Below are positions 1-64,000 of a stretch of 64,000 bases of DNA, one piece after another; the stretch's first letter is position 1, and every line of letters begins with the position of its first letter. Made by a program: the position numbers and the translations under genes. Source of the DNA: Aulosira sp. ZfuVER01 (lineage in GTDB: Bacteria; Cyanobacteriota; Cyanobacteriia; Cyanobacteriales; Nostocaceae); the NCBI GenBank assembly GCA_034530615.2, contig JAVRCV020000062.1:1-64000 (forward strand), given 5' to 3'. The notes beneath the pieces were generated by a model. That model saw only the letters and a list, made by a program, of their open reading frames with translations. It was not told the DNA's origin and searched no databases.

Positions 1-129
1 CACCCATTTATAAGTTTGGCGTAGTTTAGCGCATCTTCATACAGAATTGGTATAAGGCGTAGTTGCCTTATCGTTGATGCCTCACTTGAGGGTTTTCACC
101 AACCGCGACCATAGACTATCCAGCAATAG

Positions 130-2190
130 TTAGGTATTTGAGGGTTGATCGATAAAGATTAAACTTGCCAGAACTTGTACTTTTCTGAGTTCGCGCACAA
201 GAGACTGGGCTTGATATTTATATAGTGGTGTTGGTAATACCCCAGGCAAATTATTCATCCATTGCCTAGCAGTAGCGAAACTACATCCCGTAATTAAGGC
301 GATTTCCTCTGCACCATCAGCAAGAGCATTTTTAGTCAAAGCTTTTTCAATCTGCACCTGCCAAAGGCGAGGCAGCATTTCACCCCATTCAATTCGCTGT
401 AAACCACGGCTTGTGGCTAAAACAATTAAGCGATCGCCAGCGTTAAGCTTAACATCATTCCAGAGCATTAATGAGTAGTTTTCTTGGCGATATTTCTGGT
501 AGAGAATTGGTACTACACTGTAGCCATGAGCTATCTCAGATAGCAGCAACCCGTTGAGAGTATCACCATTTTCGATGTTGTATTCTGTCACCATGACTAA
601 TTGATTGCTTAAGCGAAATAAGCTGAGAACGTTTTCGCCAAAGGCAGCACAAGCAAAAACTTCTGCCGACAAAGCCGCGCCACAGAGAACTTGAGCATAG
701 GGAAACAGTGGGGCGATATTATCACTAAAACGGCGATCTTGAGAACGGATAATCAAGCGAGTGGCGGGGTTCATAGCATGAGCCATCAGCGCAATCTCCA
801 GATTTTCCATGTTATCGTCGCCAACTAATACGATGTTTTTAGCATGGGAAATATTCGCCTGAGGAAGCGCTTCGATAGCATTACCAACAATCAAGGGCAG
901 ATCGGCTAAGGCTGGTTGGTCGAGATTTGTAGTATCAATTCCTACTAACGGCTGGTTGAGATCTTGCAAAATCGCAGCTACTCTCTGCCCTAACTGATTT
1001 AAGCCAATCAGTACCACATGGTTGCGTTGGGGAATGGGAGGATGAGAATTGAAAAACTGAAACCTCGAAGTAACAAGAGCATCAGTTAGCAACGCATACA
1101 AGACTCCTACAAAAGCTTGACCTGTCAAAGTCAGTCCTAGGCTAAATAACCGCAACCACCACGGCATTTGATCTGAGGGTTGTGCTTGCGATGCAAACTC
1201 AACGCCACCAAATAAATCTCCGTATCCTCCCAAAAGCAATATTGCTGTTGCATAGAAAGCTTCTTGCAGGGTAATTTGAGGATAATACAAGCGGTAAAGA
1301 ACTATTCCTAGAAGCCACAGAGTGAGGACGGTAATTGCATAGATTGTGGCAATCCGGCGAATTTGATTTTGGCTTTGGTAGTAAGATTGCCAAAATTGCC
1401 CTAATTTTTGCAAGAGATTTTTGGGTGTGATGCTATGGAAAAACTGTTGCCACTGCCACTTTTGACGGTGATAATTTTTGGTATCTTGCTCAGATAAAGC
1501 TAGCTCGTATGCAACATTAATATAAACTAGTGTGTCTCCCACCTGCACCTCTGCCTCTGGGTTCCACTCAAACAATTCTATGGATGGGTGAGATGAAACA
1601 GGTGTATGACTCAAGATGTGGCGAGTTGTAAGATTGAGTCTATGTACTGGCTTGCCAATACACCAACTATCCTTTGGTTGTACCTGATGCTCGATTACTT
1701 GTAAAAGTTGCCCTTCTAAGGTGAAATAACCAATAGCTTCAGAGTCGAGAGCTGTGAGAGCGAAAGCCTGAGCAGAGAGTTGGGTAGGCTCAAAGGCAGC
1801 GAAATTACCGAGATTATCGTATAAAAGTTTATTAAAATTTTGTTTATCAGAACGTACTATCAGGCGAACTTGCGGATTCAGACGCCTTGCTGCAAAGGCA
1901 GCTTCTATATTCAACCGTTCATTTCTAGTTAGTAACAGTATTGAGCGACACTGGCGTATACCTGCCTGCTCTAAAACACTTGGCTGGCGGCAGTCTCCGA
2001 TAATTAGCTTTTCTAGTAAGCTTGGTACTTCTGGGATTTCCCAATATTCGGGCTGTACATCGTCAATGGCGTTGACTTTAACATCGTACTCCTTGAGGAC
2101 TGCAACACAATGTTGCCCTAAACTTTGCAGTCCGCATACTAAGAAAAGGTCTTGCTGTTTTGCTCGATCGCTGGTGCCATGAGTGTCCAC
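130..2190 (-). CDS. TrkA/RCK-domain potassium channel-like protein
   Basis: Two Rossmann-like RCK_N domains (LVCGLQSLG, VLIGLNQLG) flank TM-pore-TM with an LLGGYGD filter-like motif; GTG start. Confidence 0.8.
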   Translation of the reverse strand: MDTHGTSDRAKQQDLFLVCGLQSLGQHCVAVLKEYDVKVNAIDDVQPEYWEIPEVPSLLEKLIIGDCRQPSVLEQAGIRQCRSILLLTRNERLNIEAAFAARRLNPQVRLIVRSDKQNFNKLLYDNLGNFAAFEPTQLSAQAFALTALDSEAIGYFTLEGQLLQVIEHQVQPKDSWCIGKPVHRLNLTTRHILSHTPVSSHPSIELFEWNPEAEVQVGDTLVYINVAYELALSEQDTKNYHRQKWQWQQFFHSITPKNLLQKLGQFWQSYYQSQNQIRRIATIYAITVLTLWLLGIVLYRLYYPQITLQEAFYATAILLLGGYGDLFGGVEFASQAQPSDQMPWWLRLFSLGLTLTGQAFVGVLYALLTDALVTSRFQFFNSHPPIPQRNHVVLIGLNQLGQRVAAILQDLNQPLVGIDTTNLDQPALADLPLIVGNAIEALPQANISHAKNIVLVGDDNMENLEIALMAHAMNPATRLIIRSQDRRFSDNIAPLFPYAQVLCGAALSAEVFACAAFGENVLSLFRLSNQLVMVTEYNIENGDTLNGLLLSEIAHGYSVVPILYQKYRQENYSLMLWNDVKLNAGDRLIVLATSRGLQRIEWGEMLPRLWQVQIEKALTKNALADGAEEIALITGCSFATARQWMNNLPGVLPTPLYKYQAQSLVRELRKVQVLASLIFIDQPSNT

Positions 2191-2314
2191 TTGCGGCTGA
2201 TGGCAGCATTTAGTACTGCTAACAGGATATTTTTACTAGGATTATATCTCAGCGATCGCCTCATCGTTGGCAACTGCGATCGCAGGATGGAAAACCCGCG
2301 ATCGGTGATTTCTG

Positions 2315-3307
<993 letters not shown>

Positions 3308-3523
3308 TTATCTAGAATCTCACGCCAATGACTTCTATTAACACGAGTGATATCGAAAGCAACAGATTGTTATCTTCGCATCGAATAGCCACACTCTTTG
3401 CATATAAAGGCTTTTATATATTGCATAGCTATCTACTAAATACTCCAGCAAAAATGGGGATAAATGCTTGCAAACTGTTTAAAAAAGACTCAAAATCTAC
3501 TTTGAACATTACAATTCACCATT

Positions 3524-4309
3524 ATGGTTAATCAAGTCACGCCAATCGTGAACTTGCAACCCCGCAAATTAGTTAACTATCTATTTTTGACCACGTTGCT
3601 TGCAAGCTCGACAACTATAGGTGCAATCGCTCAAACTCCCACCCCTACACCCAGCCCTAGTGTTACAGATATTAAAGGCGATCGCTATGCCAAAGAAATT
3701 GAGTACGCCGTCACCGCCAAAATTATCAGTGGATTTGAGGATAACACCTTTCGTCCGCAAGCTACCCTGACACGAGAACAGATGGTGTCGATGGTAGTGG
3801 AATCCTTAAAGCAAGCACCGCTGAAAAAAGATAATTTACCTTTTGACGAACCGCCACCGCCCAAACTGCCAACAATACCCACACAAGCAACTCAAAATCC
3901 CTTTCCTGATGTGGACAAAACACGTTGGAGTGCTGCCAAAATACAGTATGTGCGCGACTTGGGGATATTTCGCGGCTATGCAGATGGCAAATTTCGCCCG
4001 ACGCAAGCGGTTACTCGTGCGGAACTAGTGGTAGTTTTGGACGCAGCTTACCGCTACGTTGTTGAACTGCGAGGTTGGGATGGACGAGATCAGTTTGAGG
4101 GCGATAAGCCAATCGATTTTAGCGATACTAAAAATCATTGGGCGCGGGATACAATCCACAAGATGTCAGCCTACTGTCGCGCCGCCTCTCCTTTAAATGA
4201 GACAGGTACAGCATTTGCGCCTAATCGTGCTGCTCAACGCAATTATGCAGCCGCCGCGATCGTGCGAACAGCGCAGTGTTGGAATATTCCAATGCGACCA
4301 CCTTCGTAA
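3524..4309 (+). CDS. Secreted S-layer homology (SLH) domain protein
   Basis: Signal peptide, PT linker and three SLH-like repeats (GFEDNTFRPQATLTRE, GYADGKFRPTQAVTRAE, FSDTKNHWA). Confidence 0.85.
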   Translation: MVNQVTPIVNLQPRKLVNYLFLTTLLASSTTIGAIAQTPTPTPSPSVTDIKGDRYAKEIEYAVTAKIISGFEDNTFRPQATLTREQMVSMVVESLKQAPLKKDNLPFDEPPPPKLPTIPTQATQNPFPDVDKTRWSAAKIQYVRDLGIFRGYADGKFRPTQAVTRAELVVVLDAAYRYVVELRGWDGRDQFEGDKPIDFSDTKNHWARDTIHKMSAYCRAASPLNETGTAFAPNRAAQRNYAAAAIVRTAQCWNIPMRPPS

Positions 4310-4380
4310 AGTTGTTGAGTGAGAATTGAGAGATGCGATCGCTACTTTTACATAATCCCAAAACTCAGCAAGATAAACAA

Positions 4381-4413
4381 AGGGTTCTAGTTGCTAGTTA
4401 CGACTAGAACCCT
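4381..4413. terminator. Hairpin between convergent genes
   Basis: AGGGTTCTAGTTG...CGACTAGAACCCT inverted repeat between the SLH and serine hydrolase genes. Confidence 0.6.
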
Positions 4414-4436
4414 GATGAATTTCCTAAACTTATCTT

Positions 4437-5639
4437 CTACTCTGTTAATGAGTTAACAAACGTATCTTTCACAATCCCTCGCAAAGAAAAGCCGTTTGTA
4501 CCAATAGGTGAATTTACAAACACTACGAGTTCCATATCATTTGGCAAAAAGTAAGCAACACTTTGCTCGGTTCTGCCATTACTACGCCACAAACCGTTTT
4601 TATTGTAAATCTTACCTGCTGGAGTATTGAGTGCCTGATCAATGCCAAAGTAATTGTCGAGCATATATTGTGCTTTTTGCGCAGGAATAATAGTGTTTCT
4701 GCGCCGCACATGGTTCATCACATTCAGCAGTTCTTTAGTTGATAATCTCCAACCAGCACCACCTGCAACCGAAGCAAGATCTCCGGAGTTCCATCCATCA
4801 TTATTGTTATGTGGGAACAGGTAAGCTAGGGCATTTTTAGTGCTAGAGATAGGCGTGAAGTCAACGTTGCTAACACCAGCAGGTGTAAATACATTAGCTT
4901 GCATATAGTTTTTGTAGTGGGAAAGAGTTACTACATCCCAAACTTGGTCTTGGCTGATGGGGAAGGGTACAGGAAAGTTTGCATCTTTGCTAATGTTGCC
5001 ATTGATGATAGGAATCAGAATACGGCACAAACCAAAGTTCATATTCTCATAATCATAAGAACCTACTTGTGTTACTCCATCTGCAACTTTACTTTTCATA
5101 AAAGTATAACTGGAGGAAGAACTACCAGTATTAAATCCTGATGTATGAGTTAATAAGTGGCGAAAGGTTATCTTGTCGATATTCTTGCCTTTGCCCCAGT
5201 AATTTGGTAAATAATTAATAATTTTAGTATCGTAAGATATTTGCTTATCATCTAACAATTTGACCAAGCCAACTGCGGTAAGAAACTTACTGACACTAGC
5301 AACGTGCATCCGTGTATCTTCAGTCCAACCTTGACCTTTGTCAGCAGGAGTTTGTGCCCAATTCCAAATCAAATTATAAATAAGGTTGCCTTTGTGGCGA
5401 AGTTGTAAAATATATCCGGTTACAGAGTCTTTTAAACTATTATGCATAGCCTTGCCAAAGGTATCTACATTCAATTTAGAAGGGTTACTAAATTGTCTAT
5501 TGAGCAGATGAATATTATATCTTTCTTCTCTAGACTCATTTACCTCTTCTATTTCTATGTTTTGTAAATGCTCTGGCTCAATAACGTGTGCTGCTATTTC
5601 ATCTACTGTTAGTTCACCAAAGATATTGACATTATTCAT
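4437..5639 (-). CDS. Beta-lactamase-family serine hydrolase
   Basis: SxxK (ASVSK), LLTHTSG, YxN (YENMNF) and KNG motifs; ATG at 5639 preceded by AGGAG is preferred over the ORF-track start at 5750. Confidence 0.85.
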   Translation of the reverse strand: MNNVNIFGELTVDEIAAHVIEPEHLQNIEIEEVNESREERYNIHLLNRQFSNPSKLNVDTFGKAMHNSLKDSVTGYILQLRHKGNLIYNLIWNWAQTPADKGQGWTEDTRMHVASVSKFLTAVGLVKLLDDKQISYDTKIINYLPNYWGKGKNIDKITFRHLLTHTSGFNTGSSSSSYTFMKSKVADGVTQVGSYDYENMNFGLCRILIPIINGNISKDANFPVPFPISQDQVWDVVTLSHYKNYMQANVFTPAGVSNVDFTPISSTKNALAYLFPHNNNDGWNSGDLASVAGGAGWRLSTKELLNVMNHVRRRNTIIPAQKAQYMLDNYFGIDQALNTPAGKIYNKNGLWRSNGRTEQSVAYFLPNDMELVVFVNSPIGTNGFSLRGIVKDTFVNSLTE

Positions 5640-6248
5640 AGTGACGTTCTCCTGGTTAAAATGATTACTCTCTAGTAATTGAGTTGTAAAATTATTATTC
5701 TGTAAGTAATAGACTAGATTGCTAATTATAGAACTTGCGTGATTATCCAAAATATACAGAATGTTTAACTTGGATGATGCAGACAGTAAAGAATTAATTT
5801 ATAGCCACTTCTAAATGGTTTTCTCAAAGTAGCTTTGATTTTCACTGTGTTTGTTGCATCTGTATTTAGTAATCACCATGCTCTAGATTAATTCCGCAAA
5901 ATAAAAATCAGGTTTTAAAATTTATTGAAGTTGTATGATTTGTTATGAGTAAAACCCAGCCCCGATGATGGAAATAAAGACTAGCGATCGCACAAATTTC
6001 CAGAAACCCCTACTTATTATGTACAGTTTTCCACACAGTCATAAAGTTTGGTGTAAGGCACAATAATAAGTGGGTCTGCAATGATATTCTCAGATCCACC
6101 TTATAGAAGAAGCAAATATACTAGGCAAACCGCTTTGGAGCAATTAACCAAGGCGGTTTATTGTTTGATCTGAATCCCAGATTAATATAGTGGGAATAAT
6201 ACTCACAGTAGAGAAACAAGTTCTCCCACATTTACTAAGGCTAGGATC

Positions 6249-6809
6249 ATGAATCAAGGAAAGAAACCACCACATCAAAATTCTTTTACTGCTTGGAAAT
6301 GGTTAGTACGAGGTTGGCGACGTGGTATAGATGAATTGCATAAGTCGAATAAACAACAGCTAGAAAACGAAAAGCGAGCGGTTGCTAATGCCTGGTTTCC
6401 TTGGCTGGCGGTAGCTGAATTATTTGTTATCTATCTTCTGACAGGAGCTTTGCTAACAATAGCGACAGCTGTATGGACATGGGGGTGGATATTGTGGATT
6501 TTGGCAATTGGATTATCCCTATTACTGAATACTACGGCGGTTGGAGAGTGGACATTTGTAGATGATTTAATAGCAGATAACTTTTGCCTGAGTCTTATTC
6601 TGGGATCGCTTTGGACAGCGATCGCTTTCCCTTGGTGTAAAACTGCTGAAGGTCTCGATGCTATCTTTCGAGCTTGGATTTTTAGGACTTTCCAGACAAA
6701 TTGGTTATCAGATATCTTGCGACAATTTTTACCACTTTGCTGTTTTACTGTCTTAATTTTTTTGGAAGGTCTTGGACTTTGGTTAGGTTATCAAGTTAGT
6801 ATTTTGTAG
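6249..6809 (+). CDS. Hypothetical Trp-rich membrane protein
   Basis: 186-aa ORF with several hydrophobic segments; AGGA before ATG. Confidence 0.55.
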   Translation: MNQGKKPPHQNSFTAWKWLVRGWRRGIDELHKSNKQQLENEKRAVANAWFPWLAVAELFVIYLLTGALLTIATAVWTWGWILWILAIGLSLLLNTTAVGEWTFVDDLIADNFCLSLILGSLWTAIAFPWCKTAEGLDAIFRAWIFRTFQTNWLSDILRQFLPLCCFTVLIFLEGLGLWLGYQVSIL

Positions 6810-6870
6810 GGTAGCAGTTATATATTTAAATTGCCCATTAACTGGAATTTTGTCAAAGGTATTGATAGAT

Positions 6871-7305
6871 CTATTGCATATTCAAAACAAAGCCCAAGCT
6901 TGTACCTAATAATGTACCCAATATAATTGACAGAAAATATATTCCAGCTTTGCGCCAGTTATATTCACTTGTGAACATGGCACGAAAAGCTGTTATGTAA
7001 CCAATCAAAAATAATACTAAATAGAATCCCAGCATGATGATATCGAAAATAATCCCGTCTGAACCGGAATAACTGGGTGTATTTCCTGTTTCTGAGGACA
7101 AAGTGTCAAAAATATTTGCTAGAGAAAGACCTGCGAAAGGTAGGAGAATCAAGCCTGAGACGGCAGCATAAATTATTGCCCATTTAACTCCTTTTTGCCA
7201 AGCGATTAAGAAAGCACCAGTGGTAAAAGATAGGAATAAAAATATCAATGTCGATCGCTTGATTTGATGCTGCTCAGTCGAGAATCTTTTTTTGTTGAGC
7301 TTCAT
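6871..7305 (-). CDS. Hypothetical 4-TM membrane protein
   Basis: 144-aa ORF with four hydrophobic helices. Confidence 0.6.
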   Translation of the reverse strand: MKLNKKRFSTEQHQIKRSTLIFLFLSFTTGAFLIAWQKGVKWAIIYAAVSGLILLPFAGLSLANIFDTLSSETGNTPSYSGSDGIIFDIIMLGFYLVLFLIGYITAFRAMFTSEYNWRKAGIYFLSIILGTLLGTSLGFVLNMQ

Positions 7306-7347
7306 GGTTGCATTGGTTTTTTAGTAACACCTTTGCTGGAAAAGAGC

Positions 7348-7370
7348 AAAAAACCCCTGATAGGCAGGGG
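7348..7370 (-). terminator. Intrinsic terminator downstream of the methyltransferase
   Basis: Minus strand reads CCCCTG-CCTAT-CAGGGG-TTTTTT. Confidence 0.7.
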
Positions 7371-7474
7371 AGTATCAACTCTAGGAGGTCGTATTATATA
7401 TAGCTATCACGGGACAGTTTAAAGATTATGCAAAGTGGCAGAAAAAAATGCTGTAGCGATCGCTTATTTTCGGT

Positions 7475-8425
7475 TTATCCCAGCTTTCTCGCCACAATAG
7501 TACGATGGCGCGGATCGCTAGCCACCGTAACTGGTTGAGCAAAACCTACAGCCTGCAATGTTGCTTCAATATCAAAAGTGTAGTAGTCATCGCTCCAAGG
7601 TTCGGTGCTTTTCATCAACGTAAATAGAACTGGCGGCAGGTTTTGGATGACTGGGGATTTTGGGTTATTATCTACCAGTGCGATCGCTCCACCAGGTCGC
7701 AGCAGTCGCAAAGCTTCGGCGAAAATTGCTTTACTGGCGTACCCTGGCAGTTCATGGGTGACAAACTGGAGTGTCACCAAATCGAAGGAGTTATCTGGTA
7801 GTTTTGTATTTTCCGCTTGGGCGTGAATCCACTGTGATATCTCACCCTTGACATCGCGATCGCGAGCGACAGCGAGCATATATGGTGATAAATCAAGCCC
7901 AACTGTACGTACAGGATGACTCTGCTTTTGTTGATAGTAACGGTGTAGCGCTAGAGTAGACACACCCACTGAGCAACCTATATCTAGGATATCCCTTACT
8001 TCCTGCGGCCCGTAGGTAGCGAGGACTTGATGAAAGCTGCCTCTCAACCGTGCATGAGCAGCTTCCCAAGTTAGATTTTCTTTCGGCCAAACCCGCAACG
8101 CCATTGCGTAAGTAGCTGACTCCGTTTCAAAAGCCGCATCCCAGCAAAGATTACCCTTAGAGTAGGCATGGAAAGGTACTTTATAGTAGTCAGGATAAAC
8201 AACATCGGGGTTAGTTACCTGTGATAACTGCTGTTTTACTCCCGATGATTTGAGCGCCTCGTAGTTTTTGCGCCAGGGAACGCCGTTTTTCTCAGCGGTT
8301 TTGATGAGTACTTGCCTGGCTTGATGTTTCATCAATTTGTAGATGGGTTTAGTCTGGATCAGGAGATTAACGAACTTGGAGAGCGTTTCTTTTCCCGCCC
8401 AGTCTGGTTTTAGCTTGTTGTTCAT
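7475..8425 (-). CDS. Class I SAM-dependent methyltransferase
   Basis: ILDIGCSVG motif I, GLDLSPYML, SFDLV and LLRPGG motifs. Confidence 0.9.
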   Translation of the reverse strand: MNNKLKPDWAGKETLSKFVNLLIQTKPIYKLMKHQARQVLIKTAEKNGVPWRKNYEALKSSGVKQQLSQVTNPDVVYPDYYKVPFHAYSKGNLCWDAAFETESATYAMALRVWPKENLTWEAAHARLRGSFHQVLATYGPQEVRDILDIGCSVGVSTLALHRYYQQKQSHPVRTVGLDLSPYMLAVARDRDVKGEISQWIHAQAENTKLPDNSFDLVTLQFVTHELPGYASKAIFAEALRLLRPGGAIALVDNNPKSPVIQNLPPVLFTLMKSTEPWSDDYYTFDIEATLQAVGFAQPVTVASDPRHRTIVARKLG

Positions 8426-8736
8426 TGGCTTGCAAAAATAGAGGCAAGATAACTAATAGGTGGAAACCAACATAATTATCAGGGTTATCAGTTACCTGTT
8501 CTCATGAAATCAAAGTGAGTAAGCTGAATGCTCAGGGCAATCCTGATAATTTATATTGATTAATGCCTATATGCTTATATATATTTTAAGTTTTAAAGGG
8601 TATCGCGCTGCAAAGATTTAGGTTAGTTAGAGTCAAACTACCTAACGAGATTTTTTGCTCAATCATATTAAGAGCAATGTTTGGCGATGATTCAGCCAGC
8701 TACAACAAGCCCTTTAAGACTTTGGGAAAATCCGCC

Positions 8737-10074
8737 TCAACTTCCCAAGGAAGGTAAAAAACTGACAATTCCAGGAAAAGCAATAATTAATACTACTACT
8801 AATAGTTGCAGCAGAATAAACGGTACAGCACCACGATAAATATCAGATGTTGTGACTTCTGGTGGCGCAACACCACGTAGGTAGAATAAGGCAAAACCAA
8901 AGGGAGGTGTCAGGAATGAAGTTTGCAGATTTGCTCCTAACACCACCCCATACCAGACAAGATCAATGCCTAACTGCTGGGCTACTGGGACAAACAATGG
9001 AATGACAATAAAAGCAATCTCGAAAAAGTCAATAAAAAAGCCGAGGATAAATACCACTGCCATACTGACAATCAAAAAGCCAACTTTGCCGCCAGGAAGA
9101 TTGGCAAGGGCATCAAACATAAATTGATCGCCATTTAATCCTCGGAAGACTAAGCTAAAAGCTGTAGAACCGAACAGGATAAAAATCACCATGCTAGTGA
9201 TGCGCAAAGTGGTATCGCAAACCTGACGTAAAGATTCCCAGGTGAGTTGACGGTTAGCAGCAGCAAGTGCGATCGCCCCACCACAACCCACTGCGCCTGC
9301 TTCTGTGGGAGTGGCAAAGCCAAAAAATATACTTCCCAGTACCAATAAAATCAGAATTAAAGGCGGCACCATCACCTGAATTACCCGCCTTCCCAAGGCT
9401 TTCCCACCAATTTCTCGCACTTCAGCAGGCAAAGCTGGTGCTACATCTGGCTTCAAAAACGCCACAATCAGCACGTGGAGGGCAAAAGCACCCGCCATCA
9501 TCAAGCCAGGAATTACTGAACCAATGAACAAATCGCCTACCGATACACCCAGCTGATCGCCCAGTACTACCAATACCACACTCGGCGGGATAATTTGCCC
9601 TAAAGTTCCCGATGCAGCAATCACACCAGTGGCTAATTCTTTGTTGTAGCCATAGCGCAGCATAATTGGTAGAGAAATCAAACCCATTGCTACTACTGTG
9701 GCTGCTACGACACCAGTTGTAGCAGCTAGCAAAGCCCCTACTAACACCACTGCTAAGGCAAGTCCGCCGCGCAAGCGCCCTAACAAAATCCCCATCGTTT
9801 CTAAAAGTCTTTCAGCAATACCAGATTTCTCCAGCATTGCCCCCATGAAAATAAAGTAAGGGATAGCCAGCAGGGTGTAATTTGCCATGATACCAAAAAT
9901 CCGCTGTGGCATGGCAGTGAGAAATACCGGGTCAAACACACCTAGCCCAATTCCCAACAAACCAAATGCGATCGCCACACCACCCAGCGAAAAGGCTACC
10001 GGATAACCTAACGAAAGTAACACCAAAGCGCCAGCAAACATCATTGGCCCCAACCATTCATACGCTAGCGTCAT
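8737..10074 (-). CDS. dctM: TRAP transporter large permease
   Basis: Polytopic membrane protein with LAIPYF, GQIIPPS, TPTEA and LTPPFG DctM motifs. Confidence 0.93.
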   Translation of the reverse strand: MTLAYEWLGPMMFAGALVLLSLGYPVAFSLGGVAIAFGLLGIGLGVFDPVFLTAMPQRIFGIMANYTLLAIPYFIFMGAMLEKSGIAERLLETMGILLGRLRGGLALAVVLVGALLAATTGVVAATVVAMGLISLPIMLRYGYNKELATGVIAASGTLGQIIPPSVVLVVLGDQLGVSVGDLFIGSVIPGLMMAGAFALHVLIVAFLKPDVAPALPAEVREIGGKALGRRVIQVMVPPLILILLVLGSIFFGFATPTEAGAVGCGGAIALAAANRQLTWESLRQVCDTTLRITSMVIFILFGSTAFSLVFRGLNGDQFMFDALANLPGGKVGFLIVSMAVVFILGFFIDFFEIAFIVIPLFVPVAQQLGIDLVWYGVVLGANLQTSFLTPPFGFALFYLRGVAPPEVTTSDIYRGAVPFILLQLLVVVLIIAFPGIVSFLPSLGS

Positions 10075-10612
10075 GGTGTTCCTCCTCAGATATTGGATAA
10101 CCTTTGAGAATTGCCAAGTTTTTGATAGCCTGAGAAATTCCTTGAAAAATTAGCAGCACAAAACCAACGATGATCGTGGCTTTAATTGGGTAGCGCGGCA
10201 AACCACCAGGATCGGATGAAGCTTCACGAATTTGCCACGAAGCCACAATAGTATCCCACGAAAAAAATATCACCAGAATGCAGAAAGGTAACAGAAAAAA
10301 TACTGTACCTACTAAGTCTGCAAGTGCCTTGTGCCGACGCTGCCAATTACTATAAAAAATATCAACACGGACATGCTCGTTATGCTTAAGTGTGTAAGCT
10401 GCTCCCAAGAAAAAAACCAAATCAAAAATGTACCATTGAGCCTCGATGTAGGCGTTAGAAGTGAGGTTGTTGCCAGTAATCCTTCCCAAATATCGTCCTA
10501 CAACATTCCACACCCCCAGTATGACCATGATTAGTACTAGAAAACTAGTTAATCGCCCAATACGTTCAGTGCAGGCATCAATAATTCTCGAAATTTTTAA
10601 TAATTTCTCCAA
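10058..10612 (-). CDS. dctQ: TRAP transporter small permease
   Basis: 4-TM protein with GAAYTLKHNEHVRVD motif; overlaps the dctM start. Confidence 0.92.
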   Translation of the reverse strand: MEKLLKISRIIDACTERIGRLTSFLVLIMVILGVWNVVGRYLGRITGNNLTSNAYIEAQWYIFDLVFFLGAAYTLKHNEHVRVDIFYSNWQRRHKALADLVGTVFFLLPFCILVIFFSWDTIVASWQIREASSDPGGLPRYPIKATIIVGFVLLIFQGISQAIKNLAILKGYPISEEEHHDASV

Positions 10613-10746
10613 TGCTTTGCTTACCTATGGAAACTGCTGTAAAAGTAGTTTACAGCCCATGTGTAACCGTAACTTGTGGAGAATATCAAATAGGGACTGA
10701 GGGCTAAAACATCTATGAATATCGTGTCCAGTGAAAGACTGATCAA

Positions 10747-11628
10747 TTAGTTTGGAGGCAACTCCAAAGGTATGTCACCCAATAAGCCTTTACGATAATC
10801 GGTTAAAAGTTGCCTTGCTGCTCTTTCGACATCACCTGTGTAGCGATGTTCTGCTAAAGCGTGTAAGTATGCTTCTCCTGTGTGGGGTGAAGAGTCAAGT
10901 TCGTAGCGTGCTATTAATGGTGTTTTTGGTAATAAATCAGTAGCTACGTCTTGCAAATAATTAAGTATATTTACTAGTTCTGCTGCTACTAGCTGATTAT
11001 CATAAGATGCTTCGCCAATATCATCGCAAATAGCTAATTTTAATGCCGCTTCTTGATCTTCCAACTTCAGAGGAATAACACCAGGAGCATCTAATAATTC
11101 TAACTGGTCAGAAATACGCACCCACCGGAGTTGACGAGTTACTCCCGGACGAGCTGCACTTTCCACCACCCGTTTTCCCAACAGACGGTTAATTAAAGCT
11201 GATTTACCGACATTAGGAAAACCAATCACCACCGCACGAACTGGACGGGGTAACATCCCGCGATCGCGTCTTCTTTGATTGAGTTCTACTCCAGCCGCCT
11301 GTGCTGCTTTTAACACGGCTGTTACACCTTTACCCTGTTGAGCATTGGTAAAATAAGCTACTTCTCCCTGGCGTTTAAAGTAGTCCGTCCATAGCGATCG
11401 CACTTGAGGAGAAATCATATCTAATCGGTTCAGCACTAACAACCGCGTCTTACTCCCTACCCATTCATTAATTTGGGGATGGTGTGTCGCTAAGGGAATA
11501 CGCGCATCTCGTACTTCTAGTACCACATCTACTCGCTTTAGCTGTTCTTTGAGGTTCTTTTCAGCCTTAGCAATGTGACCCGGATACCATTGGATCACGT
11601 TTAATTTATAGTTTTGAGTTAAAGCCAT
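10747..11628 (-). CDS. ylqF: Ribosome biogenesis GTPase YlqF/RbgA
   Basis: IQWYPGHIAKA, DARIP, GFPNVGKS, PGVT and LLDAPG circularly permuted GTPase motifs. Confidence 0.95.
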   Translation of the reverse strand: MALTQNYKLNVIQWYPGHIAKAEKNLKEQLKRVDVVLEVRDARIPLATHHPQINEWVGSKTRLLVLNRLDMISPQVRSLWTDYFKRQGEVAYFTNAQQGKGVTAVLKAAQAAGVELNQRRRDRGMLPRPVRAVVIGFPNVGKSALINRLLGKRVVESAARPGVTRQLRWVRISDQLELLDAPGVIPLKLEDQEAALKLAICDDIGEASYDNQLVAAELVNILNYLQDVATDLLPKTPLIARYELDSSPHTGEAYLHALAEHRYTGDVERAARQLLTDYRKGLLGDIPLELPPN

Positions 11629-11670
11629 TGGTCATTTGTCCTTTGTCATTGGTGATGGGTCATTCGTCCT
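11626..11670. repeat. STRR tract (TTGGTCA/TTTGTCA heptamers)
   Basis: cattggt catttgt cctttgt cattggt degenerate heptamers. Confidence 0.7.
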
Positions 11671-11684
11671 TAATAACTCATGAT

Positions 11685-12074
11685 TTAGGACTCATAACTT
11701 TGTGTAGCTGCTTGATGTAGAATCAAACGGTTGCCATCGGGGTCATAAGTATAGATTTCTCTACCGTGGGAAGCAATTGTAATATTTCCGGGTGGGGGAT
11801 ACCCCAAGGCTGTAAGGTGAGCGATCGCCGCTTCCAAGTTACTCACCTCTAAACATAAACTTATCTTACTTTTGGCTGTAGTTTCAAATTCAGTCTCGTG
11901 TGTGCTTTTGGGTTTAAAAATTCCTAACCGCAAACCAGAAAACTGAAACTCAGCATAAACCTTAGGTATCAAAGTTGTTGGATTTTGATCCAAAAGTTGT
12001 GTATAGAAACTCACTAAAGTTTCAAAATTCACAGTTGCTATAGTGACAAATGCATCTGTATATTGAAAAATCAT
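11685..12074 (-). CDS. VOC/glyoxalase family protein
   Basis: FYTQLL and C-terminal YDPDGNRLIL motif. Confidence 0.85.
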   Translation of the reverse strand: MIFQYTDAFVTIATVNFETLVSFYTQLLDQNPTTLIPKVYAEFQFSGLRLGIFKPKSTHETEFETTAKSKISLCLEVSNLEAAIAHLTALGYPPPGNITIASHGREIYTYDPDGNRLILHQAATQSYES

Positions 12075-12176
12075 ATTTTTTCATAACTAGTTTGCATAAA
12101 TAAATTACAGTTTGTAGTCAATAATTTGGCATTTATTCTGTAGTATAATTAATATACAATAGTCAGGTGAAAAACT

Positions 12177-12449
12177 GTGCAAGCCATACTTTTAAGCCGC
12201 GAAGAAGTTGCCAAACGTGCCAAAGAACTTTATGAAAATGGCATTCGTCAACAAGTAAAAACAGCAGAAAACATCGGTAAGATGGTGATTATTGATATAG
12301 AAACAGGTGAATATGGAGTTGACAAAACAGGTAGAGAATCAGCACATTTCTTACGCCAAAAGAATGCATTAGCCCGACTATATGGTATTCGCATTGGTTA
12401 TAAAGTTGCTGTTTCATTCTCTGGTTTTTTGGAGCCTGATGAGGAGTGA
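12177..12449 (+). CDS. Small hypothetical protein coupled to an aspartic protease
   Basis: 90 aa with IDIETGEY and IRIG motifs; GTGA overlap with the next gene. Confidence 0.7.
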   Translation: MQAILLSREEVAKRAKELYENGIRQQVKTAENIGKMVIIDIETGEYGVDKTGRESAHFLRQKNALARLYGIRIGYKVAVSFSGFLEPDEE

Positions 12450-12826
12450 TTTCTGCTATTGTCAAGAATGGATATGCAACTGTTAATTATGCAACTGTTA
12501 ATGTAGAATTTCGACTGCCAAACATTCCAGTTTTTACTATTGAATTTGTCATAGACACAGGTTTTACAGATTACCTTTGTTTACCACCGGAAGCAGTTGT
12601 CTTGTTAGATTTACCCTTTCTCTATGAACTACCTGCAAATCTAGCTAATAATAGTTGGGTCGATATCCCAGTACATGAGGCTGTTATTATCTGGAATAGC
12701 GAAGAACGGGTAGTTAATGTACTTGCGACAGGAAAGCGTCCTTTGCTTGGTACAGCTTTACTTGATGAGCATGAACTTGTAATACAGTTTACCGAGAACG
12801 GTTTAGTAACAATTGAGGAGTTGTAG
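12446..12826 (+). CDS. Clan AA (retropepsin-like) aspartic protease
   Basis: IDTGF catalytic motif and C-terminal PLLGTALL. Confidence 0.85.
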   Translation: MISAIVKNGYATVNYATVNVEFRLPNIPVFTIEFVIDTGFTDYLCLPPEAVVLLDLPFLYELPANLANNSWVDIPVHEAVIIWNSEERVVNVLATGKRPLLGTALLDEHELVIQFTENGLVTIEEL

Positions 12827-13026
12827 TTGGGTTCTGCGGCTGGATATATAAGAATCTGAGTTGATGATTGAAATAATCTAACTGTATTTCAAAAATAGAG
12901 TATCAATCCTATATAGCTATCCTAAATTTTTACTAAAAATTTAATAATTATCTAGAAAATCTTATATCTAGTTAGGAATTTTTAACTTGTAAAAGTTGAG
13001 TTTTTTAATAAACAGTTTTTGTTTAT

Positions 13027-13545
13027 ATGAGCATCGAACTTCGTTACAGACGCATTACACCTGAAGAGTTTGAAAGATTACATAATGATGTTCTCTATGC
13101 AAGCATTTATTTGGGTGGCGATCTAGAAACGGATGAAGAAATTTATGCCTATTTTGAAGCATTAAGAAATAGCGATCGCTATCTAGACCTTGATAAGCAC
13201 TAGCAGTCGCTTTATTTCCTGTTCACAGAAGATTTCCCATACAAAGAACACAAAACTAATCTTAGAACTTGGCTTCATCAGGTATTTATGGGAGGGACAG
13301 CAACATATTGGGAAGCAACTTATGGCATGGTAAGTTATTTTGCAGTCAGTGAAGTTCAAGAGATAGCTGAAGTGATAAATCATATCTGCTTTGATGGATT
13401 GTAACAGCGTTGCGATCGGCTATTTGACGGTCGTGAAAGCAGAGCTTATATGGAGCCACATTATCCCAATTTATATAATCAGTTATGCCAGTTTTTTACT
13501 AAAGCAGCACGAGAAGGCGATATGATACTTTTATCATTTGACTAA
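13027..13545 (+). pseudogene. YfbM/DUF1877-family pseudogene
   Basis: Frame from ATG 13027 reads MSIELRYRRITPEEF...YLDLDKH*QSLYFLF...LYNQLCQFFTKAAREGDMILLSFD*; in-frame stops at 13201 (TAG, at the conserved Trp of LDxDKxW) and 13402 (TAA). Confidence 0.75.
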
Positions 13546-13621
13546 GTTTTTATTGCAATTTATTAAGCTGCATGAAATTTTAGTTGAGTGATTGTATTGC
13601 TCATTATTGAGAGCAAACTGT

Positions 13622-14542
13622 ATGCAAAAATTTGGCTTTTCATGTTTAGCAATCTTCTTTACCCTGCTGCTGTGCTTATCCCTTAATGCTGCACAACCGC
13701 AACCCCAACCTCCCCTATGGCAGGTATATCAACAGTCGCTTAAAACAGCCAAATATGTTGACCTTACCCATACAATTACTCCTAATATCCCTGTATGGTC
13801 AGGATTTGGTAGTTCTAAGTTTGAACCAACAATTAATCCTAAAACTCTTCAACCATACAATTACAAAAAAGATGGCTTTGAAGCTACCCATTATGACTTA
13901 TCTACCGATCAGTTAGGTACTCAACTCGATCCACCTGCACATTGGAATCCTGATTATCCAACTATTGATGAGTTACCTGCAACTTTTGCTGTGCGTCCTT
14001 TGGTGGTGATTCCCATCCAAGACAAAGTAGCTCAAGACCCCAACTATCATCTCACAGTCAAGGACATCCAGGCTTGGGAACGCAAGCATGGTAGGATTCC
14101 TGAAGGATCGGTTGTGTTTGTGCGCTCTGACTGGTCTAAGGAATGGCCAAATCCAGAACTACCTACTAGAACTAAGTTTCCTGGCGTACGTCTTGATGCT
14201 CTCAAGTTTCTCCACTTACAACGCCATATCTTATTTCACGGACATGAACCCCTGGATACGGATAGTACGCCAACCTTTGAAGGAGAAGCCTGGTTGTTGC
14301 ATAACGGATATACTCAAGCTGAAGGTGTGGCGAATCTCGATCGAGTACCGGAAACAGGTGCGCTAGTAGCAATTGGATATCCCAAATTTAAAGGTGGTTT
14401 GGGTGGCTATGCTCGCTATATTGCTATCTGTCCCCCAAACTGGCCTTATGGTGTATCTGTGGGTCAAATACCAGAATCTCCTCTCCAAAAAGCAGATAAA
14501 TCACTTCACTGGGATAAACAGCTTGGTGTGCGAGTCAGATAA
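13622..14542 (+). CDS. Secreted cyclase-family (kynurenine formamidase-like) protein
   Basis: Signal peptide, VDLTH, QLGTQLDPPAH, EGVANLDRVP and GGYAR motifs; ATG at 13622. Confidence 0.85.
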   Translation: MQKFGFSCLAIFFTLLLCLSLNAAQPQPQPPLWQVYQQSLKTAKYVDLTHTITPNIPVWSGFGSSKFEPTINPKTLQPYNYKKDGFEATHYDLSTDQLGTQLDPPAHWNPDYPTIDELPATFAVRPLVVIPIQDKVAQDPNYHLTVKDIQAWERKHGRIPEGSVVFVRSDWSKEWPNPELPTRTKFPGVRLDALKFLHLQRHILFHGHEPLDTDSTPTFEGEAWLLHNGYTQAEGVANLDRVPETGALVAIGYPKFKGGLGGYARYIAICPPNWPYGVSVGQIPESPLQKADKSLHWDKQLGVRVR

Positions 14543-14543
14543 G

Positions 14544-14579
14544 AAAAAACCGACTGGCTGTATCGCTCCACCAGTCGGC
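14544..14579 (-). terminator. Intrinsic terminator oriented on the minus strand
   Basis: Minus strand reads GCCGACTGG-loop-CCAGTCGG-TTTTTT. Confidence 0.65.
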
Positions 14580-14885
14580 AACTAGCTTACTTTTCAGGAG
14601 TAGACAATAAAACGGAGAATGTTCTAGAACCTTGCCTTATAATTGCAAAAGTTAGGTAATGGTATTTGAATTACCAAATTGCTCCACCTAATCTTTAGCT
14701 TGTATCGGATTAGACAGGCTTTAGGTTCTTCTCAGCGTTTTTGCTTATAATTGGTAGATGCGATAGCCTTGATTATTAATGCTTGTAAGGGTTTTTGCGG
14801 AAAACCCAACTTGATTACAAGTATACCTTGACAGTCCAAATAATCAAGGTATTTGTTCCACTTTTTTAACTGGCTGAAAAATTCT

Positions 14886-15458
14886 ATGGCTTCTCACGAA
14901 AGTGATGTAAAAGATACTCCAGCGGCGTCAAAAATATGGCGTAGTTCGCAGGAAAATCTAATTTTAATTGCGATCGCACTATGTTTGGCATTTGCGATCC
15001 GGACTTTTATTGCCGAACCGCGCTACATTCCTTCTGATTCAATGTTACCCACCTTACATACAGGCGATCGCCTGGTTGTAGAAAAAATCTCTTACCGTTT
15101 TCACTCTCCCAAAACTGGGGATATTATTGTTTTTCAGCCACCAGAAGAACTCCAACGTCGGGGATATCCTCAAGACCAAGCTTTTATTAAGCGGGTAATT
15201 GGTGAACCCGGAGAAGTAGTCAGCGTTGCACGTGGGAAAGTTTACCTCAACGGTAAAGCTTTGCAAGAAGACTACATTGCCGAACCACCAAATAATCCTT
15301 ACCCGCCACAGACAGTTCCAGAAGGTGAGTTTTTTGTGATGGGAGACAATCGTAACGATAGTAACGATTCTCGCTACTGGGGTTTTTTGCCGAGAAAAAA
15401 TATCATTGGTCGAGCCACATTTCGCTTTTGGCCGCTCAACCGATTTGGATTTATTTAA
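14886..15458 (+). CDS. lepB: Signal peptidase I
   Basis: IPSDSMLPTL (catalytic Ser), FIKRVIG (Lys) and GDNRNDSNDSR boxes. Confidence 0.95.
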   Translation: MASHESDVKDTPAASKIWRSSQENLILIAIALCLAFAIRTFIAEPRYIPSDSMLPTLHTGDRLVVEKISYRFHSPKTGDIIVFQPPEELQRRGYPQDQAFIKRVIGEPGEVVSVARGKVYLNGKALQEDYIAEPPNNPYPPQTVPEGEFFVMGDNRNDSNDSRYWGFLPRKNIIGRATFRFWPLNRFGFI

Positions 15459-15502
15459 TTAGTCAGTAATCAGTTAACAGTTAACAGCTGATAACTGATT
15501 AC

Positions 15503-16054
15503 TCAAAATCTTAAATAATACATTAACTGAGCGATCGCATCTGCTGGGAGTGCCAAGCGCTGCTGAAAATCAACTAAGTTGCGGTAAGGGCCAGCCGATC
15601 GACGATTTTGCACGACTGCTTGCGCCAGAGAGATATCAATAAAAGGTATTTTGGCCAAATGTTCAACTGTCGCTACATTTGGATTAACTAAAGGTGCAGG
15701 ACATTCTAAAGATTCTTCGTCATAGTAAACAAAATTCAGCAGTGGCTTTACTGGCTGTAATCGCTGCACGGGAATAGTTAAAGCCGCAGCAATGTCTTCA
15801 ATACAATAGAATTTAACACCAGAACGTGAAAGTTCCACAAGCGATCGCGCTTGGTGAATTGACAATCCAGGTAAGCGTAACCAATCATCTACAGTTGCTT
15901 GATTAGCATCAATCTGAATACCTAGTTGTATCGCCAACTGAAGTTCTTCCCCAGATTGTAGTCTGTAGTACGGGTCGTTGAGCAGCTTGGCACGGAGTTT
16001 TTGCAACCTGGAATTTAAAGGTAGCCAGTTTTTCATAATTTTTGCTGGTGTCAA
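15503..16054 (-). CDS. ComEA-family helix-hairpin-helix DNA-binding protein
   Basis: IDANQAT..WLRLPGL and VNPNVAT..LAKIP HhH repeats. Confidence 0.8.
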   Translation of the reverse strand: MTPAKIMKNWLPLNSRLQKLRAKLLNDPYYRLQSGEELQLAIQLGIQIDANQATVDDWLRLPGLSIHQARSLVELSRSGVKFYCIEDIAAALTIPVQRLQPVKPLLNFVYYDEESLECPAPLVNPNVATVEHLAKIPFIDISLAQAVVQNRRSAGPYRNLVDFQQRLALPADAIAQLMYYLRF

Positions 16055-16425
16055 GAAATTTGGTCTAGCAGCTGGCGGCGCTTTTGCTCAAATTCGTACT
16101 CAGAAATTAGTCCATCTTGGCGCAACGCATCTAACTCACGCAAAGCTTCAGCGAGTGCGCCAACATGATTGCTAACTTGTTGCGAACTCTTGATTGCTGA
16201 CTTACCAAAATTAAAATTCCGATCGAAAGCTTCTTCGTCTTGAGCTAAGTACCAAACTCCCTCAATGGCGCTAGCTACCTTGGGAATGGGAGTCCAGGAA
16301 AGCAAAACATATAATACTCCCCAAACAGGCTGTCCCAAATAAAACTTATGTAATCCTGAAATTGTTAGCGTGCCCGAAAAAGCTAAAATAGCGGCAACGC
16401 TGCGGCTTTTGCGCTTAGTCAACAT
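16051..16425 (-). CDS. NINE/TM2-domain protein with C-terminal SHOCT domain
   Basis: KSRSVAAILA..GLHKFYLG TM2 motif; LRQDGLISEYEFEQKRRQLL SHOCT motif. Confidence 0.85.
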   Translation of the reverse strand: MLTKRKSRSVAAILAFSGTLTISGLHKFYLGQPVWGVLYVLLSWTPIPKVASAIEGVWYLAQDEEAFDRNFNFGKSAIKSSQQVSNHVGALAEALRELDALRQDGLISEYEFEQKRRQLLDQIS

Positions 16426-16783
16426 ATTCCCTAATCTACCACTACCATATTTCTTTCAATTAAATAGTCATAGTAGCAAAGCACCCAGACAAATGCAGCC
16501 ATAAGCGCTCTCCTACTTAACAGCCAATATATAAATCTATTGTATTGATTTCAGCTATAGGCGATCGCTTACTTATCCGTAGGGTATATTCAGATAAAAT
16601 CTTTTGAGAGAAAGTACTCACATCCACCGTGTTTCTTAGGTTATTTATTCCTCTTTTATGTATTATCCTATATTACAAAAATGTCAAAAAGTTATTTAAA
16701 ATATTAAGACACTTGATCCAGGATTTTAGGTCAATTAATCTTCAGCAAAAAAATGAAATTATAGATTTTTATTTGATTTTTGG

Positions 16784-17218
16784 CAGTCAACAGTACCAAT
16801 TCCCATTAATCCGCAAGTTAGAGCCTAGCCAGTGGAACTGAGATTAGATGAAATTAATAATGCTCAACCAGTTCTGAAAAAATACGCTCAACGTCATTAC
16901 CAACGAGCTATTCAGTACGCCAACCTAGCGAACTGGACAAGATCTGTAGAAGAACTGCGCGATGCTATCAAGCTAGAACCAAAAAATAGTGACTATCATG
17001 CATTACTCGGCGTTATACATTTCCAGTAGAATTTTCCGGGAATGGCAACAGTTTATATTCGTCAAGCTTTAAAACTCAATCCCCAGCATCCGCTAGCTTT
17101 GAAGTATGCTGCCAAGTTGAACATTAACCCTGGTGAAAATGCCAATCCGAGATCAATGGCAACATCTGTGAGCATAGCCGCTTTACTAAGTTTGTTTGTA
17201 GCGCGGCAACAGCCTTGA
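16784..17218 (+). pseudogene. TPR-domain pseudogene
   Basis: One frame reads ..VPIPINPQVRA*PVELRL..LRDAIKLEPKNSDYHALLGVIHFQ*NFPGMATVYIRQALKLNPQH..; TAG at 16826 and 17027, the second splitting a TPR repeat; 5' boundary approximate. Confidence 0.7.
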
Positions 17219-17356
17219 GTCAAGTGTTGAAATTTGGGTAAATAACCGTAATGAAACCGTAGCTTATTCCCTAGATTAGTACCCTACATTAGAATAAAAA
17301 TATAAGCAAAACCATAATTTACTGGGTGTTAGCTACTCAGTTGAATATTAAACAAA

Positions 17357-17680
17357 ATGGGATTCTTTGACTCTGAGATAGTTCAGCAAGAAGCAAAACA
17401 GCTATTTGACGATTATCAAGCACTAATCAAGCTTGGTAACAACTACGGCAAATTTGACCGCGAGGGCAAAAAGCTGTTTATTGAGCAAATGGAAGCCATG
17501 ATGGATCGCTATCGTATCTTTATGAAGCGCTTTGAGCTATCAGAAGATTTCATGGCACAAATGACTATGGAACAGATGAAAACTCAGCTAGGTCAATTTG
17601 GGGTTACTCCTCAACAAATGTTTGACCAAATGCATCTCACCCTACAGAGGATGAAAGCCGAGCTAGAAAAACAGCCCTGA
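17357..17680 (+). CDS. DUF1825-family conserved cyanobacterial protein
   Basis: MGFFDSEIVQQEAKQLF..YGKFDREGK signature. Confidence 0.85.
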   Translation: MGFFDSEIVQQEAKQLFDDYQALIKLGNNYGKFDREGKKLFIEQMEAMMDRYRIFMKRFELSEDFMAQMTMEQMKTQLGQFGVTPQQMFDQMHLTLQRMKAELEKQP

Positions 17681-17683
17681 TAA

Positions 17684-17790
17684 ATTTTAGATTGTACGGA
17701 AAGTCTGAGCGCCGTCAGCCGGTGAACAGAACTTTCCCAGACAGATAGATTTTGGATTGGCAATTAATCCAAAATCCAGAATCCAAAATT
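17684..17790. repeat. STRR inverted tract (TTTTGGA/AATCCAA) containing a small hairpin element
   Basis: gattttggatt..aatccaaaatccagaatccaaaat, with GGAAAGT..ACTTTCC hairpin at 17696-17740. Confidence 0.65.
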
Positions 17791-19711
17791 ATTGGGCTTT
17801 GGGGCGAGTGAACTGGGAGGGCGATTTAAAGCTCTCTGCTGGTACATCCTTTAGCGCTTTTTGCATAAAGTCGCGCCAGATGGGAGCTACCATTACACCG
17901 CCTGTAGCACCGCTAGCCAATTGTCTGTTGTCGTCTCTACCCACCCAAACAGCAGTTGTTAACTGGGGCACTGTACCCACGAACCAAATATCCTTTTCTG
18001 AAGATGTTGTGCCCGTCTTGCCCGCAGCAGGGCGACCTATAGCAGCATTTTTACCAGTACCATCAGTAATTACCGATTGCATAACATTGAGAATTGCTGC
18101 TGATGCCCAAGGATCGAGAACTAGTTGAGGTTTCGGTGTGTTATCTAGGAGAACGTTACCGCTACTATCGGTAACACGAGCAATTACCGTCGGTGGTGAC
18201 TGCCAACCATAGTTAGCAAAGGTAGCATAGGCACTAGCCATTTCTAAAGGTGTCACACCAATTGCGCCTAAAGGCAAAGAAGTCACCGGCTCCATCGGAC
18301 TCATAATCCCCAAGGTGCGGCAGGTTTCGATGACTTTATTCATCCCCACAGCCTTACCTACTTTAATTACAGGGATATTGCGCGACTGGGCTAGGGCAGT
18401 GCGAATTGACATCGATCCTGAAAAGCCACCATCATAGTTTTTTGGATAGTACCACCCATCACCATCTCGATAGCTCACTGGCGCATCTACGACCGTTGTA
18501 TCTGGTGCAAATTTTCCAGAAGCAAAGGCAGTGTAGTAAACAAAGGGTTTAAAAGAAGATCCTGGCTGACGCTGGGCTTGGGTTGCTCGGTTGAATTCAC
18601 TAGTTTTAGGATCTACGCCACCTACCAAAGCTTTGATAAAATGCGTCCGAGGGTCAATTGCCACCAGGGCCATTTGATTCTTGGATAAACCCTGTCCCTG
18701 AAGTGTTTCGTGCCACTTCACCACAGTTTGCTCTGCCATTTTTTGGAAGTCGGCATCCACTGTAGTTTGAACTCGCATACCACCTTTGAGCAGTGCGTCA
18801 CGTCCAAACTTCTTCGCTAATTCTTGGGCTACAGTATTGGTTACATAAGGTAAGGCACTACCTTGAAACGACCGAATTTTACCAAGCTTGATTTCCTGCT
18901 TGAGGGCATCATCGTACTCTTTCTGGCTGATCCAGTTCAAGTCCAGCATCCGCCCTAAAACTTCCTTTTGTTTCTGTTTTGCCAGCTTCATGCTCGCAAA
19001 AGGGCTAAATTCTTCTGGCGCTTGAATTAAACCGGCCATCATTGCCGATTCACCCAAGGTTAAAAATTCTGAGGACTTGTTAAAGTAACTGCGTGCTGCT
19101 GTTTGTACACCATAGTTGTTATGACCCCAATAAACTTGATTGAGGTACATTTCCAATATCTGGTCTTTGGAGAGAATTTGCTCTAAGCGAATTGCCAGCA
19201 CTGCTTCCGCTATCTTGCGGGTAAAGGCACGCTTTTGAGACAAAAATATGTTTTTTACCAACTGCATTGTGATGGTAGAGCCACCTTCTTTGACTCCACC
19301 AGCCACAAAGTTGACAACTACAGCACGTCCCACACCTGTAGGATTAATACCGTGGTGAGTGTAAAAATGACCATCTTCGCTTGCTAATACTGCCCGTTTG
19401 AGATTTGGGGAAATTTTATCTAGAGGTACAACTTCTCGGTTGGCTTCCCCATGAACGCTTGTTAAGAGTTTGCCTTTTAAGTCATAAATATAAGTAGTTT
19501 CTGAAGGAAAGAAGTTACGTAATTGCCTGACATCCGGCAAATTACGGAAACTAATAGCCAAACCCACCAATCCGCCCGCTACAATTGAACTTGTCAGCAT
19601 CGTGATTGATAACAGAGTTCCGCCAGCTACCTGACCTACTCCTTTCAAAAACTCAAAACCTGATGAAGCCTTATTTTGGGCTTCCTTGTCTTCAAAAGTC
19701 CTAGACGACAC
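17789..19711 (-). CDS. Class A penicillin-binding protein (PBP1A)
   Basis: Transglycosylase EDxxF and GGSTITMQLVKN; transpeptidase SSFK, SRN and KTGT motifs. Confidence 0.95.
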   Translation of the reverse strand: MSSRTFEDKEAQNKASSGFEFLKGVGQVAGGTLLSITMLTSSIVAGGLVGLAISFRNLPDVRQLRNFFPSETTYIYDLKGKLLTSVHGEANREVVPLDKISPNLKRAVLASEDGHFYTHHGINPTGVGRAVVVNFVAGGVKEGGSTITMQLVKNIFLSQKRAFTRKIAEAVLAIRLEQILSKDQILEMYLNQVYWGHNNYGVQTAARSYFNKSSEFLTLGESAMMAGLIQAPEEFSPFASMKLAKQKQKEVLGRMLDLNWISQKEYDDALKQEIKLGKIRSFQGSALPYVTNTVAQELAKKFGRDALLKGGMRVQTTVDADFQKMAEQTVVKWHETLQGQGLSKNQMALVAIDPRTHFIKALVGGVDPKTSEFNRATQAQRQPGSSFKPFVYYTAFASGKFAPDTTVVDAPVSYRDGDGWYYPKNYDGGFSGSMSIRTALAQSRNIPVIKVGKAVGMNKVIETCRTLGIMSPMEPVTSLPLGAIGVTPLEMASAYATFANYGWQSPPTVIARVTDSSGNVLLDNTPKPQLVLDPWASAAILNVMQSVITDGTGKNAAIGRPAAGKTGTTSSEKDIWFVGTVPQLTTAVWVGRDDNRQLASGATGGVMVAPIWRDFMQKALKDVPAESFKSPSQFTRPKAQ

Positions 19712-19884
19712 GGCGATTTCACTTCCTCACTTGTAAATATAAATGTAATTGATTTGGCGAAGCAAGGCGGTTGATTTTTTGCAATTATAGTAGTTTGGCA
19801 GATAAGAGAACGGACAAATTGCCAGTGAATACAACCAACCTAACTTCTTCAGCCCAAAGCTTAATTAATAGCGAATCTCCTAGT

Positions 19885-21081
19885 ATGGCGCAAGATTTTG
19901 CTTGGTTGCGTCGGGGGATTGTGGAAATTTTCCCACAACCAACTGATGCTGACAGCGAAAGTGAAAGCTTAGAAAAGCGCTTGGCAACTACAAGCAGACC
20001 TTTAAGGGTCAAATTGGGCATCGATCCAACGGGTGCTGATATTCATCTTGGTCATAGCATACCGGTAAGAAAACTGCGAGCTTTTCAAGATGCAGGTCAT
20101 ACAGCAGTTCTAATAATTGGGGATTTTACGGCTCGCATTGGCGATCCGACTGGTAAATCTGAGGTGCGTCGCCAACTGACAGAAGCAGAGGTAGCGCAAA
20201 ATGCCCAGACTTATCTCGATCAAGTACGTCCTATATTGGATTTTGACACACCTGGAAGATTAGAGGTACGGTACAACTCAGAATGGCTCTCCCGGCTAGA
20301 TTTAGGGAAAATTTTAGAGTTACTCTCTACGATGACGGTGGGGCAGATGTTGGCCAAGGAAGGTTTTGCAGAACGTTATAAAAAAGAGAATCCTATTTTC
20401 CTCCAAGAGTTCCTTTATCCGTTGATGCAGGGCTATGATTCGGTTGCTGTTGAGGCAGATGTGGAGTTAGGCGGGACTGACCAGAAATTTAACATTGCTG
20501 TGGGGCGAGATTTACAACGTCATTTTGGACAGAAACCCCAGTTTGGATTACTGCTGCCGATTTTGATTGGTACAGATGGCGTGCAAAAAATGTCCAAGTC
20601 CCTAAATAATTATGTGGGCTTATTAGAACACCCATCTGATAAATATCAAAAGTTGCAGGGCGTTCCAGATCGCTTGCTAGAACAGTATTTTGAGCTACTG
20701 ACAGATTTAGCTTTGGAGAAACTGCCCCAAAATCCACGCGATCGCCAATTACTTCTAGCATGGGAAGTTGTTAAACAATATCACGGCGAAGCAGCGGCAA
20801 ATAAGGCTAAAGAAGCAGCCGATAGTGGTGGGAAAGCAGGTGCAGTCCCCGAATTTTCTCTAGCTGGCATATCCCAGTTTCCCGTCAAGTTAGCTTATTT
20901 GCTCAATGCCAGTGGCTTGTGTAAAAGTAGCGGCGAAGGTAAGCGGAAAATTCAAGAGGGTGGGGTGTACCTAGATGGCGATCGCATTACTAATGTTGAT
21001 ACTACTTTTGAGCAAGCCAGTGAGTTATCTGGGAGAGTGCTGCAAGTGGGAAAAAACAAGTTTATGCGCTTAGTACCTTAA
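19885..21081 (+). CDS. tyrS: Tyrosine--tRNA ligase
   Basis: [26 protein letters not shown] and C-terminal S4 domain; start could also be GTG 19825. Confidence 0.97.
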
Positions 21082-21084
21082 TGT

Positions 21085-21810
21085 ATGAAAGAAACCGCCG
21101 ATAAACAAGTTATTGTACCTTTGGATGTGTCAGATTTGCAGAGTGCGATCGCTCTTGTGGATCGGCTTCCCCAAGTTGATTTCTGGAAAGTTGGTTTGGA
21201 GTTGTTTACCAGCACTGGGCCGACTATTCTCGAACTGCTAAAATCCCGGCAAAAGCGCATTTTCCTGGATTTAAAGTTTCACGATATCCCTAACACTGTG
21301 GCTGGCGCTTGTCAGGCTGCGGCTCGTTATGGGGTAGATTTGCTGACAATTCATGCTACTGCTGGTAAAGATGCCTTAAAAGCTGCAACTGAGGCGGTAC
21401 AAACAGGCGCTACACAAGCAGGTGTTCAACCACCAAAGTTAATTGCTATTACCCTGTTAACGAGCATTTCTGCCAGACAGTTAGCGTTTGATTTAAAAAT
21501 TCCCCTAGAATTGCCAGAATATGCCCTAGAAATGGCATTATTGGCACAGGAAACCGGGTTGGATGGGGCTGTTTGTTCGCCCCAAGAAGTGGCACAGCTG
21601 CGGCAAACTTGCGGGAATGATTTTCTGTTAGTTTGTCCGGGAGTTCGTCCAACTTGGGCAGACAAAGCAGATCAAAAGCGATCGCTCACCCCAGCACAAG
21701 CAATCAAAGCAGGTGCAGATTACCTAGTAATTGGGCGTCCCATTACCACTGCTGCTGACCCTGAGTTAGCTTGGAAGAGAATTTCTGAGGAGTTGACTAC
21801 AGTGGCATGA
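21085..21810 (+). CDS. pyrF: Orotidine-5'-phosphate decarboxylase
   Basis: [17 protein letters not shown] and VIGRPIT motifs. Confidence 0.97.
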
Positions 21811-22808
21811 AGGCAGTTATAAAGAAGGCAGAAGGCAGAAAGCAGAAGGCAGAAGGGAACTCTATAAATCAATTTATGAGCCAGTTGCGTGGGTGGCTTT
21901 GCCGACTTGAGGAGCCAGTGCGTTGCGGAGGTTTCCTCCGTTGTAGCAACTGCCGTCAAACTGGTGTGGAAAAATTCTTTTCTACAATCTTGTGCCCTTC
22001 GGGTACTCTGCGAGAACTCCTACCTTGCGGGAAAGGCTTTGCCCAACGGAGAACGGCAGTCCCCCATCGACGGGAAGCGGAGCCAGCGCCTTGCGGGGGT
22101 TCCCACGGCAGTCCGCTCAAGTCGGGAAACCCGCCCACGCGGCTGCCTCCCCGTTGTGGCGACTGGCGTCCAAGACGGGGGCTACCTCACCTTCTGCCTT
22201 CTGCCCTCTGCCTTTCTTTGGTACTAGCAAATAGTATTGATAACTTAGCATTCTCGCAGAATCCCTCTCCGCTATCAGATAAGGGTGTGGTTAATAACAA
22301 GCCGGGGTCTGCTTGCTCAGAGCAAAATCTAGAAACTTTAACTACCTATCTGCTGCGCGATTTACCTAGTTACACCAACCGAGTGACGCAACGCGCCCGT
22401 CGTCTTAGCAGGCGCAGTGAAGTTTACAGCTATATGTTAGTAGCAGGTAGGCCTGAGTTTACGCCCTTGCCTCTGAATCCTGGGATTGAAACCGCAGATA
22501 CCTCTAAAAGTGCAGCAGGAGTGGAGCAGGTTTTCCTTACTACTTTAGAACGGCAGTATATAGGGGGGAAAGCGGTGGAATTACAAGAATTTCACTGGCT
22601 GCTGTTGACTAAAACTCAAAATGGTTGGCGCTTGGTAATGATGTTTACTCAAACTGGTTCATCTGCCAAACAACAACTGCTATCCCCCCCACGAGATAGC
22701 AGTAACAGTGCTATTGCACAGGCGATTAATATTTGGCTGCGGGATTGTCAGGCGGGAAGTGTGCGGATGCGTGCTGTGAACAAAAGCGATCGCATTTTGC
22801 CGCAGTAA
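21807..22808 (+). CDS. Hypothetical exported protein whose N-terminus is expanded by in-frame repeat insertions
   Basis: ATGA overlap with pyrF; C-terminal [33 protein letters not shown] looks like a conserved cyanobacterial domain; residues ~6-136 are repeat-derived. Confidence 0.7.
21823..22216. mobile_element. STRR-bounded miniature element containing nested ~45-nt dispersed repeats
   Basis: (AGAAGGC)n left end and (CCTTCTG)n right end are inverted; GC-rich nested hairpins inside; a related empty copy lies at 25948-26096. Confidence 0.75.
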
Positions 22809-23057
22809 ACAGTCTATTCTACCATTCGCCAATGGTATCCTTTAAGCAGTCGAGAATCTGAGTATTTTAAGTAACTACGAAGCTTCAGAGGTTGATTAGT
22901 TGATATAGCAAGTAACAATTAATACTTTGTTATTTAGTAATAACCAGTAATAATATTAAGTTTATATAAACGCGGTTTCCATTTCTGAAACGAACCTGAC
23001 AAATGCGGTAGATACAGGTTAGGTTAACTGTAAATCACAAGCCGCATCCAGGCAGCT

Positions 23058-24008
23058 ATGGTAAAAGAATTAGCAATTCGCACCTCTGGACTGACTAAGC
23101 AATTCGATCGCCATGTTGCGGTCAATGAAGTAGATTTAGAGATCCAAGCAGGTGAAGTATACGGACTTATTGGGCCGAATGGCGCAGGTAAAACAACTCT
23201 CATCCGAATGTTAGCAGCCGCAGAGGAGCCAACTACGGGTGAGATTTATATTAATGGCGATCGCTTGCTACGTGACAAAAGCAATCCCACCCTCAAGCGT
23301 CGTCTTGGCTACTTACCTGATGACTATCCACTGTATGAGGATCTCACAGTCTGGGACTACTTAGATTATTTTGCGCGGCTGTATCGTTTGCGGGAACCTC
23401 GGCGCACTCAACGCTTGCATGAAGTGTTGGAACTGATACAACTTGGTAATAAGCGCAATAGCTTAATTTCTACACTATCGCGGGGGATGAAGCAGCGCTT
23501 AAGTTTAGCCCGCACGATTATTCACGAACCGATTTTACTGCTATTAGATGAGCCAGTTTCCGGTCTTGACCCGATCGCCAGGATGCAGTTTCGGGAAATT
23601 ATCAAGGCTTTGCAAGAAGCTGGGATGACGATTTTGATTTCCTCCCATGTCCTCAGTGACTTAGCGGAACTGTGTACTTCCGTGGGAATTATGGAACTTG
23701 GCTTTTTAGTAGAAAGTGCCTCGCTGCAACAACTTTACCAGCGACTATCCCAGCAACAAATAGTGTTATCAACTTTGGGGAAAATAGAAGTACTTTTGAG
23801 TGAATTGAAAAATCATCCTTTGGTGGAAGAGTGGGAGGTAATACCAGGAAGAAACAGTGTGCGAGTCAACTTTTCTGGTAAGCAGGAAGATTGTGCTGAG
23901 TTATTGCGATCGCTTATTCAAGCTGGTATTCCCGTAACTAATTTTCATTGCACCCAAGAAGATTTGGAAACTATCTTCCTGAAATTAGGACATAAACAAG
24001 CATCTTGA
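23058..24008 (+). CDS. ABC-2 type transporter ATP-binding protein
   Basis: GPNGAGKTT, LSRGMKQR and LLLDEP motifs. Confidence 0.93.
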   Translation: MVKELAIRTSGLTKQFDRHVAVNEVDLEIQAGEVYGLIGPNGAGKTTLIRMLAAAEEPTTGEIYINGDRLLRDKSNPTLKRRLGYLPDDYPLYEDLTVWDYLDYFARLYRLREPRRTQRLHEVLELIQLGNKRNSLISTLSRGMKQRLSLARTIIHEPILLLLDEPVSGLDPIARMQFREIIKALQEAGMTILISSHVLSDLAELCTSVGIMELGFLVESASLQQLYQRLSQQQIVLSTLGKIEVLLSELKNHPLVEEWEVIPGRNSVRVNFSGKQEDCAELLRSLIQAGIPVTNFHCTQEDLETIFLKLGHKQAS

Positions 24009-24044
24009 TTTAATATCACTTCCCCTCTTTGGAGAAATTTTCTG

Positions 24045-25943
24045 ATGACGCTCAATTTTATAGATAAACTTGGTGACTTGAATCCCCAACTCTTCCGGGA
24101 AATTAAAGGACGTCTCAAAGTTTTTAATGTAGTAGTTGCATTGGCAATATCAGTAGTTACTCAAATCGGCATTTTTCTCTATCAACTTGTCGATTTGCCT
24201 GGTAAAAAATACTCAATGTCTGGGACATATTGCAATCTTAGTAAAAGTTATCAGCAACAACTAAATTTTTTCTATCAACAAATTGAGCAAGTTCAACAAA
24301 AAATCAATTTATATAGCGGAAATAAAAATGCCGATATAACGAGAATTCAGGAATTGAAAGCACAACTTTCATCCCTGAGAAATGAGCGTTCTCATCTTGA
24401 TAATGTTTTATATCAGTGGCCTTGTCCGCCAGAGCAAATAAATATGCAATTGTGGTGGCAAGACCACTGGAAATATATATTTATGACCCTGAGTGTGATG
24501 TTTGTATTCACACTCTTAGTTGCTGGTACTTATTTGCTAATTAATAACTTGGGTCAAGAAGAGCGTCGTGGTACTTTAAATTTTTTGCGTCTCAGCCCCC
24601 AATCAGAAGCGAGTATCTTAACAGGCAAGATGCTAGGAGTTCCAGTTTTTATCTACCTCATGGTTTTGGCTGCATTGCCTTTACATTTATGGGCTGGAAT
24701 TTCTGCTAATATCTCTGTGGTCTCCATTTTTAGCTTCTATATAGTTCTAGTGGCTAGCTGTGTTTTCTTCTACAGTAATGCACTTTTATTTGGGTTAATT
24801 AGTCGTTGGTTTAGTGGGTTTCAACCTTGGTTAGGTAGTGGTTTAGTTCTCTTCTTCTTAGTTATATCTCTACAGACCTTGGCTTATAGTGGCAACTTTC
24901 ACAATATAATTACTTGGATAAGACTGTTAAGCCCCTTTGAGATGATGGGCTATCTGTTACCAAGAAATAATGAGTCATCTCTACAAGAATTGCAGTTTTT
25001 CTATATTCCAATAGGTAAAAGCACTTTTGGTCTACTAGGTATAAATTTATTGAATTATAGTGTAGGCATCTACTGGGCTTGGCAAGCAATGAAACGCCGC
25101 TTTCGTAATCCTGATGGGGCGATTCTCAATAAAGTGCAGAGTTATATGTTAGTAGGGAGTTATCAAGTCATTTTTTGGGGCTTTACTCTACAATACCATA
25201 ACAATTATTGTCCAGATTACAGAAGTGGTAGTTCTAATGTTTGTTATTATGATTTGAATTACCAAATAGGGCAAAATTGGTGGTTTCTAGCATTCTTTAA
25301 CATAGTGGTATTATTGGCTTTACTTGTAATTCTGACACCCCATCGGCAAACTATACAAGATTGGGCAAGATATCGACACCAAAAAATCTCTAATTCCCAG
25401 AATTTCTGGCGTAGTTCTTCGTTACAAGATTGGATTATAGAAGAAAAAAGTCCGGCATTAGTAGCAATATTCATAAATTTGGCGATCGCAACTACGCCGC
25501 TAATAGTTTGGATTGTACTTGCACCTGTTTTAAATACTCACCATAACAACAGCATAAATTGGGTTAACGATCTGGGAAGATTAAAGGCGATTTTAGCTGT
25601 GGCTTTATTTATTAGCTTAATGATGATTTATGCCACTTTAGCTCAAATTATGCTGTTGATGAAAACTCCAAAGCGTGCTGCTTGGGCATTTGGCAGTATC
25701 AGCGCCGCCATATTCTTACCACCCCTATTCCTTGGAATCCTAGGCATTAATCCCCAAAAATATCCTGTAACATGGCTGTTTTCTACTTTTCCTTGGGCTG
25801 GTTTAGAATATGCCGCAACCATCACAATTTTTAAAGCACTCATCGTTGAATTGGGGGTCATAATATTCTTAAACATCCAATTAACAAAGCAGGTGAAGTT
25901 AGCAGGAGAGTCTGCAACCAAAGCATTGTTGGCAGGACGCTAG
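24045..25943 (+). CDS. ABC-2 type permease-like membrane protein
   Basis: NPQLFREIKGR and EERRGTLNFLRLSPQ..ILTGKMLG motifs; multiple TM helices. Confidence 0.8.
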   Translation: MTLNFIDKLGDLNPQLFREIKGRLKVFNVVVALAISVVTQIGIFLYQLVDLPGKKYSMSGTYCNLSKSYQQQLNFFYQQIEQVQQKINLYSGNKNADITRIQELKAQLSSLRNERSHLDNVLYQWPCPPEQINMQLWWQDHWKYIFMTLSVMFVFTLLVAGTYLLINNLGQEERRGTLNFLRLSPQSEASILTGKMLGVPVFIYLMVLAALPLHLWAGISANISVVSIFSFYIVLVASCVFFYSNALLFGLISRWFSGFQPWLGSGLVLFFLVISLQTLAYSGNFHNIITWIRLLSPFEMMGYLLPRNNESSLQELQFFYIPIGKSTFGLLGINLLNYSVGIYWAWQAMKRRFRNPDGAILNKVQSYMLVGSYQVIFWGFTLQYHNNYCPDYRSGSSNVCYYDLNYQIGQNWWFLAFFNIVVLLALLVILTPHRQTIQDWARYRHQKISNSQNFWRSSSLQDWIIEEKSPALVAIFINLAIATTPLIVWIVLAPVLNTHHNNSINWVNDLGRLKAILAVALFISLMMIYATLAQIMLLMKTPKRAAWAFGSISAAIFLPPLFLGILGINPQKYPVTWLFSTFPWAGLEYAATITIFKALIVELGVIIFLNIQLTKQVKLAGESATKALLAGR

Positions 25944-25947
25944 TACT

Positions 25948-26096
25948 AGAAGGCAGAAGGGAAACCTCATAAATCAATGATGTTGTTGGCAAATTAATAG
26001 ATGTTCTCACCTATCAATTCAACCTCATCTGATATTACCTTTTCATGTGGCAGAAATCAAAAATATATTTCTCTTCCTTCTACCTGCTGCCTTTCT
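25948..26096. repeat. Miniature STRR-bounded element (degenerate)
   Basis: agaaggcagaagggaaacctcataaatcaat matches 21844-21873; ends in ccttctacctgctgcctttc. Confidence 0.55.
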
Positions 26097-26142
26097 TCAA
26101 TAATTCTTATCCACAACAGCTAATAAATAGAGAGTTTTAACT

Positions 26143-27846
26143 ATGAATCTGAACTGGATTAATCAAGTAGGAGAATGGAATCCGCAACTGTTTCGCGAAC
26201 TTAAAGGAAGGTTGAAATCGCGCAACTTAATACTGTCTGTTGCTACCTCTTTGCTGGGTCAATTTCTACTATTTATGTATTTTCAAACCCAGCTACCAAC
26301 TAAACTCGATCTCCTATACAACCACACTCACAAATATTGCACCGGAAGACGTGTATATAATGCACATGAATGCCTTGCTGATGAATTTGGCAATGCTATT
26401 ATCAACTGGCAAGTGTGGTCTTTGGATATATTTACTTGGCTGAGTATTATTGGTTGTTTTACTCTTTTAATCGCAGGTACTTATCTCATCATAAATGATG
26501 TAACTGCTGAAGAACGACGTGAAACACTCAATTTTATTCGCTTGAGTCCCCAATCGCCTCAAAGTATTTTATTGGGCAAAATGTTGGGTGTACCAATTTT
26601 GCTATATATTGGGCTACTGTTAGCTGTTCCTTTGCATTTATGGTCAGCTTTATCTGGTCAAATTCCCTTGTATGAGATTTTCAGCTTTTACACATTAGTG
26701 CTTGCCGCCTGCTTTTTATACTTTAGTGCTGCACTACTATTTGGCTTAGTTGGTTCTTGGCTAGGAGGTTTTCAAGCTTGGTTAGGTAGTGGCGCAGTTC
26801 TATGTTTTCTCATAGTAACTATGCGAGTAGCCCTCACAGAAATCACAGATGATTATCCCTTGGTTTTTGCTAGGCTGATTAATCCTTGTTACTTAATTCC
26901 GAATACTGCTATTAGTTCTACATTTACATCTGCTAGTTCCAGATTTAGCAATTTTCGCTGGTTTGCATTTCCTCTTGGAGATAGCTTACTAACAACACTT
27001 GGCTTTGCTCTATTGATTTATGGACTAGGAACATACTTTATTTGGCAATCTTTACAACGTTGCTTTCGCGATCCTAATACCACTATGTTAAGCAAGCGTC
27101 AGAGTTATTTATTAACAGCTGGCTTTGCATTTTTTACTTTAGGATGCGCCAATTGGCAAAGATTAGTTTTAGAGACCGATCCTAGTTCCTATATGCTAGC
27201 TGAAAATCTTGTGTGTCTGTTGTTCTTGGATTTTTGGCTGTTTCTATTTTTAATTGCTGCTATCAATCCTCATCGTCAAGCATTGCAAGATTGGGCGCGT
27301 TACCGCCGAACTTCTCGTGCTAAAGGATTAACTAATAACAAGCTAGTTGAGGATTTAATTTGGAGCGAAAAAAGCCCGGGCTTGTTAGCGATCACCATCA
27401 ATGCCGCAATTGCTATCATTGCCGTTAGTGGATTAGTATTACTCTCCCAATACCCACTCGATCAGAAAATCCATGCTCTTTTTGCGCTAGTTCTATCTGG
27501 TAGTTTAGCTATGCTCTATGCAGCCTTAGCTCAACTGCTTTTATTAACCAAAAATCAGCATAGAGTATTTTGGTCTGCGGCTACTGTTGGGGCTGCAATT
27601 GTTGTACCAGTAATTGTCGTCGCCATATTTGCCTCATCCTCTAGAAGCAACAATTTTCTCTGGTTATTTTCAATAGTGGGGCCAATTTTTGCAATCTCTC
27701 CAGATGGAAAGTCACTATCACCAATAACAGTATTGCTTCCGATTTTTAGTTACTGGAGTTTTCTAACCTTTTCAGTCTTCCAATTGCGGCGGAATTTAGT
27801 AAAAGCTGGTGAATCTGCTACGAAAGCAATGCTTGCAGGCAATTAA
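26143..27846 (+). CDS. ABC-2 type permease-like membrane protein (paralog of the previous gene)
   Basis: WNPQLFRELKGR, EERRETLNFIRLSPQ and AGESATKA motifs shared with 24045-25943. Confidence 0.8.
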   Translation: MNLNWINQVGEWNPQLFRELKGRLKSRNLILSVATSLLGQFLLFMYFQTQLPTKLDLLYNHTHKYCTGRRVYNAHECLADEFGNAIINWQVWSLDIFTWLSIIGCFTLLIAGTYLIINDVTAEERRETLNFIRLSPQSPQSILLGKMLGVPILLYIGLLLAVPLHLWSALSGQIPLYEIFSFYTLVLAACFLYFSAALLFGLVGSWLGGFQAWLGSGAVLCFLIVTMRVALTEITDDYPLVFARLINPCYLIPNTAISSTFTSASSRFSNFRWFAFPLGDSLLTTLGFALLIYGLGTYFIWQSLQRCFRDPNTTMLSKRQSYLLTAGFAFFTLGCANWQRLVLETDPSSYMLAENLVCLLFLDFWLFLFLIAAINPHRQALQDWARYRRTSRAKGLTNNKLVEDLIWSEKSPGLLAITINAAIAIIAVSGLVLLSQYPLDQKIHALFALVLSGSLAMLYAALAQLLLLTKNQHRVFWSAATVGAAIVVPVIVVAIFASSSRSNNFLWLFSIVGPIFAISPDGKSLSPITVLLPIFSYWSFLTFSVFQLRRNLVKAGESATKAMLAGN

Positions 27847-27879
27847 TTCATGTCTAAAAAATTTTGATAAAGTTTTGTG

Positions 27880-27908
27880 AAGTCTGGCCAATCTGGTCAG
27901 ACTTTTTT
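27880..27908 (+). terminator. Intrinsic terminator
   Basis: AAGTCTGGCCA-ATC-TGGTCAGACTT followed by a T run. Confidence 0.75.
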
Positions 27909-27945
27909 ATGAGCATTTGTGATTCTACAAAAAAGCAACAAGCTC

Positions 27946-28041
27946 ATACCAATTCAAAATTCAAAATTCAAAATTAAGAAATTGAGACTCATCACAGGTT
28001 TCAGGGTTTGCGTCTACATCATATTTTTGGTGAAATGGTAT
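27946..28041. repeat. Small ATACCA..TGGTAT-bounded element with (AAAATTC)n STRR
   Basis: Ends ATACCAATT and AAATGGTAT are inverted; three AATTCAA heptamers inside; a similar right end (GAATTGGTATA) sits at 44-54. Confidence 0.5.
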
Positions 28042-28403
28042 CACTGAGCAAAATTCGATTTTAACAATACATATAAAACTATTCTCTTAGAATCTGTTGA
28101 TCGAGAAGAAGGAGGTGTGCGATCGCATTTCGTAAAGTTGTCGGAGGAGTAACTACGAGTGATATTACTTAGAGCCTTAGGCATTTTACATTCCCTTGCT
28201 TCCCCTTCCCTGATCCTGTCTCCCTTATCGCACTCAAACTCAAAAACCCAGTTATTGCAACTGGGTTTGAGTTGGGGTATGTCCCCGGACTTTAAGTTAT
28301 AGAAGTTAGTTATAGTGTGCTTGTCTGGTAATGATTACAACGGTGCGTTGGGCGATTTCGGAAAACTTGCCCATAAAAATCCAGTTTTTTTCAAAAATTA
28401 TAG

Positions 28404-28432
28404 TTGACATCTTTCCTACCTATTAGTAGGAT
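28404..28432 (+). promoter_or_regulatory. Sigma70 promoter overlapped by a palindromic TetR operator
   Basis: TTGACA-17bp-TAGGAT with TCCTAC-N6-GTAGGA (28414-28431) overlapping the spacer and -10 box. Confidence 0.75.
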
Positions 28433-28438
28433 GTGAGG

Positions 28439-29017
28439 ATGAAGCAAACAGATACTAAAACTTTAATTCTTGATGTAGCTCAAGACCTAATCCAACGTCT
28501 CGGCGTTAATGGCATGAGCTATCAAGACATCAGCGAGGGCGTAGGCATTCGCAAGGCAAGTGTCCATACGCATTTCCCCAAAAAGGATGATTTGCTGGCG
28601 GCGCTGCTTGACCGATATAGCGATCGCTTTCTGCGGATTTTAGACGGTATTATTGCTTCTAGCGATCCGCCAGAGGTAAAACTACGGCAGTATTGCGGAC
28701 TATTTGAAGCCACTCTCAGCAGTGGTAGCCAAGATAAAGCTTGTCTATATGGGATGTTAGGGGCTGAATTAGCAACCCTGAATGATCCATGCGTAGAGCG
28801 CGTTCGTAGCTTTTATCAAGCTAACGAAGCGCGGCTGGCCATTCTGCTCAATAGTGGGCGTCAAGACGGCAGTTTTCGCTTTAGTGGAGACGTACAAGCG
28901 ATGGCGTCTTTGATTTTTGCGATGTTGGAAGGGGGGTTGCTAGTTGCTCGCGTCCACGGTGGAGCAATCCAGTTTCACCAAGTAATTGAGCAATTAATAC
29001 AGTTAGTCAAAGGTTAA
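28439..29017 (+). CDS. TetR/AcrR-family transcriptional regulator
   Basis: HTH SYQDISEGVGIRKASVHTHFPKKDDL; ATG at 28439. Confidence 0.92.
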   Translation: MKQTDTKTLILDVAQDLIQRLGVNGMSYQDISEGVGIRKASVHTHFPKKDDLLAALLDRYSDRFLRILDGIIASSDPPEVKLRQYCGLFEATLSSGSQDKACLYGMLGAELATLNDPCVERVRSFYQANEARLAILLNSGRQDGSFRFSGDVQAMASLIFAMLEGGLLVARVHGGAIQFHQVIEQLIQLVKG

Positions 29018-29060
29018 TTTTTTTTATCTATTAAACATCCAACTAGTAGGAAGTCTGGTT

Positions 29061-29744
29061 ATGAGGACGATTGGCATTTTAGGTACAGGTAGAATGGGCG
29101 TGCGATTAGCTCGGATGTTGGCTCAGGCAGGGCAAACAGTAATTCTGGGTTCGCGAGATATTGCCCGCGCGACTCAAATTGTGCAAAGACTAGGGCAGCC
29201 TACACTATCAGCCAGTAGTTATGAAGATGCTGCCGATGCGGATGTGATTTTGCCAGCAATGTTTTTGCGAGATGGAATGCTGGATACGCTGGAACCCTTG
29301 CGCAATCAATTCAATAACAAGGTGTACATAGATATTTCCAATCCGTTTAATGATACTTATACCGATTTCATCTTGCCTTGGGATACGAGTGCAGCCGAGC
29401 AGATTCAACATCGTTTCCCAAAAACTCAGGTTGTAGGTGCTTTTAAGAATGTCTGGTGGGAAGTGTTTGATGCACCAAAATTTGGGGATACAGTCAGCGA
29501 TGTGTTTGTGGTCAGTGATGTAGACTCAGCTAAAGCGACATTTTTCAGACTGGTTGAGCAAACGCCATTTCGCTACATTGATGCGGGTCAATTGTCCAAT
29601 GCCCGTACAATCGAGCGTATGACTTTACTAAGTGGCGAATTAGGACAACGCTACGGTTACTTTCCCCGCATGAACTACAAGTTTCTCGGTGAAACCTGGA
29701 CACCAGGACAATGCGATTTTCTGGCTAGCAACACCGCTTCTTAA
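29061..29744 (+). CDS. NAD(P)-binding oxidoreductase (F420-dependent NADP oxidoreductase-like family)
   Basis: IGILGTGRMG, GSR, DISNP and VVGAFKN motifs. Confidence 0.85.
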   Translation: MRTIGILGTGRMGVRLARMLAQAGQTVILGSRDIARATQIVQRLGQPTLSASSYEDAADADVILPAMFLRDGMLDTLEPLRNQFNNKVYIDISNPFNDTYTDFILPWDTSAAEQIQHRFPKTQVVGAFKNVWWEVFDAPKFGDTVSDVFVVSDVDSAKATFFRLVEQTPFRYIDAGQLSNARTIERMTLLSGELGQRYGYFPRMNYKFLGETWTPGQCDFLASNTAS

Positions 29745-29786
29745 TGCACCACGTTCAAGTTTGTAATCAACAAGAGAAATACAACA

Positions 29787-30386
29787 ATGATTAAACTCTA
29801 CGGTCATGAAATGTCTGGTAACAGCTATAAAGTCAGGCTGTTGTTAGAACTGTTAAACCTCGATTACGAATGGATCAAAGTTGACTTGATGAAAGGGGAA
29901 CATAAATTGCCAGAGTATTTGGCACTCAACCCCTTTGGACAAGTACCGTTGCTTATCGATGGCGATACCAAACTGGCGGATGCTCAGGCAATTTTAGTGT
30001 ACCTTGCACGGCAGTATGGTGGCGAGCAATGGCTACCGTTGGATGCACTACCTCTAGCACAAGTTGTTCGCTGGTTATCAACGACGGCGGGCGAAGTTCG
30101 CCAAGGGCTGGAAAATTCGCGGCTTTACTACCTGTTTGGAGTGACTAACATCAATATCGATCGCGCCCATCAAAAAGCCGAATATATCCTGACCCAATTG
30201 AACCAGCATTTAAGCACACACACCTGGTTAGAGTTTGAGCGTCCCACCATTGCTGATATTGCCGTCTTTCCCTATGTTGCTTTAGCGCCTGATGGCAAGA
30301 TTGACCTCTCGCCTTACCCTAATGTGTTGGCGTGGAGCGATCGCATCAAACAATTGCCCAACTACATCCCAATGGCAGGGCTGTAG
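29787..30386 (+). CDS. Glutathione S-transferase
   Basis: SGNSYKVRL, LNPFGQVP, DAQAILVYL and TIADIA motifs. Confidence 0.93.
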   Translation: MIKLYGHEMSGNSYKVRLLLELLNLDYEWIKVDLMKGEHKLPEYLALNPFGQVPLLIDGDTKLADAQAILVYLARQYGGEQWLPLDALPLAQVVRWLSTTAGEVRQGLENSRLYYLFGVTNINIDRAHQKAEYILTQLNQHLSTHTWLEFERPTIADIAVFPYVALAPDGKIDLSPYPNVLAWSDRIKQLPNYIPMAGL

Positions 30387-30544
30387 AAGTTATTAGGGGC
30401 GGGAAATGGGACAAGGAAGAAAAAGCTGATTCCTGCGTTCAAATGAAAGTCCTAACTTACCCTTTGATGAAAAACCTACACCTGTAAGAGAAAACTCCGC
30501 CTCTACAAATTAGCATCACACACTTTGCAAGGAGAGAAAGCACA

Positions 30545-31504
30545 ATGGCAAACCCAGACTGGTCACGTACAGAATCGCCATTTCACCCTGGCGAACTAGC
30601 AATTCAAGCCCGACTAGGGGCACAAGACCGTATGGACAAGCAAGGAAGACGAGTAATTCGAGAGTATCTCCCCGATCAACATCGGCAGTTTTTCGCCCAA
30701 CTTTCTTATTTGATGGTAGGTACTGTGGATGCATCGGGTAGCCTCTGGGCTTCTATTCTGGTGGGGGAACCAGGGTTTATCTCCTCTCCTGACGATCGCA
30801 CTTTGCGCGTTGCTGCCAAACCCCTATTTGGCGATCCCTTAGTAAATACCCTGAAAGAAGGTATCGATATCGGCTTTCTCGGTATAGAATTGCATACTCG
30901 CCGCCGTAATCGCATGAATGGCATTGTCACAACAATTGATGCTAATGGCTTTGAGGTGCAAGTAAAGCAAAGCTTTGGCAACTGTCCCCAATACATTCAA
31001 GCCCGCAGGTTTAACCTAGACGAATACGATCCAGAATCACCGAAACCAATTTATGCGATCGCGGCATTAGGAGAACCAGAACGCAACCTCATTGCTTCTG
31101 CTGACACCTTCTTCATTGCGACTGCCTATCAAGCAGAATCGGCGGGGGCGGCTGCGGGCGTGGATGTCTCTCATCGGGGAGGCAAACCGGGCTTCGTACG
31201 GATAAATAATGACAATACGCTGACGATTCCTGACTTCTCAGGCAATTGTCACTTTAATACATTTGGCAACTTAGAACTTAACCCCCATGCAGGGCTGTTG
31301 TTTGTGGATTTTGAACAAGGCAACCTACTATACCTCACTGGTACTGCTGAAGTGATTTGGCAAGGAGACGAAATCAGTACATATACGGCCGCGGAGCGAT
31401 TACTTCGCTTCCGGCTCGACGTAGGATATAGAGTAGAAGGTAGTCTCCCTCTTCGCTGGTCAAACCCGGAGTTCTCGCCCTACCTAGAAAGCACTGGGTC
31501 ATAG
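30545..31504 (+). CDS. Pyridoxamine 5'-phosphate oxidase-like FMN-binding protein
   Basis: FHPGELAIQ, RRRNRMNG, GNCPQYIQ, DVSHRGGKPGFV and PDFSGN motifs. Confidence 0.88.
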   Translation: MANPDWSRTESPFHPGELAIQARLGAQDRMDKQGRRVIREYLPDQHRQFFAQLSYLMVGTVDASGSLWASILVGEPGFISSPDDRTLRVAAKPLFGDPLVNTLKEGIDIGFLGIELHTRRRNRMNGIVTTIDANGFEVQVKQSFGNCPQYIQARRFNLDEYDPESPKPIYAIAALGEPERNLIASADTFFIATAYQAESAGAAAGVDVSHRGGKPGFVRINNDNTLTIPDFSGNCHFNTFGNLELNPHAGLLFVDFEQGNLLYLTGTAEVIWQGDEISTYTAAERLLRFRLDVGYRVEGSLPLRWSNPEFSPYLESTGS

Positions 31505-31610
31505 TAGCAAATTTAACGATACATCAAATTCATTTCGCTCAAGCAGAAGGATTCTTGGCTCATTCAGCCAACTTATCTATACTTGTTTCCAAGCCTAGAT
31601 TAAGTTAACT

Positions 31611-32369
31611 ATGGTACAAACCAATCCCATCGCCATTGAATTTCGCGATGTCACTTTTAGCCGCAACCACCGCCCTTTAGTTTCTCATCTCAATTTTTCT
31701 ATTTTTCAAGGCGAAGCATTGGTATTACTCGGACGTAGCGGTAGTGGCAAAACTACGACGATGAAATTAATTAATCGCCTGTTCACGCCAACTCAAGGGG
31801 AAGTGTTATTTGATGGTGTTCTCACAACTGAATGGGATGAAATTAAACTACGGCGTAAGATTGGTTATGTCATTCAAGAGATTGGTTTATTTCCGCATTT
31901 CACAGTCGAACGCAATGTAGGTTTAGTCCCCGCTTTGGAAAATTGGAAACCAAGACAAATTAAAACGCGGGTGCATGAATTGTTGCACTTGGTAGGCTTA
32001 GATCCCGAACAATTTGCTGGGCGTTATCCCCATGAACTGTCGGGAGGGCAAAGACAACGAGTTGGTGTAGCGAGGGCTTTAGCTGCCGATCCGCCTGTAT
32101 TATTGATGGATGAACCCTTTGGCGCACTCGATCCGATTACACGCTTAGAAATTCAACAGGAGTTTCGACGGTTACAACAAGACTTAGGCAAAACCGTTGT
32201 GTTTGTTACGCACGATATTCAAGAAGCTTTTGTTTTAGCTTCGAGAATTGGTTTAATGTATGGCGGAGAATTGATAGTATTAGGGACAAAGGATGAATTT
32301 ATGCGATCCCAACATCCTGAAAGCCTAGCTTTTCTTCAATGTCTGCGTTCTCTGCAAGACAGTTTATGA
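31611..32369 (+). CDS. Osmoprotectant (Opu/ProV-like) ABC ATP-binding protein
   Basis: GRSGSGKTT, LSGGQRQRVG and LMDEPFGALDPITR motifs. Confidence 0.9.
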   Translation: MVQTNPIAIEFRDVTFSRNHRPLVSHLNFSIFQGEALVLLGRSGSGKTTTMKLINRLFTPTQGEVLFDGVLTTEWDEIKLRRKIGYVIQEIGLFPHFTVERNVGLVPALENWKPRQIKTRVHELLHLVGLDPEQFAGRYPHELSGGQRQRVGVARALAADPPVLLMDEPFGALDPITRLEIQQEFRRLQQDLGKTVVFVTHDIQEAFVLASRIGLMYGGELIVLGTKDEFMRSQHPESLAFLQCLRSLQDSL

Positions 32370-32998
32370 AAGACTTCTTCCTCATCAAGTATGCCCCAGA
32401 AATTGTTCAGCATACGCTGGAACATTTATTGATGGTGGGCATTGCAATTGTAATTGCTATTTTAATAGGCATTCCTTTAGGGATTTTAATTACGCGCCAA
32501 ACTCAACTCCGCCAACCAATTTTAGGTATTGCTAATATTCTGCAAACTATTCCTAGTTTGGCTTTGTTTGGATTGTTAATTCCTGTACCCATAATTGGGG
32601 GTATTGGTGTAGTACCAGCAATTGTGGCATTAACTTTATATTCTTTATTACCGATAATTCGGAATACTTATACAGGCATTACTGGCGTCGATCCAGCGAT
32701 TCGGGAAGCTGGGCGAGGTATGGGAATGACAGATAGAGAATTGTTATTCCAAGTAGAAATTCCCTTAGCAATGGGAGTAATTTTAGCAGGAGTGCGAGTA
32801 GCAACTGTAATTGCGATTGGAATTGCAACTATTGCTGCTGCAATTGGTGCTGGTGGTTTAGGAGTATTTATTTTTAGGGGAATTGCAGTAGTAAATAATC
32901 AGTTAATTTTAGCTGGGGCAATTCCTGCGGCAGTAATTGCATTAATTGCTGATTTTGGAATTGGTTGGCTTGAAGGTAAATTAAAAGTTAAAAATTAA
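32366..32998 (+). CDS. Osmoprotectant ABC permease
   Basis: QTIPSLAL and EAGRGMGM (EAA loop); ATGA overlap with the upstream gene. Confidence 0.9.
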   Translation: MKDFFLIKYAPEIVQHTLEHLLMVGIAIVIAILIGIPLGILITRQTQLRQPILGIANILQTIPSLALFGLLIPVPIIGGIGVVPAIVALTLYSLLPIIRNTYTGITGVDPAIREAGRGMGMTDRELLFQVEIPLAMGVILAGVRVATVIAIGIATIAAAIGAGGLGVFIFRGIAVVNNQLILAGAIPAAVIALIADFGIGWLEGKLKVKN

Positions 32999-33008
32999 CA
33001 TTCTACAT

Positions 33009-33037
33009 AACCTCGACTTTTTGAAGAAGTCGGGGTT
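33009..33037. repeat. Short palindromic dispersed repeat
   Basis: AACCTCGACTTTTTGAAGAAGTCGGGGTT; a related copy lies at 63582-63611. Confidence 0.6.
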
Positions 33038-33065
33038 ATAAATTAAAGAATACCCGAAAATTAAT

Positions 33066-33965
33066 ATGAAAAAATTCGTGGTTTTTTGCCTATTAACATT
33101 TACTTTGATAATTGCGATCGCTAGTTGTAGTCCCAATACAAATACTAGTAGCAGTGGTGATATTATTGTGGCATCAAAAGATTTTACTGAACAAGATATT
33201 TTAGGTGAACTTTTAGCACAACAAATAGAAGCTACTACTAACTTAAAAGTGCAGCGTCGCCCTCATTTGGGTGGTTCCTTTGTATGTCATAGTGCAATTA
33301 CTGCTGGCAAAATCGATGCTTATATTGAGTATACAGGTACAGCTTTTACAGGAATATTAAAGCAGAAGGCAGTTAACGATCCAAAAGTAGTTTACGAGAA
33401 ATTAAAACAAGCTTATGCCCAAAAATTTAATTTAGAAGTAATGCCCAGCTTGGGTTTTGAAAACACTTTTGCAATCATTATCCGCGGTGAAGATGCTAAA
33501 CGCTATAACATTCAAACTCTCTCGGAAGCTACTAAATATACGCCCCAGTGGCGTGGTGGTTTTGGCTATGAATTTTTGGAACGGGAAGATGGTTTTCCGG
33601 GATTAGCGAAAACCTACGACTTACATTTTGCTAAATCACCCCAAATTATGGATTTGGGTTTAATTTATCGCGCTTTAATTCAAAAACAGGTGGATATGGT
33701 AGCGGGTAATTCTACTGATGGGCAGATTGCTCGGTTGGGTTTAGTAGTGCTAAAAGATGATAAACAATATTTTCCGCCGTATGAAGCTGCGCCAATTGTT
33801 CGACAAAAAACCTTAACAAAATATCCGCAATTAAAAAAAGCGATCGCTCAACTTACTGGACGCATTACCGCAGATGAAATGCGGCAATTAAACTATTTAG
33901 TTGAAGGTGAATTACGTGATATTAAAGAGGTTGTACAAGAGTTTCGCAAATTAAAGAGTTTATAG
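33066..33965 (+). CDS. Glycine betaine/choline-type ABC substrate-binding lipoprotein
   Basis: Lipobox IASC; SKDFTEQ, IEYTGT and FPPY motifs. Confidence 0.9.
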   Translation: MKKFVVFCLLTFTLIIAIASCSPNTNTSSSGDIIVASKDFTEQDILGELLAQQIEATTNLKVQRRPHLGGSFVCHSAITAGKIDAYIEYTGTAFTGILKQKAVNDPKVVYEKLKQAYAQKFNLEVMPSLGFENTFAIIIRGEDAKRYNIQTLSEATKYTPQWRGGFGYEFLEREDGFPGLAKTYDLHFAKSPQIMDLGLIYRALIQKQVDMVAGNSTDGQIARLGLVVLKDDKQYFPPYEAAPIVRQKTLTKYPQLKKAIAQLTGRITADEMRQLNYLVEGELRDIKEVVQEFRKLKSL

Positions 33966-33976
33966 AATCCAGAATT

Positions 33977-34474
33977 TTAACAACTTTCTCCTGACTGCTC
34001 ACAAGCACCAATACTTACCCAGCTACTCGAACCATCTTGCCAATGTTCTTTTTTCCAAATTGGTGCGTTATGCTTTAGAGTATCAATAGCATAACGGCAA
34101 GCTTCAAACGCTTCACTGCGATGGGGACAACCTACTGCTACCAAAACGCTAATTTCCCCAACTTGCAAACGTCCAATGCGATGATGAATTACTACGCGAT
34201 TGACATCAGGATAAAGAGAGCGAATATCTGCTGCAATTTGCGAAAATACCCGCAATGCCATCGGTTCGTAGGCTTGATACTCTAAGGAAACCACAGGTTT
34301 ACCATCAGTTTGATTACGAACCATACCACTCATCACCACAACAGCACCATTTGCTGGAGCGTTAGCTTTAGTGTAGATTTCTTCAATAGATAATGGTGCA
34401 AGAGTAATAGCAAAGCTATCTTCGGTTCTTGGTTTCAAGCGAGAGTCTAGTGTATTTGTCACAAAAGAGTTCAT
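33977..34474 (-). CDS. moaE: Molybdopterin synthase catalytic subunit
   Basis: LEYQAYEPMA, HRIGRL, HRSEAF and PIWKKE motifs. Confidence 0.95.
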   Translation of the reverse strand: MNSFVTNTLDSRLKPRTEDSFAITLAPLSIEEIYTKANAPANGAVVVMSGMVRNQTDGKPVVSLEYQAYEPMALRVFSQIAADIRSLYPDVNRVVIHHRIGRLQVGEISVLVAVGCPHRSEAFEACRYAIDTLKHNAPIWKKEHWQDGSSSWVSIGACEQSGESC

Positions 34475-34576
34475 ATAAATTAATATTCTTTGTCCATCCT
34501 AGCGCTAGAGCGCTGGAAAACTACTACAAAATAATGTAGATGCGCATTAGCTTAATTAGAATTGCTCAATCTTTGC

Positions 34577-34683
34577 TATAGCAATCCGATTTGATTCATG
34601 AAATTACTTGTTTAGGCAGGGGAGAAGAAAGTAGAGAGGTAGAGGTGTACCTAGCTTCGCAACAATCAAATAGGAGTCCTATA
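34577..34683. mobile_element. MITE-like element with 20-bp imperfect terminal inverted repeats
   Basis: Left TATAGCAATCCGATTTGATT vs reverse complement of right end TATAGGACTCCTATTTGATT (17/20); 107 bp, non-coding. Confidence 0.65.
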
Positions 34684-34933
34684 TTGCTATCCTCAAAGGG
34701 TTGATAGCAATTTACTTTATAGGATTAGTTATTGAAAATCAATAGCAAATTTGAGCTTATCTAAGTAAATTTACTTTAAGGTTAAATTTCACCATCATCT
34801 TTTGAAAGACAGATGACTATAATCAAAGATAATTAAAGTTATGTGCTAGATTTTTTAGACCATCTCATAGCCAGCGCCTTTATTGAGATTAAAAATCTGG
34901 CGAGGCTAAATTGATATCAGAAAACTTACCAAT

Positions 34934-35148
34934 CAAATTCTTGACACTGATCCAGAACAAGCATTTTTAGCAGCACAGATTTGTGACACACCACTAGCCT
35001 TAATTAATCTTATTGATACCAATCGTTAGGGGTTTAAAGCCAAGGTGGGTTTGGATATAGAACAAATGTCTATAGAATTGCGGTTCTGTCCACTTTGTAT
35101 CCAGCAATTCAAGGCACCGACTGTGCCTGATAGGTTTGTCTACATTTA
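34934..35148 (+). pseudogene. Remnant of a GAF-containing hybrid histidine kinase (5' part)
   Basis: QILDTDPEQAF-LAAQICDTPLALINLIDTNR*GFKAKVGLD..CIQQ..VPD is a classic GAF N-terminus (TAG at 35027), followed in another frame by GLST of the HATPase G2 box. Confidence 0.75.
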
Positions 35149-35278
35149 AGTAGCTTAGTGTTAAAAATTATCGTTATGACAAGGCAGGAGGCAGAAGGCA
35201 GGAGGCAAAAGAGAAGAGGATTCTAGCTTTGTTTACTTTTCTTAACTTAGTTTTGTTTTTTTCCCACCGACTTACTTA
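35146..35278. mobile_element. MITE-like insertion with TAAGTA..TACTTA ends and internal STRR
   Basis: TTA on both flanks; removing the element and one TTA restores GLST-F-MVTIKGHGGF. Confidence 0.7.
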
Positions 35279-35787
35279 TGGTAACTATTAAAGGACATGG
35301 TGGTTTTCTTAATGTATCAGTTTTTGTAGGTAAAAATACAGAATTTAAAATGTGCTTACCAGCAGTGAATACAGTTGCAACTCAGATGTCAGAAGATAAG
35401 GAAATGCCGAACGGAAATGGAGAATGGCTTTTGGTTGTAGATGATGAAGCTGCCATTAGAGAAATTACTACAACATCCCTCGAAAGCTATAATTATCAAA
35501 TTATATCTGCTAAGGACGGCATTGAAGCATTAGCACTTTATGCTCAACATCGAGATAAAATTCAAGTGGCAATTATTGATATGATGATGCCGAAGATGGA
35601 TGGAGCAACCACCATTCAAACTTTGCAAAACATGAATCCCGAACTACCTATTATTGCTGTGAGTGGATTAGCAACAAGTGAACAAGTATTTATAAATAAA
35701 ACATCTCAGCACACAGCCTTTTTGTCTAAACCATATACTGTGCAGGAATTATTGAAAACTCTGCAAGTAGTCTTGAGTAAAAAATAA
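35278..35787 (+). CDS. Response regulator receiver domain with residual HATPase tail (3' part of the broken kinase)
   Basis: IKGHGGF..TEFKMCLP, then LVVDDE, IIDMMMPKMDG, VSG and SKPY. Confidence 0.7.
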   Translation: MVTIKGHGGFLNVSVFVGKNTEFKMCLPAVNTVATQMSEDKEMPNGNGEWLLVVDDEAAIREITTTSLESYNYQIISAKDGIEALALYAQHRDKIQVAIIDMMMPKMDGATTIQTLQNMNPELPIIAVSGLATSEQVFINKTSQHTAFLSKPYTVQELLKTLQVVLSKK

Positions 35788-35833
35788 TTTAGACATGGCT
35801 TCACAAGCAAATCACTAATAACTAACATTCTCC

Positions 35834-36214
35834 ATGACATCTGAAATTTTAGCCGTTAATGTAGCTTTTTACCGAGCTTTTGAAAAAAAAGACATTGAGT
35901 CCATGAGTGCCTTATGGTCACAAGGAACTGGTAGTACTTGTATTCATCCTGGACGTAGTATACTGAGGGGTTGGAAGCAGGTTCGCTCGTCTTGGGAGCA
36001 GATATTTAGAAATACGGCTTATATAGAAATTAATTTAGATATCATGGCTACAGAAGTAGTTGGTGATATAGCTTATGTTGTGCTGGTAGAAAATGTTCTC
36101 CAAGTCGTTAGTGGTAAAAGGCTAGAAGCACAATCGATCGCTACAAATGTGTTTCAGCTTCTCGGGGGAAAATGGTACTTAGTTCATCATCATGGCAGTC
36201 CGATTATGCGCTAA
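35834..36214 (+). CDS. NTF2/SnoaL-like protein
   Basis: FYRAFE, CIHPG, ATNVF and WYLVHHHGSP motifs. Confidence 0.88.
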   Translation: MTSEILAVNVAFYRAFEKKDIESMSALWSQGTGSTCIHPGRSILRGWKQVRSSWEQIFRNTAYIEINLDIMATEVVGDIAYVVLVENVLQVVSGKRLEAQSIATNVFQLLGGKWYLVHHHGSPIMR

Positions 36215-36263
36215 ATGACAAACTCAATTATTAATCATTTTTGATGGTAAATAAACACAGGCT

Positions 36264-36291
36264 GTAAGGGTTTAGCATTGCTAAACCCCTA
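36264..36291. repeat. REP-like palindrome
   Basis: GTAAGGGTTTAGCATTGCTAAACCCCTA; followed by an STRR hairpin at 36365-36400. Confidence 0.55.
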
Positions 36292-36428
36292 TGATATATA
36301 TAGTTTTTCAAACTATTGAGTTAAAGTCAGCGGCTTTTCATCGTTTGATTTCAGACCTTTTTAATTTTGGATTTTGAATCTTTAATCCAAAATCCAAAAT
36401 TCGGTGAATATCTTCCCCAGCTATCGGA

Positions 36429-37313
36429 TTACAAGTCGGGAGGTAAAATCACTTGATCGATCGCGTGAATGACACCATTAGAACCTGTAATATCTGTCTG
36501 AGTGACGTTGGCTTCATTTACCTTTACGCCAGTAGCGGGATCAACTTTGACGTTAATCGCACCGCCTTCAACGCTTTTGACTTCGCCAGATTTCAAATCG
36601 CTAGCTAGTACCTTTCCAGGTACTACATGGTAAGTTAATATCTTTACCAAAACTTCCTTATTCTCAGGCTTCAACAAATCTCTGACTGCATCTTGGGGCA
36701 ATTTAGAAAACGCAGCATCGGTGGGTGCAAAAATCGTGAAATTATCTTTGCCTTCTAAAGTTGCTGTCAATCCAGCTGCTTTCAATGCTTTAGTTAGAGT
36801 TGAAAAGGAAGCATTTGACTCAGCCAGTGCTACCAAGTTCTTGCTTTGAGTATTGCTTGAAGGTGCTGGTTGAGTTTGAGTAGGAATAGTTGTTGAAGGT
36901 GCTGAAGGTGTTGCAGGCACTGAAGGTGTTTCGATTGCTGGTGTGTTGGGTGCTGCGGGGATAGCACTGGGAGCAGGTGTAACTTCTCCACCTGTAGTGC
37001 GACTACCACGGTTATAAGGAGGCTCGTTAAAAATACTTGGGCTAGGATTGACCGTCCTCTTTTTAGGTTTCTGTGCTACCAAATTTCCATTTGAAGTTCT
37101 ACCTTTTGCTGCATCTTGTGTCGGCTGAACAGGTGTATAGTTAGCGTTGTTTTCAATCCGTTGACTACGGTTATAGGGAGCTTCGCTAAAAATGGTGGGG
37201 TTAGGATTGGTTGCCTCTTTTGCTCCAGAAGGTAATGTAATTAAGAGGCTGCATCCTGCTATTCCAACTATCCCTGCTAGGTTTGTCAGCAATTGACTGT
37301 AATTTGCCTTCAT
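36429..37313 (-). CDS. Secreted fasciclin (FAS1) domain protein
   Basis: TIFAPTDAAF, ILTYHVV and NGVIHAIDQVILP motifs; signal peptide, two NPxPxIFxExPYNR repeats and a Pro/Thr linker. Confidence 0.92.
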   Translation of the reverse strand: MKANYSQLLTNLAGIVGIAGCSLLITLPSGAKEATNPNPTIFSEAPYNRSQRIENNANYTPVQPTQDAAKGRTSNGNLVAQKPKKRTVNPSPSIFNEPPYNRGSRTTGGEVTPAPSAIPAAPNTPAIETPSVPATPSAPSTTIPTQTQPAPSSNTQSKNLVALAESNASFSTLTKALKAAGLTATLEGKDNFTIFAPTDAAFSKLPQDAVRDLLKPENKEVLVKILTYHVVPGKVLASDLKSGEVKSVEGGAINVKVDPATGVKVNEANVTQTDITGSNGVIHAIDQVILPPDL

Positions 37314-38185
37314 AAATTTTGTTTGTTTTTATTTTGCACAGGTTACATAAAGACTTATAACATTTTGCTACGCACAAAATCTCACCTAAGAAGTAAGAAA
37401 TTTCCCTCAAAATCATCCAAAATCATGCTGCATAGGGATGATGGATTTAGCCAAAAATTATGGTACTATGCGGTTGCAAGCTATCTTCGAGCATCAAGTA
37501 ATGCTTATTAAGTTAACTTACCTATTGAACGTTCTGATAGTGCTGAGTGTGATTTTAATTAGTCATAGTAGAACGCCAACATCAAGAAAGCGCCAGTTAG
37601 TCGTTAGAGAAATTTAACCAACAAAAATCTTACGGCGCTATGTTGCAAATCGGTTTTAAAAGCAAGAAAAAAGTATTCTTTTATACTAAATTTTTAGATA
37701 TTTTAGGCAGCTAAAATTTTCAAACTTATTATAGCGTCTCTCTTTGAGAAGCAATACATGGCAGGGAAAATTAGCTAGAACTTTGAAAAACATCGCGTTT
37801 CTTACGGTCAGAAGGTAGAAGCTAAAAATAGCTGTCCAAATGTGTGTTGATTTTACAGAATCTAGAAATTAAGTCAAAAGTGATATTTTATACTTAAAAC
37901 CAAAGTATATTAAAAGCAGGAACAATGAAAATAATGGGTGCAAATTCAGGAATAAGATGTTAGGTTAAGTTATGCGTAAGTACTGAAACAATTTAATTAT
38001 TTGATATTTGCATCCATCGAGAAATAATTTTTTGATAAGCTAATGGGCTTTCCAAAAACTGCCTAAAAAGTTAAATCTATTGGTAATTAAGTTAGTACCC
38101 AATCAATTGAATTACCAAAACGATTACTGAAACTGAAGATACAATTAGTAAAATTGCTCAATTCACTAGTTATAGGGAATGCCAG

Positions 38186-38977
38186 ATGCTGGAATTATAT
38201 CAATGGGAACTATCTCAATATTCGGAAAAAGTGCGGTTAATTTTGGATTACAAGGGTCTAGATTACCGCAAAATAGAGGTGACGCCTGGAATTGGACAGG
38301 TAGAACTGTTTCGTCTGACTGGTCAGAAGCAAGTGCCAGTATTAAAGGATGGTAGTAGATATATTGTTGATTCTACAGAAATCGCTAAGTATTTAGACTT
38401 AGAATATCCCGAACCCCTACTCATACCGAAAGATCCCAAAAAAAGGGGTGCGTGTTTATTAATAGAAGAATGGGCGGATGAGTCGATAGGTATTAAAGGC
38501 CGCAAAGCACTATTTGCTGCTATTAGTCAAGACCAAAATTTCCGCAAGTCTTTATTACCCACCTCTACACCAGATATACTCAAAAACCTGGTTGAAGGCG
38601 TCCCCCGCGATTTCTTAACAGTGTTGGGTTTTGGAGTAGGTTATAGTCCAGATGTTATCAAGTCTGCGATCGCAGATCTCAAACAAGACTTAGAAGCGCT
38701 GACTCTGCTGTTAGCAGATAGTCCTTATTTGCTGGGAGATGAACCAAGTTTAGCTGACTTAGCAGTAGCTGGTTTATCGATATTGCTGAAATTTCCTGAG
38801 GGGCCTTATTTAGATATCCCAGCAGGTCTTCAAGGTAAAGGAGTGCCTGGTTTAGCAGATAATCCAGATTATGCACTCTTCTTTGAGTGGCGCGATCGCC
38901 TTTATGCTCAATTTCGTAAACCTTTAATTGCGGCTTCTCCATCAGCAAGTAGACCAACTTCAATTCAAATTGAATAA
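38186..38977 (+). CDS. Glutathione S-transferase family protein
   Basis: SQYSEKVRL, QVPVL, DSTEIA and PSLADLA motifs. Confidence 0.88.
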   Translation: MLELYQWELSQYSEKVRLILDYKGLDYRKIEVTPGIGQVELFRLTGQKQVPVLKDGSRYIVDSTEIAKYLDLEYPEPLLIPKDPKKRGACLLIEEWADESIGIKGRKALFAAISQDQNFRKSLLPTSTPDILKNLVEGVPRDFLTVLGFGVGYSPDVIKSAIADLKQDLEALTLLLADSPYLLGDEPSLADLAVAGLSILLKFPEGPYLDIPAGLQGKGVPGLADNPDYALFFEWRDRLYAQFRKPLIAASPSASRPTSIQIE

Positions 38978-39117
38978 TTAGTTATTGGTCAAGAGTCAAA
39001 TTTAATGGATTATTGACTTTTGACCAATAACAATTTGTGCTAAAATTTCGTCGCAAGTTTGAACTCTACAACTAAAATGCAAGATCAGCTCAACCCAACA
39101 TTGGTGTAACTAATCAA

Positions 39118-40851
39118 ATGAATTCTGGACAACCTTTAGGTTCAGTCACCCAAGGCTCTCTAACTGGTGGGTTAGAAGTAAGATTACACCCTGATATTTC
39201 TGTTGAAGATATGCGGGTGGGTAAATTTTTAGTTGTGCAAGGGATGCGATCGCGCTTTTTCTGTATGCTGACAGATGTGGCGCTAGGAACTGCGAATGCA
39301 CGAATTATTGCCGATCCTCCCAATTGGGAAGATACTTTTTTACGCGAAGTTTTAGCGGGCAGTGGGACATACGGCACAATTAATCTCGCGCCGATGTTAA
39401 TGTTTACCCCAGAAGAAGTAGAAGAATCTTTTTCGCCTACTAATGGTAAATCTGTAAATCCTTTTGTACCCTCAATGACTGGTTTGGCTTCATTTCAGCC
39501 ACAAACCAGTACCACAATGGAATTGCTTCCAGTTAAAACTATTCCCAGCCACTTTAGCCAAGTTTACGAAGCCAGCGAAGAAGATTTTCGCAGAGTATTT
39601 GGTTGGGAAGATGATACCCACAGGAAAAACTTTTCCATCGGTAAGCCTCTGGATATGGATGTGCCGGTGTGTATTGACTTAGACAGATTTGTGGAACGGA
39701 GTAACGGAGTTTTTGGGAAATCTGGAACCGGTAAATCCTTCCTCACACGCTTAGTTTTGGCGGGGATAGTCCGGAAAAACGCGGCGGTAAACTTGATTTT
39801 TGATATGCACTCCGAGTACGGCTGGCAAGCTGTCTGTGAAGGAAAACAATATAGTACAGTTAAAGGTTTAAAACAGCTATTTCCTGGGAAAGTAGAAGTT
39901 TATACCCTCGACCCAGAATCGACAAAGCGCCGGGGTGTGCGAGATGCGCAAGAACTTTATCTCAGTTACGAACAAATAGAAGTTGAAGACGTTAAATTAT
40001 GTTCTCGCGATTTAGGACTGTCAGAAGCTGCCCTAGATAATGCGAATATTCTTTACGCTGAGTATGGCAAGGCTTGGATTCTTCAGTTGTTGAACATGAC
40101 TAACGAAGAAATCAAGCTGTTCTGCGAGGAGAAGCGAGGACACCAAGGCTCAATTATGTCTTTGCAACGGAAACTCCTGCGCTTGGATAACTTGAAGTAT
40201 ATGCGAGCTGCTTGTCCGCAGAACTATATTAATCAAATTTTGCGATCGCTCGAAGCTGGCAAGCACGTAGTTGTCGAATTTGGCTCTCAGTCTGATATGC
40301 TCTCTTATATGCTGGTGACGAATATGATCACCAGAAGAATTCACAGCCATTACGTCAGCAAAGCCGAACGTTTCCTGCATAGTGGCAATGCGAGCGATCG
40401 CCCGACGCAATTAGTAATTACTATTGAAGAAGCTCACCGTTTTCTTGACCCAGCAATTGTGCAAAGTACCATATTTGGGACAATCGCCAGGGAAATGCGG
40501 AAATATTTCGTAACGCTTTTGGTAGTTGATCAACGCCCGTCGGGGATAGATAATGAAGTTATGTCCCAGATTGGGACTCGCATCACCGCTTTGCTCAACG
40601 ATGAAAAAGACATTGACGCGATTTTCACAGGAGTCTCTGGTGCTGGCAGTCTGCGATCGGTATTAGCAAAGCTCGATTCTAAGCAACAAGCTTTAATTTT
40701 GGGTCACGCCGTCCCAATGCCAGTCGTAGTCCGTACCCGTCCCTATGATGCAACTTTTTATGCAGAAATTGGCGACCCAGCATGGGAAGAAAAGCCAGAC
40801 GAAGAATTATTCGCTGCGGCTGAACTAGCTAGGGCAGATTTGGGGTTCTAG
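39118..40851 (+). CDS. HerA-like ATPase (HAS barrel plus FtsK/HerA domain)
   Basis: GKSGTGKS, IFDMHSEY, IEEAHRF, IAREMRK and DQRPS motifs. Confidence 0.88.
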   Translation: MNSGQPLGSVTQGSLTGGLEVRLHPDISVEDMRVGKFLVVQGMRSRFFCMLTDVALGTANARIIADPPNWEDTFLREVLAGSGTYGTINLAPMLMFTPEEVEESFSPTNGKSVNPFVPSMTGLASFQPQTSTTMELLPVKTIPSHFSQVYEASEEDFRRVFGWEDDTHRKNFSIGKPLDMDVPVCIDLDRFVERSNGVFGKSGTGKSFLTRLVLAGIVRKNAAVNLIFDMHSEYGWQAVCEGKQYSTVKGLKQLFPGKVEVYTLDPESTKRRGVRDAQELYLSYEQIEVEDVKLCSRDLGLSEAALDNANILYAEYGKAWILQLLNMTNEEIKLFCEEKRGHQGSIMSLQRKLLRLDNLKYMRAACPQNYINQILRSLEAGKHVVVEFGSQSDMLSYMLVTNMITRRIHSHYVSKAERFLHSGNASDRPTQLVITIEEAHRFLDPAIVQSTIFGTIAREMRKYFVTLLVVDQRPSGIDNEVMSQIGTRITALLNDEKDIDAIFTGVSGAGSLRSVLAKLDSKQQALILGHAVPMPVVVRTRPYDATFYAEIGDPAWEEKPDEELFAAAELARADLGF

Positions 40852-40857
40852 TTATTC

Positions 40858-40918
40858 GTCATTGGTCATTTGTCAGTTGGCTAATGCCCAATGCCCAATG
40901 CCCAATGCCCAATGCCCA
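40858..40918. repeat. STRR tracts (TTGGTCA and (AATGCCC)x5)
   Basis: Direct heptamer tandem repeats downstream of the ATPase gene. Confidence 0.85.
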
Positions 40919-41397
40919 TTTCGTAACATCCCACCATCACAACAAAAAATCAGTTCGGTTATTTCGCTACTCCTCGGCAACTGAAGCGGAGGTTTTAGCG
41001 TCACTATAGATATAGTTAGCACTCAAAGGAAGTACAATTTTTTGCCAAACAAACAACTTTGCCCTATAATTAGAAGATTTATCTGGGCTACTTTACTATC
41101 CACTAGATTTGTCGTATCATAATAAAAGTAGAACTCATACTGACTTCATATTTTTACAGTTACCGCCAGTGACTGACAAGAAGTATTCTTGACAACCAGC
41201 CAGTGTATTTCTAAGAGACTACAAAATTTAGGAAGGATAGGGGAACCTATCTCAGGGATGCACCGTCTTTTCAACGGCTGTATAAATGGATTGCTATATG
41301 GTAGTTCCCTATGTTCCGTGATAGATGTAGTGCCATTCCGAATCCGACTTAATTATTAAAGATTCATTGTGTTTACGGAGTAGAGGATAACGCACCA

Positions 41398-42381
41398 ATG
41401 CCTACTGTTAACACCCAAACCGAAAACCTAAACACCAAATTCACGGCTGATATGGTGCGAACCTATCTGCGGGAAATTGGTCGTGTGCCACTTTTAACCC
41501 GTGAGCAAGAGATTGTTTTCGGGAAGCAGGTGCAACAAATGATGACGCTACTGGACGCTAAAGAGGCTTTGGCGAAAAAACTGCACCGCGAACCGAGTTT
41601 GTCAGAGTGGGCTGATAATGTTCGCCACTCAGAAACCGAGGTGAAACAGACAGTAGCCCAAGGTAAACGGGCAAAGCAAAAGATGATTGAAGCGAACCTA
41701 CGCTTAGTAGTCGCTATTGCGAAAAAATACCAAAAACGCAACATGGAGTTTCTGGATTTGATCCAAGAAGGAACTCTAGGATTAGAACGGGGTGTAGAAA
41801 AATTTGACCCAACAAGGGGATATAAGTTTTCTACATACGCTTACTGGTGGATTCGCCAAGCAATTACCAGAGCGATCGCGCAACAAGGGCGCACAATCCG
41901 TTTACCGATCCACATTACCGAGAAGCTGAACAAAATCAAGAAAGTACAGCGAGAACTGGCACAAAAATTAGGGCGATCGCCAAATCCAGCGGAAATTGCC
42001 CAAGAGCTAGAACTAGAGCCTTTGCAAATCCGCGAGTACTTAAATATGGCACGTCAGCCAGTTTCTTTAGATGTGCGAGTGGGTGACAACCAGGACACCG
42101 AGCTGCAAGAAATGCTAGAAGATGACGGCCCTTCACCAGAGTATTACACCACTCAGGAATTCTTGCGCCAAGACCTGAACACTCTGTTGGCAGAACTAAC
42201 TCCCCAACAGCGAGAGGTTTTAGCCCTACGTTTTGGTTTAGAAGATGGTAATGAAATGTCTTTGGCAAAAGTAGGAGAAAGATTAAATCTCAGCCGCGAA
42301 CGTGTCCGCCAGTTGGAGCATCAAGCTCTTGCTCATCTACGTCGTCGTCGTGCCAATGTCAAAGAGTATGTTGCCAGCTAA
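41398..42381 (+). CDS. sigB: Group 2 RNA polymerase sigma factor, SigB type
   Basis: [40 protein letters not shown] and SRERVRQ motifs; lacks region 1.1; N-terminus matches the SigB/SigB2 class. Confidence 0.85.
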
Positions 42382-42409
42382 AAGCCAACTGCTTTTAATT
42401 AATAATGAA

Positions 42410-42438
42410 GCCCCCTGAAATCAGGGGGCAATTTTTTT
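42410..42438 (+). terminator. Intrinsic terminator of the sigma factor gene
   Basis: GCCCCCTGA-AA-TCAGGGGGC followed by a T run. Confidence 0.8.
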
Positions 42439-42444
42439 ATTAAT

Positions 42445-42530
42445 TGTTATTTGTCATTGGTCATTGGTCATTTCTTCCCTTACTCCCCACACTCCCCACA
42501 CTCCCTCATCCCCTCATCCCCTCATCCCGC
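42445..42530. repeat. Mixed STRR tract (TTGGTCA, CCCCACACT, CCCTCAT)
   Basis: Tandem short repeats between convergent genes. Confidence 0.75.
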
Positions 42531-43454
42531 CTAAGCCAGAGAATGTTGGTCAATTTTTGTGTCATGACCAGGAGCAAATTCTACTGTGCGGAATCCCAGC
42601 GCCGCCAGCAAGTTATTTTCTGGCAACTTGACAGGAGCAGGCTGTTCTCCATTTCCGGGGGAAGGTAGCGGATAAGCTGTTGATGCAGCAGTTGAAAAGC
42701 GGATATTTCCTTCTGAATGCTGAATGACTTGATGGATATGACCATTCAGCACAGTTACGGATGAGAACCGGGACAATAACGAAAGTGCCTGAGCCGAATC
42801 TGCTGTTGCCCAACCCCACTTGGGGTAAAGATCATAAAGGGGAATATGACTAAATATAACTAAAGGAGTGTCGCGTTTTTGTCCTGCCAGGTCTTTGGCT
42901 AGTAAGTCTAGTTGTGCTTGACCAAGTTTACCTTTTCCTGTTTCACCAAAATCAAGCACGTTGGTTAGGGATACAAAATGCACGCCAGAGAGATCCCACG
43001 ACTGCAATCCTTCTTTTGTATCCTTTTGGCTGAAGGCTTCAGAGTAAGCTTTACCGCGATCGCCTATGGTATCGTGTTCTCCTGGCAGTGTGAACAGTGG
43101 TGCTTTCAATTGTGAAAGTATTTGTTTAGCTTGATCGAACTCCGCAGGCTTAGAAAGGTGACTTATGTCACCTGTGTGCACTACAAATGCTGGTGGTGTT
43201 GGTAATGAATTGATCGCATTGATTGCCTTTTGAAGCGTTTCTGTAACGTGCTCATTTGCTGGCTTATGAAAACCAATGTGAGTATCGCTAATTTGTACGA
43301 ATGACAGCGAGGCGGAATTCAAGCGTTTTTTATCTGTAGTTTCACTGATATTGCATGAGCTTAATAAGCCATTGCCACCAACAGCCCACAAGATACCCAT
43401 ACCAGTCCAACCGACATGATTAATGAAGTTTCTACGTTTCATTTTTCCTCTCAT
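42531..43454 (-). CDS. Exported calcineurin-like metallophosphoesterase
   Basis: KRRNF Tat-like signal with LSSC lipobox; SDTH, TGD, PGEHD, SHIP and GHIH motifs. Confidence 0.88.
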   Translation of the reverse strand: MRGKMKRRNFINHVGWTGMGILWAVGGNGLLSSCNISETTDKKRLNSASLSFVQISDTHIGFHKPANEHVTETLQKAINAINSLPTPPAFVVHTGDISHLSKPAEFDQAKQILSQLKAPLFTLPGEHDTIGDRGKAYSEAFSQKDTKEGLQSWDLSGVHFVSLTNVLDFGETGKGKLGQAQLDLLAKDLAGQKRDTPLVIFSHIPLYDLYPKWGWATADSAQALSLLSRFSSVTVLNGHIHQVIQHSEGNIRFSTAASTAYPLPSPGNGEQPAPVKLPENNLLAALGFRTVEFAPGHDTKIDQHSLA

Positions 43455-43872
43455 TGCCTCCGGCTGAAGTTACAGTAACTGTCCCTTTCATGAAGGGATG
43501 AATGGCACAAATATAAGGAAAGGCTCCAGGCTTAGTGAAGGTATGCGTCCAAGCCTCTTCTGTATCAAGCGCTTTGGAATCAAAGGAACCATCTGTTGCT
43601 GTGACGGTGTGCGGTTCTTCATCGCTGTTGGCAAACTTTACGGTTTCGCCAACGTTAATTTTTAAAGTTGTCGGTTCAAATTTGAAATTGTAAATTTTGA
43701 CATTTGCATTTGCTTTTTGGGTACTTACTTTTTCTTGCTCCAGAGGTTGATTAGTTGTTACCTTTGGTTGATTAAGAGGCTTGGTAGATTGAGGGTTACA
43801 ACCATAGAGATGCAACAAAGTTACTAGCAATGCAGAAGCAAATGCTACTACTATGTATGAACGATATTTCAT
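43432..43872 (-). CDS. Cupredoxin (amicyanin/plastocyanin-like) lipoprotein
   Basis: Type-1 copper ligands PHTV..YICAIHPFM; LYGC lipobox-like; start uncertain (43872 or 43914). Confidence 0.88.
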   Translation of the reverse strand: MKYRSYIVVAFASALLVTLLHLYGCNPQSTKPLNQPKVTTNQPLEQEKVSTQKANANVKIYNFKFEPTTLKINVGETVKFANSDEEPHTVTATDGSFDSKALDTEEAWTHTFTKPGAFPYICAIHPFMKGTVTVTSAGGNERKNET

Positions 43873-43932
43873 AGCTGATAATTGAGTAAATAGAGTTAGC
43901 GATAATCGCGCCAAAGGCGCACTAATCTTTGG

Positions 43933-44223
43933 TTAATCGCCCACTTTTCTTGGCTTATAAAGTTGAGAAAATAGACCAGTCAGACTCAGACCAGTCACTA
44001 TTAAGCCGATTAATCCCAAGCCATGCAATATGGGATAAATTCCTGCCAGCCCAAAGATTTCGCCAGTATGAATTTTGAGAATAAATCCGGTTAACTCTGG
44101 TTGATGAAACCATTGGTCTGTTAATGTCATGCTGATACCAGTCACGATGGAAACAGTCAAAGGTAGAAAGATTGCGATCGCGATCGTGCGATGATATTTA
44201 CGAAAGGCTCGTTTCATTGGCAA
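43933..44223 (-). CDS. Small PepSY-associated TM-helix protein
   Basis: RKYHR..LPL..TG and IHTG motifs with two TM helices. Confidence 0.7.
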   Translation of the reverse strand: MPMKRAFRKYHRTIAIAIFLPLTVSIVTGISMTLTDQWFHQPELTGFILKIHTGEIFGLAGIYPILHGLGLIGLIVTGLSLTGLFSQLYKPRKVGD

Positions 44224-44310
44224 ACTCCTTTGAAAGAATTAGTAAAGAAAAGAAACCAAGCTTATCGACCAAATTCTTAATTTTCCAAAAGCCTTTTAAG
44301 AAATCGATTT

Positions 44311-44676
44311 TTAGTCTTCCTCAAGCATCGTCAGATACTCTTCAACGGCTCTGAGATAGCTTTTATCGGCTAGAGTCTGTTCGGGAAGTCGATTAGTCTT
44401 GACTGCACCCTGAACAATGCCTTTGGCGCTAATTCTCCCCAAGTGGTAAGCCGATATCAGGGAACTGTTACTAGGAATATCTTGGGCACGAAAGTAACCT
44501 CGATAAGCCAAATAAACGAGATCGAAAGGTGTTAACTGGCTGGTAGAGGCTTTTTCTGCCACATTAGGGTTGAATGTCGTTAATTGATGCTGCGATAAAG
44601 TTTGAGCGTTTACAGCAGGCGCGATGGCTGCGGACATAAACACAGCCGATAAACCAGCAATAATAAATTGTTTCAT
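44311..44676 (-). CDS. Secreted hypothetical protein
   Basis: Signal peptide ending VNA-Q; TPFDLVYLAYRGYF motif. Confidence 0.7.
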   Translation of the reverse strand: MKQFIIAGLSAVFMSAAIAPAVNAQTLSQHQLTTFNPNVAEKASTSQLTPFDLVYLAYRGYFRAQDIPSNSSLISAYHLGRISAKGIVQGAVKTNRLPEQTLADKSYLRAVEEYLTMLEED

Positions 44677-44790
44677 TGCTCAACTTCCTATTTAAATCGA
44701 GTAGGAGTTACGTATTGTATAGACAAGCTGTTAACTGAAACCTAGATATAACTTTCAGTTAACTCCATTTATTCATCTCTATCTTTAAAA

Positions 44791-44889
44791 ACGAATGTGC
44801 TTGTATTTTGGATTTAAATTGGATTGAAATTATTTGGTAGTATTTATTCAGGCAAGTTTGAGATAAATCCAATCTACTCCGGCAGTCGT
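44791..44889. promoter_or_regulatory. Pair of divergent ECF-type promoters TAAATCCAA-N13-TCGT
   Basis: Minus copy at 44791-44816 and plus copy at 44864-44889 have identical boxes and spacing. Confidence 0.7.
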
Positions 44890-44933
44890 CTTAATAGATA
44901 AAGGGAATTCCGTTATGTTTTGAGAAAGACGCT

Positions 44934-45587
44934 GTGAAACAAGCATTGGAAGCGACTCTGAAATTACCTGTTCAGATTGACGATCGAAAGCGTATGGAGC
45001 CTAGCTCTTTTAACGATCAGCCTCAAGCAGCTCCATCGCCTCTAACGGATGCAGAGCTATTTCAGGCACTTAAGACTAGGCAACCTTCGGCGTTGGCTAT
45101 TCTTTACGATCGCTACGGTAGTCTTGTCTATGGGGTAGCACTTAAAGTCTTAAAAAATTCTCAAGAAGCAGAAGACTTGACCCAAGAAATTTTTCTGGCT
45201 CTGTGGCGTAATCCTACCTACAATCTCGACTATAACTATTTCATCAGATATCTAATTACCATGACTCGCTCACGAGCGATCGACAAACTTCGCTCTCGTG
45301 GGAGAAACTTAAAACTCCTGGAACGCTGGGGTCAAACAGAACGGCAAGAAACAGACTCTTCTACTCCTTTTGAGCAGGCTTCCTATCAAGAGCGTTCCCA
45401 GCACGTTCGCTCTGCCTTAGCACAACTTCCCCAAGAACAACGTCAGGTATTAGAGATGGCTTACGATGAAGGACTCAGCCAATCGGAAATCACCCAAAAA
45501 CTAAATATCCCTTTAGGGACAGTCAAGACTCGAACCCGTCAGGGTCTGCTGAAACTGAGGCAAATCCTACAAGATTTAATAGGATAG
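44934..45587 (+). CDS. ECF sigma factor (SigK-like)
   Basis: EAEDLTQEIFLALW, RSRAIDKLR and IPLGTVKTRTRQG motifs; start could be ATG 44994. Confidence 0.9.
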   Translation: MKQALEATLKLPVQIDDRKRMEPSSFNDQPQAAPSPLTDAELFQALKTRQPSALAILYDRYGSLVYGVALKVLKNSQEAEDLTQEIFLALWRNPTYNLDYNYFIRYLITMTRSRAIDKLRSRGRNLKLLERWGQTERQETDSSTPFEQASYQERSQHVRSALAQLPQEQRQVLEMAYDEGLSQSEITQKLNIPLGTVKTRTRQGLLKLRQILQDLIG

Positions 45588-45594
45588 TTGCACT

Positions 45595-46317
45595 ATGAAT
45601 AAATCTTCAACTCCTGAGTACTTAGCAGAATTAGCAGCAGGTTATGTCGTAGGCGATTTCGACACCGAAGAAACTGAGGAATTTAAGCGACTGCTCGCAG
45701 AAAATCCGGAATTGCTCGCAGAGGTGAACCATCTACAGGAAGTAATGGGAGAGCTGGTTTATGGGCTAAATGAAGTAGAGCCTCCGCCACATCTTCGTTC
45801 AGCTATCCTCAAAGCTGCGGAAATTCCAGCTAACTCTACCCCAGTAGTCAAACGCTCTGCGTTGCCCTGGAGTAAAATTGTTGCCAGTATTGCTGCGCTG
45901 TTGGTTCTGGTTTTAGGCTGGGAAAATTATCGCTTGCGCCAAGATTTGAGTATTGCTAAAAATGTCACTACACTACTCGAAAGTTCTGAAACTCGTCTTT
46001 TCTCCCTGAGAGGCATGGACATAGCAAATACTGCCTCTGGCAGGATTATCATGAATCCTGAGCAACAAAAAATCGCTGTATTCATCCAGAATCTTCCTAC
46101 TCCGCCTGTAGGACGTGTTTATCGGCTCTGGGCAGTAGTTGACAATGAAAAGATACCTTGCGGACAGTTAAGCTCTCATCCACAGTTTATGGTTGTAGAT
46201 AAACTTTCTATTCCCCCCGACCTTTATTCGGATATATCAGGGTTAATTATTACTCTAGAATCATCCCCGACTAACTCCGAGCCTGTGGGACAGGTGGTGA
46301 TGAAAAGCATTCTTTAG
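45595..46317 (+). CDS. Anti-sigma factor, RskA family
   Basis: ELAAGYVVG, PPPHLRSAIL, single TM helix, YRLWA and ITLE motifs. Confidence 0.88.
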   Translation: MNKSSTPEYLAELAAGYVVGDFDTEETEEFKRLLAENPELLAEVNHLQEVMGELVYGLNEVEPPPHLRSAILKAAEIPANSTPVVKRSALPWSKIVASIAALLVLVLGWENYRLRQDLSIAKNVTTLLESSETRLFSLRGMDIANTASGRIIMNPEQQKIAVFIQNLPTPPVGRVYRLWAVVDNEKIPCGQLSSHPQFMVVDKLSIPPDLYSDISGLIITLESSPTNSEPVGQVVMKSIL

Positions 46318-46361
46318 ATATCTTATAGTCCTGCTACCCGATCGCAGTGATGCCCAATAGA

Positions 46362-46979
46362 CTACTTGGCGTTATTGATAATCAAGTTGGTCATGGTATC
46401 AATCAAGCGATCGCTTTCCATTGGTAAAATTTCCTTACCATGCATCACATCTTGAGTGATATGGAAATAAACCAACGATCCAAGCATAATCCTGGCTGTA
46501 GCCTCTGGGTCAGGTATATTAAGTTGTGGATGCGATGCCAAATATTGACTGAGGGTTTCGAGTACAGGCTTGGTCATTGCACGCACACAAATCTGCGCTA
46601 ACTCTGGAAAACGACCAGACTCCCCGATGATCACTCGCATAAAAGCCGAGTGTTCATGGTCTTTAACCATTAAATCTAAAGCTCTAGTTCCTAACTCGCG
46701 CAATACAACTTTTGGTTCTCCTTGGAGGGGTACTGTATCAAAAATTAAGTTGAACTTCTTGCGTGTCAGTTGTTCGATTAAGACTTTAAATAGCCCTTCT
46801 TTATCCTGAAAGTGGCTGTAGACTGTTGCTTTAGAAACACCCGCCGCTACCGCTACCTTATCCATGCTTGTGCCAGCATAGCCATGTTTGAGGAACTCCT
46901 GCATCGCTCCTTGCAGAATTTGTTCCACTTTATCAACGGAATTATCTCGATCTACTTCGTCAACTTTTATGCGTGCCAT
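46362..46979 (-). CDS. TetR/AcrR-family transcriptional regulator
   Basis: SMDKVAVAAGVSKATVYSHFQDKEGLF helix-turn-helix. Confidence 0.93.
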   Translation of the reverse strand: MARIKVDEVDRDNSVDKVEQILQGAMQEFLKHGYAGTSMDKVAVAAGVSKATVYSHFQDKEGLFKVLIEQLTRKKFNLIFDTVPLQGEPKVVLRELGTRALDLMVKDHEHSAFMRVIIGESGRFPELAQICVRAMTKPVLETLSQYLASHPQLNIPDPEATARIMLGSLVYFHITQDVMHGKEILPMESDRLIDTMTNLIINNAK

Positions 46980-47074
46980 TTATTAATTAACCGTTCTTAT
47001 AAACAATTTTATAGACAATTCCAAATACTCTACGCCATTTCGGTTTTGTGGGGAATGGAGGATGAGGAGGACAC

Positions 47075-47126
47075 TTGACTAAACTACTCAGTTTAGTTTA
47101 GCATAAATTGAACTGGACGGTTTAGT
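47075..47126 (+). promoter_or_regulatory. Promoter with tandem palindromic operators
   Basis: TTGACT -35 and TAGCAT -10; ACTAAACT-N4-AGTTTAGT (47078-47097) and degenerate ATTGAACT-N4-GGTTTAGT (47107-47126). Confidence 0.7.
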
Positions 47127-47155
47127 TTATAAAATCGCCAACAAAGGGGAATACT

Positions 47156-48463
47156 ATGGCGCAAAACTGGAATTTAGCAGGTTTTCGAGCTTCCCAAACT
47201 GTTTTTAAGTCACCTACCATCCTGGCAATCATTACAGCTTTGGTTACAGCAGGAGCTAGTGTTTACGCGGTAACTAAGTTTCAGACTGATTCTGGTAAGA
47301 AGCAAGAAGTAGGAACGCCTATTCAACCTGTGGTAAAAACTGTAACTGCGTTGGGGCGCTTAGAACCTAATGGTGAGGTGATTAAACTATCTGCACCAAC
47401 TACTAATGAAGGAAATCGAGTAGAGCAACTGTTGGTGAAAGAAGGCGATCGCGTTAAAGTTGGTCAGGTAATTGCGATAATGGATAGTCGCGATCGCTTA
47501 CAAGCGAGTTTGGGCGAAGCGCAAAGACAAGTGCAAGTAGCTAAATCCCGGTTAGCACAAGTAAAAGCGGGAGCAAAGCAAGGAGAAATTGCAGCGCGTC
47601 AAGCTACTGTCAACCGTCTGCAAGTTGAATTAGAAGGAAGTATCAAAACCCAGCAGGCGACAATTAATCGTTTAGAAGCAGAACTACAAGGACAACAACA
47701 AAGTTTACAAGCCACCGTAGCCCGTGTTGCCGCCGAAAAGCGTAACGCCCAAGCTGACGTGCAACGCTACGAGAGTTTATACAAAGAAGGGGCAATTTCC
47801 AATCAAGAAGTCGATCGCAGACGGCTGAGTGCGGAAACTTCTACCCAGCAATTTATTGAAAGTCAAGCCACCAAGACAAGAACTGTCGCCACACTAGAAC
47901 AGCAAATCAACGAAGCCAAAGCCAACCGCGATAAAACGATCGCAACTTTGCAACAGCAAATTAACGAAGCCAAAGCCACTCTCAATCAAACTGCGGAAGT
48001 TCGCCCTACAGATGTAGCCAACGCCCAAGCCGAAGTAGACAGCGCCCAAGCTAGTGTAGAGAAAATTCAAGCGCAATTAAATCAAGCATATATTCGCGCT
48101 CCCAAAACAGGACAAATTCTGAAGATTCATACACGTGCTGGGGAAACCGTTGGCAATGATGGGATTGTGGAATTAGGTCAAACCGACCAGATGTATGCGG
48201 TAGCAGAAGTATACCAAAGTGATATTAATAAAGTGCGGCCGGGGCAACGGGTAAGAGTAAGCAGTGATTCTCTCGCTGGTGAATTGCAAGGAAGCGTCGA
48301 TTGGATTGGGATGCAAGTACAACGGCAAAACGTGATTAACGCTGACCCCTCAAGCAATATTGACGCAAGAATTGTGGAAGTTCATGTCAAGCTCGATCGA
48401 GCATCCAGCGCCAAAGCAGCACAATTTACCAATTTGCAAGTTAAGGCGGTGATTGAGCAATGA
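47156..48463 (+). CDS. DevB-family (HlyD) membrane fusion protein
   Basis: VTALGRLEP, LLVKEGDRV, long coiled coil, AEVYQSDI and DARIVEV motifs. Confidence 0.9.
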   Translation: MAQNWNLAGFRASQTVFKSPTILAIITALVTAGASVYAVTKFQTDSGKKQEVGTPIQPVVKTVTALGRLEPNGEVIKLSAPTTNEGNRVEQLLVKEGDRVKVGQVIAIMDSRDRLQASLGEAQRQVQVAKSRLAQVKAGAKQGEIAARQATVNRLQVELEGSIKTQQATINRLEAELQGQQQSLQATVARVAAEKRNAQADVQRYESLYKEGAISNQEVDRRRLSAETSTQQFIESQATKTRTVATLEQQINEAKANRDKTIATLQQQINEAKATLNQTAEVRPTDVANAQAEVDSAQASVEKIQAQLNQAYIRAPKTGQILKIHTRAGETVGNDGIVELGQTDQMYAVAEVYQSDINKVRPGQRVRVSSDSLAGELQGSVDWIGMQVQRQNVINADPSSNIDARIVEVHVKLDRASSAKAAQFTNLQVKAVIEQ

Positions 48464-49638
48464 TTGGATTTATCTCTCAACTACAGCGCCGGACACCTCT
48501 TGGTTGGTTGCAACTGAATAAGCAAAGAAGTCGTTTTTTAGTAGCATTATCAGGCGTTGCTTTTGCAGATTTACTAATGTTCATGCAGCTTGGTTTTCAG
48601 TCAGCATTATTTGACAGCGCCACCAGACTGCATCAAGTATTACGTGCAGATGTAGTAATTATCAGTAACCAAGCCCGTAACATCTCCTTTATGTCTTCCT
48701 TTCCGAGAAGACGACTGTATCAGGCTGCCGATGTACCTGGTGTAAAATCGGCAGAAGCATTATATACCAACAACGTTACGTGGAAAAATCCCCAAACTCA
48801 CCGTGAGACAGGGATGCTAATTATCGGGTTTAATCCTGACCAGCCGGCGTTTAACTTACCAGAAGTTAACCGCCAATTATCGACAATTAAACTACCGGAT
48901 ACTGTTCTATTTGATGCTGCTTCTAGAGGAGATTACAAAGAAGCGATCGCTCAAGTGACTCAAGGTAAACCTGTCACCACAGAAATAGATCGGCGGACAA
49001 TTAGCATTAATGGCTTATTCTCAGTCGGAGCATCCTTTGGTGCTGACGGTAGCTTGATTACCAGTGACCAGAACTTTTTGCGACTATTTCCTAAACGACA
49101 AGCAAGTAGTGTCAGTATCGGTTTGATTCAGTTACAACCAGGCTATGACCCTAAGCAAGTAGCGAGTGCTTTAAAGTATCACCTACCTAAAGATGATATT
49201 AAAGTTCTCACCCACGAAGAATTTATTGCCTTTGAGAAATATTACTGGCAAACAAATACTGCGATCGGGTTTATCTTCACCTTAGGTGTATCGATGGGGT
49301 TTGTGGTGGGGGTAATTATCGTCTATCAAGTCCTTTCCACCGATGTTAATGCCCACATGAAAGAATACGCCACATTTAAAGCGATGGGGTATAACAATCT
49401 CTACTTGTTAGGTGTGGTGTTTGAAGAAGCTTTAATCCTAGCAATATTAGGGTTTATACCAGGGATGACAGTATCTTTAGGACTATATGCCTTGACCCGT
49501 GGCGCTACAAATTTACCACTGTATATGACCTTAGCACGAGCGATTCAAGTGCTGACGCTAACTTTTGTAATGTGTATGATTTCCGGCGCGATCGCAACTC
49601 GTAAAGTTCAATCTGCCGACCCTGCGGATATGTTTTAA
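48460..49638 (+). CDS. devC: DevC-family ABC permease (paralog; orthology to heterocyst devC not established)
   Basis: TPLGWLQL, FMQLGF, EYATFKAMGY and ADPADMF motifs. Confidence 0.88.
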   Translation: MIGFISQLQRRTPLGWLQLNKQRSRFLVALSGVAFADLLMFMQLGFQSALFDSATRLHQVLRADVVIISNQARNISFMSSFPRRRLYQAADVPGVKSAEALYTNNVTWKNPQTHRETGMLIIGFNPDQPAFNLPEVNRQLSTIKLPDTVLFDAASRGDYKEAIAQVTQGKPVTTEIDRRTISINGLFSVGASFGADGSLITSDQNFLRLFPKRQASSVSIGLIQLQPGYDPKQVASALKYHLPKDDIKVLTHEEFIAFEKYYWQTNTAIGFIFTLGVSMGFVVGVIIVYQVLSTDVNAHMKEYATFKAMGYNNLYLLGVVFEEALILAILGFIPGMTVSLGLYALTRGATNLPLYMTLARAIQVLTLTFVMCMISGAIATRKVQSADPADMF

Positions 49639-49663
49639 ATGTCATTTATCCTTTATAACTATT

Positions 49664-50365
49664 ATGAATAGCAAAGCAGTTATTTCCGTTCAAAATCTTG
49701 ACCATTACTTTGGTCAAGGTCAACTTAAAAAGCAAGTTTTATTTGATATCTCGTTAGAAATTAATGCTGGCGAAATTATTATTATGACCGGGCCATCGGG
49801 TTCTGGTAAAACAACTTTGCTAACTTTGGTAGGTGGGTTGCGTTCTGCTCAATCTGGTAGTTTGCAAATCTTGGGAAGAGAACTTTGCGGTGCGAATGCA
49901 GCACAACTAACCGAAGCACGGCGCAGTCACGGCTATATTTTCCAAGCACATAACCTGCATGGTAGTTTGACAGCAATTCAGAATGTGAGAATGGGATTAG
50001 AACTGCACAAGCAGATTTCACCGCAAGAAATGAAAACTCGTTCAGCCGAAATGCTTGAGCAAGTAGGATTAGGAAATCGCCTCAATTACTATCCTGATGA
50101 TTTATCAGGAGGACAAAAACAACGAGTTGCGATCGCGCGTGCTTTAGTCAGTCGTCCTCAAATTGTCTTAGCAGATGAACCAACAGCGGCGCTTGATAGT
50201 AAATCTGGTCGAGATGTAGTTAACCTCATGCAACAACTAGCCAAAGAGCAAGGTTGTACTATTCTGATGGTGACTCATGACAACCGGATTTTGGACATTG
50301 CCGATCGCATCGTTCACATGGAAGATGGTAAGTTAGCCAAGGATCTTGCTGTTGCCGCAGTTTAA
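49664..50365 (+). CDS. devA: DevA-family ABC ATP-binding protein (paralog)
   Basis: GPSGSGKTT, GYIFQAHNL, LSGGQKQR and VTHDNRILD motifs. Confidence 0.88.
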   Translation: MNSKAVISVQNLDHYFGQGQLKKQVLFDISLEINAGEIIIMTGPSGSGKTTLLTLVGGLRSAQSGSLQILGRELCGANAAQLTEARRSHGYIFQAHNLHGSLTAIQNVRMGLELHKQISPQEMKTRSAEMLEQVGLGNRLNYYPDDLSGGQKQRVAIARALVSRPQIVLADEPTAALDSKSGRDVVNLMQQLAKEQGCTILMVTHDNRILDIADRIVHMEDGKLAKDLAVAAV

Positions 50366-50613
50366 AATCAGCAATGCCGATTTTTTTAATGCAGAGGATT
50401 TGGTCGCTTGGTTACATAGAGTAGCAGCGTAAAATCAGCGATCGCATAGCAAATTGCTTTGCTTCGCTTGTGTTGACATTAGTGAGAGCGATCGCTATCT
50501 CTGCAATGATAGAAAACTTAAATAATTCCTCATTACTAATTATTTAGACCTTAGTCGAAACCGCTAGCAGCTTGACAGGTTGTAGAATTTGGGAATTGAG
50601 GAGGAAGGGTGAT

Positions 50614-53600
50614 ATGAGCGATGTCTACCGACAAGCCACTGGGCGCAAGAAAGCAGGTACATCCACTTTTTCAAATCCATCACTTGTCTCACCAACAAAT
50701 CCAACGCTGGCGAACCCAACAGGCGGTTTTGCGGTCACAAATCATGCTCCAGTCCCAACAGCAACTCAGGTATCAGCTGACTTTCAAGAAGCGCAGTCTG
50801 CTAGCGAGCAATTAACGGAAGCAGATGTCATTCAAGAAAAACCCCTTGCCCACGACATTAGTCGAATATCGCTGTTTCGTTCACAGGCACAATTCTCAAC
50901 AAGCCAACCTGAAAAAACTCATGAGCCGCTTACCTCAGAAATAGTGCAGCGTAAATGTGCTGCTTGTGAGGAGGAAGAGGAGGAACTGCAACGCACAATA
51001 GACACTCCGGTTATCCAACGAGATGAAACCAGCAGTTTACCACCAGTTCCCAACTACCAACTTTCTCCCCCTTCACTGCTGCAACCTCCTGACCCTGCTT
51101 CACGCTATGGGTTGGGTATGGATATGCATTTGCAACTCGATCCCCAGTTGCAAGCGGCAATGCAGCATATCCAGCAGCAGCTACATCCGGCATCGATTCG
51201 ACCTGCACTAAGTCAGATCAATTTAGGAGTTTTACCCGATCGGAGCAGTCCTAACACACCAAACCCCTTTGCTACCACAACTCCACCGCCTGCTTCGCCA
51301 CTTGTACCTGCGGGTGCGGGGCCAGAAACTCCCAGATCTGCCACAACCGGAGATTTACTGTCAGCGATTATGGCTGTGCCAGCAATTGATAGTGCTTTAA
51401 ATTCGTTGCAAACACAAGCAAGCGAACGCATATCTCAAGACTGGGGACGGTTAAGAACTGGTGAGCAGGTTGCTGTTGTCAGCACTACTGTATTGATTGG
51501 TGCTGGCGCACTTGCAGGTGTGCTTTCCGATCCCACCACTCGCCAATTCGCACTAAATCAATTGAATGGCAAAACCATACCTGTTCCTGGATTGAACTGG
51601 TTGCGCTTGGAGATGAATACAGGTGGCGATAACTTAATGTTAGGGATGCACGTTGATGTCGGACGCTTATTGCCATCCAGTTTAGGATTTGGGCCATCTT
51701 CTCCCAGTGCGATCGGTGGGCCGCCGCAACCTGAACCTGCTGTTCCCGGACAGCGCACGATCCAAAGAGTTGTAGATGTTCCAGAAGCAACTTCTGAGCC
51801 ATCAATTGGGCAGCGCATTCAACAGGCAGCATCTAGCGGTGGTAGCAGTTTAGACAAGGGCGTTCAGCAGCATTTAGAACAAAGCTTAGATACTGATTTA
51901 TCTGGTGTACAGATTCACACTAATACTGAAGCCGATCGCCTGAATAAATCGGTAAATGCGATCGCCTTTACTAGTGGCCAAGATATCTTTTTTAGTGCAG
52001 GTAGCTATAATCCCAGTTCGTCAGCAGGTAAGCATTTGATTGCCCATGAAGTGGTGCATACAGTACAGCAGGCGAACGGAGCAGTAACGGGGAAAGCTAC
52101 AAATGCAGGCATTTCCATCAGCGATCCATCAGATGCATTTGAACAGGAAGCAGAGCAAGTAGCCGATCGGGTAATGCGGATGCCAAAGGAGGCGATGCCT
52201 GCGGCGGGCTACGCCAACGCAACTCAGCAATCTCAGCCACCATCTCTGAGTCACAATTTCAGCAATATTTCGATTCTTGCTAAACATCAACCTAATGATG
52301 CTGCCAACCTTACAGATGTTAGCCAACAGCCAGTATCTTTGAACGTTGCCAACTCAACAGATAATCCTGTCAACACTAAGGTTGATGATACTGCTGTATC
52401 TCCTAAAATTCCTCCGAAAACAGAAACATTATCGAAAACTACCCCTGAGGATACTAATAACGCTGCACCTCAAGCTGGAGGTGCTGTGAAACCAGGAGCT
52501 AAATCAACTCCAGAGAGTAACAAGGGAGAGGCTGTATCCGGAGTGACAGGTGTACAGAGTATGCCAAGTAGTGGCGACATGGGAACTACGCCATCGCCAA
52601 CCCCCGCATTAGATACCAGCACTTCTGAAGGACTGCTGCAATCTTTAGGAAATACACCCGCTAGTGCCTTTAGTCAGGGTTTAACAACCGCCAAAGCTGC
52701 GAGTGCGCAAATTCAAAGCCAAGAAAAAGCCAACCTGGAGACTATTTTCCCGGAGGTCGATCAGCCAACAGGATTGCCACGCAAAGCTGGAGCGAACAAA
52801 GGTCCAGCAGTTACCTTAGAAACAGGTCAAGTTCCCCAACCCAAAGTTGCTGGCGGAGGAAATACAACTCAGACTGCTGATACTCATCATGAAGTAGCTC
52901 AAGGCCCATTACCAGGTAGTAAAGTGTCTACAGCTGCCTCCGAACCCAAAGATGATGAAGGTGGCAGTTGGTGGAACTGGCTATTTAACCGAGTTCGTAA
53001 TTTTCTTGGCTCTCTACCGACCAGCGATCCAGGTTTATCAACCTCTGCGGGTCCCCGTGAGCGAGTTGACCTAAGTGGAGAAGCCAATCCCAATCAAAAT
53101 TTACAGTATCAGCAAGAATCCGATCGCGAGGTTACGACTCGTAAGGCACAAGCCGACGCGGCTACAACGGCAGATTTTGGCGAAAACAACATTTTCCCCA
53201 CAATACCAACTCAAAAACTCCGACCGAACTATAAACCAACTCCTGCTCAAGGGGCAAAAGGTGGTCATGCTTTGAATCCGCCTGCCATATCAGATGAGAT
53301 GCGAATGAGCTTAGACCGAGATGCTTCTCCCTTGCTGCAAGAAAAAGTGAACGAGCAGCTAGAAGAACATCGCTTGAATCAAGCCACTTATCAAAAGCAA
53401 TCCCAACAGGCGCGTGCAGAAGGGCAACGTCGTATTGCCGAAGAAACTGAACAGACGCGATTGAAGCAAGAAGGAATGCGACAACAGGCGCGGACTGATG
53501 TGAATGCAGAACGGCAAAGATGGCAGGATGAAAACCTGAAAATTCAAGAGAAATATGCCTCCCAGTCAGACGCCAAGCGTTTGGAAATTGATCGGCAAAT

Positions 53601-55722
53601 TGGCGAAAAAGTTCAAACAACAGAACAACAAGCCGATCAAAAGTTTACAGAGGCGGAAACCCAAGCTGATGCTGCACGCCAAAAAGCAGAAGCGCAAGCA
53701 GCAGAGAAAAAACGAGAGGCCGATAACAGACCTCGCAGTTGGTGGGATCGAGTCAAAGGTGCTGTATCAGATGTGTTTGATAGCATTCGCTCGGCAGTGA
53801 ATGCCATTTTCGATGGTCTGCGCAAGATTGTTAAAGGAATTATTGATGCTGCCAAAGCCGCTGTACGCATACTAATTGATGCTGCACGAAGTGCGATCGT
53901 TGGGCTGATCAAAGGATTTGGGGAATTTGTTAAAGGTCTAGTTAGTGTTGCCTTATTCGCCTTTCCCGAAACCGCCGCCAAAGCCAGAGCTTGGATTGAT
54001 GACAAAGTTGACAAATCTGTTGATGCCGTTAATGCCGCAGCTGAAGCCTTAAAACGCGCGACAGATGCGATTTTAGATGCAGTCGGTCTAGCTTTAGATA
54101 CAGCACTGTCGGTAGTTCAAAGTTCCTTCAACTTGATGCTTGATGGGCTAGAGTTTCTAGCAAAACTTCCCTTCGAGGCGATCGCAGCTTTAGCAAAACT
54201 ATGGGAGTGGTTGAAAGAACACAGTCAATTCTTAGAAGGAGCGCAAAAACTCTATGATGACCCCAACTCGGTAATTGAGGGTATCAAAGCAGCTTTGGGC
54301 GAGAAGATTGCCGAAGTTCCTGGCCAAGCTTATGCCTCAATTGAAGCTGAAGGGCAAAAGTTGGGCGGTTCTGCCCAAAAACATATTAAAGGAGTTTTGC
54401 GCCATTTAGACAAGGCACTGGAACATCTCAAAAATAACTGGTGGGAAGAAGTCAAAAAAACAGGCTGGAACCTTCTTTGGCCATGGCCCGCGGTTTGGAA
54501 AGATTTAAAAGAGATTTGGGCACAAATCAAATTAGGTGTTGCTAGCGCCAGCAAGCTAGAAATTAGCAACGCCATTGACTGCTATCTCAAAATGAGTCAA
54601 TTGATGAATGGCGTTTTAGGCAACCTTTACGGCTGGTTCTTCATTGGCTCAGTCTTGATTGGCGCTATCATCGGTGCTTTCTTCGGCGGTGCAGGTGCGC
54701 TCCCGGGAGCCTTAGCCGGAGCCGCTTTTGCGGGTGAAGTCGGAGAGGCATTAGTTATTGCCTTAGTAGCAACCGAAGGAGCAGTAATTGCCAAGTCTGT
54801 ATACGATCTCAGTACTGGAGAAAATACGCCACAGCAAGACGAGGAAGATTACAGTCACATTGCTGGTAGCACTTTAACACTGGCTATTACCGGAGCGCTC
54901 ATGCTCATTGGCGAGCTGGCTGCTAAACTGGCTAAATCTATCTGGGAGGGAGCTAAAGGTTTATTCAAGGGTGGTGAAGCACCAGAAGTTAAGGTTGGCG
55001 GTGGCGAACTACCCGAAGCCAAAGTAGACACCCCAGAGGTTAAGGGCGAAACTCCCGAGGTTAAAGGCGAATCTCCCGAAGTTAAAGGTGAAACTCCTGA
55101 GGTTAAAGGGGAATCACCAGAATCCAAAGGAGACGTTAAGAGCGAAACTCCTGAGTCTAAAGGTGAAATTACAGAACCTACAGCTGATGGTGAACATCAG
55201 TTAAAAGTTGCTGAAGATGGTTCAATTATCCGCTGTTCTAAGTGTCAGAGGATGCGAGATCTTTATAAAGAGGTATTAGACCAAAACCCTGAATTTAAGG
55301 AAAAACTTAAACAAATTGAAACTAAAGAAAATAGTTTAGATCCGAAAGTTAAGGAAAAAGCCTTGAAAGAGGCAGCCAAGTTAGAAAAAGCTATCGTGGA
55401 AGAAGGAATTACGAAAGGTTCTCAGCATTACTTCCCTGAGAAAAATTTAACTGGCTCTGGAAAGCACGGTCTAGATTGGACAGAGGGTCCCTCACGTGCA
55501 ATAGATACAGGTAATCCACAAGGAAAATTCGGAAGTTTGGAAGATGTTCACTTTGCGGTAGAAAAAGGAGCAGACCTTGGAGCAGGTAGTGAAGGCTTCT
55601 TTAACTTACCTGATGGTCATTCCTCGATTGTTTATATGCCAGATGGAAGTATAGTACCGGCTAATCAAATATTTGTGAAAGTTTATCCCAGCGGTAAGAT
55701 TCATGCTTATCCCCTACCTTAA
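50614..55722 (+). CDS. DUF4157 (eCIS core) domain polymorphic toxin-like protein
   Basis: GAGGAGG RBS before ATG 50614; DLSGVQIHT..AIAFTSGQDIFF..LIAHEVVHTVQQ DUF4157 signature; QR motifs, coiled coil, Gly-rich TM region, PEVKGE linker and distinct C-terminal domain. Confidence 0.85.
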   Translation: MSDVYRQATGRKKAGTSTFSNPSLVSPTNPTLANPTGGFAVTNHAPVPTATQVSADFQEAQSASEQLTEADVIQEKPLAHDISRISLFRSQAQFSTSQPEKTHEPLTSEIVQRKCAACEEEEEELQRTIDTPVIQRDETSSLPPVPNYQLSPPSLLQPPDPASRYGLGMDMHLQLDPQLQAAMQHIQQQLHPASIRPALSQINLGVLPDRSSPNTPNPFATTTPPPASPLVPAGAGPETPRSATTGDLLSAIMAVPAIDSALNSLQTQASERISQDWGRLRTGEQVAVVSTTVLIGAGALAGVLSDPTTRQFALNQLNGKTIPVPGLNWLRLEMNTGGDNLMLGMHVDVGRLLPSSLGFGPSSPSAIGGPPQPEPAVPGQRTIQRVVDVPEATSEPSIGQRIQQAASSGGSSLDKGVQQHLEQSLDTDLSGVQIHTNTEADRLNKSVNAIAFTSGQDIFFSAGSYNPSSSAGKHLIAHEVVHTVQQANGAVTGKATNAGISISDPSDAFEQEAEQVADRVMRMPKEAMPAAGYANATQQSQPPSLSHNFSNISILAKHQPNDAANLTDVSQQPVSLNVANSTDNPVNTKVDDTAVSPKIPPKTETLSKTTPEDTNNAAPQAGGAVKPGAKSTPESNKGEAVSGVTGVQSMPSSGDMGTTPSPTPALDTSTSEGLLQSLGNTPASAFSQGLTTAKAASAQIQSQEKANLETIFPEVDQPTGLPRKAGANKGPAVTLETGQVPQPKVAGGGNTTQTADTHHEVAQGPLPGSKVSTAASEPKDDEGGSWWNWLFNRVRNFLGSLPTSDPGLSTSAGPRERVDLSGEANPNQNLQYQQESDREVTTRKAQADAATTADFGENNIFPTIPTQKLRPNYKPTPAQGAKGGHALNPPAISDEMRMSLDRDASPLLQEKVNEQLEEHRLNQATYQKQSQQARAEGQRRIAEETEQTRLKQEGMRQQARTDVNAERQRWQDENLKIQEKYASQSDAKRLEIDRQIGEKVQTTEQQADQKFTEAETQADAARQKAEAQAAEKKREADNRPRSWWDRVKGAVSDVFDSIRSAVNAIFDGLRKIVKGIIDAAKAAVRILIDAARSAIVGLIKGFGEFVKGLVSVALFAFPETAAKARAWIDDKVDKSVDAVNAAAEALKRATDAILDAVGLALDTALSVVQSSFNLMLDGLEFLAKLPFEAIAALAKLWEWLKEHSQFLEGAQKLYDDPNSVIEGIKAALGEKIAEVPGQAYASIEAEGQKLGGSAQKHIKGVLRHLDKALEHLKNNWWEEVKKTGWNLLWPWPAVWKDLKEIWAQIKLGVASASKLEISNAIDCYLKMSQLMNGVLGNLYGWFFIGSVLIGAIIGAFFGGAGALPGALAGAAFAGEVGEALVIALVATEGAVIAKSVYDLSTGENTPQQDEEDYSHIAGSTLTLAITGALMLIGELAAKLAKSIWEGAKGLFKGGEAPEVKVGGGELPEAKVDTPEVKGETPEVKGESPEVKGETPEVKGESPESKGDVKSETPESKGEITEPTADGEHQLKVAEDGSIIRCSKCQRMRDLYKEVLDQNPEFKEKLKQIETKENSLDPKVKEKALKEAAKLEKAIVEEGITKGSQHYFPEKNLTGSGKHGLDWTEGPSRAIDTGNPQGKFGSLEDVHFAVEKGADLGAGSEGFFNLPDGHSSIVYMPDGSIVPANQIFVKVYPSGKIHAYPLP
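55033..55131 (+). repeat. 21-bp coding tandem repeat (PEVKGE[T/S])
   Basis: Four full units and one partial unit with synonymous variation. Confidence 0.9.
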
Positions 55723-55733
55723 AAGGAAAATCT

Positions 55734-56264
55734 ATGTATTTCGCAATTCAAGTTTCTAATCCTAAAGTGTTGCAACCCAATGACAAAGAATTTAATGATT
55801 TTGCAGAGCTTATAGAAGCTATTTTCCCAATGCAAACCGAAGATGTATTTTTGATATGGAATTGGGTACCTGTGCGACTTAACTATAAATATGATTTGAG
55901 CGTTATGATTGAAGACTTAATACCATTGTTAGCTAAGTTGATCGATTCTGATTCAGGTTCCCACAGAGTTTACTGGGGATCTAATACTTTCAGAGCAGAA
56001 TGGATAATCGATTGGGCTAATGGTCAGCTTAATATAGCTTCACAGTGGGATAGCATAGCCGGTAATTACGAAGAGTTACTAAATAGTCGCAGTAAGCTGG
56101 AGATATCTCAAGATCTATTCTTACGCGAATGGAAAGCTCTACTGAGAAAAATTGTTGAGTTAATTGATAATATGAATATTATTGTTACAGATACAGATAA
56201 TTTGAACAATCTTATTAAGATTGAAAACTCTATTCCTTTATTTAGCAAACGCTATTCTCAATAA
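55734..56264 (+). CDS. Putative immunity protein
   Basis: 176-aa acidic, Trp-rich, AT-rich ORF 11 bp after the toxin stop with its own AAGGA RBS. Confidence 0.65.
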   Translation: MYFAIQVSNPKVLQPNDKEFNDFAELIEAIFPMQTEDVFLIWNWVPVRLNYKYDLSVMIEDLIPLLAKLIDSDSGSHRVYWGSNTFRAEWIIDWANGQLNIASQWDSIAGNYEELLNSRSKLEISQDLFLREWKALLRKIVELIDNMNIIVTDTDNLNNLIKIENSIPLFSKRYSQ

Positions 56265-56331
56265 ATATTATTTTCAATTTTTGCTCGTGCAGAGCCTTTG
56301 GTGCGATCGCCTGTTACCATCTCAAACTAAC

Positions 56332-57042
56332 TTACTCAGATAACTCTCCAAATCTTTCCCGATAACGAGCTAATACAGCTTCCATTTCTGCAAGCTGTTG
56401 TTGAGCTTGTTGGCGCTGTTGCTGCTCCTGCTGTGCTACTTCTTCGGGTGTAGGTACAAGTTGTCCATCAGGAGTGAAAAAGCGCAGTTTCGATTGATGA
56501 ATCCCCAAATATAACTCTAATTGCTGACTCCATAACCAACCTGCTTCATTTGGTTGCAGTTGTTGATAACGACCATCTAATAAATGAAATCCCTTAAATT
56601 CTAAACTTTCTGGGTCAAACCAAAAATAGTCAGGAGTCCGCCAAATATCTTGATAGATTTCTTTCTTCAAGCCTCTATCAGTAGCAGCTGTTTTATCAGA
56701 AAGAATTTCTACGATCGCATTTGGATATTTACCATCTTCTTCCCAAACAACCCAGCTTTTGCGTGTTTTGCGTTCGGTATTTAAAACTACAAAGAAGTCT
56801 GGTCCTCTAAATTGCTCAGATTTACGCTGACGGGGACTGTAATATACTGTCATGTTGCCACAAGCGTAGAAATCCTGACGCTCTTTCCAGCACCATTCTA
56901 AACACTGTATCAACAGCAGTATTTGCCGCAAGTGTAGTTCTGTTTCCAAAGGCGGTTCATCACTGTATAAGTCGCCAGGAGGAAATATAACATCTTCTGG
57001 TGCGTCTTCTGAAATCATTGCTAAATCTTGAGCAGAAGACAT
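56332..57042 (-). CDS. Uma2/DUF820-family endonuclease-fold protein
   Basis: SDEPPLET, GPDFFVV, IVEILS and YFWFDP motifs with C-terminal coiled coil. Confidence 0.92.
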   Translation of the reverse strand: MSSAQDLAMISEDAPEDVIFPPGDLYSDEPPLETELHLRQILLLIQCLEWCWKERQDFYACGNMTVYYSPRQRKSEQFRGPDFFVVLNTERKTRKSWVVWEEDGKYPNAIVEILSDKTAATDRGLKKEIYQDIWRTPDYFWFDPESLEFKGFHLLDGRYQQLQPNEAGWLWSQQLELYLGIHQSKLRFFTPDGQLVPTPEEVAQQEQQQRQQAQQQLAEMEAVLARYRERFGELSE

Positions 57043-57196
57043 AATAATTTCTAATCTGCAACTATTTGGACAAGACAAATCTCATTTTACCTAATTAACT
57101 CACCTGAGGGTATTCTTAACTTAAGTCAATATTTGCATAGCTCCTAGGTGATTCGCTAGGCTATCTATATTCTAGTTATTCTGAGGCTTGCTATGT

Positions 57197-57682
57197 ATGG
57201 ATCTTGAAGGCAAAGCTACCGCTACGACTGCTACAGACAATGTGGAATTGCCATCTACTGCTACTCCTAAGCCTTTGGAATTGCTGCGGGATACAGAGGC
57301 TTTACTACGTCGCCCTGCTGTAGCAAAACTCGTGCCGATTTTACCACCCAAACTGAGCGACAAATTACAAACAGCCTCATCTGTTGCTGAGGAATCTTTA
57401 AAGGAACTAGCAGAAATTAACCTAGAGGGAATAGGTGACTTTGAACTGCGACCGGCAAGGATTCGTGTTGGTTTAAGCTTTGTCGGTTTTGGCGCACTGA
57501 TGATAATGATATTGTTGCTTCACTTGAAGACCTTAAATCTACAATTCAGTTCTGTTGAGAAGATGCAACAATTTTGGTATCAATATGTTTGGTTTGTCTG
57601 TTTGGGTGTAGCAGGAATGTTTATCTTGGGTCGAGAAGCTATGCGTCCGATCCGCAAGCGGCGAAAATTACAAAAACGCTAA
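57197..57682 (+). CDS. Hypothetical 2-TM membrane protein
   Basis: ORF with two C-terminal hydrophobic helices and a basic tail. Confidence 0.6.
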   Translation: MDLEGKATATTATDNVELPSTATPKPLELLRDTEALLRRPAVAKLVPILPPKLSDKLQTASSVAEESLKELAEINLEGIGDFELRPARIRVGLSFVGFGALMIMILLLHLKTLNLQFSSVEKMQQFWYQYVWFVCLGVAGMFILGREAMRPIRKRRKLQKR

Positions 57683-57762
57683 TATTTAAAAGTAAAGATA
57701 ATTTGCTAGTTTTAATAATGCCAAATGTGGCTGGGTATATACACCTGTGGGAGCCATTAGAT

Positions 57763-58632
57763 ATGAATCATGATGCTTTTATTGTTAAACCAGGATCGAA
57801 GATTTCTTTACAAAAGCAATACGACCCAGCCTATAAGGCTGATTATCAGCAAAAAAGTGATGCTGATGGCAAATTAGAAGCAGATATTCAACGACTAGCT
57901 TATTACCAAGATATTCTCTATGCCCAAAATACCTATGCATTGCTAATTATTTTTCAGGCAATGGATGCTGCTGGCAAAGACAGTACAATCAAACACGTAA
58001 TGTCTGGTGTTAATCCTCAAGGTTGTCAGGTATTTAGTTTTAAAGCACCAAGTGCAGAAGAATTAGATCATGATTACCTTTGGCGCTCAATGAAAGCCCT
58101 GCCAGAACGCGGTCGCATTGGGATATTTAACCGTTCATACTATGAAGAAGTATTAGTAGTACGTGTTCATCCAAAAATTCTCCAAAACCAGCAGCTTCCT
58201 CACTTTCCCAAGAAAAATCAGATCTGGGAACAGCGTTTTGAGGAAATCAATAACTTTGAAAAATATTTAGTAAATAATGGAATTATTATCCTGAAGTTTT
58301 TTCTGAATGTTTCCAAGTCAGAACAGAAAAAACGCTTTTTAGCGCGGATAGAGACACCTGAAAAACATTGGAAATTTTCTGCCAACGATGTCCGCGAACG
58401 GGCTTTTTGGGATGATTATATGATTGCTTATGAAGATGCTTTTCAGCAGACTAGTACTGAATGGGCACCTTGGTATATTATCCCTGCGGATCGCAAATGG
58501 TTTACACACCTCGCTGTTGCTGATATTATCTGCACAAAATTACAGGAATTGAATCTGAAATATCCTTCTGTAAGTGAGGAACATCAGCAGCAGCTTTTAC
58601 AAGCGAAACAAATGTTAGAAACCGAAGATTAA
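57763..58632 (+). CDS. ppk2: Polyphosphate kinase 2 family protein
   Basis: QAMDAAGKDS, FKAPS..E..HDYLWR, FNRSYYE and APWYIIPADRKW motifs; ATG at 57763. Confidence 0.92.
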   Translation: MNHDAFIVKPGSKISLQKQYDPAYKADYQQKSDADGKLEADIQRLAYYQDILYAQNTYALLIIFQAMDAAGKDSTIKHVMSGVNPQGCQVFSFKAPSAEELDHDYLWRSMKALPERGRIGIFNRSYYEEVLVVRVHPKILQNQQLPHFPKKNQIWEQRFEEINNFEKYLVNNGIIILKFFLNVSKSEQKKRFLARIETPEKHWKFSANDVRERAFWDDYMIAYEDAFQQTSTEWAPWYIIPADRKWFTHLAVADIICTKLQELNLKYPSVSEEHQQQLLQAKQMLETED

Positions 58633-58679
58633 AGGATTTTTTAAAGGCATTTATCAAAAATTTCAGTGAGAGCCAGCAA

Positions 58680-58735
58680 ATATAGAGTGAGTTTAAGCCG
58701 CTTCCAAGTGAATGTCGTTTAAAATCACTCTATAT
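58680..58735. terminator. Long hairpin between convergent genes
   Basis: ATATAGAGTGA..TCACTCTATAT inverted repeat. Confidence 0.5.
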
Positions 58736-58741
58736 AGTTAT

Positions 58742-58993
58742 TTAAGCGGGTATATCGTGTATACCTATCCACCCGTTTCTACTTTTGCGGTTACTTGAAA
58801 AAACATTTGTACTAGCTTTTTTCTGGTGTTGCAGGATTCTAGGTAAATCTTCTAATACTTCTTCGGATAATGAACTAGATTGTTTAGCCTGCAATACCGG
58901 CATTTCTTGCCAACAGCGGCGGCAGAACCAGTAAACTTCAGAACCGCGGATATGTTGTAATAGTAAATCAGAGCAGCAAGGACAGTAACTCAT
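58742..58993 (-). CDS. Small zinc-ribbon-like hypothetical protein
   Basis: CPCC..WFCRRCWQEMP; AAAGGA RBS. Confidence 0.75.
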   Translation of the reverse strand: MSYCPCCSDLLLQHIRGSEVYWFCRRCWQEMPVLQAKQSSSLSEEVLEDLPRILQHQKKASTNVFSSNRKSRNGWIGIHDIPA

Positions 58994-59398
58994 ATTTGTG
59001 AAATCCTTTTTATAAAGCAGGCTGAAGAATCTGGGTCTTGGGAATAAAGAGAAATAGTAAGTAGTGAGATATAAAAAACACTCTTGATTGCTTCACCATA
59101 ATTTTGAAATGTGAGGAACTTGTGAGGAAGGTTAACTTTTTTACTAGTTCGAGATATTTATATATATTTCGCAATACATCAATTAGATGTGTGATAGATG
59201 CACAGCCATAATCCAAGAAAAATTGTAGAGCTTGCTGATATTGCTGTGGTTCAGCTTGTTTAGCAGGGGAAATGGGATTCATTACATCCTCACAAGATCC
59301 TCAAATTATCTTCGTATAACCATAAGTGTGGGGCTTAAGAGCAGAAAAATTTACTACATAGCTCTTAAGTATCTCTATTTGTTCAAGGAATTTAAACC

Positions 59399-61888
59399 AT
59401 GCTAGAAATGCTGCACAATCAAGAAACCGAACGCCAAGTCGCCAAAGAACAAGCCTTAGTGTTGCCTTTGGGTGAAGTTGGGATTGCAGACATTCCTTTA
59501 GTGGGTGGTAAAAACGCTTCTCTAGGAGAAATGATTCAGCAACTCAGGCGCAAAGGGGTAAAAGTTCCTACCGGATTTGCTACCACCGCCTACGCTTATA
59601 GATACTTCATCTCTGCGGCGGGTATTGAAACAAGACTTAGAGAGATTTTTGCAGATTTAGATGTTGAAGATGTCAATAATCTGCGACGTTGTGGGAAACA
59701 AGCTAGATTGCTCATGCTGCAAACGCCATTTCCGGTAGAATTGCAGGAAGCGATCGCTCAAGCTTACCAAGGCCTCTGTCAGCAATATGAGGCTGATACC
59801 GATGTCGCAGTCCGTTCCAGTGCTACTGCTGAAGACCTCCCCGACGCCAGCTTTGCCGGACAGCAAGAAACTTATTTAAATGTCCACGGACTTAAAGGTG
59901 TATTAGAAGCTTGTCACAAATGCTTTGCCTCAATTTTTACTGACCGTGCCATTTCCTATCGACAAATTAAAGGTTTCGACCATTTCAACATTGCCTTATC
60001 GGTAGGCGTACAAAAAATGGTACGTTCTGACCTAGCTTGTTCAGGTGTCATGTTCTCCATTGACACAGAAACAGGTTTTAGAGATGCTGCCTTAATTAAT
60101 GCTGCTTACGGCTTGGGTGAAAACGTCGTCCAAGGAGCAGTTAATCCAGACGAATATTTAGTATTTAAACCTACATTAAAGCAGGGATATCACCCGATTC
60201 TCAAAAAACGCCTTGGTAGTAAAGAAATTAAGATGATTTATGACCTAGGCGGCTCAAAATTGACTAAGAATGTTCCAGTTCCACCCTCGGAACGTAACGT
60301 ATTTGCGCTCAATAATGAGGAAATTTTACAACTTGCGCACTGGGCTTGCATTATTGAAGAACACTATTCTCAAGTGCGTGGTACATATACACCAATGGAT
60401 ATTGAGTGGGCAAAAGACGGTATCAGTAATGAACTGTTTATTGTGCAAGCACGTCCAGAAACAGTGCAGTCTCAGAAGCGGGATAATGTGCTGCGTAGTT
60501 ATCACCTGGTAGTGAAAGCAGAGGAGAACACAGATAATTCTGCACCTCAACCCCTAACGCTTCCTACACCTATTGTTACAGGTCGGAGTGTGGGTGAGAT
60601 GATCGGTCAAGGTAAAGCCAGAGTTATCTTGGACGTAAATCAAATTCATCAGTTTCAAACAGGAGAGGTACTGATAACAAACCGCACCGATCCTGACTGG
60701 GAACCAATTATGAAACGTGCCAGTGCGATCGTTACTAACTCTGGTGGACGCACCTGTCACGCCGCTATTATTGCTAGAGAGTTGGGAATTCCCGCGATCG
60801 TCGGTTGTGGTAATGCCACCATCGTCTTAAAAACTGGGCAAGAAATTACCGTTAGTTGTGCCGAAGGTGAAACCGGAAAAGTTTACGCAGGTTTATTGCC
60901 TTACGAAATCCAAGAATTACCACTAGAAAAATTGCCCCATACCCACACCCAAATCATGATGAATGTGGGCAATCCCGAAGAGGCCTTTGGTTTCGCAGCT
61001 ATCCCTAATGAAGGTGTGGGATTAGCAAGGATGGAATTTATTATTGCCAACCAAATCAAAGCACATCCTTTGGCATTAATTCACTTCGATGAGTTAGAAG
61101 ACGAACTTGCGAGATACAAAATTGCGGAGTTAACCGCCGAATACGAAAACAAAGCTCAATTCTTCGTTGATAAATTGGCAGAAGGTATTGGAACTATAGC
61201 AGCAGCTTTCTATCCAAAACCTGTAATTGTTCGTCTATCAGATTTCAAGAGTAACGAATACGCCAATCTTTTGGGTGGTAAACAATTTGAACCCACAGAA
61301 GAAAACCCCATGATTGGCTGGCGAGGTGCTTCTCGTTACTATGACGATCGCTATCGTGAAGGTTTTGCCCTAGAGTGTCAAGCGATGAAGCAAGTCCGAG
61401 ATGAAAAGGGCTTAACCAATGTGATTTTGATGATACCTTTCTGCCGTACCCCAGAAGAAGGTCAGCGTGTATTGGCAGAGATGGCAAAATATGGTTTGGT
61501 GCGGGGAGAAAACGGTTTGCAAGTTTACGTTATGTGTGAATTGCCCAGTAACGTCCTCCTAGCAGACGAATTTTGTCAAGTATTTGATGGCTTTTCCATA
61601 GGTTCAAATGACCTGACACAATTAACTCTCGGACTAGATCGAGATTCCGAGTTAGTAGCGCATCTATTTGACGAACGCAATCAAGCTGTGAAGCGAATGA
61701 TTGCTAAAGCCATTCGCACAGTCAAAAAACACGGACGTAAAATCGGTATTTGCGGTCAAGCACCCAGCGATTACCCAGAATTTGCCCGCTTCCTTGTAGA
61801 ACAGGGAATTGATTCGATTAGCCTTAACCCTGATTCAGTGCTGAAGACATTACTGGAAATCGCGATTACAGAAGCAGGTAAGCAGTAA
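59399..61888 (+). CDS. ppsA: Phosphoenolpyruvate synthase
   Basis: VGGKNASLGEM, VRSSATAEDLPDASFAGQ, GGRTCHAAI and SIGSNDLTQL motifs. Confidence 0.97.
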   Translation: MLEMLHNQETERQVAKEQALVLPLGEVGIADIPLVGGKNASLGEMIQQLRRKGVKVPTGFATTAYAYRYFISAAGIETRLREIFADLDVEDVNNLRRCGKQARLLMLQTPFPVELQEAIAQAYQGLCQQYEADTDVAVRSSATAEDLPDASFAGQQETYLNVHGLKGVLEACHKCFASIFTDRAISYRQIKGFDHFNIALSVGVQKMVRSDLACSGVMFSIDTETGFRDAALINAAYGLGENVVQGAVNPDEYLVFKPTLKQGYHPILKKRLGSKEIKMIYDLGGSKLTKNVPVPPSERNVFALNNEEILQLAHWACIIEEHYSQVRGTYTPMDIEWAKDGISNELFIVQARPETVQSQKRDNVLRSYHLVVKAEENTDNSAPQPLTLPTPIVTGRSVGEMIGQGKARVILDVNQIHQFQTGEVLITNRTDPDWEPIMKRASAIVTNSGGRTCHAAIIARELGIPAIVGCGNATIVLKTGQEITVSCAEGETGKVYAGLLPYEIQELPLEKLPHTHTQIMMNVGNPEEAFGFAAIPNEGVGLARMEFIIANQIKAHPLALIHFDELEDELARYKIAELTAEYENKAQFFVDKLAEGIGTIAAAFYPKPVIVRLSDFKSNEYANLLGGKQFEPTEENPMIGWRGASRYYDDRYREGFALECQAMKQVRDEKGLTNVILMIPFCRTPEEGQRVLAEMAKYGLVRGENGLQVYVMCELPSNVLLADEFCQVFDGFSIGSNDLTQLTLGLDRDSELVAHLFDERNQAVKRMIAKAIRTVKKHGRKIGICGQAPSDYPEFARFLVEQGIDSISLNPDSVLKTLLEIAITEAGKQ

Positions 61889-61889
61889 A

Positions 61890-61980
61890 GGAAGAGGAGG
61901 ATGAGGGGGATGAGGAAGACAAGGGGGACAAAGCAGGGAAGCAGAGGGAGAAATGACCAATGACCAATGACAAAGGACTA
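61890..61980. repeat. STRR tract (purine-rich plus AATGACC heptamers)
   Basis: aatgacc aatgacc aatgac aaaggac. Confidence 0.7.
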
Positions 61981-61986
61981 ATCACT

Positions 61987-62517
61987 ATGTTTCACAAAAT
62001 TTTGGTTGCCATCAACAATTCAGAAATTGGTCAACAACTTTTTGATCAAGCTCTATCTTTAGCAAAAGCAAATAATGCTGAATTAATGATAGTGTATGTA
62101 CTTTCACCCTTTGATGAGCGCTACCCTACTCCCCCAGGTGTGTCTACAGATGGTATTTATCCACCCTTTACTACTGACGATGTGAACTATTATTTGGGAC
62201 AGTGGGAATCTCTAAAACGAGAAGGAATAGAATTTTTAACATTGTTAACCAATAAAGCGATCGCTCAAGGCGTTAACGCTGAATATACTCAAGAATTTGG
62301 CGACCCCAGTCGGATGATTTGTGAAGTAGCACTTAATTGGCAAGCCGATCTGATTATTCTCGGTCGTCGGGGATTGAGCGGAGTCAAGGAGTTTTTCTTG
62401 GGTAGCGTCAGTAATTATGTATTACATCATGCCACGTGTTCAGTTTTGACCGTGCAAGGAGTAACTAAAGACACTACCGAAACCCCTAAAGCAGCCGTTG
62501 TAGAATCAGCTTCTTGA
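61987..62517 (+). CDS. Universal stress protein
   Basis: FHKILVA, GDP and ADLIILGRRG..LGSVSNYVLHHATCSVL motifs. Confidence 0.95.
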   Translation: MFHKILVAINNSEIGQQLFDQALSLAKANNAELMIVYVLSPFDERYPTPPGVSTDGIYPPFTTDDVNYYLGQWESLKREGIEFLTLLTNKAIAQGVNAEYTQEFGDPSRMICEVALNWQADLIILGRRGLSGVKEFFLGSVSNYVLHHATCSVLTVQGVTKDTTETPKAAVVESAS

Positions 62518-62554
62518 TTTTTCAGAATCTTGTCTAACACCGTAGTTACACACT

Positions 62555-62590
62555 AGGGAACAAGTAACAAAATTGTTGCTGTTCCCTTTT
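62555..62590 (+). terminator. Intrinsic terminator
   Basis: AGGGAACA..TGTTCCCT-TTT hairpin. Confidence 0.65.
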
Positions 62591-62779
62591 CTATCACTAC
62601 TATGGGAATTGCAATTAACTGCAAACTGTTACATCATGCTTAAGAATTTTTTTACTCTGGAATACATAAAAATATACTGTAGCAATTTGCGATCGAATTC
62701 ATTGAAATAGTAAATAAATTAAGTTATTATACCAACATAATTATGTAATCACCGAAGTAACAAATAATTTAAAGAATAT

Positions 62780-63517
62780 ATGAGTCAAAATTTAGATATT
62801 CAAGAATTTGTGATAGCGATCGCAGTTAGACAGCAAAATCCCACTGTTTTGACCGCAGATTTCCTGAAATATAGCGGCATCATCCCTAGTGATTGGGAAC
62901 TAGCTAGACCACCAGTTTTAACGAATGCTGCGGCTCAGGTCGTATTTCAAAACGGTGTGAGTATCATTGCAGAAGTCAATAGAATTGTTTTCTCTGAGCT
63001 AATTGCTAATAAAGAAGCTCAAGATGTGTCTATCCCGGTAATCGCTCGCAAGTATGTAGAGACATTAACTCAAGTTAGCTATCAAGGGGTTAGCATCAAT
63101 TTTAGAGGCTATGTCCTTTTTGAACAGAAAAATGGCACACCTCGTAACTACATTTTTGGCAACCTGCTCAAACCTGGCCCTTGGCAAGAGTTTGGCACAT
63201 CTCCAGTTCAAGCTGCGTTACGGTTTATTTACACCCTCAAAGAAGCGCAACTATTCTTAGATGTTAATGAAGTTGGACTACAGTTACCAGATAAATCCTT
63301 ACTCCCAGCAATTTTGTTCTCTGCTAATGTTAGCCACACAATAGCTCAAGATGACCCAGTACAGCGCTTAACTAACTTAGTTCAGGTAATTGGTAACTGG
63401 CAGAAAGATTTAGAAATTTACAAAGAAGTTGTTAATACCAAGTTTTTAACCACTGGTAGCTATCAAATTAATTTAGCACCAGATGAACCGCTGATTTTTC
63501 CCAAGGAAGCAATTTGA
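62780..63517 (+). CDS. Conserved hypothetical protein
   Basis: 245-aa ORF with NPTVLTADFLKYSGIIPSDWEL motif; function not recognised. Confidence 0.7.
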   Translation: MSQNLDIQEFVIAIAVRQQNPTVLTADFLKYSGIIPSDWELARPPVLTNAAAQVVFQNGVSIIAEVNRIVFSELIANKEAQDVSIPVIARKYVETLTQVSYQGVSINFRGYVLFEQKNGTPRNYIFGNLLKPGPWQEFGTSPVQAALRFIYTLKEAQLFLDVNEVGLQLPDKSLLPAILFSANVSHTIAQDDPVQRLTNLVQVIGNWQKDLEIYKEVVNTKFLTTGSYQINLAPDEPLIFPKEAI

Positions 63518-63581
63518 GATGGGGTTAGACTTCTAATAGATAAGCTTGAAGTGCAATCTTAGTGAAATAAACTGGATTTAG

Positions 63582-63611
63582 ATCTCGGACTTCTTAAAGA
63601 AGTCCGGGATT
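63582..63611. repeat. Short palindromic dispersed repeat
   Basis: ATCTCGGACTTCTTAAAGAAGTCCGGGAT, same family as 33009-33037. Confidence 0.6.
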
Positions 63612-64000
63612 TGAAGTATAGCCTTGCTGTGAAAGACTGTAGTTTGAGTGTTAAATTTATAAGAATTTATAACGCCTTGGCTCTAATTTAACTGATAGTA
63701 TTAAACCCGAAAGTAATTGACATGAAGAATAAATTTTAACGGTAAAGTTGGAGCTTCTACCTTAGAATTATTCTATTTAGATAGTTTCCCAAACTGTGAA
63801 CAGTTTATCTGGTTCGGCAGAACTTGACGATAGGTTAGAATATTTTGGTAACTCTATTAACAAGCGCAGTGTCAATTATGTAAGTAATAAATTACACATG
63901 CTCAACATCTGCGATCGCTATCATCCTCATTGATTGCAAACGTTCTTTAATATCTCCTAAATAACAGAACAGAATTTACTACCATTGATGTAAGATTCAT

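Follow-up and report, generated by a model that had tools for sequence, protein, structure and literature searches.

An orphan DUF4157 polymorphic toxin of Aulosira sp. ZfuVER01 with a predicted cognate immunity protein and a candidate loading leader for a Streptomyces-type contractile injection system

Introduction

How might a toxin be delivered, and against whom, when no injection machinery is encoded beside its gene? The question is raised by a locus on contig JAVRCV020000062.1 (C62) of the cyanobacterium Aulosira sp. ZfuVER01, whose first 64,000 nucleotides are the window analysed here. The initial annotation, made from the letters alone, had read one long gene as a DUF4157 polymorphic toxin followed by a candidate immunity gene, and had proposed that delivery would be encoded elsewhere. 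PVC-metallopeptidase proteins have been described as polymorphic and extracellular contractile injection system (eCIS)-associated toxins (Zhang 2012, PMC3482391; Geller 2021, PMC8213781; Danov 2024, PMC11297309), and we compare the present protein with them and with other systems below.

Results

The toxin gene (50,614–55,722; all features are on the + strand), with a GGAGG site upstream of its ATG, encodes 1702 aa, in line with the modular protein of about 1700 aa described before. HDISRISL lies at residue 80 and the VQR/LQR/IQR motifs at residues 111, 125, 134 and 383. The HEVVH noted earlier, at residue 478, falls within an eCIS_core match (PF13699, residues 413–489, E 4.9e-27; 51,850–52,080), where H478-E-V-V-H-T-V-Q and a downstream E give, in the N-terminal part of the protein, the HExxHxxQ-E pattern of the DUF4157 (PVC-metallopeptidase) domain. 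The 1702-aa protein is read as a DUF4157 polymorphic toxin. The disorder ascribed to the N-terminus holds for a conserved leader but not for residues 134–373 (module X, 51,013–51,732), a separate, folded-looking unit that the first reading had overlooked. This module has one hydrophobic helix and seems to be a movable payload, standing alone behind the leader in two genomes (G011, G012) and lying before or after DUF4157 elsewhere.

A P/T/G/A-rich spacer with the start of the conserved body (52,189–53,313) includes the P/T-rich region seen before (residues 526–670, 23% P+T), and leads to a charged helical, amphipathic body (53,314–54,603) with weak tape-measure similarity at residues 1039–1184 (PHROG match, E 1.1e-4 for this protein and 6.9e-11 for one homologue). 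Since residues 901–1045 are 39% charged and 13% hydrophobic, their composition is compatible with a long coiled coil. Hydropathy windows stand out at residues 285–305, 1334–1397 and 1421–1439, the last two falling in a Gly/Ala-rich run of hydrophobic helices (54,613–54,933) that takes in the stretch seen in the initial annotation; these helices, with a DUF6861 match below the cut-off, are a candidate membrane-insertion unit. The remaining elements were likewise found: four copies of PEVKGE at residues 1474–1495, CSKC at residue 1541 in a helical module, a tip of 103 aa (residues 1600–1702) and, 11 bp later, a small acidic ORF (55,734–56,264; 176 aa, pI 4.6). An ABC exporter flanks the locus on one side and a Uma2 gene on the other; promoter and terminator scans gave chance-level hits only.

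Homologues of residues 1–1600 had been proposed as the place to look for variable C-termini and downstream ORFs, and among close relatives both do vary. In same-genus orthologues the DNA is about 88% identical as far as a 21-bp tandem repeat encoding PEVKGE[TS] (55,033–55,122), beyond which the tips and downstream genes are different ones. For the orthologues of G003 and G006, 86–87% identical as far as residue ~1585, the DNA match stops at 55,064 and 55,097; as both points lie within the repeat, this is taken as the exchange junction. The next genes are Imm42 plus BRCT and a pentapeptide protein, and in G008 PoNi. Clustering by C-terminus divides the 110 body homologues into 63 groups, some of the proteins possibly being cut at contig ends. 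Such alignments show a constant N-terminal part and an exchangeable cassette (Ntox1-like module, tip and immunity gene) swapped at the 21-bp repeat. The body is 95–97% conserved in protein relative to the orthologues, as against ~88% in DNA; the toxin and immunity frames are both intact, and the HExxH motif and both candidate catalytic histidines are kept. The body also shares 50–60% identity with distant bacterial proteins, in many of which no DUF4157 was detected, and is nearer to these than to other Nostocaceae DUF4157 proteins; a horizontal origin of the body is a candidate reading.

The CSKC module was overlooked as a Pfam Ntox1 match (residues 1519–1594, 27.7 bits, cut-off 25), consisting of DGxH...CxxC and a helical part (55,168–55,395). 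A toxin would be expected at the C-terminus, and this role was rejected for Ntox1: in 55 of 56 proteins, a set picked by body or tip homology, it is internal and followed by at least 111 residues, often a known toxin. Because of this position, the module is probably a pre-toxin domain, a role for which we found no description in openly accessible literature.

The tip itself (55,411–55,722) belongs to no family in Pfam, NCBIfam or PHROG, and searches with tip and immunity alignments against PDB sequences returned nothing credible. It has 184 homologues and is C-terminal in 127 of the 134 that were aligned; the 48 long carriers comprise 9 Rhs, 6 eCIS_core and 5 PT-HINT proteins, one with a T7SS signal, one PT-TG and 26 without a family. 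By this distribution the tip is a mobile C-terminal domain found across unrelated delivery scaffolds (Rhs, HINT, T7SS, DUF4157). Its model (pLDDT 98) is best matched by the CdiA-CT of Yersinia kristensenii (5E3E; Z 8.1, rmsd 2.6, 89 aligned residues; also rank 1 in Foldseek), then by YxiD (9V8I, Z 5.5) and MafB2/Ntox50 (8HHJ, Z 4.8), and further down by vertebrate RNase A homologues. These top three are RNase A-like/BECR toxins, with middling scores (Foldseek E 0.04; a Z of 8.1 is close to the usual best for unmatched models). The tip and the three toxins are alike in an N-terminal basic-His and a C-terminal aromatic-Pro motif, here K1617-H1618 and H1697-A-Y1699-P (H1618 98% and H1697 96% conserved), although identity is 9–14%, there is no HMM match and the immunity family is unrelated. 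To judge from the aligned ends, H1618 and H1697 may correspond to His175 and Thr276/Tyr278 of CdiA-CT, so that the tip would have His where CdiA-CT has Thr276. The net charge of the tip is −3, which is unusual for an RNase. It has one conserved N-terminal His, whereas prokaryotic RNase A/EndoU proteins are described with a pair (PMC7297114). None of 81 tip-family members matches PF18431 (RNAse_A_bac) or PF15542 (Ntox50) at E<=0.1, and an Atlas feature match to Ntox50 (0.93) has low recognition value. We consider it quite probable, on the predicted structure, that the tip is an RNase. The family is undescribed in openly accessible literature, and supplementary toxin lists (10.1101/2021.10.19.465003, eCIS surveys) might contain it.

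The 176-aa product of the downstream gene (34% GC) has no match in Pfam, NCBIfam or PHROG. As had been supposed, this gene is the tip's partner: it directly follows the tip at every one of 44 genome loci, and on that account its product is, as far as gene order tells, the cognate immunity protein. Its family is missing beside other tips; in the reverse direction, metagenome immunity loci have the tip upstream in three of five cases and lack it in two. That toxin and partner form a toxin–immunity pair is very probable. The immunity model (pLDDT 91) has a best Z of 6.6, without a clear fold match, the CdiI structures 4ntq and 5ffp being weak matches. A DUF7878-like cluster was returned for this protein by the Atlas, with 11% family share, as a lead only.

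A profile search of the genome's contigs detected no sheath, tube or baseplate families on C62; they are found on other contigs, as the proposal of delivery encoded elsewhere implied. Three CIS gene sets exist (C38; C68+C49+C33; C22+C56), and an AAA+ ATPase is present. The C38 set is of the thylakoid type (tCIS), matching All3325 and All3316, and has its own DUF4157 effector without the leader; the C22/C56 set is phage-tail-like. The C68 sheath is nearest to 8bky/8bl4, which we take to be Streptomyces CIS sheaths. A search for the VipB sheath of a classical T6SS found none, and type I secretion through the upstream ABC exporter was rejected because this exporter is not beside orthologues.

The leader (50,614–50,889), reading KKA..S..P..PT.A.PT.GF ... 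HDISRISL.R.Q, is a candidate CIS loading signal. An unrelated 422-aa protein on C71 has it as well, and a decayed remnant adjoins the tube gene on C49. Co-occurrence with sheaths was counted across related genomes, the leader profile (alignment A4) having been built from 10 genomes that all have a C68-type sheath. Of 389 Nostocaceae genomes, 129 have the ~90-aa leader, and every one of these is among the 235 with a C68-type sheath (0 of the 154 without). G011 and G012 have the leader without a tCIS-type sheath, and six genomes (G002, G004, G005, G007, G009, G014) have a tCIS-type sheath and neither the leader nor a C68-type sheath. Where body homologues occur (27 genomes), the C68-type sheath is present in 23 and missing in 4, and the tCIS-type sheath is present in 2. 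There are irregular cases: G013 has a leader match, yet its ATPase match is 40%, and G010 has the sheath without a leader match. The distribution points to a leader that tracks the Streptomyces-type CIS, not the thylakoid CIS. G003, a complete genome, has its orthologue 11.6 kb downstream of a C33-type Pvc16–ATPase pair on the same strand; in G025 and G233 the gene comes one gene after such a pair. The flanks contain CIS genes at 20 of 34 family loci, while here there are none; a YbjN-like gene occurs at 22 of 34, being absent in the present genome, G000, where the toxin gene lies apart from the ATPase locus.

Because the leader is confined to genomes with a C68-type sheath, the Streptomyces-type CIS is the favoured carrier, and loading of the toxin into the C68/C49/C33 machine appears likely from these co-occurrences. 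In AlgoCIS, loading is reported to proceed through an N-terminus that is disordered and specific to the system, together with an AAA+ ATPase, and CIS loading sequences are reportedly not conserved between systems (10.64898/2026.05.27.728243). We found no description of the present leader in openly accessible literature.

Discussion

With the PVC-metallopeptidase toxins, as reported, the protein shares a disordered N-terminus, DUF4157 with HExxHxxQ-E, a linker of >1000 aa and a variable C-terminal toxin. Unlike them, it is encoded far from a CIS operon, has an extra payload before DUF4157, and has tip and immunity families without a Pfam/NCBIfam model; its immunity gene is adjacent, whereas many of the PVC-metallopeptidase/eCIS toxins in those reports have none. 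Tme of Streptomyces davawensis (PMC11126660) has DUF4157, disorder, a tape-measure-like coiled coil, transmembrane helices and a C-terminal nuclease; the present protein resembles it in DUF4157 and disorder, a putative coiled coil, weak tape-measure similarity, candidate membrane helices and a predicted C-terminal nuclease. Tme, however, is described as the largest ORF of its CIS cluster, immediately preceding the baseplate genes, and as a DNase, in contrast to the orphan locus, predicted RNase, and swappable tip and immunity gene found here; the tube-to-Afp7 position in this genome's CIS cluster is taken by another protein of 980 aa, lacking DUF4157. The CIS of Halogeometricum borinquense (PMC11566945) likewise has DUF4157 toxins with downstream immunity genes, and some of these pairs are reported to lie away from the CIS cluster and to be exported by the CIS; that system is archaeal, membrane-bound and T6SS-like, and we liken it to the present pair by description, not sequence. 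The Anabaena thylakoid CIS cargo Alr3311/Alr3312 (PMC8894136) and AlgoCIS Cgo1/Cgo2 are also described as DUF4157 cargo with a disordered N-terminus. The present toxin differs from the Anabaena cargo in tracking another CIS, the genome's own tCIS effector being leaderless.

Our results allow us to propose, as a fairly likely reading, that this is an orphan CIS cargo gene with its antidote, whose product is loaded into a Streptomyces-type CIS and brings an RNase tip to other bacteria. The AAA+ ATPase (C33) would recognise the disordered leader and feed the protein into the CIS tube (C68/C49/C33). When the CIS fires, the helical body, with its tape-measure similarity, and the hydrophobic helices would engage the target membrane, and the tip, perhaps freed by processing near the Ntox1-like module, would cleave RNA without a metal, through a His/His pair (H1618, H1697). 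The acidic 176-aa protein would cover this active site in producer cells and their kin. Other bacteria would be the likely targets, chiefly related cyanobacteria whose tip is of another type.

The same machine might instead act within the producer's own filament, in developmental or stress-induced death, with the immunity protein restraining the RNase until firing. The linked sheath is nearest to 8bky/8bl4, presumably from Streptomyces, which is compatible with this; S. coelicolor CISs are reported to be cytoplasmic and to cause self death (PMC12237407, PMC10020575), and Tme, of the same architecture, to act on its producer (PMC11126660). As the type of the best-linked machine is cytoplasmic in Streptomyces, the label 'extracellular' is not established for the linked CIS. 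Self-directed death nevertheless seems unlikely: that close relatives rapidly swap tips together with the immunity genes that match them is a signature of between-strain conflict, 63 tip types would be superfluous for a self-killing device, and the orphan Halogeometricum pairs are reported to be exported by a CIS that is used against neighbours (PMC11566945).

Delivery by another route, namely the thylakoid-type CIS, the C22/C56 set, or lysis release with bacteriocin-like self-translocation through the hydrophobic helices, would suit a genome with all three CIS sets and a body that has its own hydrophobic unit and relatives in distant bacteria, DUF4157 going undetected in many of these relatives. 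We consider it slightly less probable again than action in the filament, given the leaderless C38 effector, the mismatch between leader and tCIS-type sheath (among body-homologue genomes, 2 have this sheath versus 23 with the C68 type), and the failure of both VipB and a conserved neighbouring exporter to appear. That the gene is a silent, displaced relic, or its tip a non-RNase (such as a binding domain or some other small enzyme), would fit the separation of toxin gene and ATPase locus in G000, the decayed leader beside the C49 tube gene and the middling fold scores, but is very improbable with both frames intact, a body conserved more in protein than in DNA, and the candidate catalytic histidines, the HExxH motif and the partner gene all kept.

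The system favoured here, an orphan cargo–antidote pair of a Streptomyces-type CIS, is of a known kind, while its toxin–immunity family and candidate loading signal are undescribed in openly accessible literature. It bears on the selection of CIS cargo and on what the CISs of cyanobacteria fire. With a leader that a profile detects and that tracks one CIS type over 389 genomes, cargo selection becomes directly testable, and the profile yields a list of cargo candidates for Nostoc-like genomes. Tip and partner form an unannotated family of predicted RNase and immunity protein that is small and amenable to assay, and the positions of Ntox1 suggest that its Pfam label as a toxin is mistaken. More tentatively, Nostocaceae may possess a widespread Streptomyces-type CIS that enlists scattered orphan cargo through a conserved ~90-residue leader, with tape-measure-like toxins against kin, a Cys-pair 'Ntox1' pre-toxin domain that would serve release or entry and be interchangeable with HINT, and an RNase A-fold tip with a His/His site. 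The exchange of toxin and immunity genes points to antagonism among filamentous cyanobacteria.

Results

The toxin gene (50614-55722, + strand; 1702 aa) and its partner (55734-56264, + strand; 176 aa) lie in the window, which is the first 64 kb of contig C62 of a near-complete genome of 8.0 Mb, and the analysis confirms both open reading frames with their motifs and 11-bp gap, and the acidic second protein, as given in the initial annotation. Pfam places eCIS_core (DUF4157) at residues 413-489 (E 4.9e-27), DUF6861 at 1331-1384, below the cut-off, and Ntox1 at 1519-1594, barely above it; neither the last 100 residues of the toxin nor the 176-aa protein matches a family in Pfam or NCBIfam. The body (residues 900-1460) shows weak tape-measure similarity which, combined with hydrophobic helices, recalls the Streptomyces effector Tme (PMC11126660). 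Among named homologues, those of Nostoc sp. 106C and Calothrix sp. NIES-2098 are closest, which makes the host a Nostocaceae cyanobacterium. At positions 50944-51768 of the window and in homologues, [VIL]QR motifs recur shortly ahead of domain starts in DUF4157-type cargo, and may be processing or recognition sites. The signal peptidase gene of the window (14853-15458) is separated from the toxin gene by ~35 kb (15500-50400), whereas the two adjoin in two same-genus genomes (G011, G012), which points to a rearrangement or insertion.

Comparison of 14 same-genus genomes indicates that the C-terminus of the toxin is exchanged between relatives. Full orthologues in G003 and G006 are 86-87% identical to it up to about residue 1585, the common stretch in G008 comprises residues 3-541 only, and in G011 and G012 a 346-354-aa gene corresponds to the N-terminal part alone and adjoins the same Uma2 gene. 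At the DNA level, the identity of 87-88% ends inside a 21-bp tandem repeat (55033-55122), at 55064 for G003 and 55097 for G006, and starts again at ~56300-56330 in G003 and G008; the GC content is 47-50% before, then 36% in the Ntox1-like module, 42% in the tip (the last ~100 residues) and 34% in the downstream gene. As had been predicted, C-termini and downstream genes both vary: the tips in G003, G006 and G008 are wholly different, and are followed by genes for Imm42+BRCT, a pentapeptide-repeat protein and PoNi, respectively. Among 8000 candidates scored, 110 are homologues of the body, including Paraburkholderia, Bradyrhizobium and actinobacterial proteins, and clustering of their last 100 residues gives 63 groups, although some of the proteins may end at contig edges. 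The tips of 37 scanned body homologues include colicin E3-like, Ntox24, Ntox17, Tox-REase-3 and CdiA_C domains. At four loci (L094, L095, L108, L114), body homologues are part of contractile injection system (CIS) clusters and lack a small immunity-like gene behind them; they are Tme-like members of the same family.

The tip has 184 homologues at E<=0.001. Among the 150 listed, 134 have an alignment that spans most of the domain, and in 127 of them the protein ends no more than 20 residues past it; 48 longer carriers hold Rhs repeats (9), eCIS_core (6), PT-HINT (5), a T7SS signal (1), PT-TG (1) or no family (26). This distribution marks the tip, by sequence, as a mobile toxin domain. W1622 (100%), H1618 (98%), E1609 and H1697 (96% each), D1644 (95%), K1617 (85%) and Y1699 (77%; F in 12%) are conserved, as are Q1636-G1637 and P1700. 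In the predicted structure (pLDDT 98.4), the best match by both methods is CdiA-CT of Y. kristensenii (Foldseek E 0.041, probability 0.93; Z 8.1, rmsd 2.6 over 89 residues), followed by YxiD (Z 5.5), MafB2 (Z 4.8) and vertebrate RNase A homologues; the scores are middling, yet the top matches are ribonucleases throughout. The active site of CdiA-CT comprises His175, Arg186, Thr276 and Tyr278 (PMC5435912). From the aligned ends, H1697-A-Y1699-P would correspond to T276-G-Y278-P and H1618 to His175, and the tip would thus hold a His/His pair, as do RNase A, MafB2 and YxiD (PMC9970974, PMC12700104). Against this reading, none of 81 tip-family members matches Ntox50 or RNAse_A_bac, and an Atlas match of the tip to Ntox50 has low recognition value. 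Unlike the prokaryotic RNase A/EndoU proteins described in PMC7297114, with their paired N-terminal histidines, the tip does not have both, which also counts against a ribonuclease, as does its slightly acidic character. On the whole, the model makes the tip probably an RNase, and this activity is a well-supported prediction.

The 176-aa protein is, from gene order, the partner of the tip. Scanning genomes for the tip alone found 44 loci in many phyla, and the 176-aa family profile, built from an independent search to which one of these loci contributed, matches directly 3' of the tip on the same strand in all 44. Among 79 loci (L043-L121) of homologues with other tips, it matches only the window's own copy and an orphan cassette in G038; conversely, a tip lies upstream in three of five metagenome loci found through the immunity family. 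The immunity protein model is confident (pLDDT 91) and has no clear match to a known fold. The toxin-immunity pair is real, intact and polymorphic. The G038 cassette (L050:7768-8600), a 72-codon piece of the same tip with the immunity gene, adjoins a Uma2-like gene. In 22 of 34 family loci (L045, L048, L049, L096-L118) a gene with a YbjN domain, possibly an effector chaperone, lies after or near the pair; the window's own genome (G000) has no homologue of this form of the YbjN gene.

Module X (residues 134-373) starts at a QR motif and belongs to a family of 33 proteins, either stand-alone or joined to DUF4157, which it follows in 11 and precedes in six; the toxin gene seems to have arisen when a resident cargo gene made of leader and module X fused with a DUF4157 toxin. 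Two cysteines of the Ntox1-like module are each 93% conserved. The module precedes known toxin domains and, in 55 of 56 proteins, has 111 or more residues behind it (the remaining protein is annotated as partial); this set was selected through the toxin's own family, and Ntox1 may be terminal in other proteins. In three homologues, PT-HINT is present in the C-terminal region and the Ntox1-like module is missing. Zhang 2012 classes Ntox1 among predicted RNase toxins and states that HINT never occurs together with the PVC system (PMC3482391); contrary to this mutual exclusion, eCIS_core and PT-HINT are both present in proteins P0191 and P0232.

The claim that no CIS structural genes lie near the toxin holds for its contig (C62), where sheath, tube and baseplate families have no match, and the genome search proposed for such genes found them on other contigs, among three phage-tail-like sets. 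The first (C38:13900-44900; L056, L057) is complete, of the thylakoid type, and matches Anabaena All3325 and All3316; it has a tape measure gene and its own 1119-aa DUF4157 effector, lacking the leader described below, then a 128-aa acidic-looking gene. The second is split among C68 (Pvc16, sheath, two tubes), C49 (tube, Afp7, VgrG, PAAR, gp25, baseplate) and C33 (Pvc16, AAA+ ATPase), and its sheath is closest to 8bky/8bl4, which are of Streptomyces origin. The third, unusual set (C22:91800-106499 and C56:500-12000; L119, L120, L062) encodes, among others, a 1176-aa protein that carries protein-arginine deiminase domains, and adjoins genes that appear lanthipeptide-like from their sequence alone.

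Several lines of evidence link the toxin to the second set. Among 27 genomes with body homologues, 23 have the C68-type sheath and two the thylakoid type; in the four without the former, the homologue adjoins a local CIS. The conserved leader (first ~90 residues) is shared with otherwise unrelated proteins. Among the 26 top leader-bearing proteins, 16 have a full DUF4157 within the portion of sequence examined. Of 389 family genomes, 129 have the leader; every one of these belongs to the 235 that carry the C68-type sheath, and the 154 lacking that sheath give no match. Split by sheath subgroup, it occurs in 126 of 171 genomes with the closer one versus three of 64 with the more distant one; these genomes are related and hence not independent, and the profile derives from 10 carrying that sheath. 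Within the genus, the leader tracks the C68-type rather than the thylakoid CIS: it is present in G011 and G012, where the latter is absent, and absent from six genomes having only thylakoid or other types. G010 (sheath, no leader match) and G013 (leader, distant ATPase) agree less well with this pattern. In G003, whose genome is closed, a C33-type Pvc16-ATPase pair precedes the orthologue by 11.6 kb on the same strand; a homologue in G025 and in G233 lies one gene downstream of such a pair. Sheath co-occurrence, leader distribution, the within-genus pattern and ATPase proximity together point to the second set, and delivery by this Streptomyces-type CIS is a well-supported inference.

The same leader is found in a 422-aa protein (G000:C71:82622-83890, - strand; L061:6622-7890) with a HExxH motif, a weak peptidoglycan-binding match and no DUF4157, a candidate second cargo of the C68-type CIS. 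A 54-codon leader remnant (G000:C49:~258200-258360), divergent from the CIS tube gene, is a decayed cargo gene; G391 has DUF4157 genes there.

Discussion

The combination of DUF4157, a long linker and a variable toxin is established (PMC3482391, PMC8213781, PMC11297309), an archaeon is known to export orphan DUF4157 toxin-immunity pairs through a CIS (PMC11566945), and DUF4157 cargo of an Anabaena CIS (PMC8894136) and tape-measure-like cargo (PMC13277306) have also been reported; the kind of system is therefore known. The main texts of PMC12210884 and 10.1101/2021.10.19.465003 add nothing on the toxin's family, and in the literature we found no description of the tip family or its immunity family, of the leader or its tie to one CIS type, or of Ntox1 as a pre-toxin module. 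In the case of AlgoCIS, loading requires a disordered, system-specific N-terminus and an AAA+ ATPase, and DUF4157 is dispensable (10.64898/2026.05.27.728243). As for the target, the exchange of tips favours neighbours over the producer's own filament.
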